Below, one piece after another: positions 1 through 64,000 of a stretch of 64,000 nt of DNA; within the stretch, counting starts at the first letter, position 1, and every line of letters begins with the position of its first letter. Both the position numbers and the translations under genes were made by a program. The DNA comes from a virus, in the IMG/VR virus record IMGVR_UViG_3300029134_000184. The stretch is one strand, 5' to 3'. Under the pieces are notes generated by a model. It was not told where the DNA came from and searched no databases. It saw only the letters and a list, made by a program, of their open reading frames with translations.

Positions 1-15
1 AAGGAGATACACGAT

Positions 16-1485
16 ATGGCAAATTCCAACAGAAAGAAAACCCGCAAACTGCATGAAGCCAAACAGGCTAAGAAGGCTGAGGATACGAAAAAAGAGAAAT
101 CAGTCAGGAAGGCAAAGGCTGATATAGAAAAGCCGATAAAATATACAGTTACAGCAGAACAATTGGATGACGGAACCTTTAAGTTCAACGGCGGCAAAAG
201 CGTATTTAATATCACCATGCAGAAGAATAAAGCATTAGAGCCTTACGGAAAATGCATACATAATTACGGTGTCCTTTTAGAACTGATTCCTGGCGATAAG
301 CAGACTGCAATCAACCAGCAGATTGGGAATGCCAGGGTCGTGCATAATGATTACCTTTCCAAACGCATTGATTATTACAAAGAAAGCAAGGAGACCCTGA
401 CTGTCTCCAAATATAAAAAAGATTATCTCCCGGCATTAAAGGAAGAAAAGGAATATCTTAAGGATACGGATAAGTTTGTTTATGAAAACGCCTGCCGGAA
501 TGTAGATGACGCGTACAGCAGATTTTTTAAGGGGTTATCCGGATTTCCGAAGTATGCCTCCAAAACTAAACCGAACGGGAACAGTTTTACAACAAATTTC
601 ACGAACAACAACATTGAACTGAAAATGGTTGATGGAATTCCGCATGTCAAGCTTCCAAAAATCGGGTATGTCAGATTTATCCTTCCAAAAGGAAAGACGT
701 TAGCTGATATCCAGCCGCACGGAGTATCAATCAAAGCGGCAACCGTAAGCAGGGAGCCAAATGGTTCATACCGTATCTCACTCAGAATGGAGAGTGTGAT
801 TGATAAACCTGTATTTCCAACCGTTATCAATGCCCGGGAGATAATCTCTGTTGACCTTGGGTTGAAAGAATTTGGCGTTTTTGGAAACCTGGAAGAGTCA
901 ATCCCCGTACCGAACCCGAGATGGATTCAGGTCCATGCAAAGAGATTGCGGAGATTTCAGCAGAGCCTTTCAAGAAAGCAGTATGACCATAAGACACATG
1001 CCGGTTCAAAGAACTGGGAGAAAGCCAGGACTAAGGTCGCCAAAGAGCAGCGTAAGATTGCCGACCAGAGAAGGGATTTCCATCATAAACTTTCAAGAGC
1101 GATTACAGATAACTGTGTTTCTTTCATATGCGAAGACCTTGCGGTTAAGAACATGATGCAGAACCGCCATCTGTCAAAGTCAATCGCATCTGTTGGCTGG
1201 TCTCAATTTTTAACAATGGTACAGTATAAAATGGAGCGCGATGGTAAACATTTCAGAAAAATCAGCAGATGGTATCCGTCATCACAGACATGCGGCTGCT
1301 GCGGGTATAAAAATACAGATGTTAAGGATTTGGGCGTCCGGAAATGGATATGCCCGAAGTGCGGAACCTGGCATGACCGCGATATCAACGCTCAACAGAA
1401 TATATATAAGATTGGGGCAAAGATACTCCAGGACGAAGGGATACAGATTGTTGGTCTCCCTGTAACAAACAAATCTGCAAACTGA
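16..1485 (+). CDS. tnpB: TnpB (IS200/IS605-family OrfB) RuvC-like RNA-guided nuclease with an ~80-aa Lys/Glu-rich N-terminal extension
   Basis: RuvC-I SVDLGLKEFGVF, RuvC-II ICEDLAVKNM, zinc finger CGCCGY...CPKCG, RuvC-III DRDINAQQNI. The TnpB N-terminal fold starts near residue 82 (YGVLLELIPGDKQ). Residues 1-80 are an extra basic segment homologous to ORF 27617..27874. Confidence 0.85.
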   Translation: MANSNRKKTRKLHEAKQAKKAEDTKKEKSVRKAKADIEKPIKYTVTAEQLDDGTFKFNGGKSVFNITMQKNKALEPYGKCIHNYGVLLELIPGDKQTAINQQIGNARVVHNDYLSKRIDYYKESKETLTVSKYKKDYLPALKEEKEYLKDTDKFVYENACRNVDDAYSRFFKGLSGFPKYASKTKPNGNSFTTNFTNNNIELKMVDGIPHVKLPKIGYVRFILPKGKTLADIQPHGVSIKAATVSREPNGSYRISLRMESVIDKPVFPTVINAREIISVDLGLKEFGVFGNLEESIPVPNPRWIQVHAKRLRRFQQSLSRKQYDHKTHAGSKNWEKARTKVAKEQRKIADQRRDFHHKLSRAITDNCVSFICEDLAVKNMMQNRHLSKSIASVGWSQFLTMVQYKMERDGKHFRKISRWYPSSQTCGCCGYKNTDVKDLGVRKWICPKCGTWHDRDINAQQNIYKIGAKILQDEGIQIVGLPVTNKSAN

Positions 1486-1800
1486 TTCTTCAGAAATAAC
1501 TGTTAACCCAGCAACGGGTAAAACCGGTCACATGTAAACAAGCACTCCGGAAACGGAAATAACCAGATAACGAAGCAACGGTACCTCGGGGAAGCGTGGG
1601 AGCCGTGGTGAGAGTCCACTTAAAAAGCCTGCACTGCAGTAGGACTGTCAGCGTAAGGACACTGATAGAGAGTCTGAGTAAGACACGGCCGAAAGGCAAT
1701 GCATCGGACAGATGAAGCAGGAAAGAAAACAGAATGGAAGGTGTAACCGGGTCGCAAGACTAGAAAAGCCTGACAGACTGTCGGAAGCCCGTGGCTTCAG
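1486..1800 (+). ncRNA. candidate omega-RNA (reRNA) / right-end region of the TnpB element
   Basis: ORF-free, GC-richer stretch immediately 3' of tnpB with many short complementary segments. Placement matches where TnpB guide RNAs are encoded (established knowledge). No experimental or covariation support. Confidence 0.3.
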
Positions 1801-1853
1801 TCATGGGTTCTTCACTATAGACAAAAATGAAAGGGGGAAAAGACTTTCAAAAA

Positions 1854-3032
1854 ATGCAGAAAAAAAATAAATTTCCGCCAGGTTTTGCTGTTGCGGCAGT
1901 TGGTTTATCCGGCATACTGTTTATGACAGGATGCACAGGTGAGTATGACGTACTTGATAAAGTTGCTGACAGTACAACAGTTGGCGAAAGTATTACGGAT
2001 AAAATAAACGATATGGTCAGTGACCAGTCTCAGAACGTTACATATATATGTAAGCGAATGAAGACATTATCTGGAGAGGTTGAAACAGAAGAGGATGCCG
2101 AAAGGCCGGAGTATAATCCTGAAACATATGCTGATACCAGTAAAGCAGATATCAGTAAATTTAAAGCCAAAAAGATTTCTGTCTCTGATGATGAGGTTGA
2201 TGACTATATCAAATCATTGATGCGTGAAGCACGTATATATGGAGATGAGACCGATGCCATTGATGAGGAATGTATTGCCCATGTGGCATACGTAAAAACT
2301 GATACTGACACAAAAGAAGAAATCCAGAATCTGTCAAATATGGAATGGAGTTTTGATTCGAGCTTCTTCCCGGAAGAAGTAAGTAAAAAACTTATCGGAT
2401 GCAAAGTCGGAGACAACGTGAAAGTGAAGTGCTCTGGTTATGAATACGATATTACTGTAAATGACATTAACTCCGTAAACATAACAAATATGGCAGTATT
2501 TACACTGACAAGCGGGCAATACATGAATGCGTCAAATTACAGAACGTTTATCAAAAACTACCTGTACAACCAGAAAGTGTTGAGTGCAAATGAAGATTCC
2601 ATTGATAAGCTTTGCAAATCGGTTTCCGTAACCGGATATCCTGAAGATGTCTTGTCATACGACATTCAGCAGAAATTCATGTATTACTATCAACTGACCG
2701 GAGCCAACAGCCCGGATGATAAAACTTTTAAATCTTACATTAAGGATAATTTTGGATGTAAGACCACAAAAGAATTTACAACAAAGATTCAAAAAGAAGC
2801 AGAACAGAGCCTTGATGATGAAATAAAGATTCTGGCTCTTGCGAAAAAGTACAATTTATGGCTGGATGACGATAAACTGGCAGCAGAAGTTATGCAGAAT
2901 ACTACAGAATATTCCAGCGCAGAGGACTATTATGCGGCATGTTCAAAATCATATGCCAGATATTTTATATCAAAATTAAATCTTGCAAAGGAAATTCAGA
3001 AAAATGAAGAACGAATTGAGGGCGCCGGATAA
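1854..3032 (+). CDS. lipoprotein, unknown function
   Basis: N-terminal signal with lipobox LFMTGC. Start chosen at MQKKNK; the alternative ATG at 1827 has no RBS. Confidence 0.55.
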   Translation: MQKKNKFPPGFAVAAVGLSGILFMTGCTGEYDVLDKVADSTTVGESITDKINDMVSDQSQNVTYICKRMKTLSGEVETEEDAERPEYNPETYADTSKADISKFKAKKISVSDDEVDDYIKSLMREARIYGDETDAIDEECIAHVAYVKTDTDTKEEIQNLSNMEWSFDSSFFPEEVSKKLIGCKVGDNVKVKCSGYEYDITVNDINSVNITNMAVFTLTSGQYMNASNYRTFIKNYLYNQKVLSANEDSIDKLCKSVSVTGYPEDVLSYDIQQKFMYYYQLTGANSPDDKTFKSYIKDNFGCKTTKEFTTKIQKEAEQSLDDEIKILALAKKYNLWLDDDKLAAEVMQNTTEYSSAEDYYAACSKSYARYFISKLNLAKEIQKNEERIEGAG

Positions 3033-3810
3033 GCCATATTATCCTAAAAACACATTAAGGACATTACGAAAAACGGGTGTCCTAATTGATGAGCTTGAAG
3101 CAAGACGTGAGCATGAAGAACAGTTTAAACTCACGCCTTATGAAAAAGCAATGCATGACCAGCTAAGCGAGACCTTCAAAGTATCGCGCCCGGCAGAGGG
3201 AATAAAAAGCGCCCTTGAAGATGAGAGGGAGCTAAAATCAATTAGAAAAGAATATGTTACAGCATCAAAGATACAGCGAGACAGGACGGAGCTGAAAGAG
3301 AACGCAGACAATGACAGCCTTGGAATGGTACTCATTGCGGCGGGAACTCCGATGGTGCTTGTGGGTGTTACACTGCTTGAAACATTTATGGCTGCCGGAA
3401 TTGGTGTTATCGCAGCAGGTGCGGCGATGTATATGCCAATGTTTATAAGAGAAATAACCAAGAAAAGGAAAGCGAGAAAAAAATTAAAAAACATAACAGA
3501 AAATGTTGACGATTTGTCAGAGACTATTGACCGGAAAATGGCTAATATAGATAAAATCTGTTCTATGTATGGAATCCCTGTCAATTGTACTGACCGCGAG
3601 CAGTATCTCAGTTCTTTGTTTGATGCGGCAACCACATATGAGGCCCTGGAGAAAAAAGAGACTGATTATGAATTGCTCTGTCAGCTGAATAACAGTGGTA
3701 AGATAAAAAATCAGATTACTGAAAATCTTAAAGCTATGTCAGGGCTGACGGTTGTAGACGAAAACAACTTTGAAGATGTTTTAGACAAGCTGGCTTCACA
3801 GTTAAAATAA
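3004..3810 (+). CDS. hypothetical membrane protein
   Basis: ORF with two hydrophobic helices (VLIAAGTPMVLVGVTLL / GIGVIAAGAAMYMPMF). RBS AAGGA 10 nt upstream of MKNELRAPD. The 5' end overlaps the previous gene. Confidence 0.45.
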   Translation: MKNELRAPDKPYYPKNTLRTLRKTGVLIDELEARREHEEQFKLTPYEKAMHDQLSETFKVSRPAEGIKSALEDERELKSIRKEYVTASKIQRDRTELKENADNDSLGMVLIAAGTPMVLVGVTLLETFMAAGIGVIAAGAAMYMPMFIREITKKRKARKKLKNITENVDDLSETIDRKMANIDKICSMYGIPVNCTDREQYLSSLFDAATTYEALEKKETDYELLCQLNNSGKIKNQITENLKAMSGLTVVDENNFEDVLDKLASQLK

Positions 3811-3835
3811 AATAGAGAAAAGAGGAGATAAAAAA

Positions 3836-5152
3836 ATGATTAATACAATCAAACAGGCATTGACAACACGCGAAATCAGACGAAAGCTGGAGCTGATGGT
3901 GTTTGTCATCTTTATTACCCGAGTAATCTCAATGATTCCGGTTCCCGGAATAGATGCTTCCGTATTTAAACAGTGGATGGCAGTAAATTCCAATGATGCA
4001 CTAAACTTGTTCTCAGCATTCACCGGAGGCTCATTTGAGAATTTCTCGATGTTTGCTCTTGGTATCACCCCACTTATTACAGCGCAGATTGTAGTTCAGC
4101 TGCTCGGCAGCGTTATCCCGTCACTTGGCAAGCTTCAGAAAAAAGGCGAGCATGGACAGAAAGTGACAAAAAAAATTACAAATATTGTTGGTATCGTCCT
4201 TGCAATCGTTCAGAGCTGCTGCATGGCAATCGGCTTTAACAAAGGAGGCTTAATCAACGGAAACGGCGTTTTATGTGTTATCTTAATCACAACATTTATG
4301 ACAGCCGGAACAGGTATTATGATGTGGCTTGCGCATATCCTTGATGAAAAAGCAATCGGAAACGGTGTGTCAATCCTGCTGATGGCAAATATCTTGTCAA
4401 GAATGCCTGGACAGTTTGCATCACTTTTTAAATCACTTACGAAGGATAAAAGTACTCCAATTGCAGCACTGTCAATTACAGCAGCTATACTAATTTTTGC
4501 AGCTATCATTATTGTAATCATTTATATGACAGAAGGATATCACCCGCTGCATGTACAGTATTCACAGAAGATGAGTCAGTCTGGCGAAGACGCAGAAACC
4601 GGTCTTATCCCGGTAAAAGTTGGTATTTCTGGTGTTATGCCGGTAATCTTTGCTTCCTCTCTTATGGCAATTCCACAGCTGATTGCAGCTATCGCCGGAA
4701 AGGGATATGGAAGCGGGCTCAGTAAAATCGTTTTAAATATGATGTCCCAGAAGAACTGGTTTGATAACGACAACCCGGTCTATGGCTTAGGACTTCTGAT
4801 TTACCTGGCGCTGATTGTGTTCTTTGCATATTTCTACCTCCCGATTACATTCAATGCGGCAGAGGTATCTGATAACATCAGAAGAAGCGGAGGTTTCGTT
4901 CCGGGAATAAGAGCGGGCGAGGATACAGAACAGTACATCCAGTATATCTCAAGAAGACTTACTTCAATCGGTGTTGTGATGCTGATTTGTGTGACCGTAA
5001 TCCCGATTGTTATCTGCGGTGCACTTGGCCTTAATTCAACAATCGGCGGTACTTCACTGATTATCGTTATCGGTGTTATTACAGAAACAGTACAGCAGAT
5101 TCAGCTTGAACTTGCAGGAAGAAATTACTGCGGTATCTTATGCAGAGATTAA
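3836..5152 (+). CDS. secY: SecY preprotein translocase subunit homologue
   Basis: 438 aa with 10 predicted TM segments and SecY signature blocks (RVISMIPVPGID, FSMFALGITPLITAQIVVQLL, GEHGQKVTKKITNIVGIVLAIVQS). Strong RBS AGAGGAGATAAAAAAATG. Confidence 0.85.
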   Translation: MINTIKQALTTREIRRKLELMVFVIFITRVISMIPVPGIDASVFKQWMAVNSNDALNLFSAFTGGSFENFSMFALGITPLITAQIVVQLLGSVIPSLGKLQKKGEHGQKVTKKITNIVGIVLAIVQSCCMAIGFNKGGLINGNGVLCVILITTFMTAGTGIMMWLAHILDEKAIGNGVSILLMANILSRMPGQFASLFKSLTKDKSTPIAALSITAAILIFAAIIIVIIYMTEGYHPLHVQYSQKMSQSGEDAETGLIPVKVGISGVMPVIFASSLMAIPQLIAAIAGKGYGSGLSKIVLNMMSQKNWFDNDNPVYGLGLLIYLALIVFFAYFYLPITFNAAEVSDNIRRSGGFVPGIRAGEDTEQYIQYISRRLTSIGVVMLICVTVIPIVICGALGLNSTIGGTSLIIVIGVITETVQQIQLELAGRNYCGILCRD

Positions 5153-5164
5153 GGAGGGGTAGAA

Positions 5165-5401
5165 ATGGAAATAACAAAAGCTAAGAATTTTGACACGAAT
5201 GGTGTTGCAGAATTTGAAAGTGTTGACGAGGAGACACATGAAGTAACACCTGATATGAAATATATCAAATGGCCAAGCAAGAAAAAAGTCTTTTCTGAAT
5301 TGGTCTCTGTCGCAGTAGCATCCATTATTATTGCAATGGTTATTGCAGCCGGTGACAGTATCGGTATGACGATTGTAAATTTTGTTTTGAAATTCTTCTA
5401 A
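5165..5401 (+). CDS. secE: SecE-like translocase subunit
   Basis: 78 aa. C-terminal KYIKWPSKKKVFSELVSVAVASIIIAMVIAAGDSIGMTIVNFV aligns with the SecE core (B. subtilis KKVSWPKGKELTRYTITVISTVIFFVIFFALLD). Immediately downstream of secY with RBS AAGGAGGGG. Confidence 0.6.
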   Translation: MEITKAKNFDTNGVAEFESVDEETHEVTPDMKYIKWPSKKKVFSELVSVAVASIIIAMVIAAGDSIGMTIVNFVLKFF

Positions 5402-5414
5402 TGAAGAAAGTATT

Positions 5415-5447
5415 GCACCACGCGCGAAAGCGCGTGGTGCTTTTTTT
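5415..5447 (+). terminator. rho-independent terminator
   Basis: GCACCACGCGCGAAAGCGCGTGGTGC hairpin followed by TTTTTTT. Confidence 0.7.
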
Positions 5448-5536
5448 GTTGCCATTTTTTGTTATTACGGCTGCTCCAGCATATTAATTTATGTCAAAGA
5501 AATACTAACTATAACAACAGAAAGGAACTGGTGATA

Positions 5537-6340
5537 ATGGGAGAGAAACAACAGCCAAAATCTTGTATTTATCCAAAGCCTGAGCATTATAACGACCTGG
5601 CAGATAAGCCGATAACGAAAGATGGAATAATGGACAATGCCATTGAAATCATTTATATCTGTGCTTATAAAGCTGAAAGATTCGTCAACAAGCAATATGT
5701 GGGGGTGTCGGTTGAAAGCCGTGAAGACATCATCCAGTATGTAGCTGGCCAGATTAAGGATTTGATTGAAAACTATCTTGACAAAATTGACGAAAAAAGG
5801 GTTGATTTTTGGGCTTATATGAACAAAAGCATTCAGTATACCGCAAGCAGAGCTTATCAGACTGAAGTTAAAGATGGTGCGTCCGAATACATTCGGCACC
5901 GATACGACATGATGTCCAAATATCTCGATGAAGGGTTAACGCTGGAAGAGATTGCAGAGAAGTGTAACTGCAGGGTGTCTACGGTAAGGAAAACCCTTAG
6001 GGATGGAAAGGCAATAAATGTGAGTATCGACGCGGAGGACGATATCGGACATGCCATTCTTGATAAAGTAGGTAAAAATGATGTGTATAAGATTGAAGAA
6101 GAGGAAAAAGTATCAATCGAAGATAACATCTTAATCCGAAAGGTTCTTAAAGGTATGACAAGGGAAGAAAAGTTCATTATAGAAACTTACCTTAATATCA
6201 AAAAGGACTGTGAAAAAGAATGGAAAGACAGAACGTTTGCAGCTTGTAAGGAGTATGGCATTACTCATAAAAAAGTGAATGATGCAATCAGAAGCTTTAA
6301 AAATGAGGCCAGAAAAATGCGTAATGAGCCTTCTGGATAA
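5537..6340 (+). CDS. putative sigma-70-family (region 2/region 4) transcription factor
   Basis: C-terminal HTH LTLEEIAEKCNCRVSTVRKTL resembles sigma region 4. An upstream helical region resembles region 2. Preceded by the element-specific promoter motif at ~5476. Confidence 0.4.
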   Translation: MGEKQQPKSCIYPKPEHYNDLADKPITKDGIMDNAIEIIYICAYKAERFVNKQYVGVSVESREDIIQYVAGQIKDLIENYLDKIDEKRVDFWAYMNKSIQYTASRAYQTEVKDGASEYIRHRYDMMSKYLDEGLTLEEIAEKCNCRVSTVRKTLRDGKAINVSIDAEDDIGHAILDKVGKNDVYKIEEEEKVSIEDNILIRKVLKGMTREEKFIIETYLNIKKDCEKEWKDRTFAACKEYGITHKKVNDAIRSFKNEARKMRNEPSG

Positions 6341-6461
6341 TACAAGGTTTTGGCTTGTACAAAAACCTATAACAACACATGAGCAGCGGGGAAAACCTGC
6401 TGTTTATTTTTTGCCTGATTTTGCATATTGAAAACAAATACAAAAACAGGAGGGAAAAATA

Positions 6462-7514
6462 ATGAAAAATTTAAAAAAATCTGTTTTATGCATGCTAATG
6501 GCAGTTGTCATGGTGATGACTGTAACAGCTGCAAGCGTCATTCCGGTTCAGGATGTGTATGCGGCATCTGTGAAGCTGAATAAGACTTCACTTAACCTGT
6601 ACACGAGGACTATGATTCAGCTTACTGTATTAAATACAGGAGCAAAAGCCAAATGGTCATCAAGCAAACCGAAGGTTGCAAGCGTGACAAGTGAAGGTTA
6701 TGTCACTGCCCGCTCTGCAGGAAAAGCAAAGATTACCGCAGTTGTTGGCAAAAAAAAGCTGTACTGCAATGTCACCGTCAATGTTAAACCTGGCGAAGAA
6801 GTGAAGATGGAGTTTAAAGATTGTAAAGTTCAGGTTGGAAAAACTACACGTCTCCGCCTGATGAACATTGTCGGCCTCGCTTCATGGAAAAGTAGCAATA
6901 CAAAAATTGCTACTGTAGACGCGAATGGAGATGTAACAGGAAGAAAAACCGGTTCTGCGACAATCACTGCTACATATCACTGCAAAAGATATACTGCAAA
7001 AGTGACTGTTATATCCGGTACAACGTCTGGAACGTCAGTTATCAGAAGGAAAGCTCCTTTGGCTGACAGCGGTGTGCTGAATGCGTTTGACAAGCTTGGC
7101 TTTAAATATGCTTATGACCCGAATATTACTGGGTTCACAGGCAAATTTTCAGCAAAAGAGCATCGCATCATTGTAAGACGCGAAGAAGATGACTGTATCT
7201 ATCATGAGCTTGGTCATTTTGTAGCATGGGTAGCTGGCGATGTTGACTACAAGAAAGAATGGAAAGCGATTTATGACAAAGAGAAAAGCAAAGTTACATA
7301 TTTCAATAAAGGTTATGCAACACAAAATCCTAAGGAATATTTCGCAGATGCATATAAGGATTATATCCTGCATCGTTCTTCACTGTCTTCAACAAGACCT
7401 TTGACATACAAGTATGTTAAGGCTGCAGTCTCAAAAGTCAATGCAATGACGAGTACTAACTTTGAAAGAATGCATAAGCTGTATGACTCTATGTGGAATA
7501 AATATGGTGCTTAA
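6462..7514 (+). CDS. secreted protein: signal peptide, two Big_2 Ig-like domains, C-terminal HExxH zinc metalloprotease (anthrax lethal factor / PPEP-like)
   Basis: Signal peptide MKNLKKSVLCMLMAVVMVMTVTAASV. Two repeats of the Big_2 pattern (KPKVASVTSEGYVTARSAGKAKITA..). YHELGHFVAW plus downstream EYFADAY is typical of the ATLF-like family. Confidence 0.7.
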   Translation: MKNLKKSVLCMLMAVVMVMTVTAASVIPVQDVYAASVKLNKTSLNLYTRTMIQLTVLNTGAKAKWSSSKPKVASVTSEGYVTARSAGKAKITAVVGKKKLYCNVTVNVKPGEEVKMEFKDCKVQVGKTTRLRLMNIVGLASWKSSNTKIATVDANGDVTGRKTGSATITATYHCKRYTAKVTVISGTTSGTSVIRRKAPLADSGVLNAFDKLGFKYAYDPNITGFTGKFSAKEHRIIVRREEDDCIYHELGHFVAWVAGDVDYKKEWKAIYDKEKSKVTYFNKGYATQNPKEYFADAYKDYILHRSSLSSTRPLTYKYVKAAVSKVNAMTSTNFERMHKLYDSMWNKYGA

Positions 7515-7608
7515 ATTTCTTCAGCAGGCTTCGGCCTGCTTTTTTCGTTTTTGGAAAATTTAGCATATTAAATACGTAAATGTTAAAACCAAGAAAGGAG
7601 ATTTTCAA

Positions 7609-8580
7609 ATGAAGATTAAAGAAATCAAAACAAACGGAATTGGAACTGTTGAGGGTGTTGTCATTGCTTTAGAAGAAAAGGCAAATAAAAATAACAGCAG
7701 CTTTATCAACATGACTGTCAGTGATGGCGAAACTCAGGTTGTCGCCAAGGTATGGAACGCAGACCTTGAAACGTTTAAATTTAAAACAGGGCAGGCGGTT
7801 CTTGTGGAATTAAAAATGGAGGAGTATAAAGGACAGAAAAGTTATGTCGCCCGTGAAATTACGGCATCTTCTGCTGACCCGGCACTGTTTATCTGCGGCG
7901 CTCCGGTAAAATCAGAAGAGATGTATAACTTCCTCTATAAAACCGCTGGAAGATGCGGCGTGTATGCGTCAACGGTCAAGAAGATTCTTGATGACAATAA
8001 AGACCATCTGATGTTCTGGGGCGCTGGCAAAGCAGTGCATCATAATATCAGAGGCGGTCTTTTATATCATACATACCGTATGACAAAAACGGCGGCATAT
8101 ATCACCTCTGTATATAACAAAGAGCCGTCAATGCTGAAAGGCTGTCGTGACATCAACACAGAACTTCTTGTTGCCGGCTGTATCCTGCATGACATCGGAA
8201 AACTTTGGGAGCTTGATACAAATGAATTTGGTGCTTCAGATTATACCGTGAAGGGAAACCTGATGGGGCATTCATTTATTGGCGCCGAGCTTGCGGGCAA
8301 GACCGCCAGAGAGCTTGGTGTAGATGAGGAAAATGTGATGCTTCTGCAGCATGTAATCCTGTCTCATCATGGAAAATATGAATGGGGTGCTGTCACCCTT
8401 CCGGCAATCCCGGAAGCTATGATTTTGCATCATATTGATATGATTGATGCCGATATGTATCAGTTTGAATCACAGGCAGAAGCCTTAAAACCAGGTGAAG
8501 CGACAAGCAATCTGATTTTTGGCTTAGACCAGAAAGTTTATAGACCGACATGGAGGGTTCCGGTGGAAGAAAAGAAGTAA
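7609..8580 (+). CDS. yhaM: YhaM-like 3'-5' exoribonuclease (N-terminal OB fold + HD phosphohydrolase domain)
   Basis: OB-fold N-terminus, then the HD motif (ILHDIGK ... LSHHGKYEWG ... HHIDMIDA). Confidence 0.7.
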   Translation: MKIKEIKTNGIGTVEGVVIALEEKANKNNSSFINMTVSDGETQVVAKVWNADLETFKFKTGQAVLVELKMEEYKGQKSYVAREITASSADPALFICGAPVKSEEMYNFLYKTAGRCGVYASTVKKILDDNKDHLMFWGAGKAVHHNIRGGLLYHTYRMTKTAAYITSVYNKEPSMLKGCRDINTELLVAGCILHDIGKLWELDTNEFGASDYTVKGNLMGHSFIGAELAGKTARELGVDEENVMLLQHVILSHHGKYEWGAVTLPAIPEAMILHHIDMIDADMYQFESQAEALKPGEATSNLIFGLDQKVYRPTWRVPVEEKK

Positions 8581-8628
8581 GGTGTTTGTTTAACTTTAGA
8601 TTTTTTTTCGGATTTTATTTTTGTATTG

Positions 8629-8654
8629 CCCGCAGCGAATGCTGCGGGTTTTTT
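8629..8654 (+). terminator. rho-independent terminator
   Basis: CCCGCAGCGAATGCTGCGGG + TTTTTT. Confidence 0.6.
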
Positions 8655-8742
8655 ATGATAGCAAGCGTGAATCCTCGGTAATTAAAAAGGTAATGGATGC
8701 CGGCAGGATTGCCGAGAATAAAAAAAGCAAAAAGAGCAGGAA

Positions 8743-8778
8743 AATGATTTCCTGCTCTGTGTTTTTTTGTCTTGCAAT
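8743..8778. terminator. bidirectional terminator between convergent genes
   Basis: AGAGCAGGAAAATGATTTCCTGCTCT hairpin flanked by A-run upstream and T-run downstream. Confidence 0.55.
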
Positions 8779-8793
8779 TTCGATATTCAGTTT

Positions 8794-9635
8794 TTAGTTT
8801 GATTCTTTTTTGGAATCGATTTCGGATTTGATTTCTTTAACGTACGCTTCGTTCAGCTCAGTCTCTTTTGCAATTTCTTCGACTGATAAACCATGATTAA
8901 GTAATATGCCAATATACTTTAAATCTGCTTCACGCCTAGTCTCTTCTAGCATTGAATACATCTTATCCACTCCTTTCGGGTTAAATTTGTAGTATCTTAA
9001 TGCTTCAGCGAAAACTGGATTTTTAATGTCATCAGGGTTTGGGTTAGTCCAATCTCTGATAAACTGTCCAAGTTCTGAATTATCAGTTTCAGCTGCAAGG
9101 TTTACAATAATTTCTTCTTCACCTGATTCAACAGTATTGCCAGACATTAAGTCTACTTTTTTAATATGCTGAATCATTGGGTCTTTGGAATTAAAATCCT
9201 TTTCTGTTAAGACTATCATACACCTTTTTGGTATTTCTGAGAAGTCTTGCCCTACTTTTAAGCTGTCTGTATCAATCATAGAACCATAATAACGGTTTCT
9301 GTAATAAATATTTTTTTGCCAATAACATTGTGGCTCAATGATATATATAGTATTTTCCTCGGGGCAATATGCAATAAAGTCTATAACGATATTGCGTCCA
9401 CCATTCCAATTCTTTACGGAATATTGGACTTTAATAAGCTCCAGGTGAACTTTTGCTTTCTTCTTTTTACCTTTATTGATTGCATTACGAACAATATTAA
9501 TGATTTCTTCTGCAACCTCCTCTTTCTTTAATACCATGCTGGACATGATGTCCGCATTTAATGACAATGCCATTAATTTTTCTTGAAAATCTTGAGGATA
9601 TTTTCCTCCTTTCATGGATATTTTTTCTTTTTCCA
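8794..9635 (-). CDS. Rpn/YhgA-like PD-(D/E)XK nuclease (transposase_31 / TIGR01784 family)
   Basis: N-terminal KGGKYPQDF. Core D..E.Q pattern (NIVIDFIAY ... IYIIEPQCYWQK) typical of the Rpn/YhgA-like family. Start set at MEKEKISMKGG with RBS AAAGAGGAG. One of only three - strand genes. Confidence 0.5.
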
Positions 9636-9839
9636 TTTGCTTTTTCGCTCCTCTTTTTATATATTTTTTTGCAAAAAAAAGGAGATAAACATAATATGAT
9701 ATGCAAGACAAACTATCATTCTGAATCTCCTTTCTTTATCTTTTTTTGCATATTTAATATGATATTTTTGATGATTCTGAAAAACTAAACTATTTTGCAT
9801 ATTGTATTTAATAAATACAAAACGACAGGAGGCAAAAAT

Positions 9840-10154
9840 ATGTACAAAGGAAAAGAAAATTATGAAACCGTTAAACACCTGATGGCAGGCGAAGAATGTA
9901 TTGTAACCGGATATGGCCAGTCCATGACTCCAATTCTGAAATCTGGGCAGTCCGTAAGATGTATTCCAGTGACTGAAAAAACAGCGCTGAAGAAAAACGA
10001 TATAGTGCTGTGCAAGGTTGCAGGACATTTTTACCTGCATAAGATTTCTGCAATAAAGGGTGGAAAGACATTTCAGATTTCTAACAATCACGGACATGTA
10101 AACGGATGGATTGGAAAGAAGTGTATATACGGTTTGGTAGTTGAAAAATTTTGA
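9840..10154 (+). CDS. S24-family (LexA/UmuD-like) peptidase domain protein
   Basis: GQSMTPIL motif (Ser nucleophile). Downstream Lys in HKISAIKGGK. Phage promoter motif TTGCATATTGTATTT at ~9797. RBS GGAGG. Confidence 0.5.
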   Translation: MYKGKENYETVKHLMAGEECIVTGYGQSMTPILKSGQSVRCIPVTEKTALKKNDIVLCKVAGHFYLHKISAIKGGKTFQISNNHGHVNGWIGKKCIYGLVVEKF

Positions 10155-10308
10155 GATTTTGCAGGAGCGAAGGCTCCTTTTTTTGTGGTTTTTTTAATAT
10201 TTTTTTTGTTTTTTGTGGTTTTTATCGAGAAATTGTTTTTGCATATTAAAAGTGTTAATTAAATTAAAATCTTGTATGCCGGCTTACCGGCAAGAAAGGA
10301 TGGATAAC

Positions 10309-10677
10309 ATGAAAAAAATTACAAACAAGAAATACGAAGCAATCATTCAGGCAAAGAACATCATTTCACAGTTATGCGAGGATGGAGCAATGGATTATGT
10401 TGAGAGTGGTGTTGACGTTGTTCGTAATACCTGTCTGATGAAGGCTCCGGCCTTATTGAAGGAAGCTCTGTTAACAGTGCTGACATCCGGAACTATTAGC
10501 GATAATGGTTTTCAGATGCCTGCTACAGCGTGCTGCTGCGAAAATTTCGCAGTAGTCCGGAAGCAGATGAAGAGGCATTCCCTGAGCCTTCTGGTCTGCG
10601 ACCCACTGGATAAAAGAGCAGACGAAGACGGGTATTTCACAATGCCAGTCTTTGGACAGGTCTTTATTGAGAAATGA
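10309..10677 (+). CDS. hypothetical protein
   Basis: ORF with RBS AAAGGA. Cys-rich C-terminal half. No recognisable family. Confidence 0.45.
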   Translation: MKKITNKKYEAIIQAKNIISQLCEDGAMDYVESGVDVVRNTCLMKAPALLKEALLTVLTSGTISDNGFQMPATACCCENFAVVRKQMKRHSLSLLVCDPLDKRADEDGYFTMPVFGQVFIEK

Positions 10678-10896
10678 TTTTTTGGCCTTCAGAGCAATCT
10701 GGAGGCTTTTTTATCGTGATTTATTTTTTGCATACTATAAATAACAAAACTTATATCTGATAAAGAACGGAAAAAACATGGTTGAAATTTTCGTTCTATT
10801 CCCCTTGCAGCGAAAACTGGGGCGCTGATTTTTTGATAGATTAACTTCCTCTTTTCAGTTCTGCCAAGCAGAACGATGACATAATTTCCTCCTATT

Positions 10897-10930
10897 AAAA
10901 AAACAGACATCTTTGATGTCTGTTTTTTTG
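10897..10930. terminator. bidirectional rho-independent terminator
   Basis: AAAAAAACAGACATCTTTGATGTCTGTTTTTTT. Confidence 0.7.
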
Positions 10931-10932
10931 TT

Positions 10933-11865
10933 CTAATTCTTTAAACTATTCTGAACCCTTTTAACATAAGCAGCTATATGCGGGGCTGTCTGCTCAAGAC
11001 CGTCCGGGTCTTCCAAGCTTAACCTGAAAGCCTCTGCAAAATATTCTGCATTATTGCATATATTCTCATCTTCCAAGTCGTATTTCTGTTGTAAGGCTGT
11101 TGCCTCCGATTCGTGTGATTGGGTGACTACGTTAGAGTCAGAACGCCCGGTAGCTGATACCTGGAAATCTACCGCATGTCCGAGCTCGTGGTAGATGGTA
11201 TCTTTAAGGCTTACGGCATCACATCTGAGATACATTTTCCTTTCATCAATTCCTCCTCCAGATTGTATGTATGTCAGGCCATTGACAACCATTCCTTCAT
11301 CCATGTCAGCGGTTGACTCACCTTCCAGATAAGCGGCGGGATTGTTGCACATACAGATTTCATAACTTTGTAAAATCTGAATGTATTGGTCATCAAGCGT
11401 ATTGAAGATATCTGTGGCAAGTCCGATATACAGATTGCATGCATCGGTTTCACCAAAGATGTTGAAATTGTATTTCTGCGTTTTGCACAAATACCCATTG
11501 TATACGTATCCGAGATTCGTGTAAGACCATTCATCTCCATCATTTCCAAGTATGCTTATTGATTCGCCCTTTTTGTATGTTCCGACAATCGGGCTGTTCG
11601 CATCGGCTGACTGATGGATGTTGAGGTCAGTGACCGTGTAACAGATACCCTCCGGCGGGTCTGGCTTTGTGTTGTAAAGCGATAGGTCTTCAACCGGTGC
11701 GGGCGTTTGTTCGGTTGTCTGTTCCGGTGCTGCCGGCTGCTCCTCAACTATCTGCTGCCCGGAGTCTGAAATTCTCAGGTCTGGCAGGTCTGCCGTTGCA
11801 AATGCCGGTATATTAGTTGTTAAAATTGCTGCTGTTAAAGCAGCAAGTGTAAGTATCTTTTTCAT
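10933..11865 (-). CDS. secreted HExxH zinc metalloprotease (anthrax lethal factor / Pro-Pro endopeptidase-like)
   Basis: Signal peptide MKKILTLAALTAAILTTNIPAFA. TIYHELGHAVDF ... NAEYFAEAF. Paralogue of the C-terminal domain of 6462..7514. RBS AAAAGGAGG. Confidence 0.7.
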   Translation of the reverse strand: MKKILTLAALTAAILTTNIPAFATADLPDLRISDSGQQIVEEQPAAPEQTTEQTPAPVEDLSLYNTKPDPPEGICYTVTDLNIHQSADANSPIVGTYKKGESISILGNDGDEWSYTNLGYVYNGYLCKTQKYNFNIFGETDACNLYIGLATDIFNTLDDQYIQILQSYEICMCNNPAAYLEGESTADMDEGMVVNGLTYIQSGGGIDERKMYLRCDAVSLKDTIYHELGHAVDFQVSATGRSDSNVVTQSHESEATALQQKYDLEDENICNNAEYFAEAFRLSLEDPDGLEQTAPHIAAYVKRVQNSLKN

Positions 11866-11966
11866 TTCTTTCCTCCTTTTGCTGCATATACAATATGCAA
11901 AAAATCCGCAAAAATTTGACAATTTTAAAAACGGCTGTTAAATTAAAAGAAAAAGGAGGTAAGAAT

Positions 11967-12419
11967 ATGTGTCGTGCCGTTTCGTATAATGCAGATGCCT
12001 GCTGCAGAAAGCTATATTCATCTTACAGCTCCGCAAATACACCGAGAAGAGCAAAAATAAGCCTTAAAGAAAGCCATATAATGATTCGCGCCCTGCAGGT
12101 AAAAATAGCAAGAAAAGAAGACAAAAAATATTCCCTTGATGAAAAGGTCGTGCCGTTCATCGGGTTTGAGGAAGCAGAGTTTGTGAAATCCATGAAAAGG
12201 TCAAAGATAGATAAAAAAATAGTTTTGGAGGCAAGAAAAAAAAGTACAAAAAATGAAGAGATAAAAAGGTTATGCTCCGCCTTGACAAAACTGCAGAATC
12301 AGCCTGATTGCAGTTATGAATTATGTACGGCATTGTATGATGCCCGGCTGATGATGGGGTCGCTGCAGAGAAGACTGAAAGATGATGAAGATAAAGATGA
12401 AGATATACCGTTTAACTAG
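11967..12419 (+). CDS. hypothetical protein
   Basis: ORF with RBS AAAGGAGG. Basic N-terminus, acidic C-terminus. Confidence 0.45.
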   Translation: MCRAVSYNADACCRKLYSSYSSANTPRRAKISLKESHIMIRALQVKIARKEDKKYSLDEKVVPFIGFEEAEFVKSMKRSKIDKKIVLEARKKSTKNEEIKRLCSALTKLQNQPDCSYELCTALYDARLMMGSLQRRLKDDEDKDEDIPFN

Positions 12420-12496
12420 GCGCCGGATTTTCCGGCGTTATTTTTTTTGCAAAAATCCGGCATATTGGAAGTGTAAAAATTTTTTGAGAAATTTGC

Positions 12497-12660
12497 CGTC
12501 GCATCCTTGTGACTTTGATAACTCATCGGCTACGCCGAATTCGTTACCAGATTTCAATAGTCATGAGTTAGACGGCTCTGCTTTTTAAATACATAAAAAT
12601 ATCGTTTATGCTTGCTCTGGTAACGAGTCGGCAACGGCGAGTTATCACGACGTTTTATTT
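12497..12660. repeat. intergenic long imperfect hairpin element (copy A of a repeat family)
   Basis: Left arm GATAACTCATCGGCTACGCCGAATTCGTTACC pairs with right arm GGTAACGAGTCGGCAACGGCGAGTTATC. The ~95-bp core is repeated at 39357..39446 with 3 mismatches. Related arms at 26765..26830 and 42368..42400. Confidence 0.5.
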
Positions 12661-12740
12661 CTCTACATTTCGGTGTAGAGAAATTTTTTATTTTCACAAA
12701 TTTTTTTTTGCAAAAAACCGTCCCATTCCTAATTTTTTCA

Positions 12741-12755
12741 GCATATTAAATATGC
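12741..12755 (+). promoter_or_regulatory. element-specific promoter motif (perfect palindrome GCATATTAAATATGC)
   Basis: One of >45 copies of GCATATTRWATRT located 25-45 nt upstream of start codons. Confidence 0.5.
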
Positions 12756-12797
12756 AAGAAATTTAAATACAAATTTTTACAAAAGGAGGTGTCTTGT

Positions 12798-14168
12798 ATG
12801 GAAATCACTTCAAGTTATCAAATAGAAATCTTATCAAATACGGATATGAAAAACACAGTGCAGATTTACCGCAAGGCACTTGCTTTTGTTATCGATGTAT
12901 GTGATAAAGAATGGGGAAACATTTCTGTTCTCGGTGGCACAAAAGAAAAAGACCACTATGTGGAGAAATTAATCCATCCAACCAAAAGCAATCCAAACCC
13001 TAAATATCCATTTGATATCAAGGGGTCAGAGTTTTATAAATTTCCATCATATCTCAAAAGAGCGGTTATTGCTGAAGCAATCGGTGCTGTAAGCAGCTAC
13101 CACAGTAATTATAAGAACTGGGAAGATAATGGAAAGAAGGGAAAGGCTCCAGCGTTACAGGTAGACAGGCATGCAATGCCGGTGTTCTACAACCAGAACA
13201 TGTACAAGGAAGACGCACCTAAAAATGCCAAATATCCAAAAGACATGAATCCAGGCGACAGCAATATCAGATGGTTAAAGTTATATCAGAATAACGACTG
13301 GGTGTGGGTTCCTGTCAGATTAAGAAAAACTGATATTAATTATATCAATAAATACTGGGGAGCATGTGAAGATAAAAGCGCCCCGGCCTTAGAAAAAATA
13401 CATAACAAATACTACCTGAGATTTTCTTTTACGGAAACCGTAATTTTAAGCGATACACCTATTGCAGAACAGATTATCTGTGCAGTAGACCTTGGAATCA
13501 ATACGGACGCAGTATGCAGCATAATGAAAGCAGATGGAACTATCCTTGCAAGAAAGTTTATCGATTTTACAAGTGACAAAGACCGGATGATTCATGCTAT
13601 GAACAGAACACGCCGTAAGCAGTCCAAGTATGGGCCAAAAAGTGCCAAAAGCCTTTGGGCTTATGTAAAACGCTTAAACGAAGACCGTGCAAAGAAAATA
13701 TCAGCGGCAATCGTAGAATTTGCATCCCAGCATTCCGTAGATGCTATCGTAATGGAGCATCTGGACTTCAAGGGATGCAAGAAACGGGGCAGTAAGGCGC
13801 AGAGATTGTCTATGTGGAATCACGGAATCATCCGTGAGAAGGTAGAGCAAAAAGCGCACCTCCTCGGTATAAGGATTGCGACAATCTGTGCATGGAAAAC
13901 AAGCGCTCTTGCTTTTGATGGAAGTGGAAGCGTTGCCAGAGATGATAATAACCATGCACTTGCAGCGTTCACGACAGGTAAACAGTATAACTGCGACCTG
14001 AGCGCCAGCTACAATATCGGCGCCAGATATTTTATCCGTGAACTCCTTAAATCTCTTCCGGCGACGGAAGAGTCCCGCGTAAAGGCAAAAGTTCCTGACG
14101 CTGGGCGTAGAACCTCCTGTACATTATCAACACTGCGGGCGCTTGTAAAAGAGCTTTCCGCAGCATAG
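12798..14168 (+). CDS. TnpB-like RuvC nuclease with degenerate (cysteine-less) zinc-finger region
   Basis: RuvC-I ICAVDLGINTDAV, RuvC-II AIVMEHLDFKG, RuvC-III YNCDLSASYNIGARYF. The TSQTCxxCG zinc-finger position reads TSALAFDGSG with no Cys pairs. Confidence 0.7.
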   Translation: MEITSSYQIEILSNTDMKNTVQIYRKALAFVIDVCDKEWGNISVLGGTKEKDHYVEKLIHPTKSNPNPKYPFDIKGSEFYKFPSYLKRAVIAEAIGAVSSYHSNYKNWEDNGKKGKAPALQVDRHAMPVFYNQNMYKEDAPKNAKYPKDMNPGDSNIRWLKLYQNNDWVWVPVRLRKTDINYINKYWGACEDKSAPALEKIHNKYYLRFSFTETVILSDTPIAEQIICAVDLGINTDAVCSIMKADGTILARKFIDFTSDKDRMIHAMNRTRRKQSKYGPKSAKSLWAYVKRLNEDRAKKISAAIVEFASQHSVDAIVMEHLDFKGCKKRGSKAQRLSMWNHGIIREKVEQKAHLLGIRIATICAWKTSALAFDGSGSVARDDNNHALAAFTTGKQYNCDLSASYNIGARYFIRELLKSLPATEESRVKAKVPDAGRRTSCTLSTLRALVKELSAA

Positions 14169-14375
14169 AAATGTATTTGCCCACCTGTCTATGTTCTAGT
14201 TTTCGTGTGGGTCTCTGTTTCGTCAGATTCAGAGATTCAGTATCCTCCTGGGTACTCTAACTAAGCTTAAACCGTATTCAGAGACAGGGCGCTTTACCGA
14301 TTAAAAAGGTAGAGGGGGCATGACACATTACTTGAAGCACGTGACTTAAGTCATGTGAGGTTCACAGAGGAAAAA
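14169..14375 (+). ncRNA. candidate guide/omega-RNA region of the TnpB-like gene
   Basis: ORF-free stretch 3' of the nuclease gene with internal complementarity (GTCTCTG..CAGAGAC; palindrome TGACTTAAGTCA). By analogy only. Confidence 0.2.
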
Positions 14376-14379
14376 GAAA

Positions 14380-15624
14380 ATGCAAAAATTTGATGAAGTT
14401 GCAGTAATTCGCGGGATAAAGAATTGGGAAGAGGCAGAATTTTTGCTGGGATTCTTGAGGTTTTCCGGGATTTCGACTGTGGAATATGTGTACAACGATT
14501 TGTTTGATGGATTCAATAAATATATTAAAAAGAGCAAAAACAAGTTTGACGCTGTTCTATATATAAACGATTCTGGCAGCAGATATCTTCGCTGGTTTGA
14601 AAATCTTGGTGTGGCTAATATACAGCTTGATTTTTCTGGAGCCGGGGAGTTGGCAGGAATGTTAAAAGATATCTTTTCGGAAGTGTATCTCGTGGAGCAG
14701 GCAGAACATGAAGGGGAGCTTCGGCCGATTCAGGTTGATGCCGGAGAAGAAAAGGCTGAAAAAAATAAAGAAAGTAGTATGTTCGCTGACGCGCTTGTCG
14801 TTTTTGGCGTGCTGGCTGATGTGTATTGCAAAAATGGATTGGCGGATGAAATTGGAAACGGCAAAAAATATTCGCCGCGGGAAAAGTTTAACCGCTGGCT
14901 GACCCCTGATGAGGTTGATGAGATTACAAGGAGGATTGAGATATGGAAGCATGCATTGTCTGGCCTGGAAGATGCTGGAGAGCTGAAATGCTTTGGGGCT
15001 GAACATATTTCTTATGCGAAGCTTTTCTGCAAAAAAGAAATTTTCTGTCTGGAACGTATGGTTGGTAAACAATCTTATACCATTTCAGATATAACCGGAA
15101 AAGCCGAAACCCTGGCGGTAAAATCCACGATGCCGGCGGCAAAAGAGATTCAGGCTGAACTATATGAGTGGTCTGATGTGGACTCGCTGTCGGTTGTAAT
15201 ACAACACGAAGCTGTGGAGAAATACAGGGTTGATGCGTGTAAGAGCGAAGCGCTGTTCAGACTTGGAGTCTTATATAAAAAACAGGGAAAAAGCGAGCAG
15301 GCAGAATGTATGTTTGAACGGGCGTTTAAGTGTAATTCTGTAAATTTTAAAGCTATTTTTTCAATCGCCATGCATGCACTGCAGAATGGAAGGTATGATG
15401 AGGCGGAGACGTGGCTGAAAAATATGTTATGCATTCTGCAATTAGACGTTAACAACAATGCGGTATGCGAAGGGAATCTGAAGCTTTTAACGCCGAAAGA
15501 ACTGGCGTATGCCAAAAAATGCTATGCCAATCTGTATAAGATTGCCTGCCGCAAAAATGATGACAATAATTTGTACTACAAAGCAATGAAAGAAAAAGCT
15601 GAAGGCGCGTTTCCGTATTCTTAA
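14380..15624 (+). CDS. hypothetical protein with C-terminal TPR-like repeats
   Basis: C-terminal helical repeats (EALFRLGVLYKKQGKSEQAECMFERAFK ... YDEAETWLKNM). RBS GAGGAAAAAG. Confidence 0.5.
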   Translation: MQKFDEVAVIRGIKNWEEAEFLLGFLRFSGISTVEYVYNDLFDGFNKYIKKSKNKFDAVLYINDSGSRYLRWFENLGVANIQLDFSGAGELAGMLKDIFSEVYLVEQAEHEGELRPIQVDAGEEKAEKNKESSMFADALVVFGVLADVYCKNGLADEIGNGKKYSPREKFNRWLTPDEVDEITRRIEIWKHALSGLEDAGELKCFGAEHISYAKLFCKKEIFCLERMVGKQSYTISDITGKAETLAVKSTMPAAKEIQAELYEWSDVDSLSVVIQHEAVEKYRVDACKSEALFRLGVLYKKQGKSEQAECMFERAFKCNSVNFKAIFSIAMHALQNGRYDEAETWLKNMLCILQLDVNNNAVCEGNLKLLTPKELAYAKKCYANLYKIACRKNDDNNLYYKAMKEKAEGAFPYS

Positions 15625-15825
15625 AAATTCAGCATATTAAATATAGCAAAAGGCACCAGGGCTTTTCGTCGAGGGTGTCTTTTTTTTACCACAAGTACAA
15701 AAAAAATCAAAAAGGAGATGCAAAAATGCGAAATATTATGCAGCCGGATTTCCGGCATATTGAAGATGTAAACAAAGTTTCAAAAGAAACTACAAAAATA
15801 AGAAAGGAAAACAGGAGGTAACAAT

Positions 15826-18800
15826 ATGGATATTAGAACAGAAGAAAGATATGAAGACGATTTTAATCAGGGCAATTTATTCATCATGAAACGTTCAGGA
15901 GAAAGAGTCCCGTTTGATGAAAGTAAAATCGTGAGGGCTATTGAAAAGGCAAATGCCGAGGTAACAATCCCTCTTGAAAAGATGAGTGAGGAAAAGATTG
16001 AAGAAATTGCAGCTCAGATTAAGCGTGATGCAGAAAATGCAGGCAGAGACCTGTCAGTGGAGGAAATCCAGGATAAAGTGGAAGACTCACTGATGATTGC
16101 CGGATACTGCACGCTGGCAAGATTATATATCACTTACAGATATAAACATAACCTTGACAGAAAGAAATCTACACTTGATAAGAAGATTGAAAGCCTTATC
16201 AATGTGAAAGTTAACAAAGACGGCAGCGTAAGCGGCAGCAATGAGGAGGTAAACCAGGAAAACAGCAATAAGGACACAAAAGTACTTTCAGTACAGCGTG
16301 ACTATATGGCTGGTGAGTGGTCAAGGGAGTATACAAGTAGAAACCTGCTTCCGGAAGATGTGGTGAATGCACACCGAAGCGGTCTGATTCATGTACATGA
16401 TACGGATTATATGGCCCAGCCGGAAGGAAACTGCTGTCTCATTAATCTTGAAGACATGCTGCAGAATGAAACCTGTATTTCTGGTACTAAGATTGAAAGG
16501 CCGAAGTCATTCATGACTGCTTCAACCGTTGCAAGCCAAATTATCGCTCAGGTTGCCAGCAGCCAGTATGGCGGTCAGACAATCAGCCTGGCACATCTCG
16601 CTCCGTTCGTTGACATATCAAGACAGAAGATTTTAAAGAGGCTGTCAAAAGAAATGTCCGATATTGGCATTGAAGTAACCGAAGAAAAATTAAAAGAACT
16701 CGCTGAAAAAGAAGTAAGAAAAGAAGTTGAGAATGGCTGTCAGACATTGCAGTATCAACTTATCACTTTACAGACAACAAATGGACAGGCTCCTTTTGTG
16801 ACTGTGTTCATGTATCTGAATGAGGCAAAAAATGAGAGGGAAAAAGAAGACCTGGCGCTTTTGATTGAAGTAATGTTTAAACAGAGAATGCTTGGCGTTA
16901 AGGATAGCAGTGGTTATTATATCACTCCGGCTTTCCCGAAACTGATTTACTGCCTGCAGGAAGATAATATCAGTGAAGATGGTAAATACTGGTATCTGAC
17001 AGAGCTTGCAGCAAAATGTACTGCCAAGAGAATGGTTCCGGATTATATTTCTGAAAAGAAGATGCTGGAGCTTAAAGGGGATGTGTACCCCAGCATGGGA
17101 TGCGTTGATGGAAAAGAAGTTGTAACATATAAATACAACGGAAAAGTCTATGTTGAAGCATTTGAAAGAATGTGGAATAGATTAGGAAAATACTTTGAAA
17201 TCAATCTGCAGGAAAATGGAAAAGACTATGTGATGAAAACCCCTGGCGTTATGATTTATGACCAGTGTAAGGGATTCGTTGATAACTACGGAATTATCAA
17301 AAACCATAATTCCGAATGGCTGCGGATAAGTTTCTCTAACGGAAGGACTATTACTTGTACTAAAGACCATCCATTTGAGACTTGTGACAATCGGGTTGTA
17401 TATGCAAAAGATTTGAAAGAATCAGATTTGATTGCAATTGATAAAACATCCGATTTTGCACCTGAATACACTTATTCCATGAAGACAAATCGTGCATGGC
17501 TTTATGGCTTTACGTTATGTGATTCTACTTATTATGACAGCATCATTGCCTCAATTGCACAGGATGGTGAACAGGAAATCAAAGATATGTTTGTCAATAC
17601 TATCAAAAGCGAATATGGACTTGATGTAACAGATACGGAGAGACACAGAGGAGTTAGAGGTAATTATATTGACTTACTTGTTAATTCTGATGGTACTAAT
17701 ACATACCGTAATCTCAGACTTGATTTGGCATGCTCTTTTGAGGGTAAAGCTAAAAACGACAGGCATATTCCAAATGAAGTTTTTTCCTGGACAAAAGAAG
17801 CAAAGCTTGCATTTTTGGCAGGAATGATTGATGCTGACGGTTATCTTAGTACACATATGAAAAAGGCAAAAATGCTAATTGGCTCAACAAACAAGGAGCT
17901 TGCCATTCAGCAGATGCTTTTAGCACAGTCTTGCGGAATGTTTGCTGTGATTTATCCGAATCGTTATAAAACAAACAGAAGGGATAAAATCAGATATCGT
18001 GTTGAATTCACACCAACTGAAGAGCTGCTGACATTTATCCAGTGTGAGAAGAAAGTAGCTCTGCATGATTCAATCCTTGGAAATACAAATGCAAGCATCG
18101 CGTCTGAGTCAACATGTCATATTACAAAAGTTGAAGAGATAAATGAAGAAGGCTTTAGTTATGATGTTACAACCGCAAGCGAACATTTTACAGTTTCAGG
18201 ACTTTATAGTCATAACTGCAGAAGTTTCCTTACTCCTGACAGATGCAGCGAGAAGGTTGGAAATATCGCTCATGCCCTTAATTATGAAGAGGGTAAGCAT
18301 AAATATTACGGCCGCTTCAATCAGGGTGTTGTAACAATCAATCTTATTGATGTTGCATGCTCATCAGAAGGCGATGAGGACAGGTTCTGGAAAATCCTTG
18401 AAGAGAGACTTAACTTATGCCATAAAGCACTTCGTGCAAAACATGAAAGGCTGCTTGGAACACCGTCAGATGTGGCACCGATTCAGTGGCAGTACGGAGC
18501 ACTTGCAAGGTTAAAACCTGGCGAAGTAATTGACCCGCTGCTGTTCAACGGATATTCAACTATTTCTCTTGGATATGCCGGTTTGGCTGAATGCGTGTAC
18601 TTCATGAAGCATGAATCTCATACTTCTGAAAACGGAAAAGAGTTTGGCTTGAAAGTTATGCAGGCGCTGAATGATGCCTGTGGTAAATGGAAAACAGAAG
18701 AAAATATTGATTATTCTGTATATGGTACCCCGTTGGAATCGACAACGTATAAATTTGCAAAATGTCTGCAGAAACGTTTTGGTAAAATCCCGGGAGTGAC

Positions 18801-19284
18801 AGACAAGAATTATATTACAAATTCCTATCATATCAGAGTAACAGAAAATATCAATGCTTTTGACAAGCTGACAAAAGAAGCAGAGTTCCAGAAACTGTCT
18901 CCTGGCGGGGCAATCTCATATGTTGAGGTGCCTAATATGCAGGGAAACATTCCGGCGGTTCTTGCAATCATCAAACATATCTACAATACAATTCTTTATG
19001 CTGAACTGAATACAAAGTCAGACCAGTGTGAGGCTTGTGGATATAATGGAGAAATCCAGATTGTGAACAAAGACGGCAAGCTGATTTGGCGCTGCCCGCA
19101 GTGCGGATGTACAGACCAGAACAAGATGCACGTTGCCAGAAGGACTTGTGGATATATCGGAACGCAGTATTGGAACCAGGGAAGGACTCAGGAAATCGCA
19201 GAACGTGTATTACACGTATCTGTTGATGAAGATGAATCTGAACAGAAACCAGTAAAAATACTGCCAAAATGTGTTGTTGCTTAA
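15826..19284 (+). CDS. nrdD: anaerobic ribonucleoside-triphosphate reductase NrdD (class III), interrupted by an intein
   Basis: ATP-cone N-terminus. C-terminal zinc ribbon CEACGY...CPQCGC and glycyl-radical motif RTCGYIG. The extein junction PSMG|C...SHN|CRSFL matches the conserved NrdD MGCRSFL block. Confidence 0.9.
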   Translation: MDIRTEERYEDDFNQGNLFIMKRSGERVPFDESKIVRAIEKANAEVTIPLEKMSEEKIEEIAAQIKRDAENAGRDLSVEEIQDKVEDSLMIAGYCTLARLYITYRYKHNLDRKKSTLDKKIESLINVKVNKDGSVSGSNEEVNQENSNKDTKVLSVQRDYMAGEWSREYTSRNLLPEDVVNAHRSGLIHVHDTDYMAQPEGNCCLINLEDMLQNETCISGTKIERPKSFMTASTVASQIIAQVASSQYGGQTISLAHLAPFVDISRQKILKRLSKEMSDIGIEVTEEKLKELAEKEVRKEVENGCQTLQYQLITLQTTNGQAPFVTVFMYLNEAKNEREKEDLALLIEVMFKQRMLGVKDSSGYYITPAFPKLIYCLQEDNISEDGKYWYLTELAAKCTAKRMVPDYISEKKMLELKGDVYPSMGCVDGKEVVTYKYNGKVYVEAFERMWNRLGKYFEINLQENGKDYVMKTPGVMIYDQCKGFVDNYGIIKNHNSEWLRISFSNGRTITCTKDHPFETCDNRVVYAKDLKESDLIAIDKTSDFAPEYTYSMKTNRAWLYGFTLCDSTYYDSIIASIAQDGEQEIKDMFVNTIKSEYGLDVTDTERHRGVRGNYIDLLVNSDGTNTYRNLRLDLACSFEGKAKNDRHIPNEVFSWTKEAKLAFLAGMIDADGYLSTHMKKAKMLIGSTNKELAIQQMLLAQSCGMFAVIYPNRYKTNRRDKIRYRVEFTPTEELLTFIQCEKKVALHDSILGNTNASIASESTCHITKVEEINEEGFSYDVTTASEHFTVSGLYSHNCRSFLTPDRCSEKVGNIAHALNYEEGKHKYYGRFNQGVVTINLIDVACSSEGDEDRFWKILEERLNLCHKALRAKHERLLGTPSDVAPIQWQYGALARLKPGEVIDPLLFNGYSTISLGYAGLAECVYFMKHESHTSENGKEFGLKVMQALNDACGKWKTEENIDYSVYGTPLESTTYKFAKCLQKRFGKIPGVTDKNYITNSYHIRVTENINAFDKLTKEAEFQKLSPGGAISYVEVPNMQGNIPAVLAIIKHIYNTILYAELNTKSDQCEACGYNGEIQIVNKDGKLIWRCPQCGCTDQNKMHVARRTCGYIGTQYWNQGRTQEIAERVLHVSVDEDESEQKPVKILPKCVVA
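17101..18216 (+). mobile_element. intein with LAGLIDADG homing-endonuclease domain inside nrdD
   Basis: Begins with Cys (CVDGKEVV) and ends SHN before extein Cys. Two LAGLIDADG blocks (LYGFTLCDSTYY, LAGMIDADGYLS). Confidence 0.8.
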
Positions 19285-19377
19285 ATCAAGTGGTGCAGGC
19301 TTACGCCTGCATCACTTTTGTATGCAGAAAAATCCTGCATATTAAAGATACAAAAAATCAAGAAAGGAAGAAAAATT

Positions 19378-19917
19378 ATGAATTACGGTAAAATTATATA
19401 TTGTGATACAGCAAACGGAATCGGCTGCAGGACTGTTCTTTTTGTTTCAGGCTGCACGCATCACTGCAAGGGGTGCTTTAATGATATGGCCTGGCCATTC
19501 GATTATGGAAAAGAATACACAAAAGAAACAGAAAACAAGATTCTTGAGTCTTTAAAACCTGATTACATAAGAGGGTTGTCTATTCTTGGCGGTGAACCGA
19601 TGGAACCAGAGAATCAGGCGGAAGTCTGGAACCTTATAAAAAGAGTCAGAAAAGAATTGCCAAAAAAAGATATCTGGGTATATTCCGGATATCTGTGGGA
19701 AGAGCTGACCGGAAAAGAAAAAGCGAGATGCAGGCAGGGAATGGCTGACAGAATCAGGCTGGATAACATCCTGCAGAATATTGATGTTCTGGTTGATGGT
19801 GAATTCCAGGAAGATAAAAAAAATATCATGCTTGAATTTCGCGGAAGCGAAAACCAGAGGGTGATTGACGTTAAGAAGACGCTGGAGACTGGTGAAGTTA
19901 TATTGCTGAAATTGTAA
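19378..19917 (+). CDS. nrdG: anaerobic RNR activating protein NrdG (radical SAM)
   Basis: CTHHCKGC radical-SAM cluster motif. N-terminal ANGIGCRTVLFVSGC. Immediately downstream of nrdD. Phage promoter motif at 19337..19350. Confidence 0.85.
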   Translation: MNYGKIIYCDTANGIGCRTVLFVSGCTHHCKGCFNDMAWPFDYGKEYTKETENKILESLKPDYIRGLSILGGEPMEPENQAEVWNLIKRVRKELPKKDIWVYSGYLWEELTGKEKARCRQGMADRIRLDNILQNIDVLVDGEFQEDKKNIMLEFRGSENQRVIDVKKTLETGEVILLKL

Positions 19918-20113
19918 GATTGGCCGCGCGGAGGAAATCCGGGCGGCACTTTTTGCGATGATATAAATTAAGCATATTGAATCATTGTTGGAATATCTTA
20001 TGTTCTTGGAAGTCTACGAAACATGTGACACAAATGACAGTGCCGGATACTTTCTTGCTAATGCGTTTAAGCATCGAGAAGCAGTAATAAAATAGAGTAT
20101 AATTATCAACATT

Positions 20114-20147
20114 GTCCACTGAAGAAATTCGGTGGACTTTTTTTGTT
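20114..20147 (+). terminator. rho-independent terminator
   Basis: GTCCACTGAAGAAATTCGGTGGAC + TTTTTTT. Confidence 0.65.
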
Positions 20148-20342
20148 CAGAAACAAAATTTTTCTGTACATTGTAAAAAAGCGGTGCTCCTCTACCGAAA
20201 AACGAGGCCTAAAAAAGACAACGGAGAGATGCCTGCAGAAATGCGAAGTAAGGACAGACGGAGAGGCCTGTTCTTCCTAATGGGGGAGCGTAATAGGTAC
20301 CCACAAATTCCAGATTCTTTCATATTCTGGGCGCTGCTCAAA

Positions 20343-20382
20343 ATAAGAAGCCAGTGAAAAAACCTGCGGGCTTCTGTTTTTT
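20343..20382 (+). terminator. rho-independent terminator
   Basis: GAAGCCAGTGAAAAAACCTGCGGGCTTC + TTTTTTTT. Confidence 0.6.
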
Positions 20383-20451
20383 TTCGTATGGAAAATATAG
20401 CATATTAAGATTGTAAACGATAAAATAAGAAACAAGAAAGGAGCAAAAAAT

Positions 20452-21639
20452 ATGCTTGAATTAAAAGGAAAATACAATACCGCAAAGGTTTTTACTGACA
20501 ATGTCGACAACGAGACCATCAGCCAGGTAATAGAACTGCTGAATCAGGACTATATCAAAGACGCGAAAATCAGAATCATGCCTGACTGCCATGCGGGCGC
20601 CGGATGCGTCATTGGGACGACAATGACAATTTCTGATAAAGTATGCCCGAATCTGGTTGGTGTAGATATTGGCTGCGGCATGCTGGCTGTCAGGATTGCA
20701 GAGAAAGACGTTGACCTTCCAAAACTGGATGATGTAATTAATGCATACGTTCCGGCTGGGTTCAACGTTAATGAAGAACCGCTTGGCAATTTCAGCCATT
20801 TGAAGGACTTGGTCGCTCCGGCTGATATATCGCTGGCTTATTGCAGCATTGGAAGACTGGGAGGCGGCAATCATTTTATCGAACTTGATAAAGATGATGA
20901 CGGAAACTTGTGGCTTGTAATCCATACTGGTTCCAGACATCTCGGACTGGAAGTTGCGAAACACTACCAAGAGCTCGCATACAAACAGCTGAAAGATTCA
21001 GATGTTGGCGATAAAATCAAGGCTGTAATTGCAGACCCGAAAGCAAAAGGAAGGAAAAAAGAAATTGAAAAAACAATCCAGGCGTTAAAGATGCACGAGC
21101 CGCATATTCCGAAATCCTTATGCTATGTTTCCGGCCAGGCATTCAAAGACTACATCCACGATATGGAAATTGTCCAGAAGCATGCAGAGTTAAACAGAAA
21201 ATATATTGCCGATACAATCATTGAGAAGATGGGCTGGCATATTTGCGAAGAATTCCAGACAATACACAATTACATTGATACAAAAAATTTGATTCTTCGC
21301 AAAGGTTCCGTGTCTGCACGAGATGGCGAAAAACTGATAATCCCGATAAATATGCGTGACGGGTCTTTGATTTGTATTGGAAAAGGCAATCCTGATTGGA
21401 ATTATTCTGCACCGCATGGTGCCGGAAGGATTTTGTCAAGAAGCGAAGCGAAAGATGCTGTTGGGATTGATGAGTTTCGTGAGTCCATGAAAGGAATATA
21501 TTCTTCTTCTGTAATGGAGTCTACGATAGATGAGTCGCCGATGGTGTATAAGCCGATGGAAGAAATTATGGAAAACATTAAAGACACTGTAGACATTGTG
21601 AAAGTAATTAAACCGGTATACAATTTTAAAGCACATTAG
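20452..21639 (+). CDS. rtcB: RtcB RNA 3'-phosphate ligase
   Basis: RtcB motifs RIMPDCHAGAGCVIG, GVDIGCGM, GGGNHFIEL. Phage promoter motif at 20400..20413. Confidence 0.9.
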   Translation: MLELKGKYNTAKVFTDNVDNETISQVIELLNQDYIKDAKIRIMPDCHAGAGCVIGTTMTISDKVCPNLVGVDIGCGMLAVRIAEKDVDLPKLDDVINAYVPAGFNVNEEPLGNFSHLKDLVAPADISLAYCSIGRLGGGNHFIELDKDDDGNLWLVIHTGSRHLGLEVAKHYQELAYKQLKDSDVGDKIKAVIADPKAKGRKKEIEKTIQALKMHEPHIPKSLCYVSGQAFKDYIHDMEIVQKHAELNRKYIADTIIEKMGWHICEEFQTIHNYIDTKNLILRKGSVSARDGEKLIIPINMRDGSLICIGKGNPDWNYSAPHGAGRILSRSEAKDAVGIDEFRESMKGIYSSSVMESTIDESPMVYKPMEEIMENIKDTVDIVKVIKPVYNFKAH

Positions 21640-21748
21640 AACACACCGCCTGGAGAAATCCAGGCGGTGTTTTATCAAACATGAATTCTCGCATATTAAA
21701 AATGTAATTAAAAGTTTTTAGAAAAAATAAAGATAGGAGAGCAAAACT

Positions 21749-22237
21749 ATGAGAACAGCAGATTTGGATTTTATAAAAGTAACAGAAGTTGGAGGAATAG
21801 TTCGTTACAGCAGTAAGTCACCGGAAGGTCTTTGCTATATACCGGGTGTCCGCATGGAGACAAAACAGGAAGCAATAAATCGTCTTGTAGATATTGCGGT
21901 GAACGGATGCGGAGGTGTAGTAAAATACACGGTTAATGGATGGGAGGAGGTTCCAACCGATAATTCTTTGACAGCCCAAAAGACCAGAATAGAGCAGGCT
22001 TTAGAAGACTTGCGGAGTTTAAAATGCGAAGAATATGTGGTCGTGAAAGCGACAGTAACAAAACTAAAAAAAATATACTCTGACCTAGAAAGAGAAGAAG
22101 CAATCGCAGAAGAAAAGAAAAAAGCAGAGCATATTGCTGATTTAAAAGCAAAACGCAAAGCAATTGAAGAAGAGGCTATTGCTGCCGGCTTTAACTCTTT
22201 GAATGATTACATACTTTACAAAGCTGTCAATGTGTAA
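21749..22237 (+). CDS. hypothetical protein
   Basis: ORF with RBS AGGAGAG. Coiled-coil C-terminus. Confidence 0.45.
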   Translation: MRTADLDFIKVTEVGGIVRYSSKSPEGLCYIPGVRMETKQEAINRLVDIAVNGCGGVVKYTVNGWEEVPTDNSLTAQKTRIEQALEDLRSLKCEEYVVVKATVTKLKKIYSDLEREEAIAEEKKKAEHIADLKAKRKAIEEEAIAAGFNSLNDYILYKAVNV

Positions 22238-22311
22238 TGTTTGCGCTGGTATCGCCAGCGCTCTTTTATTTTTTCGGCATACTGAGAGAAAACGAAAAAG
22301 GAGATTTAAAA

Positions 22312-22494
22312 ATGATAAAACGAGTACGGCTGGATTTTAAACCGGTAGCAAAGAGAACAAGCGAAGAGGCGGCATTTGTGGTGTCAGCTGAGCATGTGGC
22401 AGCGATAAATAAAAGCATAGAAAAGAAATTGGAAAAAAATAAGAGAGAACGAAGAGATAGCGAAAAAGAGGCGGTAAAATATATTGTAAGATGA
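22312..22494 (+). CDS. small hypothetical protein
   Basis: RBS AAAGGAGA. 60 aa. Confidence 0.35.
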   Translation: MIKRVRLDFKPVAKRTSEEAAFVVSAEHVAAINKSIEKKLEKNKRERRDSEKEAVKYIVR

Positions 22495-22582
22495 GTTGGG
22501 GCCTGTGTTTGTAGGTGTTTTTTGCCTCCAAAAATCTCGCATATTAAGTATACAACAAAAATCAAGAAAAGGAGTGAAAACA

Positions 22583-22783
22583 ATGATTAAAAATCCAAAA
22601 ATTGGCCAGAAAGTCTGGTTTGCAGAAGCTTGTAATCAGCGCATCCATAGTGCAAAACTTATTGCGCTTGATGAAGTTGAGGTTTCAACCCGAAAATATC
22701 TATATGCAAAAATCGAAATGGATGATGGTTGCAGGCTGGGATGGCCGCTGAAAAATTTGTATGCTTCGCGAGAAGAACTTTAA
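22583..22783 (+). CDS. small hypothetical protein (tandem paralogue 1)
   Basis: MIKNPKIGQKVWFAEACNQRIHSAKLIALDEVEVS.. is clearly paralogous to the N-terminus of 22821..23216. Confidence 0.5.
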   Translation: MIKNPKIGQKVWFAEACNQRIHSAKLIALDEVEVSTRKYLYAKIEMDDGCRLGWPLKNLYASREEL

Positions 22784-22820
22784 AAAGAATTAGAAAAAAA
22801 GAAGAAAGGAAGTAATAACA

Positions 22821-23216
22821 ATGATTAATAATCCAAAAATCGGTCAGAAAGTTTGGTTCTTGGAACCTTGGGGACAATGTATCCACAGTGCAAAGATTAC
22901 GGCACTTGGCGAAACAGAAGTTTCAGTCCGAAATCCTGAGAAATATCCGTATGCAGACATAGAGTGGGATGATGGTGGAAACAGCGGCTGTCTTCTGAAA
23001 AATTTGTATACTTCGAGAGAAGAACTTCAAAAAGAATTAAAAAAAGAAGAAGAAAAGAAGATTGCCGAAATCAAGGCTAAAATCAAAGATGCAAATGACC
23101 TGGTGGCGTTTATGTATGACCACTGCGTGGCCTGTGCGGAGGAGTATACTGATTGGACGGCGAGAAGAGCAGTTAAGGAAATCGCGAAGGAAATGCTTGG
23201 ACTAGATTTGGACTAG
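22821..23216 (+). CDS. hypothetical protein (tandem paralogue 2 with C-terminal extension)
   Basis: MINNPKIGQKVWFLEPWGQCIHSAKITALGETEVS.. plus a coiled-coil/Cys-containing tail. Confidence 0.5.
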   Translation: MINNPKIGQKVWFLEPWGQCIHSAKITALGETEVSVRNPEKYPYADIEWDDGGNSGCLLKNLYTSREELQKELKKEEEKKIAEIKAKIKDANDLVAFMYDHCVACAEEYTDWTARRAVKEIAKEMLGLDLD

Positions 23217-23604
23217 ATTTGGGATTGCAAGAAAAAGAGATGGAAATCGGCTTTGCCGGTTTCCTTTTTTTGTGTGTAGAGTGAAGTGGAATGGAAGAAA
23301 AAGAGATAAAGAATGAGAGCGGGAATATACTGACCGGTCAAGCCGGAATGAAGGTTACGGGCTGGCGGGAGGTTGTGTGGGCTGGTATGAAAAGATATGC
23401 GGTGAAAGGCTGTTGGCCGGCTGGCGCCGGGAGGGAAGTAGTAATTACCGGAAAGTGTAGCGCTCTGTAAAGAATCAAGCCGGAAAGGTGTTGGCCGGCT
23501 GTGACCGGAAAGGAGTTTACCGGCTGGCGCGGAAGCCTGGCGCGGTGTGTTTGCGGGGCGCGAAGCACCGCATATATTCCCGGTTTCAATGCTGACAAAT
23601 TTCG

Positions 23605-23620
23605 GCATATTGGATATATA
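23605..23620 (+). promoter_or_regulatory. element-specific promoter motif GCATATTGGATATATA
   Basis: Consensus motif upstream of RBS AAAGGAGA. Confidence 0.45.
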
Positions 23621-23645
23621 AAAAAATAAGAAAGGAGACAAAAAT

Positions 23646-24134
23646 ATGTCTTGTACGATTTGTGGATATGGTTTTCCAATTGCTGATGGGGATGCGGTAA
23701 CGCTGGACTTTGAAAAAGCAAAAGAATTTTTAAAAAAGCATGTTGGGTCATTCGGTCAGACGGATGAGGAGATGCAGATTCTGGATGACTTAGAGCATGC
23801 TGAAAGTGAGGATGCCGAAGAGGATGAACTGGAAGATGTCATGTATGACATTGAAGATTCATTTGAAGATGAAGAAACTGGTGATACTGGCTTTGGCGCT
23901 GTCTTGGCCGTAATAATGCGACGCGAGACCGGGATTAACTTTAAGTTCTACGCTGCAGAGAATGACCTCGGGACGCCGCCGGCGATTCTGTGGGTTCCGA
24001 TGTATCCGTGGATGCTGAACGAAAAAGAAAAAGGAATTACGGAAAGCGATTTGTATGATTTCTGCAGGAAGTATATGGACGAACTGGAAATCTACTGTGA
24101 CCCGGAAGAGATGGAGTTGGAATATTATTCTTAA
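23646..24134 (+). CDS. hypothetical acidic protein
   Basis: ORF with RBS. Highly acidic central region. Confidence 0.45.
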   Translation: MSCTICGYGFPIADGDAVTLDFEKAKEFLKKHVGSFGQTDEEMQILDDLEHAESEDAEEDELEDVMYDIEDSFEDEETGDTGFGAVLAVIMRRETGINFKFYAAENDLGTPPAILWVPMYPWMLNEKEKGITESDLYDFCRKYMDELEIYCDPEEMELEYYS

Positions 24135-24142
24135 ACAAGATA

Positions 24143-24171
24143 TTGACATATTTAATCAAATCAAGTATCAT
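24143..24171 (+). promoter_or_regulatory. canonical sigma70-type promoter (TTGACA-17-TATCAT) driving the repeat array
   Basis: Perfect -35 TTGACA, 17-nt spacer, -10 TATCAT. Differs from the element-specific motif. Confidence 0.55.
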
Positions 24172-24194
24172 ATAGTAAAGAGAATTATATTTCT

Positions 24195-24372
24195 TGTATG
24201 TATAGTCTCTGGGAGTGACGGGACTTAAATTTCGAATATCGCTCAATTGTATGTATAATCTCCGGGAATGACGGGATTTAAATTTAGAATATCATTCAAT
24301 TGTATGTGCATAGTCTCCGAGAGTGACGGGACTTAAATTTAGAATATCGCTCAATTGTATGTATACTTGAAG
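24195..24372 (+). ncRNA. tandem direct repeats (3 full + 1 partial copy of a 53-55-nt unit): candidate type III antitoxin RNA (ToxI-like)
   Basis: Unit TGTATGTATAGTCTCTGGGAGTGACGGGACTTAAATTTCGAATATCGCTCAAT repeated head-to-tail at 24195, 24248, 24301 and partial 24356. No spacers. Confidence 0.6.
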
Positions 24373-24412
24373 TAATAACTCCACTATATATTGTGGGGTT
24401 ATTACTTTTTTC
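24372..24412 (+). terminator. rho-independent terminator between repeat array and toxin gene
   Basis: GTAATAACTCC....GGGGTTATTAC + TTTTTT. Confidence 0.7.
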
Positions 24413-24424
24413 AGGAGAATTCAA

Positions 24425-24874
24425 ATGATAAGACTTGTTAAGGTAAAACAGGAATTTTACTCTTTGTGCCAAGAGCATAATGTTGATGAAGAACTATTAT
24501 TTAACGAAGCCGGAAGACCATGCGTTCTGTTAATACGTATGAATTATAAAAATAACGTGCATGATTTTGTAGTGCCACTAAGGTCTAACATTTCTGCCAG
24601 AACTCCGCGCAATCAATATTTTGCATTGCCGCCAAACTCATCAACAAGGCCTCAATGCAGGCATGGAATCCATTATTTCAAACTTTTTCCAATAAAGCGT
24701 GAGTATATAGACTCATACATAGTAAATGACGAATATCATACACGATTGCTTGAGATTATCAACAGAAATAAGCGGCAGATAATTGCTGCATGCCAAGATT
24801 ATTTAAAACAATGTGAATCAGGTAATAAACATTTCATCACTCCAAACATAGACGGTATTTTATCAATATTGTAA
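24425..24874 (+). CDS. ToxN/AbiQ-like type III toxin endoribonuclease (putative)
   Basis: 149 aa. The N-terminus MIRLVKVKQEFYSLCQEHN ... RPCVLLIRMNYKNNVHDFVVPLRSNI parallels ToxN/AbiQ (MKFYxIxxKYIEYLxxFD ... AFIGIVLEIQGHKYLAPLTS). Sits in the repeat-terminator-toxin context diagnostic of type III TA. Confidence 0.55.
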   Translation: MIRLVKVKQEFYSLCQEHNVDEELLFNEAGRPCVLLIRMNYKNNVHDFVVPLRSNISARTPRNQYFALPPNSSTRPQCRHGIHYFKLFPIKREYIDSYIVNDEYHTRLLEIINRNKRQIIAACQDYLKQCESGNKHFITPNIDGILSIL

Positions 24875-24963
24875 AGCTTACATATATATTATGTAAGCTT
24901 TTTTTGTATTTAACTAACGCCCGAGAAATTCTCGGGCGTTTTTTCTTTGCTGGCATAAATTTG

Positions 24964-24979
24964 GCATATTGGATATATA
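24964..24979 (+). promoter_or_regulatory. element-specific promoter motif GCATATTGGATATATA
   Basis: Upstream of RBS AAAGGGAG of 25008. Confidence 0.45.
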
Positions 24980-25007
24980 AAAATCAACAAGAAAGGGAGT
25001 AAAAAAA

Positions 25008-26777
25008 ATGAAAAAAAGAATTGAAGAAGATGATGTGATTTATATCATTGAGAAAAACAGCGGTGACTGTATTGATATTGATGTGAAACCAGGTGTTGAA
25101 GAAGTAAGCTTCAATGCTTCGTTTGGTCGTGAATATCTGCTTGGTGACTGTAAAAAGGTATTTCCTGACGTCAAGAAAATCGTGATTGATTACAGTGTAT
25201 ATGATATTGATATTCCCAATACATTATTTCCAAATGTGAAAGAGGTGGAATGTAGCAGCTGGTACGGAAAATACATAAAAAGCGGAAATTTGCTTCTAAG
25301 AAATGACAACGGCCAGATTTTGACAAACGTTTTTGGTAAAAAGGAAGGCGAGACCATAGACCTGAAATATGTAACCAAGATTGATGATGACGCTTTCTCT
25401 GGATGTATGGCTACAAAAATCATTAATTCAGGAAGTGTTACATCATGTGCAGAATATGCATTTAGAAATTCAGCAATTGGAGATTTAGAACCTGAACCGG
25501 CTGGAGCAGTTATTGTCGGGTCTATTCTTGTTAATATCGATGAAACTTCTGAAAATATTATTCTTCCTGACAAAAGAGTTTCACTGACGGCAATGCGAGA
25601 CGGAATTAATTTTGATAATGTTAAAAGCATTACAGCGAACCGAGCTCAGACTGTGATTAATCTGCGGTATAAGCTGCCAGTTGGCGTAAAGATTATTTTA
25701 AAAGATAAATCTTATATTACAGACGAGCAGCTGTCAGGGTGGAGTCCTTTTCCAATTTTGGAATTAACTGAAGAAAATCCGTATTATTCTACAAAGGATG
25801 GATGCCTTCTATCAAAAGATGGGTTGGTTTTAGTTAAATATCCATCAGCTATTTCTGGAACAATACATATTCCTGATGGAATTGAAACTATTACATCGTA
25901 TGCATTCATCCTCAGCGAGGCTGAGGAGATATATTTTCCTGATTCGCTGAGGGTCTTGATGCCGAAGTGTTTCTGGCTGTGTAATAAATTACAAAAAGTA
26001 GATTTTGGACATGGCATTGAGGAAATAGGCATTGGACATGATTGCAGTTTGTTTATGCAATGCAGCATGCTTCATGAGATTGAAATTCCGCCGCAGGTTA
26101 GAATAATTGGAGAAAGTGCATTTCTTGGAACAGCAATCAGCAAAGTGACTTTTCATGAAGGACTGACGCAAATTATGGATTATGCGTTTAAGCAGAGTTG
26201 TATTAAGGAGGTTACATTGCCAGCATCGTTAAAATATATCGGAAGACAAAGCTTTCCTGGCATGGATAGCGTCACACTGTCATCGGATAACATGCCTTAT
26301 GGTATCACAGAAGCAATAACGTCAAATACGACACCAGATAACAGCCCTATATATATTAAAATCAAAAAGCCAGCTGCAACGGTTTTCATGCCCAGATATA
26401 TTGTTACAGCAGATGCTGTCACATTAGACACACGGCTTGCAATCCCGTCATTCAGAGAAAAATGCGAAGAATTACTGTATGATTATGGAATGCAGCCGGA
26501 AATCAAGTGGAAGACTGCGATAAAAACAATGGAAGAATGCCCGAATGATGCAGTTAAAACATATCTCAGAAGAGTCAGCAAGAACATTATCGCAATGTAC
26601 ATGGAATTAAATGATGAGACTGGACTGATTGATTTTATAAAGCTTGGTATCATGACACCAAAAGCATTAGATGATACTTACAAAAAAGCAAAAGAAAAGG
26701 GCCTCACAACCGTGATGGCGTACATCTGCGAAGCACAGAAAGACATGAAAGGAAGCAACTCATCATTTTCACTTTGA
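25008..26777 (+). CDS. BspA-type leucine-rich-repeat protein
   Basis: Repeats of the pattern IPDGIETITSYAFxxCxxLxxIxFPDSL typical of BspA-like LRRs. Confidence 0.65.
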   Translation: MKKRIEEDDVIYIIEKNSGDCIDIDVKPGVEEVSFNASFGREYLLGDCKKVFPDVKKIVIDYSVYDIDIPNTLFPNVKEVECSSWYGKYIKSGNLLLRNDNGQILTNVFGKKEGETIDLKYVTKIDDDAFSGCMATKIINSGSVTSCAEYAFRNSAIGDLEPEPAGAVIVGSILVNIDETSENIILPDKRVSLTAMRDGINFDNVKSITANRAQTVINLRYKLPVGVKIILKDKSYITDEQLSGWSPFPILELTEENPYYSTKDGCLLSKDGLVLVKYPSAISGTIHIPDGIETITSYAFILSEAEEIYFPDSLRVLMPKCFWLCNKLQKVDFGHGIEEIGIGHDCSLFMQCSMLHEIEIPPQVRIIGESAFLGTAISKVTFHEGLTQIMDYAFKQSCIKEVTLPASLKYIGRQSFPGMDSVTLSSDNMPYGITEAITSNTTPDNSPIYIKIKKPAATVFMPRYIVTADAVTLDTRLAIPSFREKCEELLYDYGMQPEIKWKTAIKTMEECPNDAVKTYLRRVSKNIIAMYMELNDETGLIDFIKLGIMTPKALDDTYKKAKEKGLTTVMAYICEAQKDMKGSNSSFSL

Positions 26778-26997
26778 TAACTCGCGCTTTGCGCTCGTTA
26801 CCAGCACGAAGTGCGGAGTAAGGCCGGAAGGCTGAACGAAGCATGTTTTAATTTTACTAACGACTTTTTGTCGGTTGAAGACTTTCCGCTCTTCGTTAAT
26901 TTTTAAATCAGGCCGGAATTTTTCCGGCCGTTTTTTTTGTCTTGAGATTTCCAGCATACTGAAAATATAGAAAAGAAAAAGAAAGGAGAAGACAAAA

Positions 26998-27486
26998 ATG
27001 AGTCTTAAGAACGAAAAATACAAAAACAAATTGGAAAACGGAAGAAAAAAGAAATTCGGAAAAGAATTTGCTGAGATTCCGAAAGGCAAGCATTATGTGG
27101 AGGAATTGGAGCCGCTGCTTGGTGCGGCGGTGGATTTGGAGTGCGACGACTGGGTGTTTATTCCAGGAGAGCTTGGCGGTATGCCGTGCGAGAAGCTGCT
27201 GTTGAAATCTGTGAAGCTGGTCAAGTGTCCGACAAGCAGAGAAATTGAATACCCGGTGAAAATCTCAAAGAAAATCTGGACGGCTGTGGATGCTGATTTC
27301 AGGGAACGCCTTGGACTGGAAGGAGAGAAGGAAAAATATAAATCCGGTATCCATGGAAGGACTCCGATTCATGCGCGCGGAATTGTGTATGAACACAAGG
27401 TCTTTATTGATGGGATAAATGGCAAATTTGTAAAAAAAAATATTGGGTTTCAATGCTTTTCCATGTGGAAAGTTGGAGACAGGTAG
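26998..27486 (+). CDS. hypothetical protein
   Basis: ORF with RBS AAAGGAGA. Phage promoter variant at ~26955. Confidence 0.45.
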   Translation: MSLKNEKYKNKLENGRKKKFGKEFAEIPKGKHYVEELEPLLGAAVDLECDDWVFIPGELGGMPCEKLLLKSVKLVKCPTSREIEYPVKISKKIWTAVDADFRERLGLEGEKEKYKSGIHGRTPIHARGIVYEHKVFIDGINGKFVKKNIGFQCFSMWKVGDR

Positions 27487-27616
27487 GAGCAGACGCCGGC
27501 GAAGCCGGCGGCTGCCTTTTTTGTAAAAAGAAAAAAAAGGCTCTAAAAAACGACAAAAAAGAAAAATATTCGGCATATTAAAAGTATAAGAAATTTACAG
27601 AAAGGAGATGTACGAT

Positions 27617-27874
27617 ATGGCAAACTCAAACAGGAAGAAAGCCCGTAAATTACAGGCAGCCAAGAAAGCGAACGCCGCCGAAAGAGAGAAGGCTGCTAAG
27701 AAGGTAAAGCCTGCCGAAGAAAAACCGATAAAGTACACTATCACAGCAGAACAACAGGCTGACGGTACTTTTGAGTTTCACGGAGGCAAAGGCGGATTCA
27801 ATATCATTAAGCAGAAGAATAAAGCATTAGAGCCTTACGGAAAACATTATGTGATTTTGGTGTTGGCAGTATGA
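27617..27874 (+). CDS. small Lys-rich protein homologous to the N-terminal extension of TnpB (16..1485); possibly a truncated remnant
   Basis: ~75% nt identity with bases 1-250 of the window, including a 33-nt identical block CAGAAGAATAAAGCATTAGAGCCTTACGGAAAA right where homology ends. Own phage promoter motif at ~27578 and RBS AAAGGAG. Confidence 0.5.
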   Translation: MANSNRKKARKLQAAKKANAAEREKAAKKVKPAEEKPIKYTITAEQQADGTFEFHGGKGGFNIIKQKNKALEPYGKHYVILVLAV

Positions 27875-28020
27875 CTTGGGAAGGTCAGGATTATTTAGAA
27901 TCAGTTAGAGATAATACAAGATGGGGAAAAATAAAAAAGATAGCAAAGGAAAAAGGACTTCCTTTAATGTTTGATACAGTTATCGACATTTCAAAAAATC
28001 TTATTATAGCAGCATTGTAA
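27871..28020 (+). pseudogene. C-terminal fragment of a DUF2513-like gene
   Basis: MTWEGQDYLESV.. matches the LTWDGQNYYESE region of the neighbouring full-length gene 28075..28350. No N-terminal half. Confidence 0.35.
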
Positions 28021-28074
28021 AAGAAGTATAAAACAAAAAGCACTTAAATACTTAAAACAGGAGGCAAAAAAAAT

Positions 28075-28350
28075 ATGAAAAGAAACTGGGAACTGATTGA
28101 TTCCATCGTTAAAACAATTGCGGAAAGCGATAAGGATATTTTTGGAGTAAATGATTTTAAGTCTGCTGAGACCAGCGAAAAAGAAATCAAATATACTCTG
28201 AAACTGATGCTGGACAGAGGATTTGTTTTCGATGAAACAACCCGATACGGTGTTGTACAGGTTGGGCAGCTGACCTGGGATGGACAGAATTATTACGAAA
28301 GCGAAGTATCGCCAGACAGCCAGCGTGTACAGAAAAGACCACATCGTTAA
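28075..28350 (+). CDS. DUF2513-like small phage protein
   Basis: RBS AGGAGG. Conserved LTWDGQNYYE motif. Confidence 0.5.
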   Translation: MKRNWELIDSIVKTIAESDKDIFGVNDFKSAETSEKEIKYTLKLMLDRGFVFDETTRYGVVQVGQLTWDGQNYYESEVSPDSQRVQKRPHR

Positions 28351-28503
28351 GTATATGCCTGTAGCTTTTGCTGCAGGTTTTTTTAGTGTGTCACTTTCCT
28401 CTGCGTTTTGCATATTAGCCTTGAGCGAAAAATCCGCAAAAAAATAAGGGTTTTTGAAATTTGCGGCATATTGCGTGCAGAAGAAATAAGAGGTGTAGTC
28501 AAT

Positions 28504-30285
28504 ATGCAGGAGAGAAAATTTATATCATTGGCAGAAGCAAGACCAGATTTGGCAGCAGAATGGAATCATAAAAAAAACGGAATCTTAAAACCAGAAGATA
28601 TAGCGCATAAAAGTGGTAAGAAAGTATGGTGGATTCAAGATGACAAAAATCCTGTTAATGATAAATTAATAAAATTTGAATGGGAGGATACGGTTATTCA
28701 TAGAAGCGTAGATGGTAGAGGAAATCCTTTCAAATCTGGGCCTAAAATATTAAAAGGGTATAATGATTTACAAACAGTAAATCCAGAACTGGCAAAGCAG
28801 TGGCATCCAACAAAAAATGGAAATTTAAAACCAGCCGATGTAACCGCGTATTCTAGGAAAAAAGTATGGTGGTTATTATCATATGATGATGCAAAAACAG
28901 GAAAACATTTTGATTTTGAATGGAAGGCAGCAATTTATGGTCGTCATGACGGAAATGGTTGTCCGTACTTAAATGGTAGAGCAGTGTGGAAAGGATTTAA
29001 TGACTTACAAACAGTAAATCCTGAGTTTGCAAAATTATGGCATCCTACAAAAAACGGAAATTTAAAGCCAACAGATATAACCATTTGCCCTGGCCAAAAA
29101 ATATGGTTGTTGCTGCCGTACGATGATGAAAAGACAGGAAAGCATTTTGATTTTGAATGGGAAACATCAATTAGTAGCCGTAACATACATAATTATAGAT
29201 GTCCATATTTAAGTGGACAAGCAATATGGCATGGATTTAATGACCTTGAAACAACAAATCCAGAGCTTGCAAAACAATGGCATCCAACTAAAAATGGTGA
29301 TTTAAAGCCAACTGATGTAACTGCCGGTTCTGGCAAAAGAGTATGGTGGTTATTACCATATGACGATATAAAAACAGGAAGACATTTTAATTTTGAATGG
29401 CAGGCCATAATTTGTAATCGTAATAAGAATACAGAAGGGTGCCCATATTTATCTGGCAAAATGATATATCAAGGATTTAATGATTTACAAACAGTAAATC
29501 CAGAGCTGGCAAAGCAATGGCATCCAACAAAAAATGGGAACTTAAAGCCAACAAATGTAATGGCGAATTCAAATAAAATTGTATGGTGGATGTATCAATA
29601 TAACAATTTAGATGGAACTCATTTTAACTTTGAATGGAAAGCTAGTATTAACAGTCGGAATAGAGGTAACGGATGCCCGTATTTAAGTGGTCATGCAGTA
29701 TATAGGGGATTTAACGATTTGCAAACAGTAAATCCAGAGTTAGCGAAGCAATGGCATCCGACTAAAAATGGGAATTTAAAGCCAACAGATGTAACAGCTA
29801 ATTCAGAAAAGAAAGTTTGGTGGTTTTTATCGTACAATGATGAAAAGACTGGAAAGAATTTCAATTTTGAATGGAAGGCTATGATATGTAATCGAAATAA
29901 CGGGAATGGCTGCCCATACTTAATGATATATAAGGGAGAAAAATATGTTCATCAGTATTTAAAGAGTAATAATATAAGTTTTATACAACAACAAAAGTTT
30001 TCTGACCTTATTGGTACTGGGGGTGGTTATTTATCTTACGATTTTTCAATACCGTCAAAAAAATATGGGTTAATATTAATAGAATACAACGGCATCCAGC
30101 ATTACGAATCATCTGAATTTTTCGGCGGAGATGAACAGTTGAAAAAGCAAAAAGAGCATGATAGATTAAAAAAAGAATATGCAAAAAAGCATGGATATAA
30201 ATTAATTATTATTAAATATACATATGATTCTTATGAGAGTATATCTGAATACATGGCAAAAGAATTAAAAAAAATAGAAATATGA
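28504..30285 (+). CDS. repeat protein: eight ~60-aa DUF4379-like (degenerate zinc-ribbon) repeats plus C-terminal Vsr/DUF559-like PD-(D/E)XK endonuclease domain
   Basis: Repeated block LAKQWHPTKNGNLKPxDVTxxSxKKVWWLLxYDDxKTGKHFxFEWxAxIxxRxxGNGCPYL, 8 copies. C-terminus YDFSIPSKKYGLILIEYNGIQHYE..GYKLIIIKY resembles the Vsr-like nuclease core. Confidence 0.55.
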   Translation: MQERKFISLAEARPDLAAEWNHKKNGILKPEDIAHKSGKKVWWIQDDKNPVNDKLIKFEWEDTVIHRSVDGRGNPFKSGPKILKGYNDLQTVNPELAKQWHPTKNGNLKPADVTAYSRKKVWWLLSYDDAKTGKHFDFEWKAAIYGRHDGNGCPYLNGRAVWKGFNDLQTVNPEFAKLWHPTKNGNLKPTDITICPGQKIWLLLPYDDEKTGKHFDFEWETSISSRNIHNYRCPYLSGQAIWHGFNDLETTNPELAKQWHPTKNGDLKPTDVTAGSGKRVWWLLPYDDIKTGRHFNFEWQAIICNRNKNTEGCPYLSGKMIYQGFNDLQTVNPELAKQWHPTKNGNLKPTNVMANSNKIVWWMYQYNNLDGTHFNFEWKASINSRNRGNGCPYLSGHAVYRGFNDLQTVNPELAKQWHPTKNGNLKPTDVTANSEKKVWWFLSYNDEKTGKNFNFEWKAMICNRNNGNGCPYLMIYKGEKYVHQYLKSNNISFIQQQKFSDLIGTGGGYLSYDFSIPSKKYGLILIEYNGIQHYESSEFFGGDEQLKKQKEHDRLKKEYAKKHGYKLIIIKYTYDSYESISEYMAKELKKIEI

Positions 30286-30586
30286 TAAAAAGAAGGAATC
30301 TTAATGGGAATAAGAAAAATATTGGAAAAAGAAATGAGCAAAAGCGGTGGCCGGGCGGAACTGGTGAAGGTTCCGCCGGAAAGAAGGCCGAGCAAGGAAT
30401 CGCTGGACAGGCTGAACCGGGATGTTGAAGGGCTGGTGAGGATGACTGGGAATCAGGTGGGAAAATAAGGGATGTGAGCGAAAAAAGTGAAAAAAGATAT
30501 GGAAGACAAAAACCCGCGCTTGACTAAAGTTCCGAAGTATGCGGCGATTGGTAAACTGTATCACGAGAAAGAAAAGAGGATTGAGG

Positions 30587-30817
30587 ATGATGACATTTAA
30601 TGAATTGTTAGAAGTAACAAAAGACATAGACTTAGAGGCCCTTGGGGTTTCCCTCGGTAAAGCAGCAAATAAATGTGACATGATTAGCTGCTTTGTGGAT
30701 GGAGATGAATGGGTCATGCAAGAAGTAGACGATAGACAGCATGTTTTCGAAAAAAGGGGTAAAGAAGAGGATATTGTTAGAAAGGTATACGGAAATATTA
30801 AACTTAGAATTCGATAG
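30587..30817 (+). CDS. small hypothetical protein in a degraded patch
   Basis: RBS GAGGATTGAGG before ATGATG. No promoter motif. Adjacent fragment 30509..30601 (KLYHEKEKRIEDDD) copies the C-terminus of 32142..32858. Confidence 0.3.
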   Translation: MMTFNELLEVTKDIDLEALGVSLGKAANKCDMISCFVDGDEWVMQEVDDRQHVFEKRGKEEDIVRKVYGNIKLRIR

Positions 30818-31064
30818 CAAAAATAATAATACTATTCCCATATTCTAATATGATTTTATCTAACTTTAGTGCAGAAAACCCCATCCGACGAAGTAACAAT
30901 ACTCCTTGTTACGTAGTCGGGTGTGGATGTTCAAGTTTAGCCGACGTCTAGGTCCAATAGCCGGAGGCTTCTTTTTTTTCTAAAACTTTCTGAATTCCAG
31001 TAGAAAAAATTTCCCGCATATTAAGTGTATCTAACAATACATGTCCAAGAAAGGAAGAAAAAAT

Positions 31065-31241
31065 ATGCAGAACAATACATTTGAATCTCGCCGCCGCCTT
31101 GAGAAAATGCCGTTTGATAAACGCTTTGATGTTGACGGAAACTCTGAACTCTGCCACGCAACCGGATATGAGGTGTTTGATGGTGAGGACTGGTGGGATG
31201 AGTTCGTGGATTCTAACGGAGATTTCCAGTATGGAAGATAA
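31065..31241 (+). CDS. small hypothetical protein
   Basis: Phage promoter motif at ~31020. RBS AAAGGAAG. Start position uncertain by +/-1. Confidence 0.4.
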   Translation: MQNNTFESRRRLEKMPFDKRFDVDGNSELCHATGYEVFDGEDWWDEFVDSNGDFQYGR

Positions 31242-31294
31242 CTCCGGGAAGCAATTTTGCCTGTAGAAATTCTGCAGGCAAAATTTAAGCAGGG

Positions 31295-31323
31295 CTTGAT
31301 TTTTTCGCTCTGCTGATGTATAC
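31295..31323 (+). promoter_or_regulatory. sigma70-type promoter (TTGATT-17-TATACT) for a short + strand RNA
   Basis: Canonical hexamers with 17-nt spacer. No ORF downstream (ATG TAA only). Confidence 0.5.
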
Positions 31324-31329
31324 TATATT

Positions 31330-31421
31330 AAAAGGAAGCCGAGTAAACGGTTTATCCCAATATTACTATAATGTAATTTTATTTTTTCCGTCGTCTATTG
31401 GCCGTAGTCGACGGTTTTTTC
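31330..31421 (+). ncRNA. ~90-nt sRNA, antisense to the 3' end of the - strand peptide gene (candidate type I antitoxin)
   Basis: Transcript predicted from promoter 31295..31323 to terminator CCGTCGTCTATTGGCCGTAGTCGACGG+TTTTTT (31389..31421). Overlaps codons ~37-49 of the opposite-strand ORF. Confidence 0.4.
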
Positions 31422-31528
31422 TTATGCTTACGCTTCTTCTTGCGGTTCTTCTTATTTGTGCGCCAAAGAAATTCTAAACATTGGAGCTCGATAAGGAACA
31501 ATGCAATAATGAATGATGCTTCAGACAT
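31382..31528 (-). CDS. 49-aa hydrophobic/polybasic peptide (type I toxin-like)
   Basis: Hand-translated MSEASFIIALFLIELQCLEFLWRTNKKNRKKKRKHKKKPSTTANRRRKK. Excellent RBS GGGAGGTGATATTATG. Not in the ORF track because <60 aa. Confidence 0.5.
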
Positions 31529-31636
31529 AATATCACCTCCCTTGTATAAAATTCAGGAGAGTGACCTCCCCCGTAAGCAAGGTTAACTGCTACAAGAGAG
31601 ATAAACCGTCTACCGCAATTCGGCTTCCTGATAAAT

Positions 31637-31665
31637 ATTATACCAAATACTGAAAGATAACGCAA
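31637..31665 (-). promoter_or_regulatory. sigma70-type promoter (TTGCGT-17-TGnTATAAT) for the - strand peptide gene
   Basis: On the - strand: TTGCGTTATCTTTCAGTATTTGGTATAAT, i.e. an extended -10. Confidence 0.5.
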
Positions 31666-31782
31666 ACAAAAATCTACACAATACCGCCTGCTTAAATTTT
31701 GCAGGCAATTTTTTTTGCAAAAAAATAATCTGCCAGTCAAAAAATCCGGCATATTAAATATAAAGAAAAAGGAGGCAAAAAA

Positions 31783-32142
31783 ATGCCTGAAAAAATATTA
31801 ACAATCGATAATTCAACATTTTTTGTAACCTGCCGCATCGGCGAAGAGCTGCAGGATGTACAGAGTATTCAGTGGTTCTTGGCTGGAGATAATCAGAGAC
31901 TTCTTGCAGACCAGACCTGCCAGTCTGTAATCCTGGATGCCGCCTGGATTGCCAAACAGGCAGAAGGAAAATGGCTTGGCTGCCGGTATATTCTGGACGG
32001 AATAAAATACGAAAAAATGCTGTGTTTCCTGTCCGGTGACCTGATGACACTGCTGAAACGGAATTCTTTCGACCGTATTGATGTATGTGATACATATGGA
32101 AATACAAAAGATGTATACACAAAAAAAAGGAGTGAAAAATAA
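31783..32142 (+). CDS. hypothetical protein
   Basis: Phage promoter GCATATTAAATATAAAG at ~31747. RBS AAAGGAGG. Confidence 0.5.
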   Translation: MPEKILTIDNSTFFVTCRIGEELQDVQSIQWFLAGDNQRLLADQTCQSVILDAAWIAKQAEGKWLGCRYILDGIKYEKMLCFLSGDLMTLLKRNSFDRIDVCDTYGNTKDVYTKKRSEK

Positions 32143-32858
32143 TGCAGAAAAATAGATATAAGACAAGACATAAAGCGGCGCGCCATTCAGCAAAGCAGCG
32201 CCGTAACAAAAAGATGCTGGAAGACGTCAGCCTGCTGAATGTATGGCGTGGGAATGGCTTTGCGATGTGTGGTTTTGGTGAGAAGTCAAAAACGCTTGCA
32301 AAAATAAAACACGCGATGAGATGCATGAAGTGGTCAAGGCAGCGTGCGACACGAGGCTTTGCAGACTGCGATGTCTGGAATATGTATGGATATCTTGAAG
32401 AACTGATGCCGGCGATGCTGCAGTATTTGAAAGATAACCGGGTGGGAAGCCCGGCAATGCTCGGGGAAAATTATACTGACGAAAACGGGTTCATGCAGAA
32501 TGATACCTGTCATAAAGAATGGGATAAAATCCTTGACCGGATGATTTTTCTCTGGGGAGAATTGGATGAAGAAAAATGTACAAAAAAGAATCCTTACGAC
32601 GAAGCTTATACAAAGGCGATGAAAGAGTTTACGGAAAAGTACGGCTTTTTCGGGGAGAAGCTTGAGACAGAAGAGGAAAAAGAAAAAAGAAAAAAATCCG
32701 GCGGACGCTTGGTGCATTTCATGAGCGAGATTCCGGAGTATGCGACGATTGATAAGCTGTATCACGATGAGGAAAAGAGGATTGATGAATATAGAGAGAA
32801 GTGCAAGGACGAGGTATTTGATTTAATGAAGAAGTATTTCTTCTCGTTGTGGGATTGA
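32142..32858 (+). CDS. hypothetical protein
   Basis: ORF start overlaps the previous stop (ATAATG). Basic N-terminus. Confidence 0.5.
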   Translation: MQKNRYKTRHKAARHSAKQRRNKKMLEDVSLLNVWRGNGFAMCGFGEKSKTLAKIKHAMRCMKWSRQRATRGFADCDVWNMYGYLEELMPAMLQYLKDNRVGSPAMLGENYTDENGFMQNDTCHKEWDKILDRMIFLWGELDEEKCTKKNPYDEAYTKAMKEFTEKYGFFGEKLETEEEKEKRKKSGGRLVHFMSEIPEYATIDKLYHDEEKRIDEYREKCKDEVFDLMKKYFFSLWD

Positions 32859-32973
32859 GGGGGATTTTTGATTTGATTAGAGACATGCGCTGCCGAAAGG
32901 CAGCGCATGCTTTTTGTAAAAATAGAAAGCCTGCATATTACAAATATATGATAAAAAAGAAAGGAGAAAAGAA

Positions 32974-33192
32974 ATGGTAAAATACATTCTAATGCCGGAA
33001 ACAACTATCCAGAAAATAAGAAAAGGAGATAAATTTTTCGTGAATGGAGAGTTTAATCCGAATGCGGCCAGACTTATAACTGCAGCACATGACGCATACT
33101 TTTGGGTTGATGACGGCAATATGCCACATTGGACTGTGGATGCGGAAGAAGGCGGATGTTATGGATATGGAGAAATCTGCCAGCAGGTTTAA
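32974..33192 (+). CDS. small hypothetical protein
   Basis: Phage promoter at ~32933. RBS AAAGGAGA. Confidence 0.45.
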   Translation: MVKYILMPETTIQKIRKGDKFFVNGEFNPNAARLITAAHDAYFWVDDGNMPHWTVDAEEGGCYGYGEICQQV

Positions 33193-33291
33193 GTTTTTCT
33201 ATACAGCCAGAAATTTTGGCTGTATTTTTTTTTGTGCTTATAAACAATTCGGCATATTGCATTTAAATAAAGAAAGAAAGGAAGATGTAAT

Positions 33292-34017
33292 ATGGCATAT
33301 TTGTACCACGTAACAACAGAAGAAAATGCGAAAAGTATACTTAAAAATGGCCTAATTCCGAAAATCGGAGAGAGAAGCCAGCTTGTCGGCGAAACAGAAA
33401 AATACGTGTACCTTTGCGGAAGGAAAGATGTTCCATTCTGGTCTCTGATTCTGGATAAGCCGGTTGTTTTGCGGGTGGAAATGAAAGACGGAGAAGTTAA
33501 TGAGAATAATGTATACCAATACAGCTATTATTCGGAAACTTTGGCAGAAACTGCAATCCCTGCTGAAAGGATACGAAAAAGCCGGGTCTCAAGAAGCCTG
33601 ACTGATGAGCAGATGAAAGACTTGGCACTATCATATGTAGATATGATTTCGCTTATATGTGTTAAGTTTGCGGAATACATCACATATATTGACGATGAGC
33701 CGGAAGAAGGGGCGGCGGAAGACAGACAGGCGATAGAGCTGACGATTGAAGCGTTGAAGTTCACGCTGCCGCATTTAAATTTCTCCGGCGTAAACGCAAA
33801 AATGCTGCGTGACCATCTGCACGAAAGAGGAGATGGCGGGTGCACCTTGTGTGACAGGTATGAACCAAACTGGAAGGAAGGAGAAAAATATATCAGATTG
33901 TATGACCTTTTGAACAGTCATCCTCTGGCGACAGACAATACAAAATGGCTGTATAAATGGCTGAAAAAGACTTTTCCGAGACGCCTTCGTGTTAATACGG
34001 GCGGCTGGACGGGCTGA
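33292..34017 (+). CDS. ADP-ribosyltransferase-fold protein, Tpt1/KptA- or DarT-like N-terminal domain (putative), paralogue A
   Basis: N-terminus LYHVTTEENAKSILKNGLIPKIGERS..YVYLCGRKD parallels the Tpt1 LYHGTxxxxLxxILxxGLxxxxRxxVHLS block. Confidence 0.35.
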   Translation: MAYLYHVTTEENAKSILKNGLIPKIGERSQLVGETEKYVYLCGRKDVPFWSLILDKPVVLRVEMKDGEVNENNVYQYSYYSETLAETAIPAERIRKSRVSRSLTDEQMKDLALSYVDMISLICVKFAEYITYIDDEPEEGAAEDRQAIELTIEALKFTLPHLNFSGVNAKMLRDHLHERGDGGCTLCDRYEPNWKEGEKYIRLYDLLNSHPLATDNTKWLYKWLKKTFPRRLRVNTGGWTG

Positions 34018-34124
34018 AATTGTGCACTGCTGAGAAGCAGTGCTTTTTTTTTGCGTAAGCGGTGAATTCAGCATATTAAATACGACAAAGAAAACAATAG
34101 TTTCACAAAGAAAGGAAGAAAAAC

Positions 34125-34847
34125 ATGAAAACAATATTATATCATGTAACAAAAGCAAATCTTGTTGATTCAATTTTCAAAAATGGCTTAGTTCCATTTG
34201 TCGGGCCAAGAAGTTATGTTTCAGGAGAGCAAGAAGCTCATATTTACTTATGCGATAAAGAAAGCGTTCCAATGTGGAAAGCTCTTCTTAACGCCGATAC
34301 TGTTCTCAGAATTGTAATAGATGACAGTATCTTAAGAAATGACAAGATATGCCATTTCTGTCAATATACGGGCTATTCTGAATATTTCTTAATTAAGCCA
34401 ATTGCTCCAAAGAATATTTGCATCAGCCGCGAAGAATTCGTGTTATCCGAAGAAGAAAAGCATCTGATAATGATATCTAAAATTAACGAAATTACAGAAC
34501 TTTGCAACGCTTATTTACACGTGATAGTTTTGCCGAATTCAAAAAGTACAGAATCAAAGTTACGTTTTTTAAGCAATGTTAATTTAACTGCGGAAATGAT
34601 AAAAGAAACAATTGAGAAATTTGATTATAGTGAATTGCCAATAGATTATATTTTGGACTACATATCTTCTGGCGAACAGACATTGTTTACGATGGTGCAA
34701 GCAACGCCGAAAACTCAATTAATGCTTTATGAATTACTTAAAACATATCCAACCAAAGACCCGAATGTGTTATGGCTGTATCATTGGGTTGATGAAGTCT
34801 TTGCACAAAGGATATATGATTACGCCAAACAAAATGGATTTGCATGA
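34125..34847 (+). CDS. ADP-ribosyltransferase-fold protein (putative), paralogue B
   Basis: ILYHVTKANLVDSIFKNGLVPFVGPRS..HIYLCDKES. Same layout and length as 33292..34017. Confidence 0.35.
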   Translation: MKTILYHVTKANLVDSIFKNGLVPFVGPRSYVSGEQEAHIYLCDKESVPMWKALLNADTVLRIVIDDSILRNDKICHFCQYTGYSEYFLIKPIAPKNICISREEFVLSEEEKHLIMISKINEITELCNAYLHVIVLPNSKSTESKLRFLSNVNLTAEMIKETIEKFDYSELPIDYILDYISSGEQTLFTMVQATPKTQLMLYELLKTYPTKDPNVLWLYHWVDEVFAQRIYDYAKQNGFA

Positions 34848-34996
34848 TACCACTGCCCGGAAATTTTTCCGGGCTTTTTTTCGTCCATCTCCCCACACTT
34901 AATTTTTTTTCGCAAAAATATACCCTTTCTCAAAAAATTTTGCATATTAAATGTAAATACAAAAAAGAATACAGGAATTCAAAAAAGGAGATAAAA

Positions 34997-35434
34997 ATGC
35001 GTAAAAAAATATTATTACTGACACTTACATTATCCGCAGTAGTGATGACATCCGGCTGCGGCTGCGGTAAGCCAAAAACAGTTGAGGAGGATATCGTAGC
35101 TGAAAGCGAGAAAAAAGATACAGTTGATATAACGGCTGACCCAACCGATTCGCCGACACCGACAATTAAGACGGAGGATGACTTTACGGAAGAGGATTTC
35201 AAAAACACGGAATATGTCACCATAGATAACGTAAACGTGAGGGCAAACCCGGATGCAAATTCTGACATCATCAGCAGCATGGAAAAAGGGTCACGGGTTA
35301 AGGTATCCGGACGAAAAGAGGATAAAGAAGGCAATAAATGGTACAAAGTATCTGCTGATGATTCGGGCACGATTGGATACATGTCGACGAAATATGTTAA
35401 CATTGTCCATAAGAAAGGAGATACAGCAAAATGA
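34997..35434 (+). CDS. lipoprotein with SH3b-like domain
   Basis: Signal/lipobox LSAVVMTSGCGCG. C-terminal VNVRANPDANSDIISSMEKGSRVKVSG..WYKV resembles the bacterial SH3. Confidence 0.55.
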   Translation: MRKKILLLTLTLSAVVMTSGCGCGKPKTVEEDIVAESEKKDTVDITADPTDSPTPTIKTEDDFTEEDFKNTEYVTIDNVNVRANPDANSDIISSMEKGSRVKVSGRKEDKEGNKWYKVSADDSGTIGYMSTKYVNIVHKKGDTAK

Positions 35435-37203
35435 GAAAAGGCAAAGACCCAAACAAGAAGCCACCGACAAAAAGACAGAAGATTATCTGGACTTCATTCA
35501 TCGTAATCTGTGTTTTGATGATAGCGGTAATGATATGCGGAGTTTTCGGGCTTAAGAAAGCAAAGCTATTTAAAGATAGTGCCAAGGAAGTTAAATATGA
35601 AAAATTCCTTGAAATGATTGATGACAAAAAAGTCAAAGACATCAAATGGTCAGAGGATGAAGAGACCATCACTTTCAGCGACAAGAAAGATAAGTCTTAT
35701 ACAACAGCCAATCCGAAATATGAAGACTTTAAAAAAGATATGCTTGAGAAAGGCATTGAAGTGAAAGAGACAAATGGCCTTGGAAAATACGAAACACCGA
35801 TTATGATGGGCGTGCAGATGCTGATGTATATCATTCTCTTCGCGATTATGATTAAATGTACCGGCATGGGCTCATTAATCTCCCCGAAAGAGGCAAAAGA
35901 AGCAGAAAGTAATGTCAAGTTTAAAGATGTTGCCGGTCTGGAAGAGGTCAAGGAAGACCTGATGACAGTAGTTGATTTCTTAAAGAATCCTGATAAATAT
36001 AAAGAAGCCGGAGCTGAGATTCCGAAAGGTATTCTCCTTTATGGCCCTCCAGGCACTGGAAAAACACTCCTCGCAAAGGCTGTTGCCGGTGAGGCTGGTG
36101 TAAAATTCAAAGCCGTTTCCGGTTCTGACTTTGATGAAAAATATGTAGGCGTTGGAGCCAGCAAGATGAGAAAGCTTTTTGATGACGCAAAATCAAATGC
36201 GCCATGCATCATTTTCATTGACGAGATTGATTCAATGGGAGGAAAGAGACATTCAAAACAGAGCAATTATGACAGACAGACATTAAATACACTGTTATCT
36301 GAAATGGATGGCTTTGATGGAAGTAATGGCGTAGTTGTTATCGCTGCAACAAACAGACTTGAAGACCTTGATTCAGCACTTACCAGACCGGGAAGATTTG
36401 ACAGCCATTTTGCAGTAAGTCTGCCGGCGACAGCAAAAGAGAGAAAGCTTATCATCAACCTGTATGCAGAAAACAAGAAATTTGCAGAAGACGTTGATAT
36501 GGAAGCGTTTGCAAAAGAAACTATTGGAAACAGCCCGGCATCAATCAAGACTACATTAAACGAAGCGGCAATCATTGCAGCGAGAAGAAATAATGGTATT
36601 ATCAACCGTGAAATCCTTGATGAAGCATGGATGAAACAGCTGATGGAAGGACACTTAAAGAAGAATGCCGATAAAGACAATATTGAACTTGTCGCATGGC
36701 ATGAAGCAGGACACGCCCTGGCTGGTCTCCTGATGGGACAGGATTTAACAAAGGCTTCAATCATTCCGTCAACTTCCGGAGCAGGTGGAGCTACATTTAT
36801 CACCCCGAAGAAGCTTGGCCTGTTTACCGTTGATGATTTGAGAGAGCAGGTGGTTATGCTGTATGCCGGAAGAAATGCTGAACGGCTTTTTGCAGCAGAG
36901 AACAATATGACAGAAAACGGCGTCACAACAGGAGCTTCAAATGACATTGAGAAAGCGACAGGTATCATCAAAAAGATGATTACCGAATACGGAATGAGTA
37001 AAAAATTCGGTCTGCTTAACCTTGAAGAGCTTGATGTAAAACCTGATGTGATTACCGAAGAGGCAGTTAAGCTTGCTGAAGAATTAAATGAAGAATCTTT
37101 CAACCTAATGAAGGACAATGCAGACAAGCTTAAAAAGATTGCTGAAAAACTCGTAGAAAAAGAAACTTTAACAGGAAAGGAGATAAAGGAGATTGCAGGA
37201 TAA
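35431..37203 (+). CDS. ftsH: FtsH-like membrane-anchored AAA+ zinc metalloprotease
   Basis: N-terminal TM. Walker [31 protein letters not shown], zinc site HEAGHAL. Confidence 0.85.
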
Positions 37204-37819
37204 TAGTTTTATTACAAAAATGACCGGCCGCGGCGAGCTGCCAATCGGCAAGATGCCCGGCTTTGAGCCGCCGGATGATGAAACGCATGAAATCATCCTG
37301 GAAAGGTTTAAAAAACAGATGAGAAAAGAAACAGTGTCCACTGTATTCTGGACTATCATGAGCCTGTTTTTTATAATTACTTATATCGTTATGTATTTCA
37401 GAATGGACGCAAAAGCAGACGCAAAAAAGGGTATCCTGGTGGCGCTGGCAGCTTTCGTTGTGATTGCTGTAGTTACTATTTACAAATATGTGTTTATTGA
37501 CAAAAAAGCTGATGCGATTGTTAATGAAAAGAAGTATAAGGTGGCACCGGCAATGATACACCACATAATGCCGGGATTCGGAACAAGGCTTGGGAAGCTG
37601 ACCGTCAAGATATGCGATGCAGGCGACGACAATGTCGGGAATGTTTACAATTATGAATTCGTTATAAATAAGAAAGTTTCAAAAGCATACAGAAAAAATA
37701 AAGATATTATTCTAACAGTTATTGAGATTGATAAGCAGAATGAATTGTACAACCTGACATACATAGACGAGGCTGACAAGGATGATAAAGATACAGCTGA
37801 AGAAGATATGGAGAAATGA
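37193..37819 (+). CDS. hypothetical membrane protein
   Basis: Two TM helices. Overlaps the ftsH stop. Confidence 0.45.
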   Translation: MQDNSFITKMTGRGELPIGKMPGFEPPDDETHEIILERFKKQMRKETVSTVFWTIMSLFFIITYIVMYFRMDAKADAKKGILVALAAFVVIAVVTIYKYVFIDKKADAIVNEKKYKVAPAMIHHIMPGFGTRLGKLTVKICDAGDDNVGNVYNYEFVINKKVSKAYRKNKDIILTVIEIDKQNELYNLTYIDEADKDDKDTAEEDMEK

Positions 37820-37921
37820 GACATGGAAAAGCGCGATAAGAAATATCGCGCTTTTCTTATTTTTTTGCGAAAAAACTTTGTAAAAATAGTTTAAAATCCG
37901 AACAAAAAAAATATTTTTTCT

Positions 37922-37937
37922 GCATATTGTATATGTA
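37922..37937 (+). promoter_or_regulatory. element-specific promoter motif GCATATTGTATATGTA preceded by TTTGCGAAAAAA upstream element
   Basis: Consensus. Upstream TTTTTTTGCGAAAAAACTTTG... Confidence 0.45.
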
Positions 37938-37959
37938 CAATTTGAAAGGAGGTGTTGTT

Positions 37960-38688
37960 GTGACAAAAGAAGTAGCAGAGCTTCAAAAAATAATTGATAA
38001 TCACGACAATATTGTATTCTTTGGAGGCGCCGGAGTATCAACCGAAAGCGGCATCCCTGACTTCAGGAGTAAAGACGGGCTATATAACCAGAAATACAAA
38101 TACCCACCGGAGACAATCCTGAGCAATATGTTTTTCTACAGACGTCCGGAAGAATTTTTCAGGTTCTACCGCGATAAGATGATTTGCGATACAGCAAAGC
38201 CGAATGCAGCTCATTTAAAGCTTGCAGAGTTAGAGCATGCCGGAAAGGTCAAGGCGATTGTCACACAGAACATTGACGGCCTGCACCAGATGGCCGGCAG
38301 TAAGAACGTGCTTGAACTACATGGCAGTATTTACAGAAATCACTGCAAAAAATGCGGCAGGGAATACGGTCTTGATGCTGTAAAGAATTCCGAAGGAGTC
38401 CCGAAATGTGAATGTGGAGGGATAATCAAACCAGATGTGGTGCTGTATGGCGAAAACCTGAACGACGATATTATGAACAGGGCAGCAAAAGCAATCAATG
38501 AAGCCCAGGTACTTATTGTCGGAGGCACATCTTTGTCAGTATGGCCTGCCGCAAGTCTTATCGATTATTTCCGCGGTAATCACCTGATAGTGATTAACAA
38601 AACCCAGGCTGAGAGAGACTCGTTTGCAGACCTGGTAATCCGTGAACCTATCGGTGAGGTTTTTTCGCAAACTGTGGCGAAAAAATAA
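37960..38688 (+). CDS. cobB: Sir2-family NAD-dependent protein deacylase (CobB-like)
   Basis: FFGGAGVSTESGIPDFRS and zinc ribbon CKKCG..CECGG. GTG start 7 nt after GGAGGTG. Confidence 0.75.
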   Translation: MTKEVAELQKIIDNHDNIVFFGGAGVSTESGIPDFRSKDGLYNQKYKYPPETILSNMFFYRRPEEFFRFYRDKMICDTAKPNAAHLKLAELEHAGKVKAIVTQNIDGLHQMAGSKNVLELHGSIYRNHCKKCGREYGLDAVKNSEGVPKCECGGIIKPDVVLYGENLNDDIMNRAAKAINEAQVLIVGGTSLSVWPAASLIDYFRGNHLIVINKTQAERDSFADLVIREPIGEVFSQTVAKK

Positions 38689-38898
38689 TTTTAAAAAAAA
38701 TTCAAAAAAAGTGTTACAAAAAATTTTTTATTTTGCATATTAAATATGTAAGCAAAAATGAGATAGAAATAATTGACCTCGAGCCTTGCCGGAAAGGTAA
38801 TCCTCCTGCCGATTTTTATTTGTATTTTCATTTTGCAAAATATATATAAGCGCACAAAAGAAGCGCAAAAAAAATAAATCTAACAGGAGGAAAAACCA

Positions 38899-39306
38899 AT
38901 GCAGAATAAAGCAAAAAGAAAAATTGATTACAAGAGGGTATTGTGGTGCCTTGCTATGATGGTGCTGGGAACTATGATGTTTATGGTTCCAGCGTTTGCT
39001 AAAGCTCCAAGCGCAACAAAGACTATGACCAACTTGATTAGCTTAATGTGCTCTATGTTTAAGTTTGTTGGAGCCGCAATTTTCGTATGGGCAATCATTC
39101 AGTTTATTCTTGCAACAAAACGTTCTGATGCAGATTCAAAAGCTGATGCTGTTCAGACTGCTGTATGTGGTATTGCTCTTATGGGCATCGCCGCTATCGT
39201 TACAGCTCTTGGTATTGGTTCCGCTATCGATGATGAGAACGCAAAATTTACTGACGACAGACTGTCTGGTAATGGCGGCAGTGGCGGCAGTGGCGGTGGA
39301 AATTGA
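38899..39306 (+). CDS. small secreted two-TM membrane protein (pilin/VirB2-like or holin-like), Gly-rich C-terminus
   Basis: Signal peptide ..MVPAFA|KAP, two hydrophobic helices, GNGGSGGSGGGN tail. Confidence 0.35.
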   Translation: MQNKAKRKIDYKRVLWCLAMMVLGTMMFMVPAFAKAPSATKTMTNLISLMCSMFKFVGAAIFVWAIIQFILATKRSDADSKADAVQTAVCGIALMGIAAIVTALGIGSAIDDENAKFTDDRLSGNGGSGGSGGGN

Positions 39307-39356
39307 TACCATGCTCCACAATAATAAATTGATATGCTAAAAATTTAGCTGTCGCA

Positions 39357-39446
39357 TTAGTCATGAGCTAGACGGCTCTACTTTTTAAGTACATAAAAAT
39401 ATCGTTTATGCTTGCTCTGGTAACGAGTCGGCAACGGCGAGTTATC
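39357..39446. repeat. copy B of the 12497..12660 intergenic repeat (right arm plus core only)
   Basis: ~95 bp, 3 mismatches to 12563..12652. The left arm is deleted. Confidence 0.55.
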
Positions 39447-39596
39447 AAAAATATAATAAATAAAACAAAAAAGCAGGCTCTTAAGCCTGCCTTTTGCTTT
39501 GTCAAAAATCCGCAAAAATTTGAGACAATTCAGAAAATAATGTATAATAATATAAAGAAAAAAATAATCAAAAAATTAAGAAAGAAGGCCCTCCTT

Positions 39597-40382
39597 ATGA
39601 ATGAAAATACAAAAAATACATTAAAAAGTATATCAAAAATCGTATTGACGATAATGGCATATAGAACTTACGACGTTGCAAAAGTTATAAGTGCTGTTTT
39701 GTGTCTGATGGCAGCTCATCAGCAAATTACTTCCGGAAAAGCTACGTTTTTCCTTACTGTTGTATTGTATCTTTTTACATATCCAATGATATCAGTTATA
39801 ATCCACCTCCTTTTGTTGATACCAAAATATATCTCCAAATTCATATTGATGTTTATGAAAGGTGGTAATGAAACTGGATTTGACGGATTTAATGGTTATA
39901 ATGATTATGGATATGGTAACTCTGATGGATATTATGATTATGATGGGTATTATAGACGTGATTACGGTAATCAAAATTATAGCAATCATCAGTATCAGAA
40001 TAATTACAATCAAAACGCTGGAAATAGCCATCAAAATTCCAATAGTTCAGATGATAGTTACAACAGAGCATATGAGGAATTCAAGCGGCAGTATAATCAG
40101 TATTATTATCAGAAAAATAATGCAAATTCCGGAAGCAGCAGCCAGAACAGCAATAGAGGTAATTCATACAACAATAATCGGTCATCAGGAAGCACATCTC
40201 ATGTAAGCGATTATGAAAAAGCTTTAAAATTCTACGGCTTAAAAGTTCCATTTACAGAGAAAGAATTAAAGGAAAAACGCAGAAAAATGATGAAGACCGC
40301 ACACCCGGATGCTGGAGGCAGCACTAATGAGGCGGAAACAATTAACCAATATTATGATATTTTGAAAAAATATGCGAACTAA
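39597..40382 (+). CDS. J-domain (DnaJ-like) protein with TM region and N/Y/G-rich low-complexity segment
   Basis: C-terminal J domain with HPD motif (KRRKMMKTAHPDAGGS). Start uncertain (alternative 39540). Confidence 0.55.
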   Translation: MNENTKNTLKSISKIVLTIMAYRTYDVAKVISAVLCLMAAHQQITSGKATFFLTVVLYLFTYPMISVIIHLLLLIPKYISKFILMFMKGGNETGFDGFNGYNDYGYGNSDGYYDYDGYYRRDYGNQNYSNHQYQNNYNQNAGNSHQNSNSSDDSYNRAYEEFKRQYNQYYYQKNNANSGSSSQNSNRGNSYNNNRSSGSTSHVSDYEKALKFYGLKVPFTEKELKEKRRKMMKTAHPDAGGSTNEAETINQYYDILKKYAN

Positions 40383-40440
40383 CAGGCAAGAATTTTGCAT
40401 ATTGTATATGTAAAATTTTACAGAAAAGGAGAAAAAAATA

Positions 40441-41796
40441 ATGAGTACTTCAAAAAAAATTACTTTAACCCTTATTTGCCTGCTAAGTATTATATTAGGA
40501 ACCGGATATTTTCTTGGCCTGGCATATTTTCAAACACATTTTAAAATCGGAACAGAAATAAATGGTTTTAACTGCTCGTTCAAATCGATAGACGATGCAG
40601 ATGCATTGCTGTCGCGGGAAGTGCAGAGCTATGCAATGGCTGTTAACACCAGAAACGGCGGCGTAGAAAAGATATCTGCGGACGATGTCGGAATGGCGTT
40701 TGCCGGAAAAGATGAACTGATTGATATGGTAAATCATCAAAACTACAATTTATGGTTCCTGCCAGAAAATACAAACGTCACTCTTCCAGTTGGATGTTAT
40801 CAGATTGATGAAACAAAAATGGACGAAGAGTTTAACAGCCTGAAATGTATGAACAATATGGTGAAGCCTGAAAGCGCACATATCGTTGAGACTAATGATT
40901 TTTATCAGGTGGCATCAGCCGTAAAGGGTAACGAGCTTGACGTAAACAAAACCCGTCAGATAATTGAAACAGCAATCAGGCAATGGCAACCGGAAGTAGA
41001 CCTGGAATCATCAGAATGTTACATTGAAGCAGAAGATATTGATGAAGATGTATTGCAGCAGAGATGTGACTTGTTAAATTCAATCCAGGATACAATCATT
41101 ACATATGACTTTGGGGATAGAAAAGAAACAGTAGATTTTGAGAAAATAAAAGATAAATTTATAAATAATGACTATGAACTGAGTTCTAAAAAAATCCAAA
41201 AATATATTGAAAAACTGGCAGAAAAATATGATACTGTCGGAGTTGAGAGAAAATTTGTCACGTTTGATGACAGAACCGCCAGTGTCACAGGTGGTGATTA
41301 CGGATGGAAGATAAGTGTAAATGATACAGCGTTAGAGCTGATGAACCTTATAACAGAAGATACGCTTGATGTCGTAAAACCAGTATACGTCCAGACCGCT
41401 GCAAGCAGGATGAAAAACGACATCGCTCATTCTTATCTTGAAATTGATGCTTCAAATGATATTGCTGTGATGTATGTTGACGGAAAACCAGTAGTCCAGT
41501 CAAAGATTAAAGTTAATGGAGACATCGCGACAGGCTGCTATAAAGTCCAGGGTAAACAGGACATAACTGACGATGGAAGGATAAGAAATATTTCATTTGG
41601 AAACTCGAGCATTTATCAATATACAGGAAATGAGTCTTCCGGTTTTTCCGGCTCTGATGATATTTCAGGATTCTCATCAAATGGAGTGAAAGAAAATTGT
41701 GCAGCTGTGGACGAAACCGGTATGACGACAATTTTTAATACTATGCAGGATACATGGCCTGTAATCGTTTATAATAATGAAAATATTGGAGGTTAA
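40441..41796 (+). CDS. membrane-anchored hypothetical protein (possibly cell-wall associated)
   Basis: N-terminal TM helix, large extracytoplasmic region. No confident family. Confidence 0.4.
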   Translation: MSTSKKITLTLICLLSIILGTGYFLGLAYFQTHFKIGTEINGFNCSFKSIDDADALLSREVQSYAMAVNTRNGGVEKISADDVGMAFAGKDELIDMVNHQNYNLWFLPENTNVTLPVGCYQIDETKMDEEFNSLKCMNNMVKPESAHIVETNDFYQVASAVKGNELDVNKTRQIIETAIRQWQPEVDLESSECYIEAEDIDEDVLQQRCDLLNSIQDTIITYDFGDRKETVDFEKIKDKFINNDYELSSKKIQKYIEKLAEKYDTVGVERKFVTFDDRTASVTGGDYGWKISVNDTALELMNLITEDTLDVVKPVYVQTAASRMKNDIAHSYLEIDASNDIAVMYVDGKPVVQSKIKVNGDIATGCYKVQGKQDITDDGRIRNISFGNSSIYQYTGNESSGFSGSDDISGFSSNGVKENCAAVDETGMTTIFNTMQDTWPVIVYNNENIGG

Positions 41797-41803
41797 GAAT
41801 TTT

Positions 41804-42367
41804 ATGGAAGATAAAAAAGAAAGTGACGAAAAAGTGAACAATAAAAAAATTATTCGTCATACTATAGTTGTATATTTGACAATAGCTGTTGCGACATTCA
41901 CTGCAGTAGTGCTTTTATACTCATGTGTGCTTATAAACGCGTACATCCCGTCCGAATCTATGGAAACGACCTTAATGACAGGCGACAGGGTAATCGGCAA
42001 CCGTCTCGCTTACAAATTTGGCCACGACCCGGAAAGATTCGATGTTGTAATATTCTATGCCCCTGATTCCGGTGAACTCTATATAAAAAGGGTAATCGGA
42101 ATGCCTGGCGAAACAGTGACCATCAATGATGGAAAGGTTTATATTAATGATTCTGATGCTCCACTTGATGATTCTTTCATCAGAGAACCAATGGAGACAG
42201 AAGGTAAAAGCACATATAAAGTACCTGAGGACAGTTATTTCATGATGGGTGATAACAGAAACGAGTCTTATGATTCAAGATTCTGGGACAACCCATATGT
42301 ATCAAAAGATAAAATCGTCGCAAAAGCTTCTTTAAGATACTGGAAGGGTATCAAAATTGTTAAATAA
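41804..42367 (+). CDS. lepB: type I signal peptidase (S26, LepB/SipS-like)
   Basis: SPase boxes PSESMETTL (Ser), YIKRVIGMPGE (Lys), GDNRNESYDSRFWD. Confidence 0.8.
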   Translation: MEDKKESDEKVNNKKIIRHTIVVYLTIAVATFTAVVLLYSCVLINAYIPSESMETTLMTGDRVIGNRLAYKFGHDPERFDVVIFYAPDSGELYIKRVIGMPGETVTINDGKVYINDSDAPLDDSFIREPMETEGKSTYKVPEDSYFMMGDNRNESYDSRFWDNPYVSKDKIVAKASLRYWKGIKIVK

Positions 42368-42436
42368 TGCCGTACTTAATAACCAGTCGGCAACAGAAAC
42401 ATTTTGACAAAAAATAAAACAGGAGGAAAAAGTCAA

Positions 42437-43720
42437 ATGGATAAAAATAAGAAGACCACTGAAGATGACTTAGAAGAGAAAGACGTCATAATCGGGGCAG
42501 AAGAAGCAGACGACGAAATAGAAGACGATGACCTTGAAGAAGATGACAGCTATGAAGAAGAAGCTGAGGAAGAGGAGGAAGAGGAGGAAGAGGAGGAAAA
42601 GGAGCCATCAAAAAACTCAAAGAACTCAAAGCCTCAAAAATCAAAACCATCTAAGCCATCCAAGCCGCAAAAAGAGCCAAAAAAGAAAGTTAAAAAGAAA
42701 CAGGAAGAGTATGAAGATGAAGAGGAATATGAAGACGATGACGAATATGATGATGATTACGACAACGATGAGGGCGGCGGAAAGACAAAAATTATTATCA
42801 TCGCAGTTGTGATTGCAGCTGCAGTCGCTGCGGCAGGTATCTTCATGTATAACAAAATCACAAAGGATAATGAAGCAGAGCAGCAGCGCCAGGAGCAGAT
42901 TGAACAGCAGGCGCAGGCAGATGAAGCTCAGAAGAAAATCCAGGAGGCTAATGAAGCTGAAGCAAAGAAAAATGCGGAAGAAAATCAGGACGTAGATGAT
43001 GAAGAAGAAGAGGAAACTCCAACCCCGACAGAAGAACCTGTCGCTACATCTACTCCAAAACCGCTTCCAACAGCAACTCCAACAGCAACACCTTTCCCGG
43101 AGGATACAACTGATGATACTTATTACACACCTGACGATAACGATGGTGTTGTAAATGTTTCAAATGATGGAACAACAGGTGGAATATCAAATGATACAGA
43201 AGATGTTCAGCCAGAAGCGACACAGGCACCGGCAGGGGTTATCTTTGTAGGAGATTCAAGATTCCGTGCTATGGCTAACATCGCAACAGACAACTCAGAC
43301 CTTTGGGAATGTTCTTCAACCGGAGACTACAACTGGCTGACAGGAACAGCGTTTACAGATGTAGACCCGAGAGTCGGAAAAGGCACAAAAGTATTTATAA
43401 GCATTGGAATTAATGACCTGACACAGTACCAGTCTTACGCATCAGCAATTGTAGCGAAAGCTCAGGAATGGAATGCGAAAGAGGCAACGGTTTACTTTGT
43501 ATCAGTTGGACCTGTAGGTTCTGACAGCTATATCTTAAACCAGGATATCGTAAATTATAATACATACCTGTATCAGAGTTTTGCAAATGCAGGCGTTTAC
43601 TACATCGATGCATATAACTATCTTGTTCAGTCTGGATATGACACAACTGACGGAGAAAACTATACAGATGCCACAAGCATGGCATTATACAACTACATCA
43701 ACAGCCTTATCGGACGGTAA
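42437..43720 (+). CDS. membrane protein with acidic/Lys/Pro-rich linker and C-terminal SGNH/GDSL-like hydrolase domain
   Basis: Central TM IIIIAVVIAAAVAAAGIFMY. C-terminus FVGDSRF ... GINDL resembles SGNH blocks I and III. Confidence 0.45.
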   Translation: MDKNKKTTEDDLEEKDVIIGAEEADDEIEDDDLEEDDSYEEEAEEEEEEEEEEEKEPSKNSKNSKPQKSKPSKPSKPQKEPKKKVKKKQEEYEDEEEYEDDDEYDDDYDNDEGGGKTKIIIIAVVIAAAVAAAGIFMYNKITKDNEAEQQRQEQIEQQAQADEAQKKIQEANEAEAKKNAEENQDVDDEEEEETPTPTEEPVATSTPKPLPTATPTATPFPEDTTDDTYYTPDDNDGVVNVSNDGTTGGISNDTEDVQPEATQAPAGVIFVGDSRFRAMANIATDNSDLWECSSTGDYNWLTGTAFTDVDPRVGKGTKVFISIGINDLTQYQSYASAIVAKAQEWNAKEATVYFVSVGPVGSDSYILNQDIVNYNTYLYQSFANAGVYYIDAYNYLVQSGYDTTDGENYTDATSMALYNYINSLIGR

Positions 43721-43744
43721 GACTGCACAAAATACAGCCAAAAA

Positions 43745-43870
43745 AAAGGCAATGTCATTAAGATAAGCATTCCATAGCAAAACAGACTATACATAAAAAG
43801 TGTATGGCCTGTTTTTTTTGTAACAATTCACTTCTATTAATATGAAGCGCTTATCTTAATGACATTGCTT
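43745..43870. repeat. intergenic repeat copy 1 (inverted-repeat-bounded ~110-bp element)
   Basis: GGCAATGTCATTAAGATAAGC ... GCTTATCTTAATGACATTGC termini. Near-identical copy at 45118..45355. Confidence 0.5.
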
Positions 43871-43944
43871 CCGACGGTGCTTTTTTGCATTTACAAAAAT
43901 CCAACATATTATTTACAAATTATAACGAAAGGAAGAAAAAGATT

Positions 43945-45099
43945 ATGGAATATAAAAAAGAGAATGGAACCTTAATTTTAGGAAGCGTTGAGGAAATGAG
44001 AATGTTTGCTAATGGACATATCACCATAAACCATGATAACGTTAAGCATCTCGTATATAACGGAACTCCACTTCCTCTTGGTTACAGATGTGCATTGGAG
44101 TTTATAATGCTTGATTTAAATAATCTCAAAGATATTACGATTAAAAATGACCAAAATTTTAAATCTGTTAATGGTATTATCTATTCACAAGATGGTGAAA
44201 AGCTTATATTTTGTCCAAATGGGACAACCGGAAAAATTGTAATTCCAGATGGAGTAAAAACAATTTCAAAAAATGCTTTTATGTTGTGTAAAATATCTGA
44301 AGTAGTGATTCCAAATTCTGTTGAAATAATTGGAGACTCCGCTTTTGGACAGTGCGAATACCTGAAACAAGTATTTTTTTCTCCAGACAGTAAGTTGAAA
44401 GAGATAAAATCGGACGCGTTTTTTGGATGCAAAATGTTGTCTGAAATTACTCTCCCGGATAATTTATCCACAATGCGCGATAGCGTATTCAGGGGCTCAG
44501 GACTTAAACATTTTACGTTTCCTAAATATATTGAGTATATTGGAAATAATATTTTCGAAAGTTGTGCTATAAAAAAAATAAATGCACCAAAGGAACTTTA
44601 TGTAAATCATTGTTATTTGGATATTTTAAAATCATGCTGTACGAATCAATGCGATAAAGTTGATACGACTAACGCATTTATCTTTCATATGGAAGAGGTG
44701 AAGCCAATTGTTATTCCAAAGTGCGTAGATAGTCTTAAAGCTCTTTATACAGTAAAAGAAAAGATTGATGCCTTTTTAATGCAGAAAGAGGCAAATGTAC
44801 CAGAATTGTATAAATATGGAGCAAATAATGAAAGCAGAGAAGACGCAGCAGTATTGCAATATCAAACTTACAAATCTGAGCATGCTTACCGTTCAGTTCT
44901 TGTAAAATCATCAAAAATTGCAAAAAGAAAAGCCGAAACGAGTGAATCAGAACTGATGGAATTCATAATGCTGGACATTTGGAAACCAAAAGCTTTAAAA
45001 ACTATGTTGCAAATTGCTGAAGAAAAAGAATATCCTATTGCAACGGCATATATTCTGGATAAACTACCCAAAAAGAGAGGCAACAAACTCAGCTTGTAA
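43945..45099 (+). CDS. BspA-type leucine-rich-repeat protein
   Basis: Repeated IPDGVKTISKNAFxxCKxxxEVVIPNSVEIIGDSAF pattern. Confidence 0.65.
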   Translation: MEYKKENGTLILGSVEEMRMFANGHITINHDNVKHLVYNGTPLPLGYRCALEFIMLDLNNLKDITIKNDQNFKSVNGIIYSQDGEKLIFCPNGTTGKIVIPDGVKTISKNAFMLCKISEVVIPNSVEIIGDSAFGQCEYLKQVFFSPDSKLKEIKSDAFFGCKMLSEITLPDNLSTMRDSVFRGSGLKHFTFPKYIEYIGNNIFESCAIKKINAPKELYVNHCYLDILKSCCTNQCDKVDTTNAFIFHMEEVKPIVIPKCVDSLKALYTVKEKIDAFLMQKEANVPELYKYGANNESREDAAVLQYQTYKSEHAYRSVLVKSSKIAKRKAETSESELMEFIMLDIWKPKALKTMLQIAEEKEYPIATAYILDKLPKKRGNKLSL

Positions 45100-45117
45100 C
45101 ATCAGAGCACCGCCGGA

Positions 45118-45355
45118 GGCGGCAATGTCATTAAGATAAGCATTCCATAACAAAACAGACTATACATGAAAAGTGTATGGCCTGTTTTTTTGTAACAATT
45201 CACTCGGTGAGCTTATGCTCACCTTCACCAGACTTCGAACGTAGTTCTTCGTTGGCAGAAAAAAAAGATGGTCTTTGACCAGAAGCCCCACTTCGGCGCG
45301 AGCAAGTGGCGGGTAGTTCAGTGGCGTAAAACACTTATCTTAATGACATTGCCAA
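45118..45355. repeat. intergenic repeat copy 2 with ~130-bp internal insertion
   Basis: Same termini as 43745..43870. Extra segment 45216..45345 containing hairpin GGTGAGCTTATGCTCACC. Confidence 0.5.
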
Positions 45356-45554
45356 AAAAGGCTGTATTTTTTTTGCAAAAAAATTTGCAAAAACCGAACC
45401 AAAAAGTTTTTTTTCTGCATATTGTAATTGCGAATATTTTGATAGAAAAGGAGGTTGTTTACAATAGGCGGGAACGCGCTTGCCCGTCAGGTAAAAGTAA
45501 GACAGCGCCCGCCTGGTACACGCGAGATAATCGCGGTATCGCAAAAAGAAAAAA

Positions 45555-46409
45555 ATGAAAAAGAACCAAAAAATAGGAGCAAAAGAAAGTAAGCGTAAAA
45601 AGAAAAAGAAAAAAGGAATATCAGCCAGCGATATAGTGCTGATGCTGATATTTATAGTAGCGCTTACAGTAGCTGCTTTTGCCGGATACAGACTGTATTC
45701 TATCATGATGGAGTACAAAGCCGGCGTTGATGAGTATTCCCAGATTGCCGACACGGTAGTCAAGGAAAGGGATGCTGACAAAGAAAAAATCAAGAAACTG
45801 AAAGATGCAGAAACAGGCGAAGAAGTCAAGCACTGGGAATCACCGCTTGATATCGACTTTAAGGAACTTAAATCTATCAACCCGGATGTAGCCGGATGGA
45901 TATATATGGAAGCTCTTCCTGATATCAGTTACCCGATTGTTCAGGGTGATGACAATGAATTTTATTTACACCATACTTATAAGAAGGAATCCATTTTTGC
46001 AGGCTCGATTTTTGTTGACTGTAAGAATTCAAAAGATTTCTCTGACCAGAACACAATTGTGTATGGTCATAACATGAAAAACGGCTCTATGTTTGGAACC
46101 CTTAAAAACTACAAGCTGCAGGAGACAGTAGATAAGAGCCCTTATTTCTGGATTATCACGAAAAAGGATGCATATAAGTACAAAATCTTTTCAATATATA
46201 CCGCCAATGTTGACGGCGATACATATACCTTAATAAAAGGCCCTGGAAAGGAGACCGTTGAGTATGCAAATAATATGAAAGCAAAATCCAATATTGATAT
46301 GGGTGAGTTTGACTTTAAGGAAACTGACAAAATCGTCACGCTGTCAACCTGCACCGGAGACACAGCGACAAGATTTGTTGTCCAGGGAGTGAGAGTTGAA
46401 CCGGAGTAA
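45555..46409 (+). CDS. srtB: class B sortase
   Basis: N-terminal TM. Catalytic His in YGHNM and Cys in LSTCTGD (TLxTC motif). RBS-poor but preceded by phage promoter at ~45417. Confidence 0.75.
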   Translation: MKKNQKIGAKESKRKKKKKKGISASDIVLMLIFIVALTVAAFAGYRLYSIMMEYKAGVDEYSQIADTVVKERDADKEKIKKLKDAETGEEVKHWESPLDIDFKELKSINPDVAGWIYMEALPDISYPIVQGDDNEFYLHHTYKKESIFAGSIFVDCKNSKDFSDQNTIVYGHNMKNGSMFGTLKNYKLQETVDKSPYFWIITKKDAYKYKIFSIYTANVDGDTYTLIKGPGKETVEYANNMKAKSNIDMGEFDFKETDKIVTLSTCTGDTATRFVVQGVRVEPE

Positions 46410-46603
46410 ACGGCAAGAAGGCTGCCGCGGCCGAGTTTATGTAACTTCACAAAATTTTCAAAAAATGTTTCAAAAAATTTTTTATTTGTCATATTAACAG
46501 TAAGCAGCTGAGAAATCAGTTTCTTGCAGCCCGAAAAGCTGCAAAAGAACCAGCAAAAAAATATCGCAAAAGAGCGAAAAAAAACAAACAGGAGATAATA
46601 AAA

Positions 46604-49600
46604 ATGAAAAATAAAATTATTTCAGCCATGCTCGTGGGCATGTCAGCTACAATGGCTGTACCAGTTACAGCAGTAATGGCAGCAGAAGGAGAACCTGCAG
46701 CCACAGAAGCGACCGCAGCTGAGGCCGCAGTAACAGAAGAGGTACCTGCAGAGGAAGCTCCTGCAGAAGAGACTCAGGCAGAAGAAGCCGCCCCGGAGGC
46801 TGAAGCAGAAGAAGCTCAGGAAGAAGCTGTTCCTCAGGTTGACGAGAACGGAGAAGTAACAGAGGCCGCAAAAGATGCGGCTACACCTGCAGATTTCAGA
46901 GAAAAGCTTTCAACGCTTTCTTTCTCTGCTGAGGTATTCGGAAAATATGCTGACAAACTGACAGCATACGCAACAAGCGATGCTGTAGACAAAAGTAACC
47001 TTTATAATTGTGAAATGTCAGTATTAGACCAGGCAGAACGCTATGCTAATGGAGAATCCGGAGAAGCAATTAAAGCAATTAAATATCAGATTGCATTAGA
47101 GTTTGAAAAAGTTTATGGCGAAGATGCATTCCTTCCGGGCCGTGATATCAGAAAAGCTATCCTGGAAGATTTAGGAAAAGCTCAGGATTTTACAGCTTGC
47201 ACAACAATCGCAGAAGCAGACCAGATTTACAAAGACAATGAAGGTATTGTAGCTCTGCCGGTTGACATGATTAAGAAAGATGACGGAGATATCTCTGTAA
47301 AACCGAATCCTGGAGAAGGCGAGAACAAGCCAAGTACTGGAGGCGATGGAACAGGCACCGGAACTGAAGGCGAAACTAAGCCGGAGCTTGATACATATGT
47401 TTCAGGAATCCAGGACTACGAAATCAAAGTCGGAGAAGACATTGATACATCATCCATTTCATATAATGCAGAGCATATTTCATCCGTTGAGCTTGACTCT
47501 TCTAAGGTCGACAATACAACAGTTGGTACATATACAATTTCATATATAATCAAGGGTATTGACGGCAGAGTAAAGACAATTGATAAACAGTGTGTAGTAA
47601 TTGAGAATTCAGAGTTAACAGCTTTAAGAGCAGAAATGTGTGCAAAAGCAGACGTTTTATTTGAAGGAAAATTCACTGAGCAGGCTTATGCAGCAGAATG
47701 GAATGCTGCACTTGATGAGGCAAAAGCTAGAATCAATAAACTTGGAACATCCGATGCTGAGAAAATGCAGGGTATCGTTGATGAACTGACTAAGACTGGA
47801 CAGGATATCCTTGACAGACAGCAGCTTTATATCGCTCAGACAGGATATGTAAAAATCTTAAAAGAGTATTACAGCTCACTTAAATTTGAGACAGATTCAC
47901 AGAAAAAAATGGCAGATGAGACATTAAATGCCGCAATTGACAAGATTTCCAAAGCTACATCTATTGATGCAGCATCAAAAGCCCTTGAAGATGCAAAGGC
48001 AGCATTAAAAGATATTGCAGAACAGAAAGAAACAACTCTTGATGAGCTGAAAGAAGCTGCAAAAGCTGAGATTAATGATAAGGCAAAAGTTATCAACGAC
48101 AGCACATCAATCACAAGTGATGTAAAAAATGCATTCATTCTGAAAATTGATTCCTGTACAGATGCAAAAGCAATTGAGTCAGCAAAGAACTCTGCTGATG
48201 CTGCATTTACAGATGTTGTTGCAGCAGTAGGCGGAGACATGGCTTCATTCGTTAATCTGTTCAAAGACTTAAAGGGTATTTCCCCGGATGGAGATACAAC
48301 AGCAATGATTGACGTTGTTATCAACCTCGGTGCTCCGAAAGATATGAAAGATGGAGCAAACAGAGTTGAAGATGTATGCATCGCATTAGCAAATTCTGCA
48401 GAACAGTTCATCAAATATTTAAATGTTTGCGCAGGCCAGGAAGTTAAAGGCAAAACAAAAGCAGAAGCATATGCATCATATATGGAACTGACAAATGGAA
48501 ATCCAGAAAGAAAGGAGCTTGAAAAAGCTAAAAAAGCAGCAAAGGAAGAACTCGACAAAGCAATTGATGCAATTGACGACTCAACAGAAGAAATCAAGAA
48601 GAAGAAAGCAAGTGTAAAAGAAGATGTCCATAACTTAATTGACAAATCTGAGTCTATGAATGACCTTGACGCAAACCTCAAGTCCGCAAAAGAAGCTGTA
48701 GACGCCCTGATTAAAGAAGTACAGGGAGAAGGAGAGCTGAAAGACCTCAAAGAAGCTGCTAAAATTCAGATTCAGTCCGTTGTAGATGACCAGAAAGATG
48801 AAAAGCTTAAAGCAATCCTCCAAGATATCGCAACTCCGGCTCTTGAAAAAATAGATGCAGCTAAAACTCAGGAGGAAATTACTTCAATCCTTGAGGCATA
48901 TCAGAAAGACATTCAGACAGCAATCGATACATACGCAAAAGATAAAGAACTCGCAGCAGCACAGGCCGCAGCAGTTAAGAAACTGGCTACACTTGAATCA
49001 AAAGCAAAAGCTGATTATGTAACAGAGGATATGAAGAAAATCATCACAACAGCTAGGGAAGAAATCCAGAAAGCTAAGACTGCTGATGATGTAACAAAAC
49101 TGTACAACCAGGCAAAATCTGATTACAATACAGCATACGTAACATCCATGAGAGCAGTTTATGAAAAGAAACTGGATGCTCTGTTAACAGATAATAAGTT
49201 TACAGATGCAACATATCTTGAAAAAGCTAAAGAAGTAGTAACAAAGCAGAAAGCAAATTTAAAGCAGGCTGCAAATGAAGCAACAATGCAGGAAGTATAT
49301 AAAGTAGCAAAAGAAAACGTTGAAAAACTTGTAACAGCACAGTCCACAGCTGCTAACTTAGCGCAGGTTAAAGCAAACGCAATCCAGTCTCTGCAGAATG
49401 GATATCCAAATCCATCTTCCGCTACAACAAAAATCTTAGAGAAATACATTAATAAGATTAACAGTGCGACATCAGAGACAGAAGTAAATGATATCGTTCA
49501 GGAATGCAAAGATGTACTTAAGAAAACCGGAATTGATTATAACAACAATAACGGTGGCGGAAACAATGGCGGTGATTCTGACGTGACACCTACACCTGGA

Positions 49601-49885
49601 GCTGGAATTGATTCCGATGTTACACCTACTCCAAGCAATAGCGCAACACCGAACGGCGGTACAACAACAACATTACCTGGCGGCGGAAGTTCAACTGGAA
49701 CTGGCACAGGTTCAACAGGAACTGGCGATGCATCCCAGAAAGGAACAAGCGATGTATCTGCAGCAGGAAATGTAAAGACCGGCGATGAAAATATGGGAAT
49801 TATCGCAATGGCAGGAGCTGCTATCCTTGCAGCAATCGCAGCAGCCGGAATTTCCCTTCGTAAATTTCTTAAGAAAGACGAATAA
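46604..49885 (+). CDS. large sortase-anchored surface protein (signal peptide, DUF5011-like Ig domain, long alpha-helical repeats, C-terminal sorting signal)
   Basis: Signal peptide MKNKIISAMLVGMSATMAVPVTAVMA. C-terminus NVKTGDEN + hydrophobic stretch + RKFLKKDE. Confidence 0.7.
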   Translation: MKNKIISAMLVGMSATMAVPVTAVMAAEGEPAATEATAAEAAVTEEVPAEEAPAEETQAEEAAPEAEAEEAQEEAVPQVDENGEVTEAAKDAATPADFREKLSTLSFSAEVFGKYADKLTAYATSDAVDKSNLYNCEMSVLDQAERYANGESGEAIKAIKYQIALEFEKVYGEDAFLPGRDIRKAILEDLGKAQDFTACTTIAEADQIYKDNEGIVALPVDMIKKDDGDISVKPNPGEGENKPSTGGDGTGTGTEGETKPELDTYVSGIQDYEIKVGEDIDTSSISYNAEHISSVELDSSKVDNTTVGTYTISYIIKGIDGRVKTIDKQCVVIENSELTALRAEMCAKADVLFEGKFTEQAYAAEWNAALDEAKARINKLGTSDAEKMQGIVDELTKTGQDILDRQQLYIAQTGYVKILKEYYSSLKFETDSQKKMADETLNAAIDKISKATSIDAASKALEDAKAALKDIAEQKETTLDELKEAAKAEINDKAKVINDSTSITSDVKNAFILKIDSCTDAKAIESAKNSADAAFTDVVAAVGGDMASFVNLFKDLKGISPDGDTTAMIDVVINLGAPKDMKDGANRVEDVCIALANSAEQFIKYLNVCAGQEVKGKTKAEAYASYMELTNGNPERKELEKAKKAAKEELDKAIDAIDDSTEEIKKKKASVKEDVHNLIDKSESMNDLDANLKSAKEAVDALIKEVQGEGELKDLKEAAKIQIQSVVDDQKDEKLKAILQDIATPALEKIDAAKTQEEITSILEAYQKDIQTAIDTYAKDKELAAAQAAAVKKLATLESKAKADYVTEDMKKIITTAREEIQKAKTADDVTKLYNQAKSDYNTAYVTSMRAVYEKKLDALLTDNKFTDATYLEKAKEVVTKQKANLKQAANEATMQEVYKVAKENVEKLVTAQSTAANLAQVKANAIQSLQNGYPNPSSATTKILEKYINKINSATSETEVNDIVQECKDVLKKTGIDYNNNNGGGNNGGDSDVTPTPGAGIDSDVTPTPSNSATPNGGTTTTLPGGGSSTGTGTGSTGTGDASQKGTSDVSAAGNVKTGDENMGIIAMAGAAILAAIAAAGISLRKFLKKDE

Positions 49886-49955
49886 TTAGCATATATGCTA
49901 AATGCCAGCGGTTTTTTGCCGCTGGCAAAAAAAATAAAGAAAAGAGGAAAAAGAA

Positions 49956-50810
49956 ATGAAAAAAGGATTGATTGCGATTGTTGTAGCTGCAGTGGTAGCC
50001 GTTGGGGGTGTTGGTGGATACATGATGTATCAAAAAAAAGCAGAAGAAAAAGCCTACAACGAAGAAGTCAAGAAGGCAATTAACAGCCTTCCGTCTATTG
50101 TAGTATACGAAAAAGAGGACTTGCCAACCGTTGAGTCCGAATTTGCAAATGCCGGAAGCTGCATTGATATCAATTCCGTAGAGCCAGACATCAGCAATGT
50201 ATATACAACTGAACCTGGTGAATATGAAGTAAAGTATACATTCAAAGACTCAAAAGGAGAGCAGAGAACAGCTACTGTCCCCTGCATTGTAAAGCCTGAG
50301 TTGTCAATGCATGTAACCGGAATGAAAGATATTGAGATTGACAAAGGTGATGACCTGCCGACTGAATCTGGATGCGAATATGATGACCAGTACGTAAGCT
50401 CTGTAACATTAAACACCGAAAACGTAGACAATGAGGAAGCTGGAACATATGATATTTCATATACTATTCTTGGTGTAGACAATGACATGAAGACAGTTGA
50501 TGGATATACATGTACTGTAAACGAAGTGGCAACACCAACACCGACACCGACTCCAAAACCGACAGCTACACCTACTCCAAAACCGAAGAAGGACAAAAAA
50601 GATAAGAAAGATAAGAAGAAGACCGAAGCAGAAGTTACTCCAACAGTAAAACCGTCTGATGGAACAGAAGTTGGAAATGTTGAAGTACAGAATAATGTAG
50701 TAGAAACAGGTGATGAAAACAATATCTTTGCAATCGGCGCTCTTATTGTAGTATGTCTTGCAGCTGCAGGTGGAGTAATTGTTTATAAAAAAAAGAAAGA
50801 TAACAAGTAA
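49956..50810 (+). CDS. sortase-substrate surface protein with two DUF5011-like Ig domains and Thr/Pro linker
   Basis: N-terminal TM/signal. C-terminus VETGDEN + hydrophobic + YKKKKDNK. TPTPTPKPTATPTPKPKKDKKDKK linker. Confidence 0.65.
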   Translation: MKKGLIAIVVAAVVAVGGVGGYMMYQKKAEEKAYNEEVKKAINSLPSIVVYEKEDLPTVESEFANAGSCIDINSVEPDISNVYTTEPGEYEVKYTFKDSKGEQRTATVPCIVKPELSMHVTGMKDIEIDKGDDLPTESGCEYDDQYVSSVTLNTENVDNEEAGTYDISYTILGVDNDMKTVDGYTCTVNEVATPTPTPTPKPTATPTPKPKKDKKDKKDKKKTEAEVTPTVKPSDGTEVGNVEVQNNVVETGDENNIFAIGALIVVCLAAAGGVIVYKKKKDNK

Positions 50811-50947
50811 TTGTTAGGAGCGGGAATATTCTCGCTCCTTATTTTTTATTTTTTTCAAAAAAAATGTACTCGTTTTATATTTTTTTAGCATATTAAAAGT
50901 GATGACAATATGACAAAAAATAACCACTCGAAAGGAGTAATAAAAAA

Positions 50948-52825
50948 ATGGCAGAAAAATTTTTATTAGAGATGGCCGAGACAATCAAAGCCTCAATTCC
51001 TGGCAATAATATCCAGATTGAAGACCAGGGAAATAAAGCTGTAATTTCCGGAGATATGGAATGCGGCATTAAAGGCATTAATGTAAGCATTGAGTGCTCT
51101 ACAAGTACAATTAAAATTAAAGGAGCACGAGAATATAAGTATCCGATAACTGAAGCGTCAAAAGACATCTTTCAGCAGGAAATGATAAAAAAATATAATG
51201 GGGATTACAACATCTATGCAAGCGGGCAGATGCTGGCGTTCTCAAAATTCTTCTCTTATCAGACCTCAAATGAGGCAATAAATATTACTAAAAATGCAAT
51301 TGCAGCAATGCAGGATATGGTCGAAGAGTTTGAAAATAAATGTGTCAACTTTATGGAAAAAACTGAAGACGATTCATCCGAAAATGAAGAATATAACCCG
51401 GAAGCAAATGTAAATATCGTAAATGTTGATAACAACTATCACGCAGTTTCAATGACAGAGCAGGACAACCAGGCCTATGATGATGAGCATAAAAGTTTCT
51501 CAGAGGAAATCTTTGATAAGCTGGTCACAAGCATCGGAGGAAGAAGGGTAGGAAATGAAGTAACTGTTTCTGATGAAGAATCAGGGAAGATTACCAGATG
51601 CGTTTTATTCCCTCTTGACGCTGAAATCCTTGTATCCGTATCAACAAATGTTTCACATGATATCGGTGCAATGTATGCGTCATTCATTAATGCAAACTAT
51701 CCGGAGCTTAGAAGTGCTTATGACACAGACAATGAACTGTTTACTGTAAGAAGATATTCTTCTCCGGATAAATATGCACCGGAAGAAACTGAGGAATACT
51801 TAAAAATGTGCAGTACCGCAATTGATGCTTGCGTACAGAACTACAAAGCAACATTGACCAAAAAAGACTCATCTGATTTCGCATCAGACGTGCAGCAGAT
51901 TCTGGCAGAACAAACAGAAACCGTTGCCGAAAGAGAAAAGGTTGTGGCATCAAGGGAAGAGGCAATGGCTCAGAAAGAGCAGGAAATGCTTGCTCGTGAG
52001 GCGGAACTCAATAAGAAATTAAAAGAAGTTGAAGCCGAAAAAGCAAAAATGCAGGCAGAGGCTGAAAAGGAGCAGAAGCGTCTTGAAGAACATGAAAAAG
52101 AGATGCAGGACAAAATCAAGGAATACGAAGACAGAAATACAAGAGATATCCTGAATATCCAGCAGCTGGCGAATCAGGTGGCCGCGCTCCAGAATAGACA
52201 GAATGCCTTAGGAAATGTGGACAATGATGCTGAGGAAGAAATCTTCAGAATGAAATCCAAGGTGCAGCAGTTGACATCCCAGAAAATCGCCCTTGAAAGC
52301 AAGCTGACTGAAAAAATCAATCTTAAAGAAAAGCGAATCAGAGAACTGTCTGATACTATTTCTGAAAAGAACGCTGAAATCAGTAAAATCAATTTAAATA
52401 TTGATGATATGGTGCAGAGTAAGGTTACGACAGAACTTGGAAAAACCGAAAAGAAGATGAAATCCATGGAATCTCAGCTTAAGGAAATCGGACACATCCT
52501 TACACCGGAAGACCTGATTGAATATCTCGAGCAGTATGATGATATGGAAATCAAAAAATTCCATGCGCCAAATGCCGAAGTTGTTGCATATAACGACGGA
52601 GCATTGGAAATCAGAATCAGAATTGGTGATATGAACTATGTTGATGTATCAAGGGAGGCTTCTTTAAAAGACCAGGTGCTGAGAGTATTAAATTCAAAGC
52701 ATGGTGATGTTAAGTTTTTCAGTAAAGATAACAAAATCATAGCGCGAGCATATTTCAAGAAAAATGCCTCCACAGCAGATGTAGATGACCTTATTGCAAC
52801 ATTAGCATCTAATTTCAATAAGTAA
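50948..52825 (+). CDS. hypothetical protein with long coiled-coil region
   Basis: Phage promoter at ~50888. Central E/K/Q-rich heptad region. Confidence 0.45.
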   Translation: MAEKFLLEMAETIKASIPGNNIQIEDQGNKAVISGDMECGIKGINVSIECSTSTIKIKGAREYKYPITEASKDIFQQEMIKKYNGDYNIYASGQMLAFSKFFSYQTSNEAINITKNAIAAMQDMVEEFENKCVNFMEKTEDDSSENEEYNPEANVNIVNVDNNYHAVSMTEQDNQAYDDEHKSFSEEIFDKLVTSIGGRRVGNEVTVSDEESGKITRCVLFPLDAEILVSVSTNVSHDIGAMYASFINANYPELRSAYDTDNELFTVRRYSSPDKYAPEETEEYLKMCSTAIDACVQNYKATLTKKDSSDFASDVQQILAEQTETVAEREKVVASREEAMAQKEQEMLAREAELNKKLKEVEAEKAKMQAEAEKEQKRLEEHEKEMQDKIKEYEDRNTRDILNIQQLANQVAALQNRQNALGNVDNDAEEEIFRMKSKVQQLTSQKIALESKLTEKINLKEKRIRELSDTISEKNAEISKINLNIDDMVQSKVTTELGKTEKKMKSMESQLKEIGHILTPEDLIEYLEQYDDMEIKKFHAPNAEVVAYNDGALEIRIRIGDMNYVDVSREASLKDQVLRVLNSKHGDVKFFSKDNKIIARAYFKKNASTADVDDLIATLASNFNK

Positions 52826-52840
52826 GGAGGGATATAGATA

Positions 52841-53554
52841 ATGGATAAAACAGTTATTATTTTGATTGGCGCAGGTGTTTGTTGTGTTGTTATTGGTTTT
52901 GCCCTGTTTGTTAAACTGCTGACCACAAAGTCAAATGACGATGACGAGACAACGGGAAACAGAAAACTGCTGGATGAGGAATATGCAGAGAACTTCAAGG
53001 AATGCTTTGAAAACACCGGAAACATCGAAGAAGCCCTTGAACAGTTAGCACAAATTTATCTTGACAATCAGTTTATGTATAATCTGATTGTAAGTGCATT
53101 GGACTACATCAGGGATGAACAGGGCGATTACGAAACCGCTCTTGAGAAAATTAATGTTGACAGTGATGTAACAATTATGAAGATGCATAACGATGCAATC
53201 AAAAAAGCGTTAAATATTGATACATCTTCAACATCATCCAAGAAAAATAAAGCTAAAAAGAAAAGCAAAAAAATGATTGTTGAAGCAGAAACTTTTGACG
53301 ATGAAGACGAAGAATCTGAAATCGAGCCAGAGAAGCCGGAGCCTGAACCGGAACCAAAGCCTACAAAAAAGGCTGTAAAAAAACAAGTAAAAAAAGTAAA
53401 AAAATATGAGCCAGAAGAAGAGTTTGAAGAGGATGATGAAGAGGAGGAAGAAATCCAGCCAAAGCCAGTAAAAGAGCAACCGGCTAAAAAGCCAGCTCCG
53501 GTAGATATGGATAATTTTGATGATGATGACCTCGACGACTTCAAGATTGGCTAA
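52841..53554 (+). CDS. hypothetical membrane-anchored protein with charged low-complexity tail
   Basis: N-terminal TM. K/E/P-rich C-terminus. Confidence 0.4.
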   Translation: MDKTVIILIGAGVCCVVIGFALFVKLLTTKSNDDDETTGNRKLLDEEYAENFKECFENTGNIEEALEQLAQIYLDNQFMYNLIVSALDYIRDEQGDYETALEKINVDSDVTIMKMHNDAIKKALNIDTSSTSSKKNKAKKKSKKMIVEAETFDDEDEESEIEPEKPEPEPEPKPTKKAVKKQVKKVKKYEPEEEFEEDDEEEEEIQPKPVKEQPAKKPAPVDMDNFDDDDLDDFKIG

Positions 53555-53566
53555 GGAGTGTAAAAT

Positions 53567-54808
53567 ATGGATAACAAAGTTAAAGCCATAATTGGCGTGG
53601 CAATATTAGCAGTCGGGGTTATCGGTTTTAATGCAGTATCAAAAGAACTGAAGAAAGACCCGGTTGTTACTGGGATTGAGGCGGAGTTTGTAGGGGAAGT
53701 TGCCCCAGGGGAGACGTTTACAAAAAGGATGTTTTCCGTCCAAGGCGTAACGGATTCTGGAAGACTGGTAAAATTAAACAATTTCTCTTCTGAAACAGAA
53801 GCCGCTGCTATGAACGGTTCAACATGCGAAGTTGAGATTAATTCGCAAGGATATACAGACACGGTAATAGTTAATATTACAAGAGAACCTGTTATGGAGA
53901 AAAATATTGGATATCCAAACGAAGAGGACGCAAAGGTTACATGCTATTCAAATGGAGACCTTGAGTTTATTGGAAAAGGAGATATCACGAACTTTAATAA
54001 TGGTGTCCCGCCGTGGAATGACTATGAATATTCTCATGTATATATAGATGATACATTAAATGTTGAAAGTATGGACGGTTGGTTTACCGATAACCAGAAG
54101 TTGGTTTACTGTACAAGCATCCCGAAATCAGTAAAAACAATGAAAAAAACATTTGCAGGCTGTATTGCATTAGAAAAAACCCCTGATTACTTCCAATGTT
54201 CAAATTTAAAAATCATGGATTATACATTTTCAGGATGTGAAGCTCTTAAAGAAGCAGATGTAATCCCAGTAAATGTTACTTCTGCAAGGTATCTGTTTGA
54301 AGGATGTACATCATTACAAAAACCAATTTCGCTTGATAAAACAAGTAATTTAACAAATATTAACGGAATGTATAATGGATGCATAAATTTAAGGGAAGCA
54401 ACAAAAATACCAGACACTGTAGTTTCAATGAGTGAATGTTACCAGAATTGCATCAATATTAAAGATGCTGTTAAGTTCCCAATTAATATACAGGACGCGT
54501 CATCCGTATATGCCGGAGATACTGGTCTTGTTACAGCAGCAGCTATTCCAGAATCTGTAACAGATTTTTCAAACTGTTATGCAAACTGCTCTTCATTATC
54601 TGGCTCTTTGGAAATTAATTCAGATACAAGCAATTTTGGAGGTGTCCTCCAGGGAGCTACAACAAACGGAGATAAGCTTACAATTTCAGGAAACAGTGGA
54701 AACCTGCTTGCCATTCAGAAAGATTCCGGAAATAGAAATATCGCACTTGCTGACCCTGAAGCGGCTTCCAAACAGAACGAACGAATGCTTAGAGAACAGG
54801 AGGGGTAA
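53567..54808 (+). CDS. membrane-anchored BspA-like LRR protein
   Basis: N-terminal TM. Repeats CxxLxxxxxIPxxVTSxxxxFxGC. Confidence 0.5.
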   Translation: MDNKVKAIIGVAILAVGVIGFNAVSKELKKDPVVTGIEAEFVGEVAPGETFTKRMFSVQGVTDSGRLVKLNNFSSETEAAAMNGSTCEVEINSQGYTDTVIVNITREPVMEKNIGYPNEEDAKVTCYSNGDLEFIGKGDITNFNNGVPPWNDYEYSHVYIDDTLNVESMDGWFTDNQKLVYCTSIPKSVKTMKKTFAGCIALEKTPDYFQCSNLKIMDYTFSGCEALKEADVIPVNVTSARYLFEGCTSLQKPISLDKTSNLTNINGMYNGCINLREATKIPDTVVSMSECYQNCINIKDAVKFPINIQDASSVYAGDTGLVTAAAIPESVTDFSNCYANCSSLSGSLEINSDTSNFGGVLQGATTNGDKLTISGNSGNLLAIQKDSGNRNIALADPEAASKQNERMLREQEG

Positions 54809-54811
54809 AAA

Positions 54812-55933
54812 TTGAAGAAAGCTATAGTTTTTTTATGTTTTTTTGGTGGAGCGGCCTGTTTCATATCAGCTGGACTATACATCAATAAGAACAACGCAGG
54901 CATGATAAACACAACGCAGGAATCAGTCCAAAAAGTAAAAAGTCCTGAACTGTTATCTGATATAAATATGACTCAATATGTATCACTTCCGGCTTCATTC
55001 TCAGATATTGATATCGTGGAAGACTTAGATAACATTGATGTGACAGAAGATAATGTTAATGACATTATATATGATAAACTGCTAAGCACAGCAACTCATT
55101 TAAGTACTGCATCTGATGATGGAATCCTTCTGATGGTTGATTATACTGTTACAAAAAATGGAGCCGTCGTTGATACTCAGACAAATTTTAAACTTGGCTA
55201 TAATCAGGACTCAGAATTGTATGACGAAAAATTTCACGACGCATTAAAAGATGTAGCAATCGGTACGCCTGTTCATATAGAAGATGTATTTTTTAATGGT
55301 AATGAAAATGCAACAGTAGACCTTACTGTCACAAATATCTATAATATGCCATACCCTGTCACAGATAACTATATCGGTGAAAACACAGAGTATCAAAGTT
55401 TATACGACATGAGGACAGAGCTAATCAACGATTCCAGTGGTGAAGCAAAACAGCTTGCAAGAACGCATACAATTAATACTTTAATTGACACCATGATGAG
55501 TCAGACTACATTTATTCAGCTTCCAGAAAGTCTTATTATGAAAGAGCTGGACGCCTTAAAGAGAGATAATCCAGATGCTACATATGAAGAGGCAAAGCAT
55601 AGCTTATACAAAATCTTCTTTATCGCAACAGTTATTAAAGACTACGATGTTGCTACATTAACAGATATTGAAAAGCGATATGCAAAACTTGATGATTCTG
55701 AAAAAGAAGGATTGTCAGATTATGAAATTGAACGAAAGAAATATCTGCTGTTTGAAGATGATGTTGTAACATGTATTTATAAAAAAGTACAGGTAAGTAG
55801 CGATGCAAGCAAATCAGGAGAGTCCAGTAGTGAGACAATCGTAGAAGAAGATAGCGCAGAAAACGAAGAACAGCCGTTAGATGAATTAACAGATGATACA
55901 ATAACCAGCCTTTCGGCTGATGATATAGCTTAA
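54812..55933 (+). CDS. hypothetical membrane-anchored protein
   Basis: TTG start after GGAGGGG. N-terminal TM. Confidence 0.4.
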   Translation: MKKAIVFLCFFGGAACFISAGLYINKNNAGMINTTQESVQKVKSPELLSDINMTQYVSLPASFSDIDIVEDLDNIDVTEDNVNDIIYDKLLSTATHLSTASDDGILLMVDYTVTKNGAVVDTQTNFKLGYNQDSELYDEKFHDALKDVAIGTPVHIEDVFFNGNENATVDLTVTNIYNMPYPVTDNYIGENTEYQSLYDMRTELINDSSGEAKQLARTHTINTLIDTMMSQTTFIQLPESLIMKELDALKRDNPDATYEEAKHSLYKIFFIATVIKDYDVATLTDIEKRYAKLDDSEKEGLSDYEIERKKYLLFEDDVVTCIYKKVQVSSDASKSGESSSETIVEEDSAENEEQPLDELTDDTITSLSADDIA

Positions 55934-56086
55934 ATATATTGACAGCAGGCAAAAAAAATGCCTGCTGTTTTTTTTGTAAAAAAAATAAAAAAAACGTTCA
56001 AAAAAAATATTATTTTGCATATTAATTCCGGCATATTGTATTGGAACACAAATATTGTCTTCGGCTAAAAAAAGGAGGTAAAAAAA

Positions 56087-56395
56087 ATGAAAAAGACAAT
56101 GTATTCTGCAATGAAAAACCTAGCGGAATATATTGCTGCAAGCCAGTCGTCTGACTTTGATGGAATATGGGATGAATGGAGCAGCAAATATAAACCGGAA
56201 GATTATATGGAATTACCGCTTAGGAAAATGGGAATGCAGTTATGTCAAATAGACAAAGCTGAGATAAAGAGTGTGCCAGAAAGAAGCTATAGAGACACAA
56301 TTAAAAAGACGTTAAAACCTGGAATTAATAAGGAGGAGTTCGAAAATGAGCGAGAAGAATACTTCAAATCAGCAAGATACGACGAAGCAGAATGA
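56087..56395 (+). CDS. hypothetical protein
   Basis: Two promoter motifs upstream (56020, 56032). RBS AAGGAGG. Confidence 0.45.
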   Translation: MKKTMYSAMKNLAEYIAASQSSDFDGIWDEWSSKYKPEDYMELPLRKMGMQLCQIDKAEIKSVPERSYRDTIKKTLKPGINKEEFENEREEYFKSARYDEAE

Positions 56396-57359
56396 AAAAT
56401 ATGATGTTGTATATAATAAAAATTCAGGATACAGCCAGAGCGAAGTTACGAAACTGATAAAAATATATCATATGGCGATGGCAGCCGGAGATAATGTAAC
56501 CGTGCAGGATGCTTATACAAAAATATACTTTTTTATTGCAAAGTATGTATATAAAACACTGTGGGGCAATTACCATACATTAATGCAGAACAAGTACCAC
56601 CGTGAAGATATAGTCCAGGACGTGTGGGTAAAAATTTTTAATGAGCTGAAAAACTTTGACCCGGACAAGGGTGCCCTCACTACTTTTATTACTCCGTGGA
56701 TAAAGCACGTTGTGTCAGATTATGCAAGCAAAAACTTCAGAAAGACTTCAGTTTATTATGCGAATGCTATGACGAAGATAAATGGAGCCCAGAACTATTG
56801 CAAACAGTATGGTTTAAATTCAGATGATATTGAGACAATCATGAGTCTGACAGGATTGTCAGAAGCGACAGTAAAAAATACTCTTGATATTATGTCTAAA
56901 AAAGACAGCGTCTCATATGAAGCCTTAATTGATGCCGGTGCTGATTATGTTACACAGATTAAAGGGCCTGAGGAGTCAGTAATTGAAGCAGAATCAGAAC
57001 GTAACCTTGGGGAGCTTCTCAGGGATGTGTTAACTGATGAAGAACTGCAATTGTTATCACTACTGCTTAATCCGGAAAACGCAAACAAAAAGCATTCAAG
57101 CTACCGTGAAATCGCTGAACAGATTCCGGGAAGTAATATTCCTAAAATCAAGAGAAAGATTTCAAGGATAACTACAAAACTTAAAAACAATGAAAGATTT
57201 GCCCAGATGTATCCATACATTATCGCGCAGGAAAAAGCGCTTGAGGATAATTATATTCCAGTGCTGGATGATACAGATGAGGTTGATGAAATGTATGAAA
57301 ATTTTGACGATATTGATGTAAATGATGGCTGGAGCAAGGCAAAAAAGAAAAAGAAATAA
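56346..57359 (+). CDS. sigma-70-family factor (region 2 and region 4)
   Basis: DIVQDVWVKIFNELKNFDPDKGALTTFITPWIKHVVSDYASKNFRK (region 2-like). Region-4-like HTH SYREIAEQIPGSNIPKIKRKISRITTKLK. Confidence 0.55.
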   Translation: MSEKNTSNQQDTTKQNEKYDVVYNKNSGYSQSEVTKLIKIYHMAMAAGDNVTVQDAYTKIYFFIAKYVYKTLWGNYHTLMQNKYHREDIVQDVWVKIFNELKNFDPDKGALTTFITPWIKHVVSDYASKNFRKTSVYYANAMTKINGAQNYCKQYGLNSDDIETIMSLTGLSEATVKNTLDIMSKKDSVSYEALIDAGADYVTQIKGPEESVIEAESERNLGELLRDVLTDEELQLLSLLLNPENANKKHSSYREIAEQIPGSNIPKIKRKISRITTKLKNNERFAQMYPYIIAQEKALEDNYIPVLDDTDEVDEMYENFDDIDVNDGWSKAKKKKK

Positions 57360-57583
57360 TTTTTGCCGTATGCTGGCATGTAGGAGCGTATGGAACATAT
57401 GATACACGAAAATCTGGAAGAAATATATGCCAAAAAAATACAAAAACAAAACCAGGAAAAACTGAAAAAACAGGAGTTTTCAAAGTCCTGGATTGGAAGA
57501 AGAAAAGCACAGGCAGCTAATGCCAAAGCTAAAAAAATATTCTTAAAACAAAGCGAAATATTGTAATTAAAGGAGGAAAAAAT

Positions 57584-58636
57584 ATGCTATTTTTTATTCT
57601 TATTCTTATTATTGCTGCTGCCGCAGCACTTGCGAGACAGATTCGGATTGTTCCACATCAAATGACATATGTTATTGAACGATTCGGAAAATATTATGAC
57701 ACATGGGAGGATGGCCTGCATGTTAAGATGCCGATTGCGGACAGAATCGTTAAAAAAGTTTCCAAAAAAGAACGCGTTTATGACTTCCCGCCACAGGATG
57801 TCATCACAAAAGATAATGTAACAATCAGTATTGATTCTGTTGTGTATGCAAGCGTCTTCGACCCGCAGAGCTATACATACAGTATTGATAATCCGATTCT
57901 CGGCCTGCAGAACCTGACAGCAACAACACTCAGAAGCATTATCGGTTCTATGGAATTAGACCAGACGCTGTCATCCAGAAGCGAAATTAATCAGCATATG
58001 CGTACTGTCCTTGATGAGGCGACTGATGGCTGGGGTATCAGGGTGTCTCGTGTTGAGGTTAAGAACATCAAACCTCCGGCTGAGATTGAGGAAGTAATGA
58101 CAAAGCAGATGCGTGCAGAACGAGAAAGACGACAGACAGTCCTTGAAGCCCAGGCTCATAAAGAGTCTGTTGTATCCAGAGCAGAAGGAGATAAGCAGGC
58201 AAAGCTTCTTGCAGCAGAAGCTGAAAGAGATGCACAGATTGCCCTTGCAGAAGGACAGGCTAAAGCAATTAAGCTTGTATATGACGCTGAAGCGGAAGGT
58301 ATCAAGCGGCTTGTTAATGCTGGTATTGATGACGGCGTTTTAAGACTGAAATCGATTGAAGCTATGAAGGACGTTGCAAACGGAAGAGCTACAAAAATCT
58401 TCATTCCGAATGATTTGACCGGAAGTATTGGCGCTGCCGGCGTGCTCGGGGAAGCGTTCAGGGAGTATAATGGAGTTCCAGGAGAAAGCGAAAAAGAAAT
58501 AAGAAAAAAATGTGTAACAAAACAGCTTAAAAAAGATGCATGCCTTGACGGTGAAAAGTCAAGAGCAACGTATGGTGCAGCAGTGACAAATGCCAACATT
58601 GAACATGATTTGCATGACTCTGCATTTGAAGCCTAA
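57584..58636 (+). CDS. SPFH/band-7 (stomatin/HflKC-like) membrane protein
   Basis: N-terminal TM. SPFH core IRIVPHQMTYVIERFGKY ... RVSRVEVKNIKPP and a coiled-coil tail. Confidence 0.75.
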   Translation: MLFFILILIIAAAAALARQIRIVPHQMTYVIERFGKYYDTWEDGLHVKMPIADRIVKKVSKKERVYDFPPQDVITKDNVTISIDSVVYASVFDPQSYTYSIDNPILGLQNLTATTLRSIIGSMELDQTLSSRSEINQHMRTVLDEATDGWGIRVSRVEVKNIKPPAEIEEVMTKQMRAERERRQTVLEAQAHKESVVSRAEGDKQAKLLAAEAERDAQIALAEGQAKAIKLVYDAEAEGIKRLVNAGIDDGVLRLKSIEAMKDVANGRATKIFIPNDLTGSIGAAGVLGEAFREYNGVPGESEKEIRKKCVTKQLKKDACLDGEKSRATYGAAVTNANIEHDLHDSAFEA

Positions 58637-58840
58637 CAACAGAAAGAAGCAGTGACAGTTTTCGCGGTCACTGCTTCTTTCTGTTGTTATATTTCTTTTT
58701 CTTAAAAATGTTATTTTTTAAAAATTATTTTGCATATTAGATATGTAACAAAACTGAAGAAATTACATTTTGCCTGTATTTTGAGCCTGTCATTGCTGCT
58801 GCGGCAAGAATCTCACAAAATGATAACAGGAGGAATTTAT

Positions 58841-59689
58841 ATGGCAAGACATAATTATGTAAGCGTCATTGCATTCGTCAGAAAGGAGCCAAAATTTAAA
58901 GATATCATCGATGGCCGTGCAGGAATTGTCGGGCTGACGACAATCATGAGCGGACGAGACTACGAAAAAGCAAAGACCGGTTATCAATTGAATAGTGTAT
59001 CATTCTGTGCAAGGTCACAGGAGAAAGAAATTGTTGAGGAGATGGAGAAGCTACAACTTCTTGATATTGTGGAAATCACAGGATTTCTGGCAACAAGGGA
59101 AGTTGATAAAAAAGAAGAATGCCCATTTTGCAATGCTGTAAACAGAAGGGTTGAAGCATGTGTGGCCAACGGAAAAGTAAAATCCGGAGGTAACGAGATT
59201 TTTGTATATCCAATCACAATCAGGGTAAAGCAGCACTGCAAAAGCGAGCAGGAGGCATTTGAATATCTCCATAAAAACAAGGAAGATGCAAACAGAGTGT
59301 TCATTCTTGGAAACCTGACTGGGCCACCAATTCAGGGTGTGCTTCATGATGGTAAAAAACAGTACACAAGATTTCAGGTTGCCATCAACAGAAAATATTG
59401 TCCGAAAGGCGGCAATGAAATGTATGAGAGGACTGACTACCCCTGGGTATATTCATACGGTGATAAAGCACTTGAAGATTTTCAGAACCTTGAAAAAGGA
59501 GCTCTGGTCTTTGTTGACGGAGCTCTGCAGGCACGAAAATTTAAAGAACAGTACGTATGCGGAGTATGTGGCCAGGAATTTGATGTCAGAGGCAGAACAC
59601 TGGAAGTGCTGTCATATGATACTGAATATTTAAGACTTCCACGACCGGAATTTGAAACAGATGATGCAGACGACGAAGATGACGAATAA
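58841..59689 (+). CDS. hypothetical protein; possible SSB/RPA-like ssDNA-binding protein with zinc ribbon and acidic C-tail
   Basis: Two OB-like halves, CPFCN...C and CGVCG Cys pairs, C-terminal ETDDADDEDDE tail like SSBs. Weak. Confidence 0.3.
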   Translation: MARHNYVSVIAFVRKEPKFKDIIDGRAGIVGLTTIMSGRDYEKAKTGYQLNSVSFCARSQEKEIVEEMEKLQLLDIVEITGFLATREVDKKEECPFCNAVNRRVEACVANGKVKSGGNEIFVYPITIRVKQHCKSEQEAFEYLHKNKEDANRVFILGNLTGPPIQGVLHDGKKQYTRFQVAINRKYCPKGGNEMYERTDYPWVYSYGDKALEDFQNLEKGALVFVDGALQARKFKEQYVCGVCGQEFDVRGRTLEVLSYDTEYLRLPRPEFETDDADDEDDE

Positions 59690-59748
59690 CTTCACGCAGG
59701 GGCTTTGCCCCTGCGTTTTTCTTGTTGTTTTGAAATTAGCATATTAAA

Positions 59749-59763
59749 AGCATAACAAAACAA
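59749..59763 (+). promoter_or_regulatory. element-specific promoter motif GCATATTAAAAGCAT
   Basis: Upstream of RBS AAAGGAG of 59780. Confidence 0.45.
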
Positions 59764-59779
59764 GAAAGGAGCTTTTTAT

Positions 59780-60850
59780 ATGCGAAACTTTAATATGAAC
59801 GCAATCAAAGATTTTTGGGAGGATTATGTAAATTCTTTTGTCGACACAAAAGTAAATCTGCGTAATGCAAAAATATGCCGGATTGACCGGATGATAGGAG
59901 AGAACCTTATAATTCTTGCGACAGATGTAGATACAGGGCTGCAGTATGAACAGAAAATGCATGTTCTGCCTGCGAAACTGACAAAAAGACTGGAACGTAT
60001 CGGATGCTTTTATGAAATTGATAATTATAGATATATTCCGACAGTAGATGTGAAGGGCAGGGTCATTAATGATTACTGTAAGCCGTTAAAGTCTGAGGAT
60101 GATACCAAAAGTACAATCGTGCTTAGCAGGTTTTCTGAAGATGAAGATGTAGCGCGGCTTGCCAGACGTATGAAAAATGCAAGAAACTTGACCTTCGTTT
60201 CAAGACGGCCTTTTGAAGTTATGGACAGCTATGTAACATATAAATATGCAATCCTGGTCGGCATCAAATCTGCAAATAAGCAAACTCAGATTTATGCGAT
60301 TGACATTATGGATGCTCTTTGCAAAAAAGCAGAAAAGACAAAAGCCTTTTCAGGTTATATTGACCAGCAGAAAGCCAATAATGTCAACTTTACATTTACA
60401 TGTAATATTGACAATAGTTCACTGGCTTTAAAGGTATCAGACAGCATCACCGGAAGAAAGTCAATCCAGATTGACATTATTTCAAAAATTAATGGAAGGA
60501 CGTATACCCTTGAAAGCATTGAGATTAACCATCGCAATACAAAATCAGCAGAGTGTATCGCCGATACATTATTCCAAAAAGTGTCACGTTATTTGCAAAA
60601 TCCAGCCAATACCGAAGCGTCACCTGAAGATGTTGAAAAGGTCTGCCTGAAATACATACCCCAGAAAGCGAGAACAAAATTTACAAAAGAAATCAGAAAA
60701 GAAGGTGTAAATGCTGTTGAAGCGGCGTATGATATGATTTCATCAGGGCTTATCTTCAATCTGAAAGGAAAAGTTCACAAAACAAAAGAATATGATGCAG
60801 GAAAAAGAAAAGCAGAGATTGCTTTAGGCCAGATGATGGCTTCCAGATAG
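59780..60850 (+). CDS. hypothetical protein
   Basis: ORF with RBS. No family recognised. Confidence 0.45.
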   Translation: MRNFNMNAIKDFWEDYVNSFVDTKVNLRNAKICRIDRMIGENLIILATDVDTGLQYEQKMHVLPAKLTKRLERIGCFYEIDNYRYIPTVDVKGRVINDYCKPLKSEDDTKSTIVLSRFSEDEDVARLARRMKNARNLTFVSRRPFEVMDSYVTYKYAILVGIKSANKQTQIYAIDIMDALCKKAEKTKAFSGYIDQQKANNVNFTFTCNIDNSSLALKVSDSITGRKSIQIDIISKINGRTYTLESIEINHRNTKSAECIADTLFQKVSRYLQNPANTEASPEDVEKVCLKYIPQKARTKFTKEIRKEGVNAVEAAYDMISSGLIFNLKGKVHKTKEYDAGKRKAEIALGQMMASR

Positions 60851-60936
60851 CATAAAAATTTTATCTCCACGGTTATTACCGTGGAGATATTTTTTCGGCA
60901 TATTGTAAATATACAAAAAGCAGGAGGTTATCAAAG

Positions 60937-61767
60937 ATGGCAAACGAATATTCGAAAGAAAACGTATGGAAGATAATGGAAGACTCAAGAACTGTTAATT
61001 TTATCAGAGCAATCGGACTGCCTGACAGAAAAAATATCCGGATTGATATTGAAACATATACGGCGATTGACGGAGAAGCGAGCCAGGAGCTCGTTGATGA
61101 ACTGCATATCCTGAGACAGGATATGACAAGAAGAACTGCGAAGACCTTAAAGAAGCTTGACGTGACTGCAGAAGAGCTGAAATGCGGGCTTTCTGACGAA
61201 GCGGCAGTAAGACAGGTATCTGAATACCTTCATAAGCATGACGGCGTTGTTGTATCATATGGAACCTGTGCGGTGATATCAGATATTAATAAGATTGCCC
61301 TGGAATTTCAGATTCCGCTTGTAGAAAATAACCAGTTTGATATGAAAAAGATGACAAAGAAATGTGATGAAGACTACCCTGACAAGTCTACGATAGAAAA
61401 CACCAGGGAAGCATTAAAATACTGCTTAAAAAAATACAAAAAGATATACGCAGCAGAGAATAACAAAAAAGCCTGCACGCTGAATTATGCATATTATACT
61501 GAATTTGACACTGTGCGTATGTACAACGAATGGATTTGCTGCAATACATCAATCGGAAATATTTATTACGATACACTTTCGGAGGAATGGGGAATGACCA
61601 AAAAAGAAAGTAAAAAAGTCGGATTCTCTATTGAAAGTGTAGATACTGAGGATGTGAAGAACCAGCTGCTGAAAAAATATTATGTGAAAGACATGGAAGA
61701 ATTAAAAGAAAAGCTGAAAATCAGGTTCGAACTGAAAGAACAGCAAAAATCCGGAATCTCGGCGTAA
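60937..61767 (+). CDS. hypothetical protein
   Basis: Phage promoter at ~60897. RBS AGGAGG. Confidence 0.45.
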   Translation: MANEYSKENVWKIMEDSRTVNFIRAIGLPDRKNIRIDIETYTAIDGEASQELVDELHILRQDMTRRTAKTLKKLDVTAEELKCGLSDEAAVRQVSEYLHKHDGVVVSYGTCAVISDINKIALEFQIPLVENNQFDMKKMTKKCDEDYPDKSTIENTREALKYCLKKYKKIYAAENNKKACTLNYAYYTEFDTVRMYNEWICCNTSIGNIYYDTLSEEWGMTKKESKKVGFSIESVDTEDVKNQLLKKYYVKDMEELKEKLKIRFELKEQQKSGISA

Positions 61768-61861
61768 GTCAACAATAAAATCCTGCGAAAAAATCCGCAG
61801 GATTTTATTTTTTCTGGAAAATTTCAGCATATTGTATGTATCAAACAAAAGGAGAAAAAAT

Positions 61862-62584
61862 ATGGCTAAAAATAATACTTTATATATCGTAATGCCGGCA
61901 TACAACGAAGAAGAAAATATCAGGGATGTTGTGGCGTCATGGTATCCAAAATTAGAGCTTGCTGGAGCAAATTCCAGGCTCGTCGTAGCTGATAGCGGCA
62001 GCAGTGATAAGACACACGAGATTCTTGTTGAGATGAAAAACGAATACCCGCAGCTGGAAATCCTTGAAGAAACAGACAGACAGCATGGGCCAAAAGTTAT
62101 TGCCCTGTATGATTACGCTATCAAAAACGGTGCTGGCTATATCTTCCAGACTGATTCTGATGGACAGACAAAGCCTGAACAGTTTGACCGGTTCTGGGAT
62201 ATCCGTGAGCAATACGATGCCGTGATTGGGCACAGAACAAGAAGAGAGGATGGAAGAAGCCGTGCTTTCGTAGAGAAGGTGGTATGCATGATGCTTAAAA
62301 TGTATTTCGGTGTTAAGGTGCCGGATGCAAATGCACCGTTCAGACTGATGAAAGCCGATGTTGTAAAAAAATATCTTTACAATATGGAGCCGGATTTCAA
62401 TCTGCCTAACATTATGATGACAACATTTTTCGTATATTACGGCGAAAATGTTAAATTTAAGCCAATCGCGTTCAAACCGAGGGAAAAAGGTACTAATTCA
62501 ATAAACATCAAAAAAATTATCAAAATTGGATGGAAAGCACAAAAAGATTTCAGAAAATTTAAGAAAAAAATGGCTGAAGAATAA
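61862..62584 (+). CDS. family-2 glycosyltransferase (DPM1-like)
   Basis: LYIVMPAYNEEENI N-terminal GT2 motif and DSDGQ (DxD-like). Confidence 0.7.
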   Translation: MAKNNTLYIVMPAYNEEENIRDVVASWYPKLELAGANSRLVVADSGSSDKTHEILVEMKNEYPQLEILEETDRQHGPKVIALYDYAIKNGAGYIFQTDSDGQTKPEQFDRFWDIREQYDAVIGHRTRREDGRSRAFVEKVVCMMLKMYFGVKVPDANAPFRLMKADVVKKYLYNMEPDFNLPNIMMTTFFVYYGENVKFKPIAFKPREKGTNSINIKKIIKIGWKAQKDFRKFKKKMAEE

Positions 62585-62627
62585 TTTAAAAAAACGTTAC
62601 ACTTTTTAAATTATTTTGCATATTGAA

Positions 62628-62642
62628 TGCGTAACAAAAAAT
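62628..62642 (+). promoter_or_regulatory. element-specific promoter motif GCATATTGAATGCGT driving the ORF-free 3' region
   Basis: Preceded by the TTTTTAAATTATTTT upstream element, like other copies. Confidence 0.45.
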
Positions 62643-62644
62643 GA

Positions 62645-64000
62645 GATTAACGAAGAACGGGAAACATCCGGCTGACGATAAATTGTCTGATGGTTAAACG
62701 TTCCGGTTTTAGCTTCGTATGCGGGTCTGAATCCCGTTCGGGGCTTCTTGATAGCGACTCCGGCAGAACCGGGGCATAAGACTACAAAGAACAAAAAGCA
62801 GTAAACGCCGTGAGGTGATTGCTGTGTAACTATCAACTCCGTAATCCCTACATAGAGATTACGATGTGGCGTTGATGTGTTGTACAAAGAAGCAGTGTAC
62901 GAAAGGATGCCTGTGGAAATGCATCGCGTCAAACTGAATATAGAGGTGTCACCCCTACCAAGGGGGCGCTCAGAGATACAAAACAGTGAGTTTGTTCGGC
63001 ACTGGATGCAGATAAGGTGAAGCGGGGTATGAACCCTGCGATTAGTTGACATTGAGACGGAACAGAAAACGGAACCGGTATAGGATACGGTAGCCCCAAT
63101 TGTTCCAGACCTGCAATCTGAAGCGTGATGAGAACGAGACATATGCCGCAGTAATGCGGAGCAAGCGCCGGGGCTTAGGTGTGTCGGCTGGCTAAAAAAA
63201 CGTTAAGTGTTGCATTGCGGAAACAGTATTGCAGGGAGCTTAGAAAACCGGCTTTGGTCTTGGGCTGGTGGCTTCCAAAGAGGGTGTGGAGCGTTTCAGG
63301 CCCTCAGCCTAAGGCGTAGTTGTATGCGCTAACGGTACAAGTTGTTGTACTGGTTAAATGTAGGACGCGGGGGAGTACGTGAGTAATCCAAGAGTCCTTA
63401 ATACTTAACTTAACTTTGATTTGAATAATATATAATAATAACGTAATAACTTACATAGCTTAGATTACAGGCACGAATGCACAGTCAGCTTTAGAGCTGA
63501 CGAGAACGGATGCTTGACGAAAACGTCATGATGTGAGGGATGTGCAATAAGGTTCAGCCTTAGACCACGTCAGGTGATGGCAGAGATGCTTAAACCGTGC
63601 ATCTGGTTATATTCAGGTATAACACTATCAAGACCGCAGATGAGCGATGGCCCGACGTAGACGGACTACATCTTATCTGACATAGTTTCTTTCTTCTTCC
63701 GCGTGGACGCCCCGCTATAGGGGTAGTCTGCGCCTGATGCAAAGGAGAAACTATGCCAATTCGCTCCGGCACCTCAGTTCCGGACTGCATCACCGCGAAC
63801 GAAACTTTATTGGTAAGATTGAGATTTACTGGCTCAAGAAGTATATTGGCAGCCAATGCCACGAAAGGTGATGAAGGCAGGAACGAAAGAACGGGATGTA
63901 GTACAACTACCAGTACATAAAATGGTATTGGAAAGCCGGAGCGAAATCGCGAAATGATGTAGTACAGTAAAGGCTTTATAAATCTTAGGTGATACCGTGA
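62645..64000 (+). ncRNA. large structured non-coding RNA candidate (>1.3 kb, continues past window end)
   Basis: No credible ORF on either strand. GC noticeably higher than the flanks. Dense local stem-forming segments (e.g. GCGGGTCTGAATCCCGTTCGGGGC, GACGCCCCGCTATAGGGGTAGTC). Promoter motif directly upstream. Confidence 0.4.

Follow-up and report, generated by a model that had tools for sequence, protein, structure and literature searches.

The 3′ end of the window, by which we mean the whole 64,000-nucleotide stretch of IMG/VR virus record IMGVR_UViG_3300029134_000184 analysed here, probably carries a stand-alone gene for a large, multi-domain non-coding RNA outside Rfam, which may act in trans as an architectural RNA. 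We conclude that this large, structured ncRNA of mobile elements, a stand-alone unit, belongs to a new family, like ROOL and GOLLD in kind and a member of neither. A sequence-only reading had proposed a large ncRNA for positions 62628–64000, and that proposal is supported by homologues in five lineages (A to E), by compensatory base changes, by the lack of a conserved ORF, and by promoter- and terminator-like signals belonging to the unit itself. To our knowledge, very few bacterial ncRNAs combine a length above 500 nt with a complex conserved fold; those found so far, RNase P, group I and group II introns, OLE, GOLLD and ROOL, have proved to be ribozymes, ribonucleoproteins or self-assembling particles. 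The RNA described here is new to Rfam, GenBank phages, PLSDB and the GTDB representatives, yet it lies on an element found in hundreds of human-gut assemblies, and it offers a core of ~600–950 nt, a searchable invariant signature and a helix map open to direct testing.

The RNA lies in a gene-free gap that starts at 62585, of which the window holds the first 1.4 kb (62585–64000). In contigs that continue past 64000, the full gap measures 2,010 nt (L001:10724–12733) and is flanked by a GT2 glycosyltransferase gene on one side and a DnaN-like gene on the other. The GC enrichment claimed from the letters alone is real, at 45–51% in the region against ~36% around it (0.445–0.51 in 400-nt windows across 62600–63400, against ~0.33–0.40 in most upstream windows), and the + strand of the region has G in excess over C. 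The conserved core spans 62836–63791, a length of 956 nt, compared with ~600 nt for the version on the phage contig. This core would be the functional unit, to which lineage A, the lineage of the window, would add a variable 5′ leader and a weakly constrained extension of ~700 nt. The features of the region are as follows.

62590–62631, + strand: promoter-like motif of putative activity, with AAACGTTAC at 62592–62600 and TGCATATT at 62617–62624
62606–63142, − strand: spurious 178-aa ORF, no Pfam match
62632–62835, + strand: lineage-specific 5′ leader (pi 0.43–0.54)
62836–63116, + strand: core 5′ domain, present in lineages A, B and C (alignment A3, pair counts)
62841–62849/62854–62862 and 62875–62881/62918–62924, + strand: 5′-domain helices
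62880–62887, + strand: invariant palindrome UUGUACAA, 5′ domain
~62971–63121, + strand: lineage-A-specific insertion, closed by 62946–62950/63138–63142 and 62966–62970/63122–63126
63117–63403, + strand: central domain, the most conserved part (pi, nhmmer, model R1)
63146–63159, + strand: GUAA-capped hairpin, central domain
63199–63213, + strand: invariant block AACGUUAAGUGUUGC, central domain
63208–63218/63226–63236 and 63280–63291/63295–63305, + strand: central-domain helices
63313–63318/63325–63330, + strand: hairpin, central domain, with four different Watson–Crick versions across the five lineages
63360–63375, + strand: invariant block GUAGGACGCGGGGGAG, central domain
63404–63462, + strand: AT-rich variable linker from central to 3′ domain, aligning poorly between lineages
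63463–63794, + strand: core 3′ domain (pair counts, helices 22–31)
63484–63490/63495–63501, + strand: hairpin, 3′ domain
63515–63528, + strand: hairpin with tetraloop AAAA in the window and GAAA in relatives
63529–63535/63566–63572 and 63542–63553/63557–63565, + strand: 3′-domain helices
63678–63695/63742–63758, + strand: long helix CAUAG.../...CUAUG, 3′ domain
63703–63708/63726–63731, + strand: hairpin, 3′ domain
63795–64000, + strand: start of the lineage-A-specific 3′ extension, without homology to lineages B–E

The RNA would be transcribed from the + strand by the promoter type that drives the protein genes of the element, and transcription would start near 62632. Of the 17 copies of TGCATATT in the window, at least 13 sit immediately before + strand genes, and these share an A-rich/CGTTAC box further upstream. 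The window has 11 instances of the pattern TGCATATTNAW where 1.2 would be expected, and none of 100 shuffles reaches that count. In lineages B and C, too, the RNA follows the same promoter motif. At the other end, a terminator-like hairpin closes the RNA unit in three lineages, as a GC-rich hairpin with a U tract in B and C (GGCGGCC-UUU-GGCCGCC-UUUC) and as a hairpin with a U tract in E (GGAUCC...GGAUCC-UUUUUU). A simple terminator scan does not flag these hairpins, because the U tract is short in B and C and the loop is longer than 8 nt in E; we therefore name them terminator-like only.

No plausible protein gene occupies the region, as the earlier reading had held. ORFs of at least 30 aa in 62585–64000 are only short or on the − strand, Pfam gives no match for any ORF of the region, and no ORF is conserved across the lineages. 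Each of the three stop codons recurs often in every + frame; recoding therefore rescues no ORF, and stop-codon recoding is ruled out. The 178-aa − strand ORF had been dismissed from the start, and with reason: besides having no Pfam match, it is broken in close relatives, where it reaches only 72–127 aa at 95–99% identity and where the indels are not multiples of three.

The RNA folds and is under selection. Its + strand has a minimum free energy (MFE) of −326 kcal/mol (z = −3.1), in keeping with the description of the region as highly structured, for which covariation, the check that the sequence-only reading had named, provides the stronger evidence. In the main test, a 26-sequence alignment with 177 proposed pairs in 31 helices, 39 pairs change on both sides against 4–6 with the partners slid, where a compensatory change seen in many rows represents one or few events since the independent lineages number only about five. 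The covariation score is 0.216, compared with 0.03–0.06 in the slid controls. The 177 pairs are 98.5% paired, a percentage that is inflated because the structure was derived from the scored sequences; the counts of both-side changes are less affected. A model-based alignment of the five lineages gives both-side changes in 7 of 16 pairs against 0–4 in slid controls, and polymorphisms at paired sites within lineage A keep the pair in 15 cases and break it in 2. Pairs from the single-sequence MFE structure, scored on the other lineages, are only weakly enriched in compensatory changes and say little, because a 1-kb MFE structure holds too many wrong pairs. At many positions the commonest pair is G-U or U-G. 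Such pairs would read C-A on the other strand, and the + strand is therefore the functional one, an assignment that agrees with the promoter motif and with the 3′ hairpins of B/C and E.

The transcript would fold into ~30 helices around the invariant blocks GUAGGACGCGGGGGAG, AACGUUAAGUGUUGC and UUGUACAA, which would themselves be single-stranded or paired over long range. Within the 5′ domain, which is absent in the phage homologue L163, both-side changes occur in 5 of the 7 pairs of helix 1 and in 3 of the 7 pairs of helix 3 (plus 2 one-sided changes), and helices 6–8 are 99–100% paired. By the same inflated measure, a long-range pairing of 62925–62930 with 63364–63369 (CGCGUC/GACGCG) is 98.7% paired. 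The 3′-domain helices 22, 25, 26 and 30 show 2–4 both-side changes each, and inverted repeat I5 in this domain was found independently of the pair counts. Counterparts of the CAUAG/CUAUG helix can be read from the sequence as CGUAGC/GCUAUG in L145 and GCGCGUAGU/ACUAUGCGC in L163. The global fold is nevertheless provisional, because several long-range helices never vary and the invariant CGCGGGGG block has rival candidate partners, namely CGCGUC in the 5′ domain, CUUCUUCCGCG in the 3′ domain and GCCCGCG in lineage D.

Purifying selection is strongest in the core: within-lineage pi is 0.000 at nc 551–700 and 751–800, and 0.002 at nc 701–750. The 5′ leader contains an optional module of ~125 nt (62649–62773) that is missing in about half of the close relatives, with variants carrying ~23 nt in place of nc 65–189; a homologous module of ~100 nt follows the same promoter elsewhere in related elements (L050, L053). 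The linker has a GC content of 0.27 in its 100-nt bin. The 3′ extension continues for ~700 nt past the window, to about L001:12640, and is less constrained than the core (pi 0.02–0.06, with a hypervariable stretch of pi ~0.2 at nc 1751–1900); its fold has z = −2.0, and an 11-bp complementarity (I1) joins it to the core 3′ end.

Homologues of the RNA fall into lineage A (the window, L001–L035 and L164), lineage B (L054–L059), lineage C (L042–L046, L051 and L149–L157), lineage D (L145/L146) and lineage E (phage contig L163). Nucleotide conservation of the RNA exceeds that of protein by far: RNA blocks are 72–77% identical in elements whose DnaN-like protein is 43% identical. Overall core identity between lineage A and B/C is ~64%. 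The central domain matches L163 by nhmmer with E = 2.6e-14, and the central and 3′ domains together (~600 nt) are the part common to this phage copy. Model R1, which was built from these same sequences, scores 69.7–120.9 bits over the five lineages, and finds no more copies in the related loci with no obvious gap (L039–L053, L060, L147, L148, L159–L162). The sole extra R1 match, at 15.6 bits in L147, is noise.

The backbone of these elements is syntenic, with the RNA unit at differing places in it: in A it has the GT gene on one side and dnaN on the other, in B and C it separates the sigma-factor gene from the Band_7 gene, in D it lies upstream of ssb, and in phage E it falls between the ParA module and the genes for neck and portal. 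In L148, the nearest relative with the same flanks, the RNA is absent and GT is followed directly by dnaN. The unit behaves as a movable cassette. Given its differing neighbours, its absence from the same-flank relative and its presence in a phage, the RNA most likely acts in trans, serving the mobile element and not one neighbouring gene.

The phage or prophage setting in Firmicutes suggested by the sequence-only reading holds for one homologue, in phage contig L163, and not for the window, whose carrier is a large conjugative-type element of Bacillota type and not a phage. The giant elements known as ‘Inocle’ were considered as carrier and rejected, since their GC content is 24–32% and nothing links them to it. 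The RNA is common, on widespread human-gut conjugative elements, and the GT protein adjoining it is indexed in 833 blocks of assemblies.

Rfam 15 was searched both at the gathering score and at E up to 10. The RNA has no match at the gathering score in the whole window, L054, L145 or L157, and none at E up to 10 in 62400–64000, the full L001 gap or L163. What the search returned was noise far below thresholds (S774, mir-875, CRISPR-DR60, snoZ266 and similar). As a positive control, a group II intron in L145 (8890–9169 and 11614–11701) scores 148.3 and 58.5 bits; group II introns interrupt the coupling-protein gene in the same element family. The specific identities floated earlier (GOLLD, ROOL, HEARO-type RNA, group I or II intron, RNase P, tmRNA) are thus unsupported, each for want of an Rfam match. 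The covariance models of GOLLD (RF01998) and ROOL (RF03087) give no match. For HEARO/IscB omega-RNA (RF02033) there is no Rfam match and the neighbours are GT2 and DnaN-like genes, the TnpB gene of the window lying 61 kb off; for OLE (RF01071) there is no Rfam match and the gene sits on a mobile element. Group I intron (RF00028), RNase P, tmRNA and rRNA likewise have no Rfam match, and ARAGORN finds neither tRNA nor tmRNA. The RNA of lineages A–E has no group II domain V or D1–D4 match, is intergenic, contains no RT ORF, and is flanked by a promoter motif and a terminator-like hairpin of its own.

As in other large ornate ncRNAs of mobile elements, the unit exceeds 500 nt, is non-coding, contains 31 helices with compensatory changes and has invariant blocks common to five lineages. 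ROOL and GOLLD, at ~0.6–0.8 kb, have many helices and stand-alone expression, and occur chiefly on the mobile DNA of Gram-positive bacteria, phages and prophages included. GOLLD and ROOL often adjoin tRNAs. The present RNA resembles them in size, in its covariation-backed many-helix fold, in its mobile-element lifestyle and in having a phage copy; unlike them, it has no tRNA genes nearby, and its main carrier is a conjugative-type element. ROOL and GOLLD self-assemble into homo-oligomers by cryo-EM (PMC12286853). OLE is an ornate RNA of ~600 nt from anaerobic and extremophilic Bacillota, with strongly conserved nucleotides between helices, that works in a ribonucleoprotein (PMC9723947). OLE is chromosomal and linked to the oapA/B/C genes, whereas the RNA described here belongs to mobile elements, keeps no protein gene as a constant neighbour and gives no OLE model match. 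Higher-order self-assembly has been shown for OLE as for ROOL and GOLLD. Group II introns (RF00029, group-II-D1D4) are similar to it in size, capped hairpins and long-range helices, but differ in that the RNA here is intergenic, lacks a reverse-transcriptase ORF and has promoter- and terminator-like ends of its own.

By analogy with ROOL, GOLLD or OLE, the RNA may be an architectural RNA that binds protein or self-assembles. Tertiary or intermolecular contacts would run through its capped hairpins and through conserved palindromes in single-stranded segments, and the only hint of self-assembly would be the invariant palindromes UUGUACAA (62880–62887) and AACGUU (63199–63204). More speculatively, the RNA could be the founding member of a new class of large mobile-element RNA with a biochemical activity of its own, a ribozyme or self-assembling particle that moves as a cassette between gut-Bacillota elements and phages and aids their establishment or competition; we regard this extension as possible and distinctly tentative.

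A catalytic RNA, for example a new self-cleaving or self-splicing ribozyme with the invariant blocks as its active site, seems unlikely. The size, many-helix fold and GNRA-type capped hairpins do resemble those of large ribozymes, as do the absolutely invariant 14–16-nt blocks joined by long-range helices, and genes for an RtcB RNA ligase and for an OB+HD nuclease-like protein lie on the same element. However, the RtcB gene lies ~41 kb from the RNA, no catalytic motif was identified, and no Rfam ribozyme or intron matches, though the same search detected the L145 group II intron. Nor would there be exons to join, because the RNA lies between genes and has promoter and terminator-like ends of its own.

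It is less likely again that the architectural RNA proposed here is instead a long cis-acting 5′ leader or attenuator of the downstream gene, which is dnaN in lineage A. There the RNA is co-oriented with dnaN and no terminator was found between them, so that read-through into dnaN is possible. But the downstream gene differs by lineage (dnaN, Band_7, ssb or a phage neck gene), and in B/C and E a terminator-like hairpin stands right after the core. Even in lineage A, dnaN has its own promoter motif, placed after the RNA, and the close relative L148 has dnaN without the RNA. The core, at 0.6–0.9 kb, also far exceeds known leaders, and it has no riboswitch or T-box match.

Marginally less probable still is a fold acting at the DNA level on the transferred strand, whether as a transfer or replication origin, a single-strand initiation site or a single-strand promoter of the leading region. 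The carrier is of conjugative type, the unit adjoins ssb in lineages B–D, and G-T wobbles are possible in single-stranded DNA; Frpo/ssi-type single-strand promoters and initiation sites are also non-coding and structure-forming, and adjoin ssb in conjugative elements. In plasmid leading regions those sites act as DNA, each forming one long imperfect hairpin of ~0.3 kb, whereas the RNA unit is 0.6–0.9 kb, GC-rich and branched into ~30 helices, lies between a promoter motif and a terminator-like hairpin, and is also found in phage L163, whose 12.5-kb contig shows no conjugation genes. The GC-enriched region contains no iterons, tandem arrays or AT-rich unwinding region, and its only direct repeats are four two-copy ones of chance size. 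In L054, a separate long inverted repeat downstream of the RNA looks more like such a DNA site. The lack of iterons and tandem repeats, together with a many-branched fold that has G-U pairs, also makes unlikely the packaging or replication structure that the earlier reading had offered as an alternative.

A decayed or unrecognised protein gene, or a small-peptide mRNA read from the conserved AAGGAG-N6-AUG (63742–63755), is scarcely credible: the Shine–Dalgarno-like box and AUG are kept in lineages A–D and similar in E, and some lineages have − strand ORFs called as genes (P0021, P0022), but the box and AUG form the 3′ strand of covarying helix 30, the ORF that begins there runs to 55, 22, 3 and 9 aa of unrelated sequence in different lineages, and the − strand ORFs have no Pfam match, have homologues confined to the same RNA lineages and are broken in other lineages.

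The distribution of this structured RNA was followed with both protein and nucleotide queries. GenBank phages and PLSDB plasmids have no DNA similarity to the RNA region, and neither the DnaN-like protein nor a 20-base RNA signature was found in the GTDB species representatives; in PLSDB the DnaN-like protein has distant dnaN matches only, at 22–25% identity. Lineage C was retrieved by using a spurious − strand ORF (P0022) as a protein query, and such queries gave no RNA lineage beyond C. Scans of IMG/VR with single 15–17-mers gave chance matches only, and two further two-block patterns found L163 again and nothing else. Degenerate signature patterns found L163 and L164 in IMG/VR, and the sequence signature for finding carriers of the RNA is GGTTAANNGTAGGACGCGGGGG. 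Short-read assemblies of the carrier elements repeatedly break within or beside the RNA region, which accounts for these breaks.

Immediately downstream of a glycosyltransferase gene, window positions 62585-64000 hold no credible protein gene, in agreement with the sequence-only reading. The following features frame this region:

61862-62584, + strand: GT2 glycosyltransferase (GT) gene, immediately preceding the gene-free region
62592-62600, + strand: AAACGTTAC, upstream partner of the promoter-like motif
62617-62624, + strand: promoter-like motif TGCATATT

The ORFs within it are short, apart from two on the - strand (178 and 90 aa), and none has a Pfam match, even at E up to 1. Relatives at 95-99% identity have the 178-aa ORF shortened to 72-127 aa, with length differences that break its reading frame. 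Stop codons of all three kinds (TAA, TAG, TGA) are frequent in each + frame; an alternative genetic code therefore opens no frame. The expected GC enrichment is also present (0.445-0.51 over 62600-63400 vs. ~0.33-0.40 in most upstream windows), and G exceeds C on the + strand. Longer contigs with an identical GT protein extend the region past the window end, to a full gap of 2,010 nt (L001:10724-12733) that reaches a DnaN-like gene.

Homologs of this gap occur in four lineages beyond that of the window (lineage A). Lineage B contigs were fetched via divergent DnaN-like proteins; the protein is just 43% identical, yet blocks matching the gap at 72-77% identity occur, displaced ~5 kb in the upstream direction. 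They lie in a gap of 1.84 kb (L054:3676-5514) flanked by the sigma-factor and Band_7 genes. Lineage C is ~89% identical to B and bridges the alignment without a break over nc 295-1207 (nc, position within the lineage A gap), while the two lineage D contigs, L145 and L146, begin within the RNA and run on into ssb. A signature scan of IMG/VR recovered lineage E, a 12.5-kb phage contig (L163) encoding terminase, integrase, ParA, neck, portal, protease, and major capsid proteins, whose 1.44-kb gene-free gap (6163-7604) matches the central domain (nhmmer E = 2.6e-14) and is without the 5' domain. In L148 (DnaN-like protein 69% identical), dnaN follows GT after 155 nt, with a terminator and promoter alone between them, and no copy of the RNA was found within 20 kb in L060 and L147. 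These differing positions and absences show that the unit is a cassette gained, lost, and repositioned, and that it is packaged in this relocatable form in both conjugative elements and a phage. In the phage contig, the integrase and a ParA-like partition gene (L163:2385-4703 and 371-2008) lie between the terminase and neck/portal genes; this stretch, RNA included, is an unusual cargo island within the structural module.

The region is non-coding, and strong purifying selection maintains in it a specific fold of many helices on the + strand. RNAalifold was applied to a balanced subset of the A3 alignment and the helices were then filtered solely for pairing, which gave 177 pairs in 31 helices. 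Counted over all 26 rows, standard pairs fill 98.5% of cells, a value for which structure and test share the same sequences. Both sides change in 39 pairs vs. 4-6 in controls with partners slid 1-3 columns (26 rows from about five independent lineages). The same controls give covariation scores of 0.03-0.06, against 0.216 for the proposed pairs, and none of 500 shuffles reached the observed values. The f-g-invariant segment was also made into a covariance model, which by construction scores 69.7-120.9 bits in the five lineages it was built from; realignment to this model gives both-side changes in 7 of 16 pairs vs. 0-4 in controls. Within lineage A, 15 of 17 variant pair types still pair. Many of the commonest pairs are G-U, which identifies the + strand as that of the fold. 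Several helices show no variation among the sequences compared, the partner of CGCGGGGG is ambiguous, and single-sequence MFE pairs perform weakly as a test. Clear covarying helices, and three long-range ones, are:

62841-62849/62854-62862: GUAAUC/GAUUAC in A vs. CAGGA/UCCUG in B/C
62875-62881/62918-62924: four sequence versions
63146-63159: hairpin, CCGCA-GUAA-UGCGG vs. CUGCA-GUAA-UGCAG
63313-63330: hairpin, GGCGUA/UGCGCU in A, UACGUA/UGCGUA in B/C, UAUAUA/UAUAUA in D, CAAUG/CAUUG in E
63208-63218/63226-63236: clear covariation
63484-63490/63495-63501: clear covariation
63529-63535/63566-63572: clear covariation
63542-63553/63557-63565: clear covariation
62946-62950/63138-63142: long-range
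62966-62970/63122-63126: long-range
62925-62930/63364-63369: long-range, CGCGUC paired to invariant GACGCG

The three long-range helices close a lineage-specific insertion or link domains.

In B/C, the terminator of the upstream gene precedes a promoter motif (L054:3993-4000) ~40 nt upstream of the first conserved helix, and conserved sequence stops at GGCGGCC-UUU-GGCCGCC-UUUC, giving an RNA of ~0.9 kb; in E, a promoter-like GGGACA-17-AATAAT just upstream and a GGAUCC...GGAUCC-UUUUUU hairpin after the match give ~0.6 kb. Both 3' hairpins appear terminator-like; a simple terminator scanner misses both, owing to the short U tract in B/C and to a loop of more than 8 nt in E. The lineage A transcript would begin with a ~200-nt 5' leader, in which a ~125-nt module (62649-62773) is optional, and continue through the core (62836-63791) into a ~700-nt lineage-specific extension, between which and dnaN no terminator was found. 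Sequence diversity in lineage A agrees with such an arrangement: pi is 0.43-0.54 in the module, at most 0.052 in the core (0.000 at nc 551-700 and 751-800), 0.02-0.06 in the extension, and ~0.2 in a purine-rich stretch (nc 1751-1900), returning near zero at the dnaN promoter. That hypervariable stretch (L001:12474-12623) lies past the window end, carries a tandem duplication in L025, and is where many metagenome contigs begin or stop (L008-L029); others are broken within or beside the RNA (L007, L145/L146, L160/L161).

The "element promoter" invoked by the sequence-only reading is a genuine, enriched signal that probably acts as a promoter. TGCATATTNAW occurs 11 times in the window vs. 1.2 expected, and of 17 copies of TGCATATT (e.g., 6422, 37921, 38734, 45416, 56016, 58731, 62617), at least 13 lie directly upstream of + strand genes and have a common A-rich/CGTTAC box ~20 nt upstream. 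The element-wide consensus, an A-rich tract with CGTTAC/CGAAC, ~20 nt, then TTT-TGCATATT-(A/G)(A/T)AT(A)TGTAA, precedes most + strand genes. The claim of a large structured ncRNA stands as to a non-coding, selected fold, and the motif at 62617-62624 would drive it as a stand-alone RNA acting in trans. Behind the same motif, a ~100-125-nt module (ACGAAGAACGGGAAAC...GGUCUGAAUCC...) occurs at window 62649-62773, L050:7210-7311, and L053:2356-2457. Roughly half of close lineage A relatives are without it, and homologs follow the same promoter elsewhere in related elements (79% identical in L053; nhmmer E down to 8e-13), one of them upstream of the gene preceding the coupling protein. The module has no Rfam match; it could represent a small structured leader or RNA in its own right.

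The families suggested earlier (GOLLD, ROOL, HEARO-type, group I/II introns) were not recovered: Rfam 15 gave no match at gathering score and noise alone at E up to 10 in each lineage searched at that cutoff, while the same search detected the group II intron interrupting the L145 coupling-protein gene. The RNA is of a kind with the large ornate RNAs of mobile elements, but itself lies outside every catalogued family. Its most likely mode, by analogy with ROOL, GOLLD, and OLE, the few bacterial RNAs of comparable size (PMC12286853, PMC9723947), is architectural: the RNA would bind protein or self-assemble, and the invariant palindromes UUGUACAA and AACGUU are candidate contact sites. A catalytic role is conceivable. 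A DNA-site role is unlikely; no iterons or tandem repeats were found, and a better candidate for such a site (oriT or single-strand initiation site) is a long, near-perfect inverted repeat (L054:5096-5121 and 5222-5247; arms ~26 nt, ~100 nt apart) within the 600-nt AT-rich stretch that separates the RNA 3' hairpin from the Band_7/ssb genes. A cis-leader role is also unlikely. So is a coding role: the conserved box of a possible start, AAGGAG-N6-AUG (63742-63755), makes up the 3' side of helix 30, and the ORF that follows has 55, 22, 3, or 9 aa by lineage. No tRNA or tmRNA genes were found. The RNA occurs widely in the human gut and is open to direct testing.

The phage/prophage context first assumed is only partly right. 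Gene content, a VirD4-like coupling protein, and contigs of up to 355 kb indicate that the window belongs not to a phage but to a large conjugative-type element of Bacillota type. All large ORFs are on the + strand, and BspA-type LRR and DUF285 surface proteins are encoded alongside the following:

16-1485: TnpB (OrfB_IS605/Cas12f-like TNB), at the window start
3836-5152: SecY
7609-8580: OB-fold+HD protein resembling RNase
15826-19284: NrdD (anaerobic ribonucleotide reductase), 1,152 aa, intein with LAGLIDADG endonuclease domain
20452-21639: RNA ligase RtcB
35431-37203: FtsH
56346-57359: sigma-70-family protein of the element

Band_7, SSB, and GT genes precede the RNA, and DnaN-like, DUF4046, VirD4-type coupling protein, topoisomerase III, and RecD2-like helicase genes follow; the coupling protein shares 32-39% identity with Bacillota plasmid proteins of the "VirD4-like, CD1115 family". 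The element was not found in PLSDB, GenBank phages, or GTDB species representatives, and is frequent in human-gut assemblies (GT protein indexed in 833 blocks; 837 member sequences in the DnaN-like cluster). SecY, FtsH, RtcB, and the OB-fold+HD protein are cellular-type genes on a conjugative-type element; RtcB and the OB-fold+HD protein are RNA-processing enzymes that might bear some relation to the RNA. In one relative, TnpB (L157:11503-13104) is inserted directly after dnaN. In L145 (8890-11701), and also in L002, L003, L005, and L060, the coupling-protein gene is split by a group II intron that contains a reverse-transcriptase ORF; the gene is uninterrupted in L001 and L004 (849 aa).
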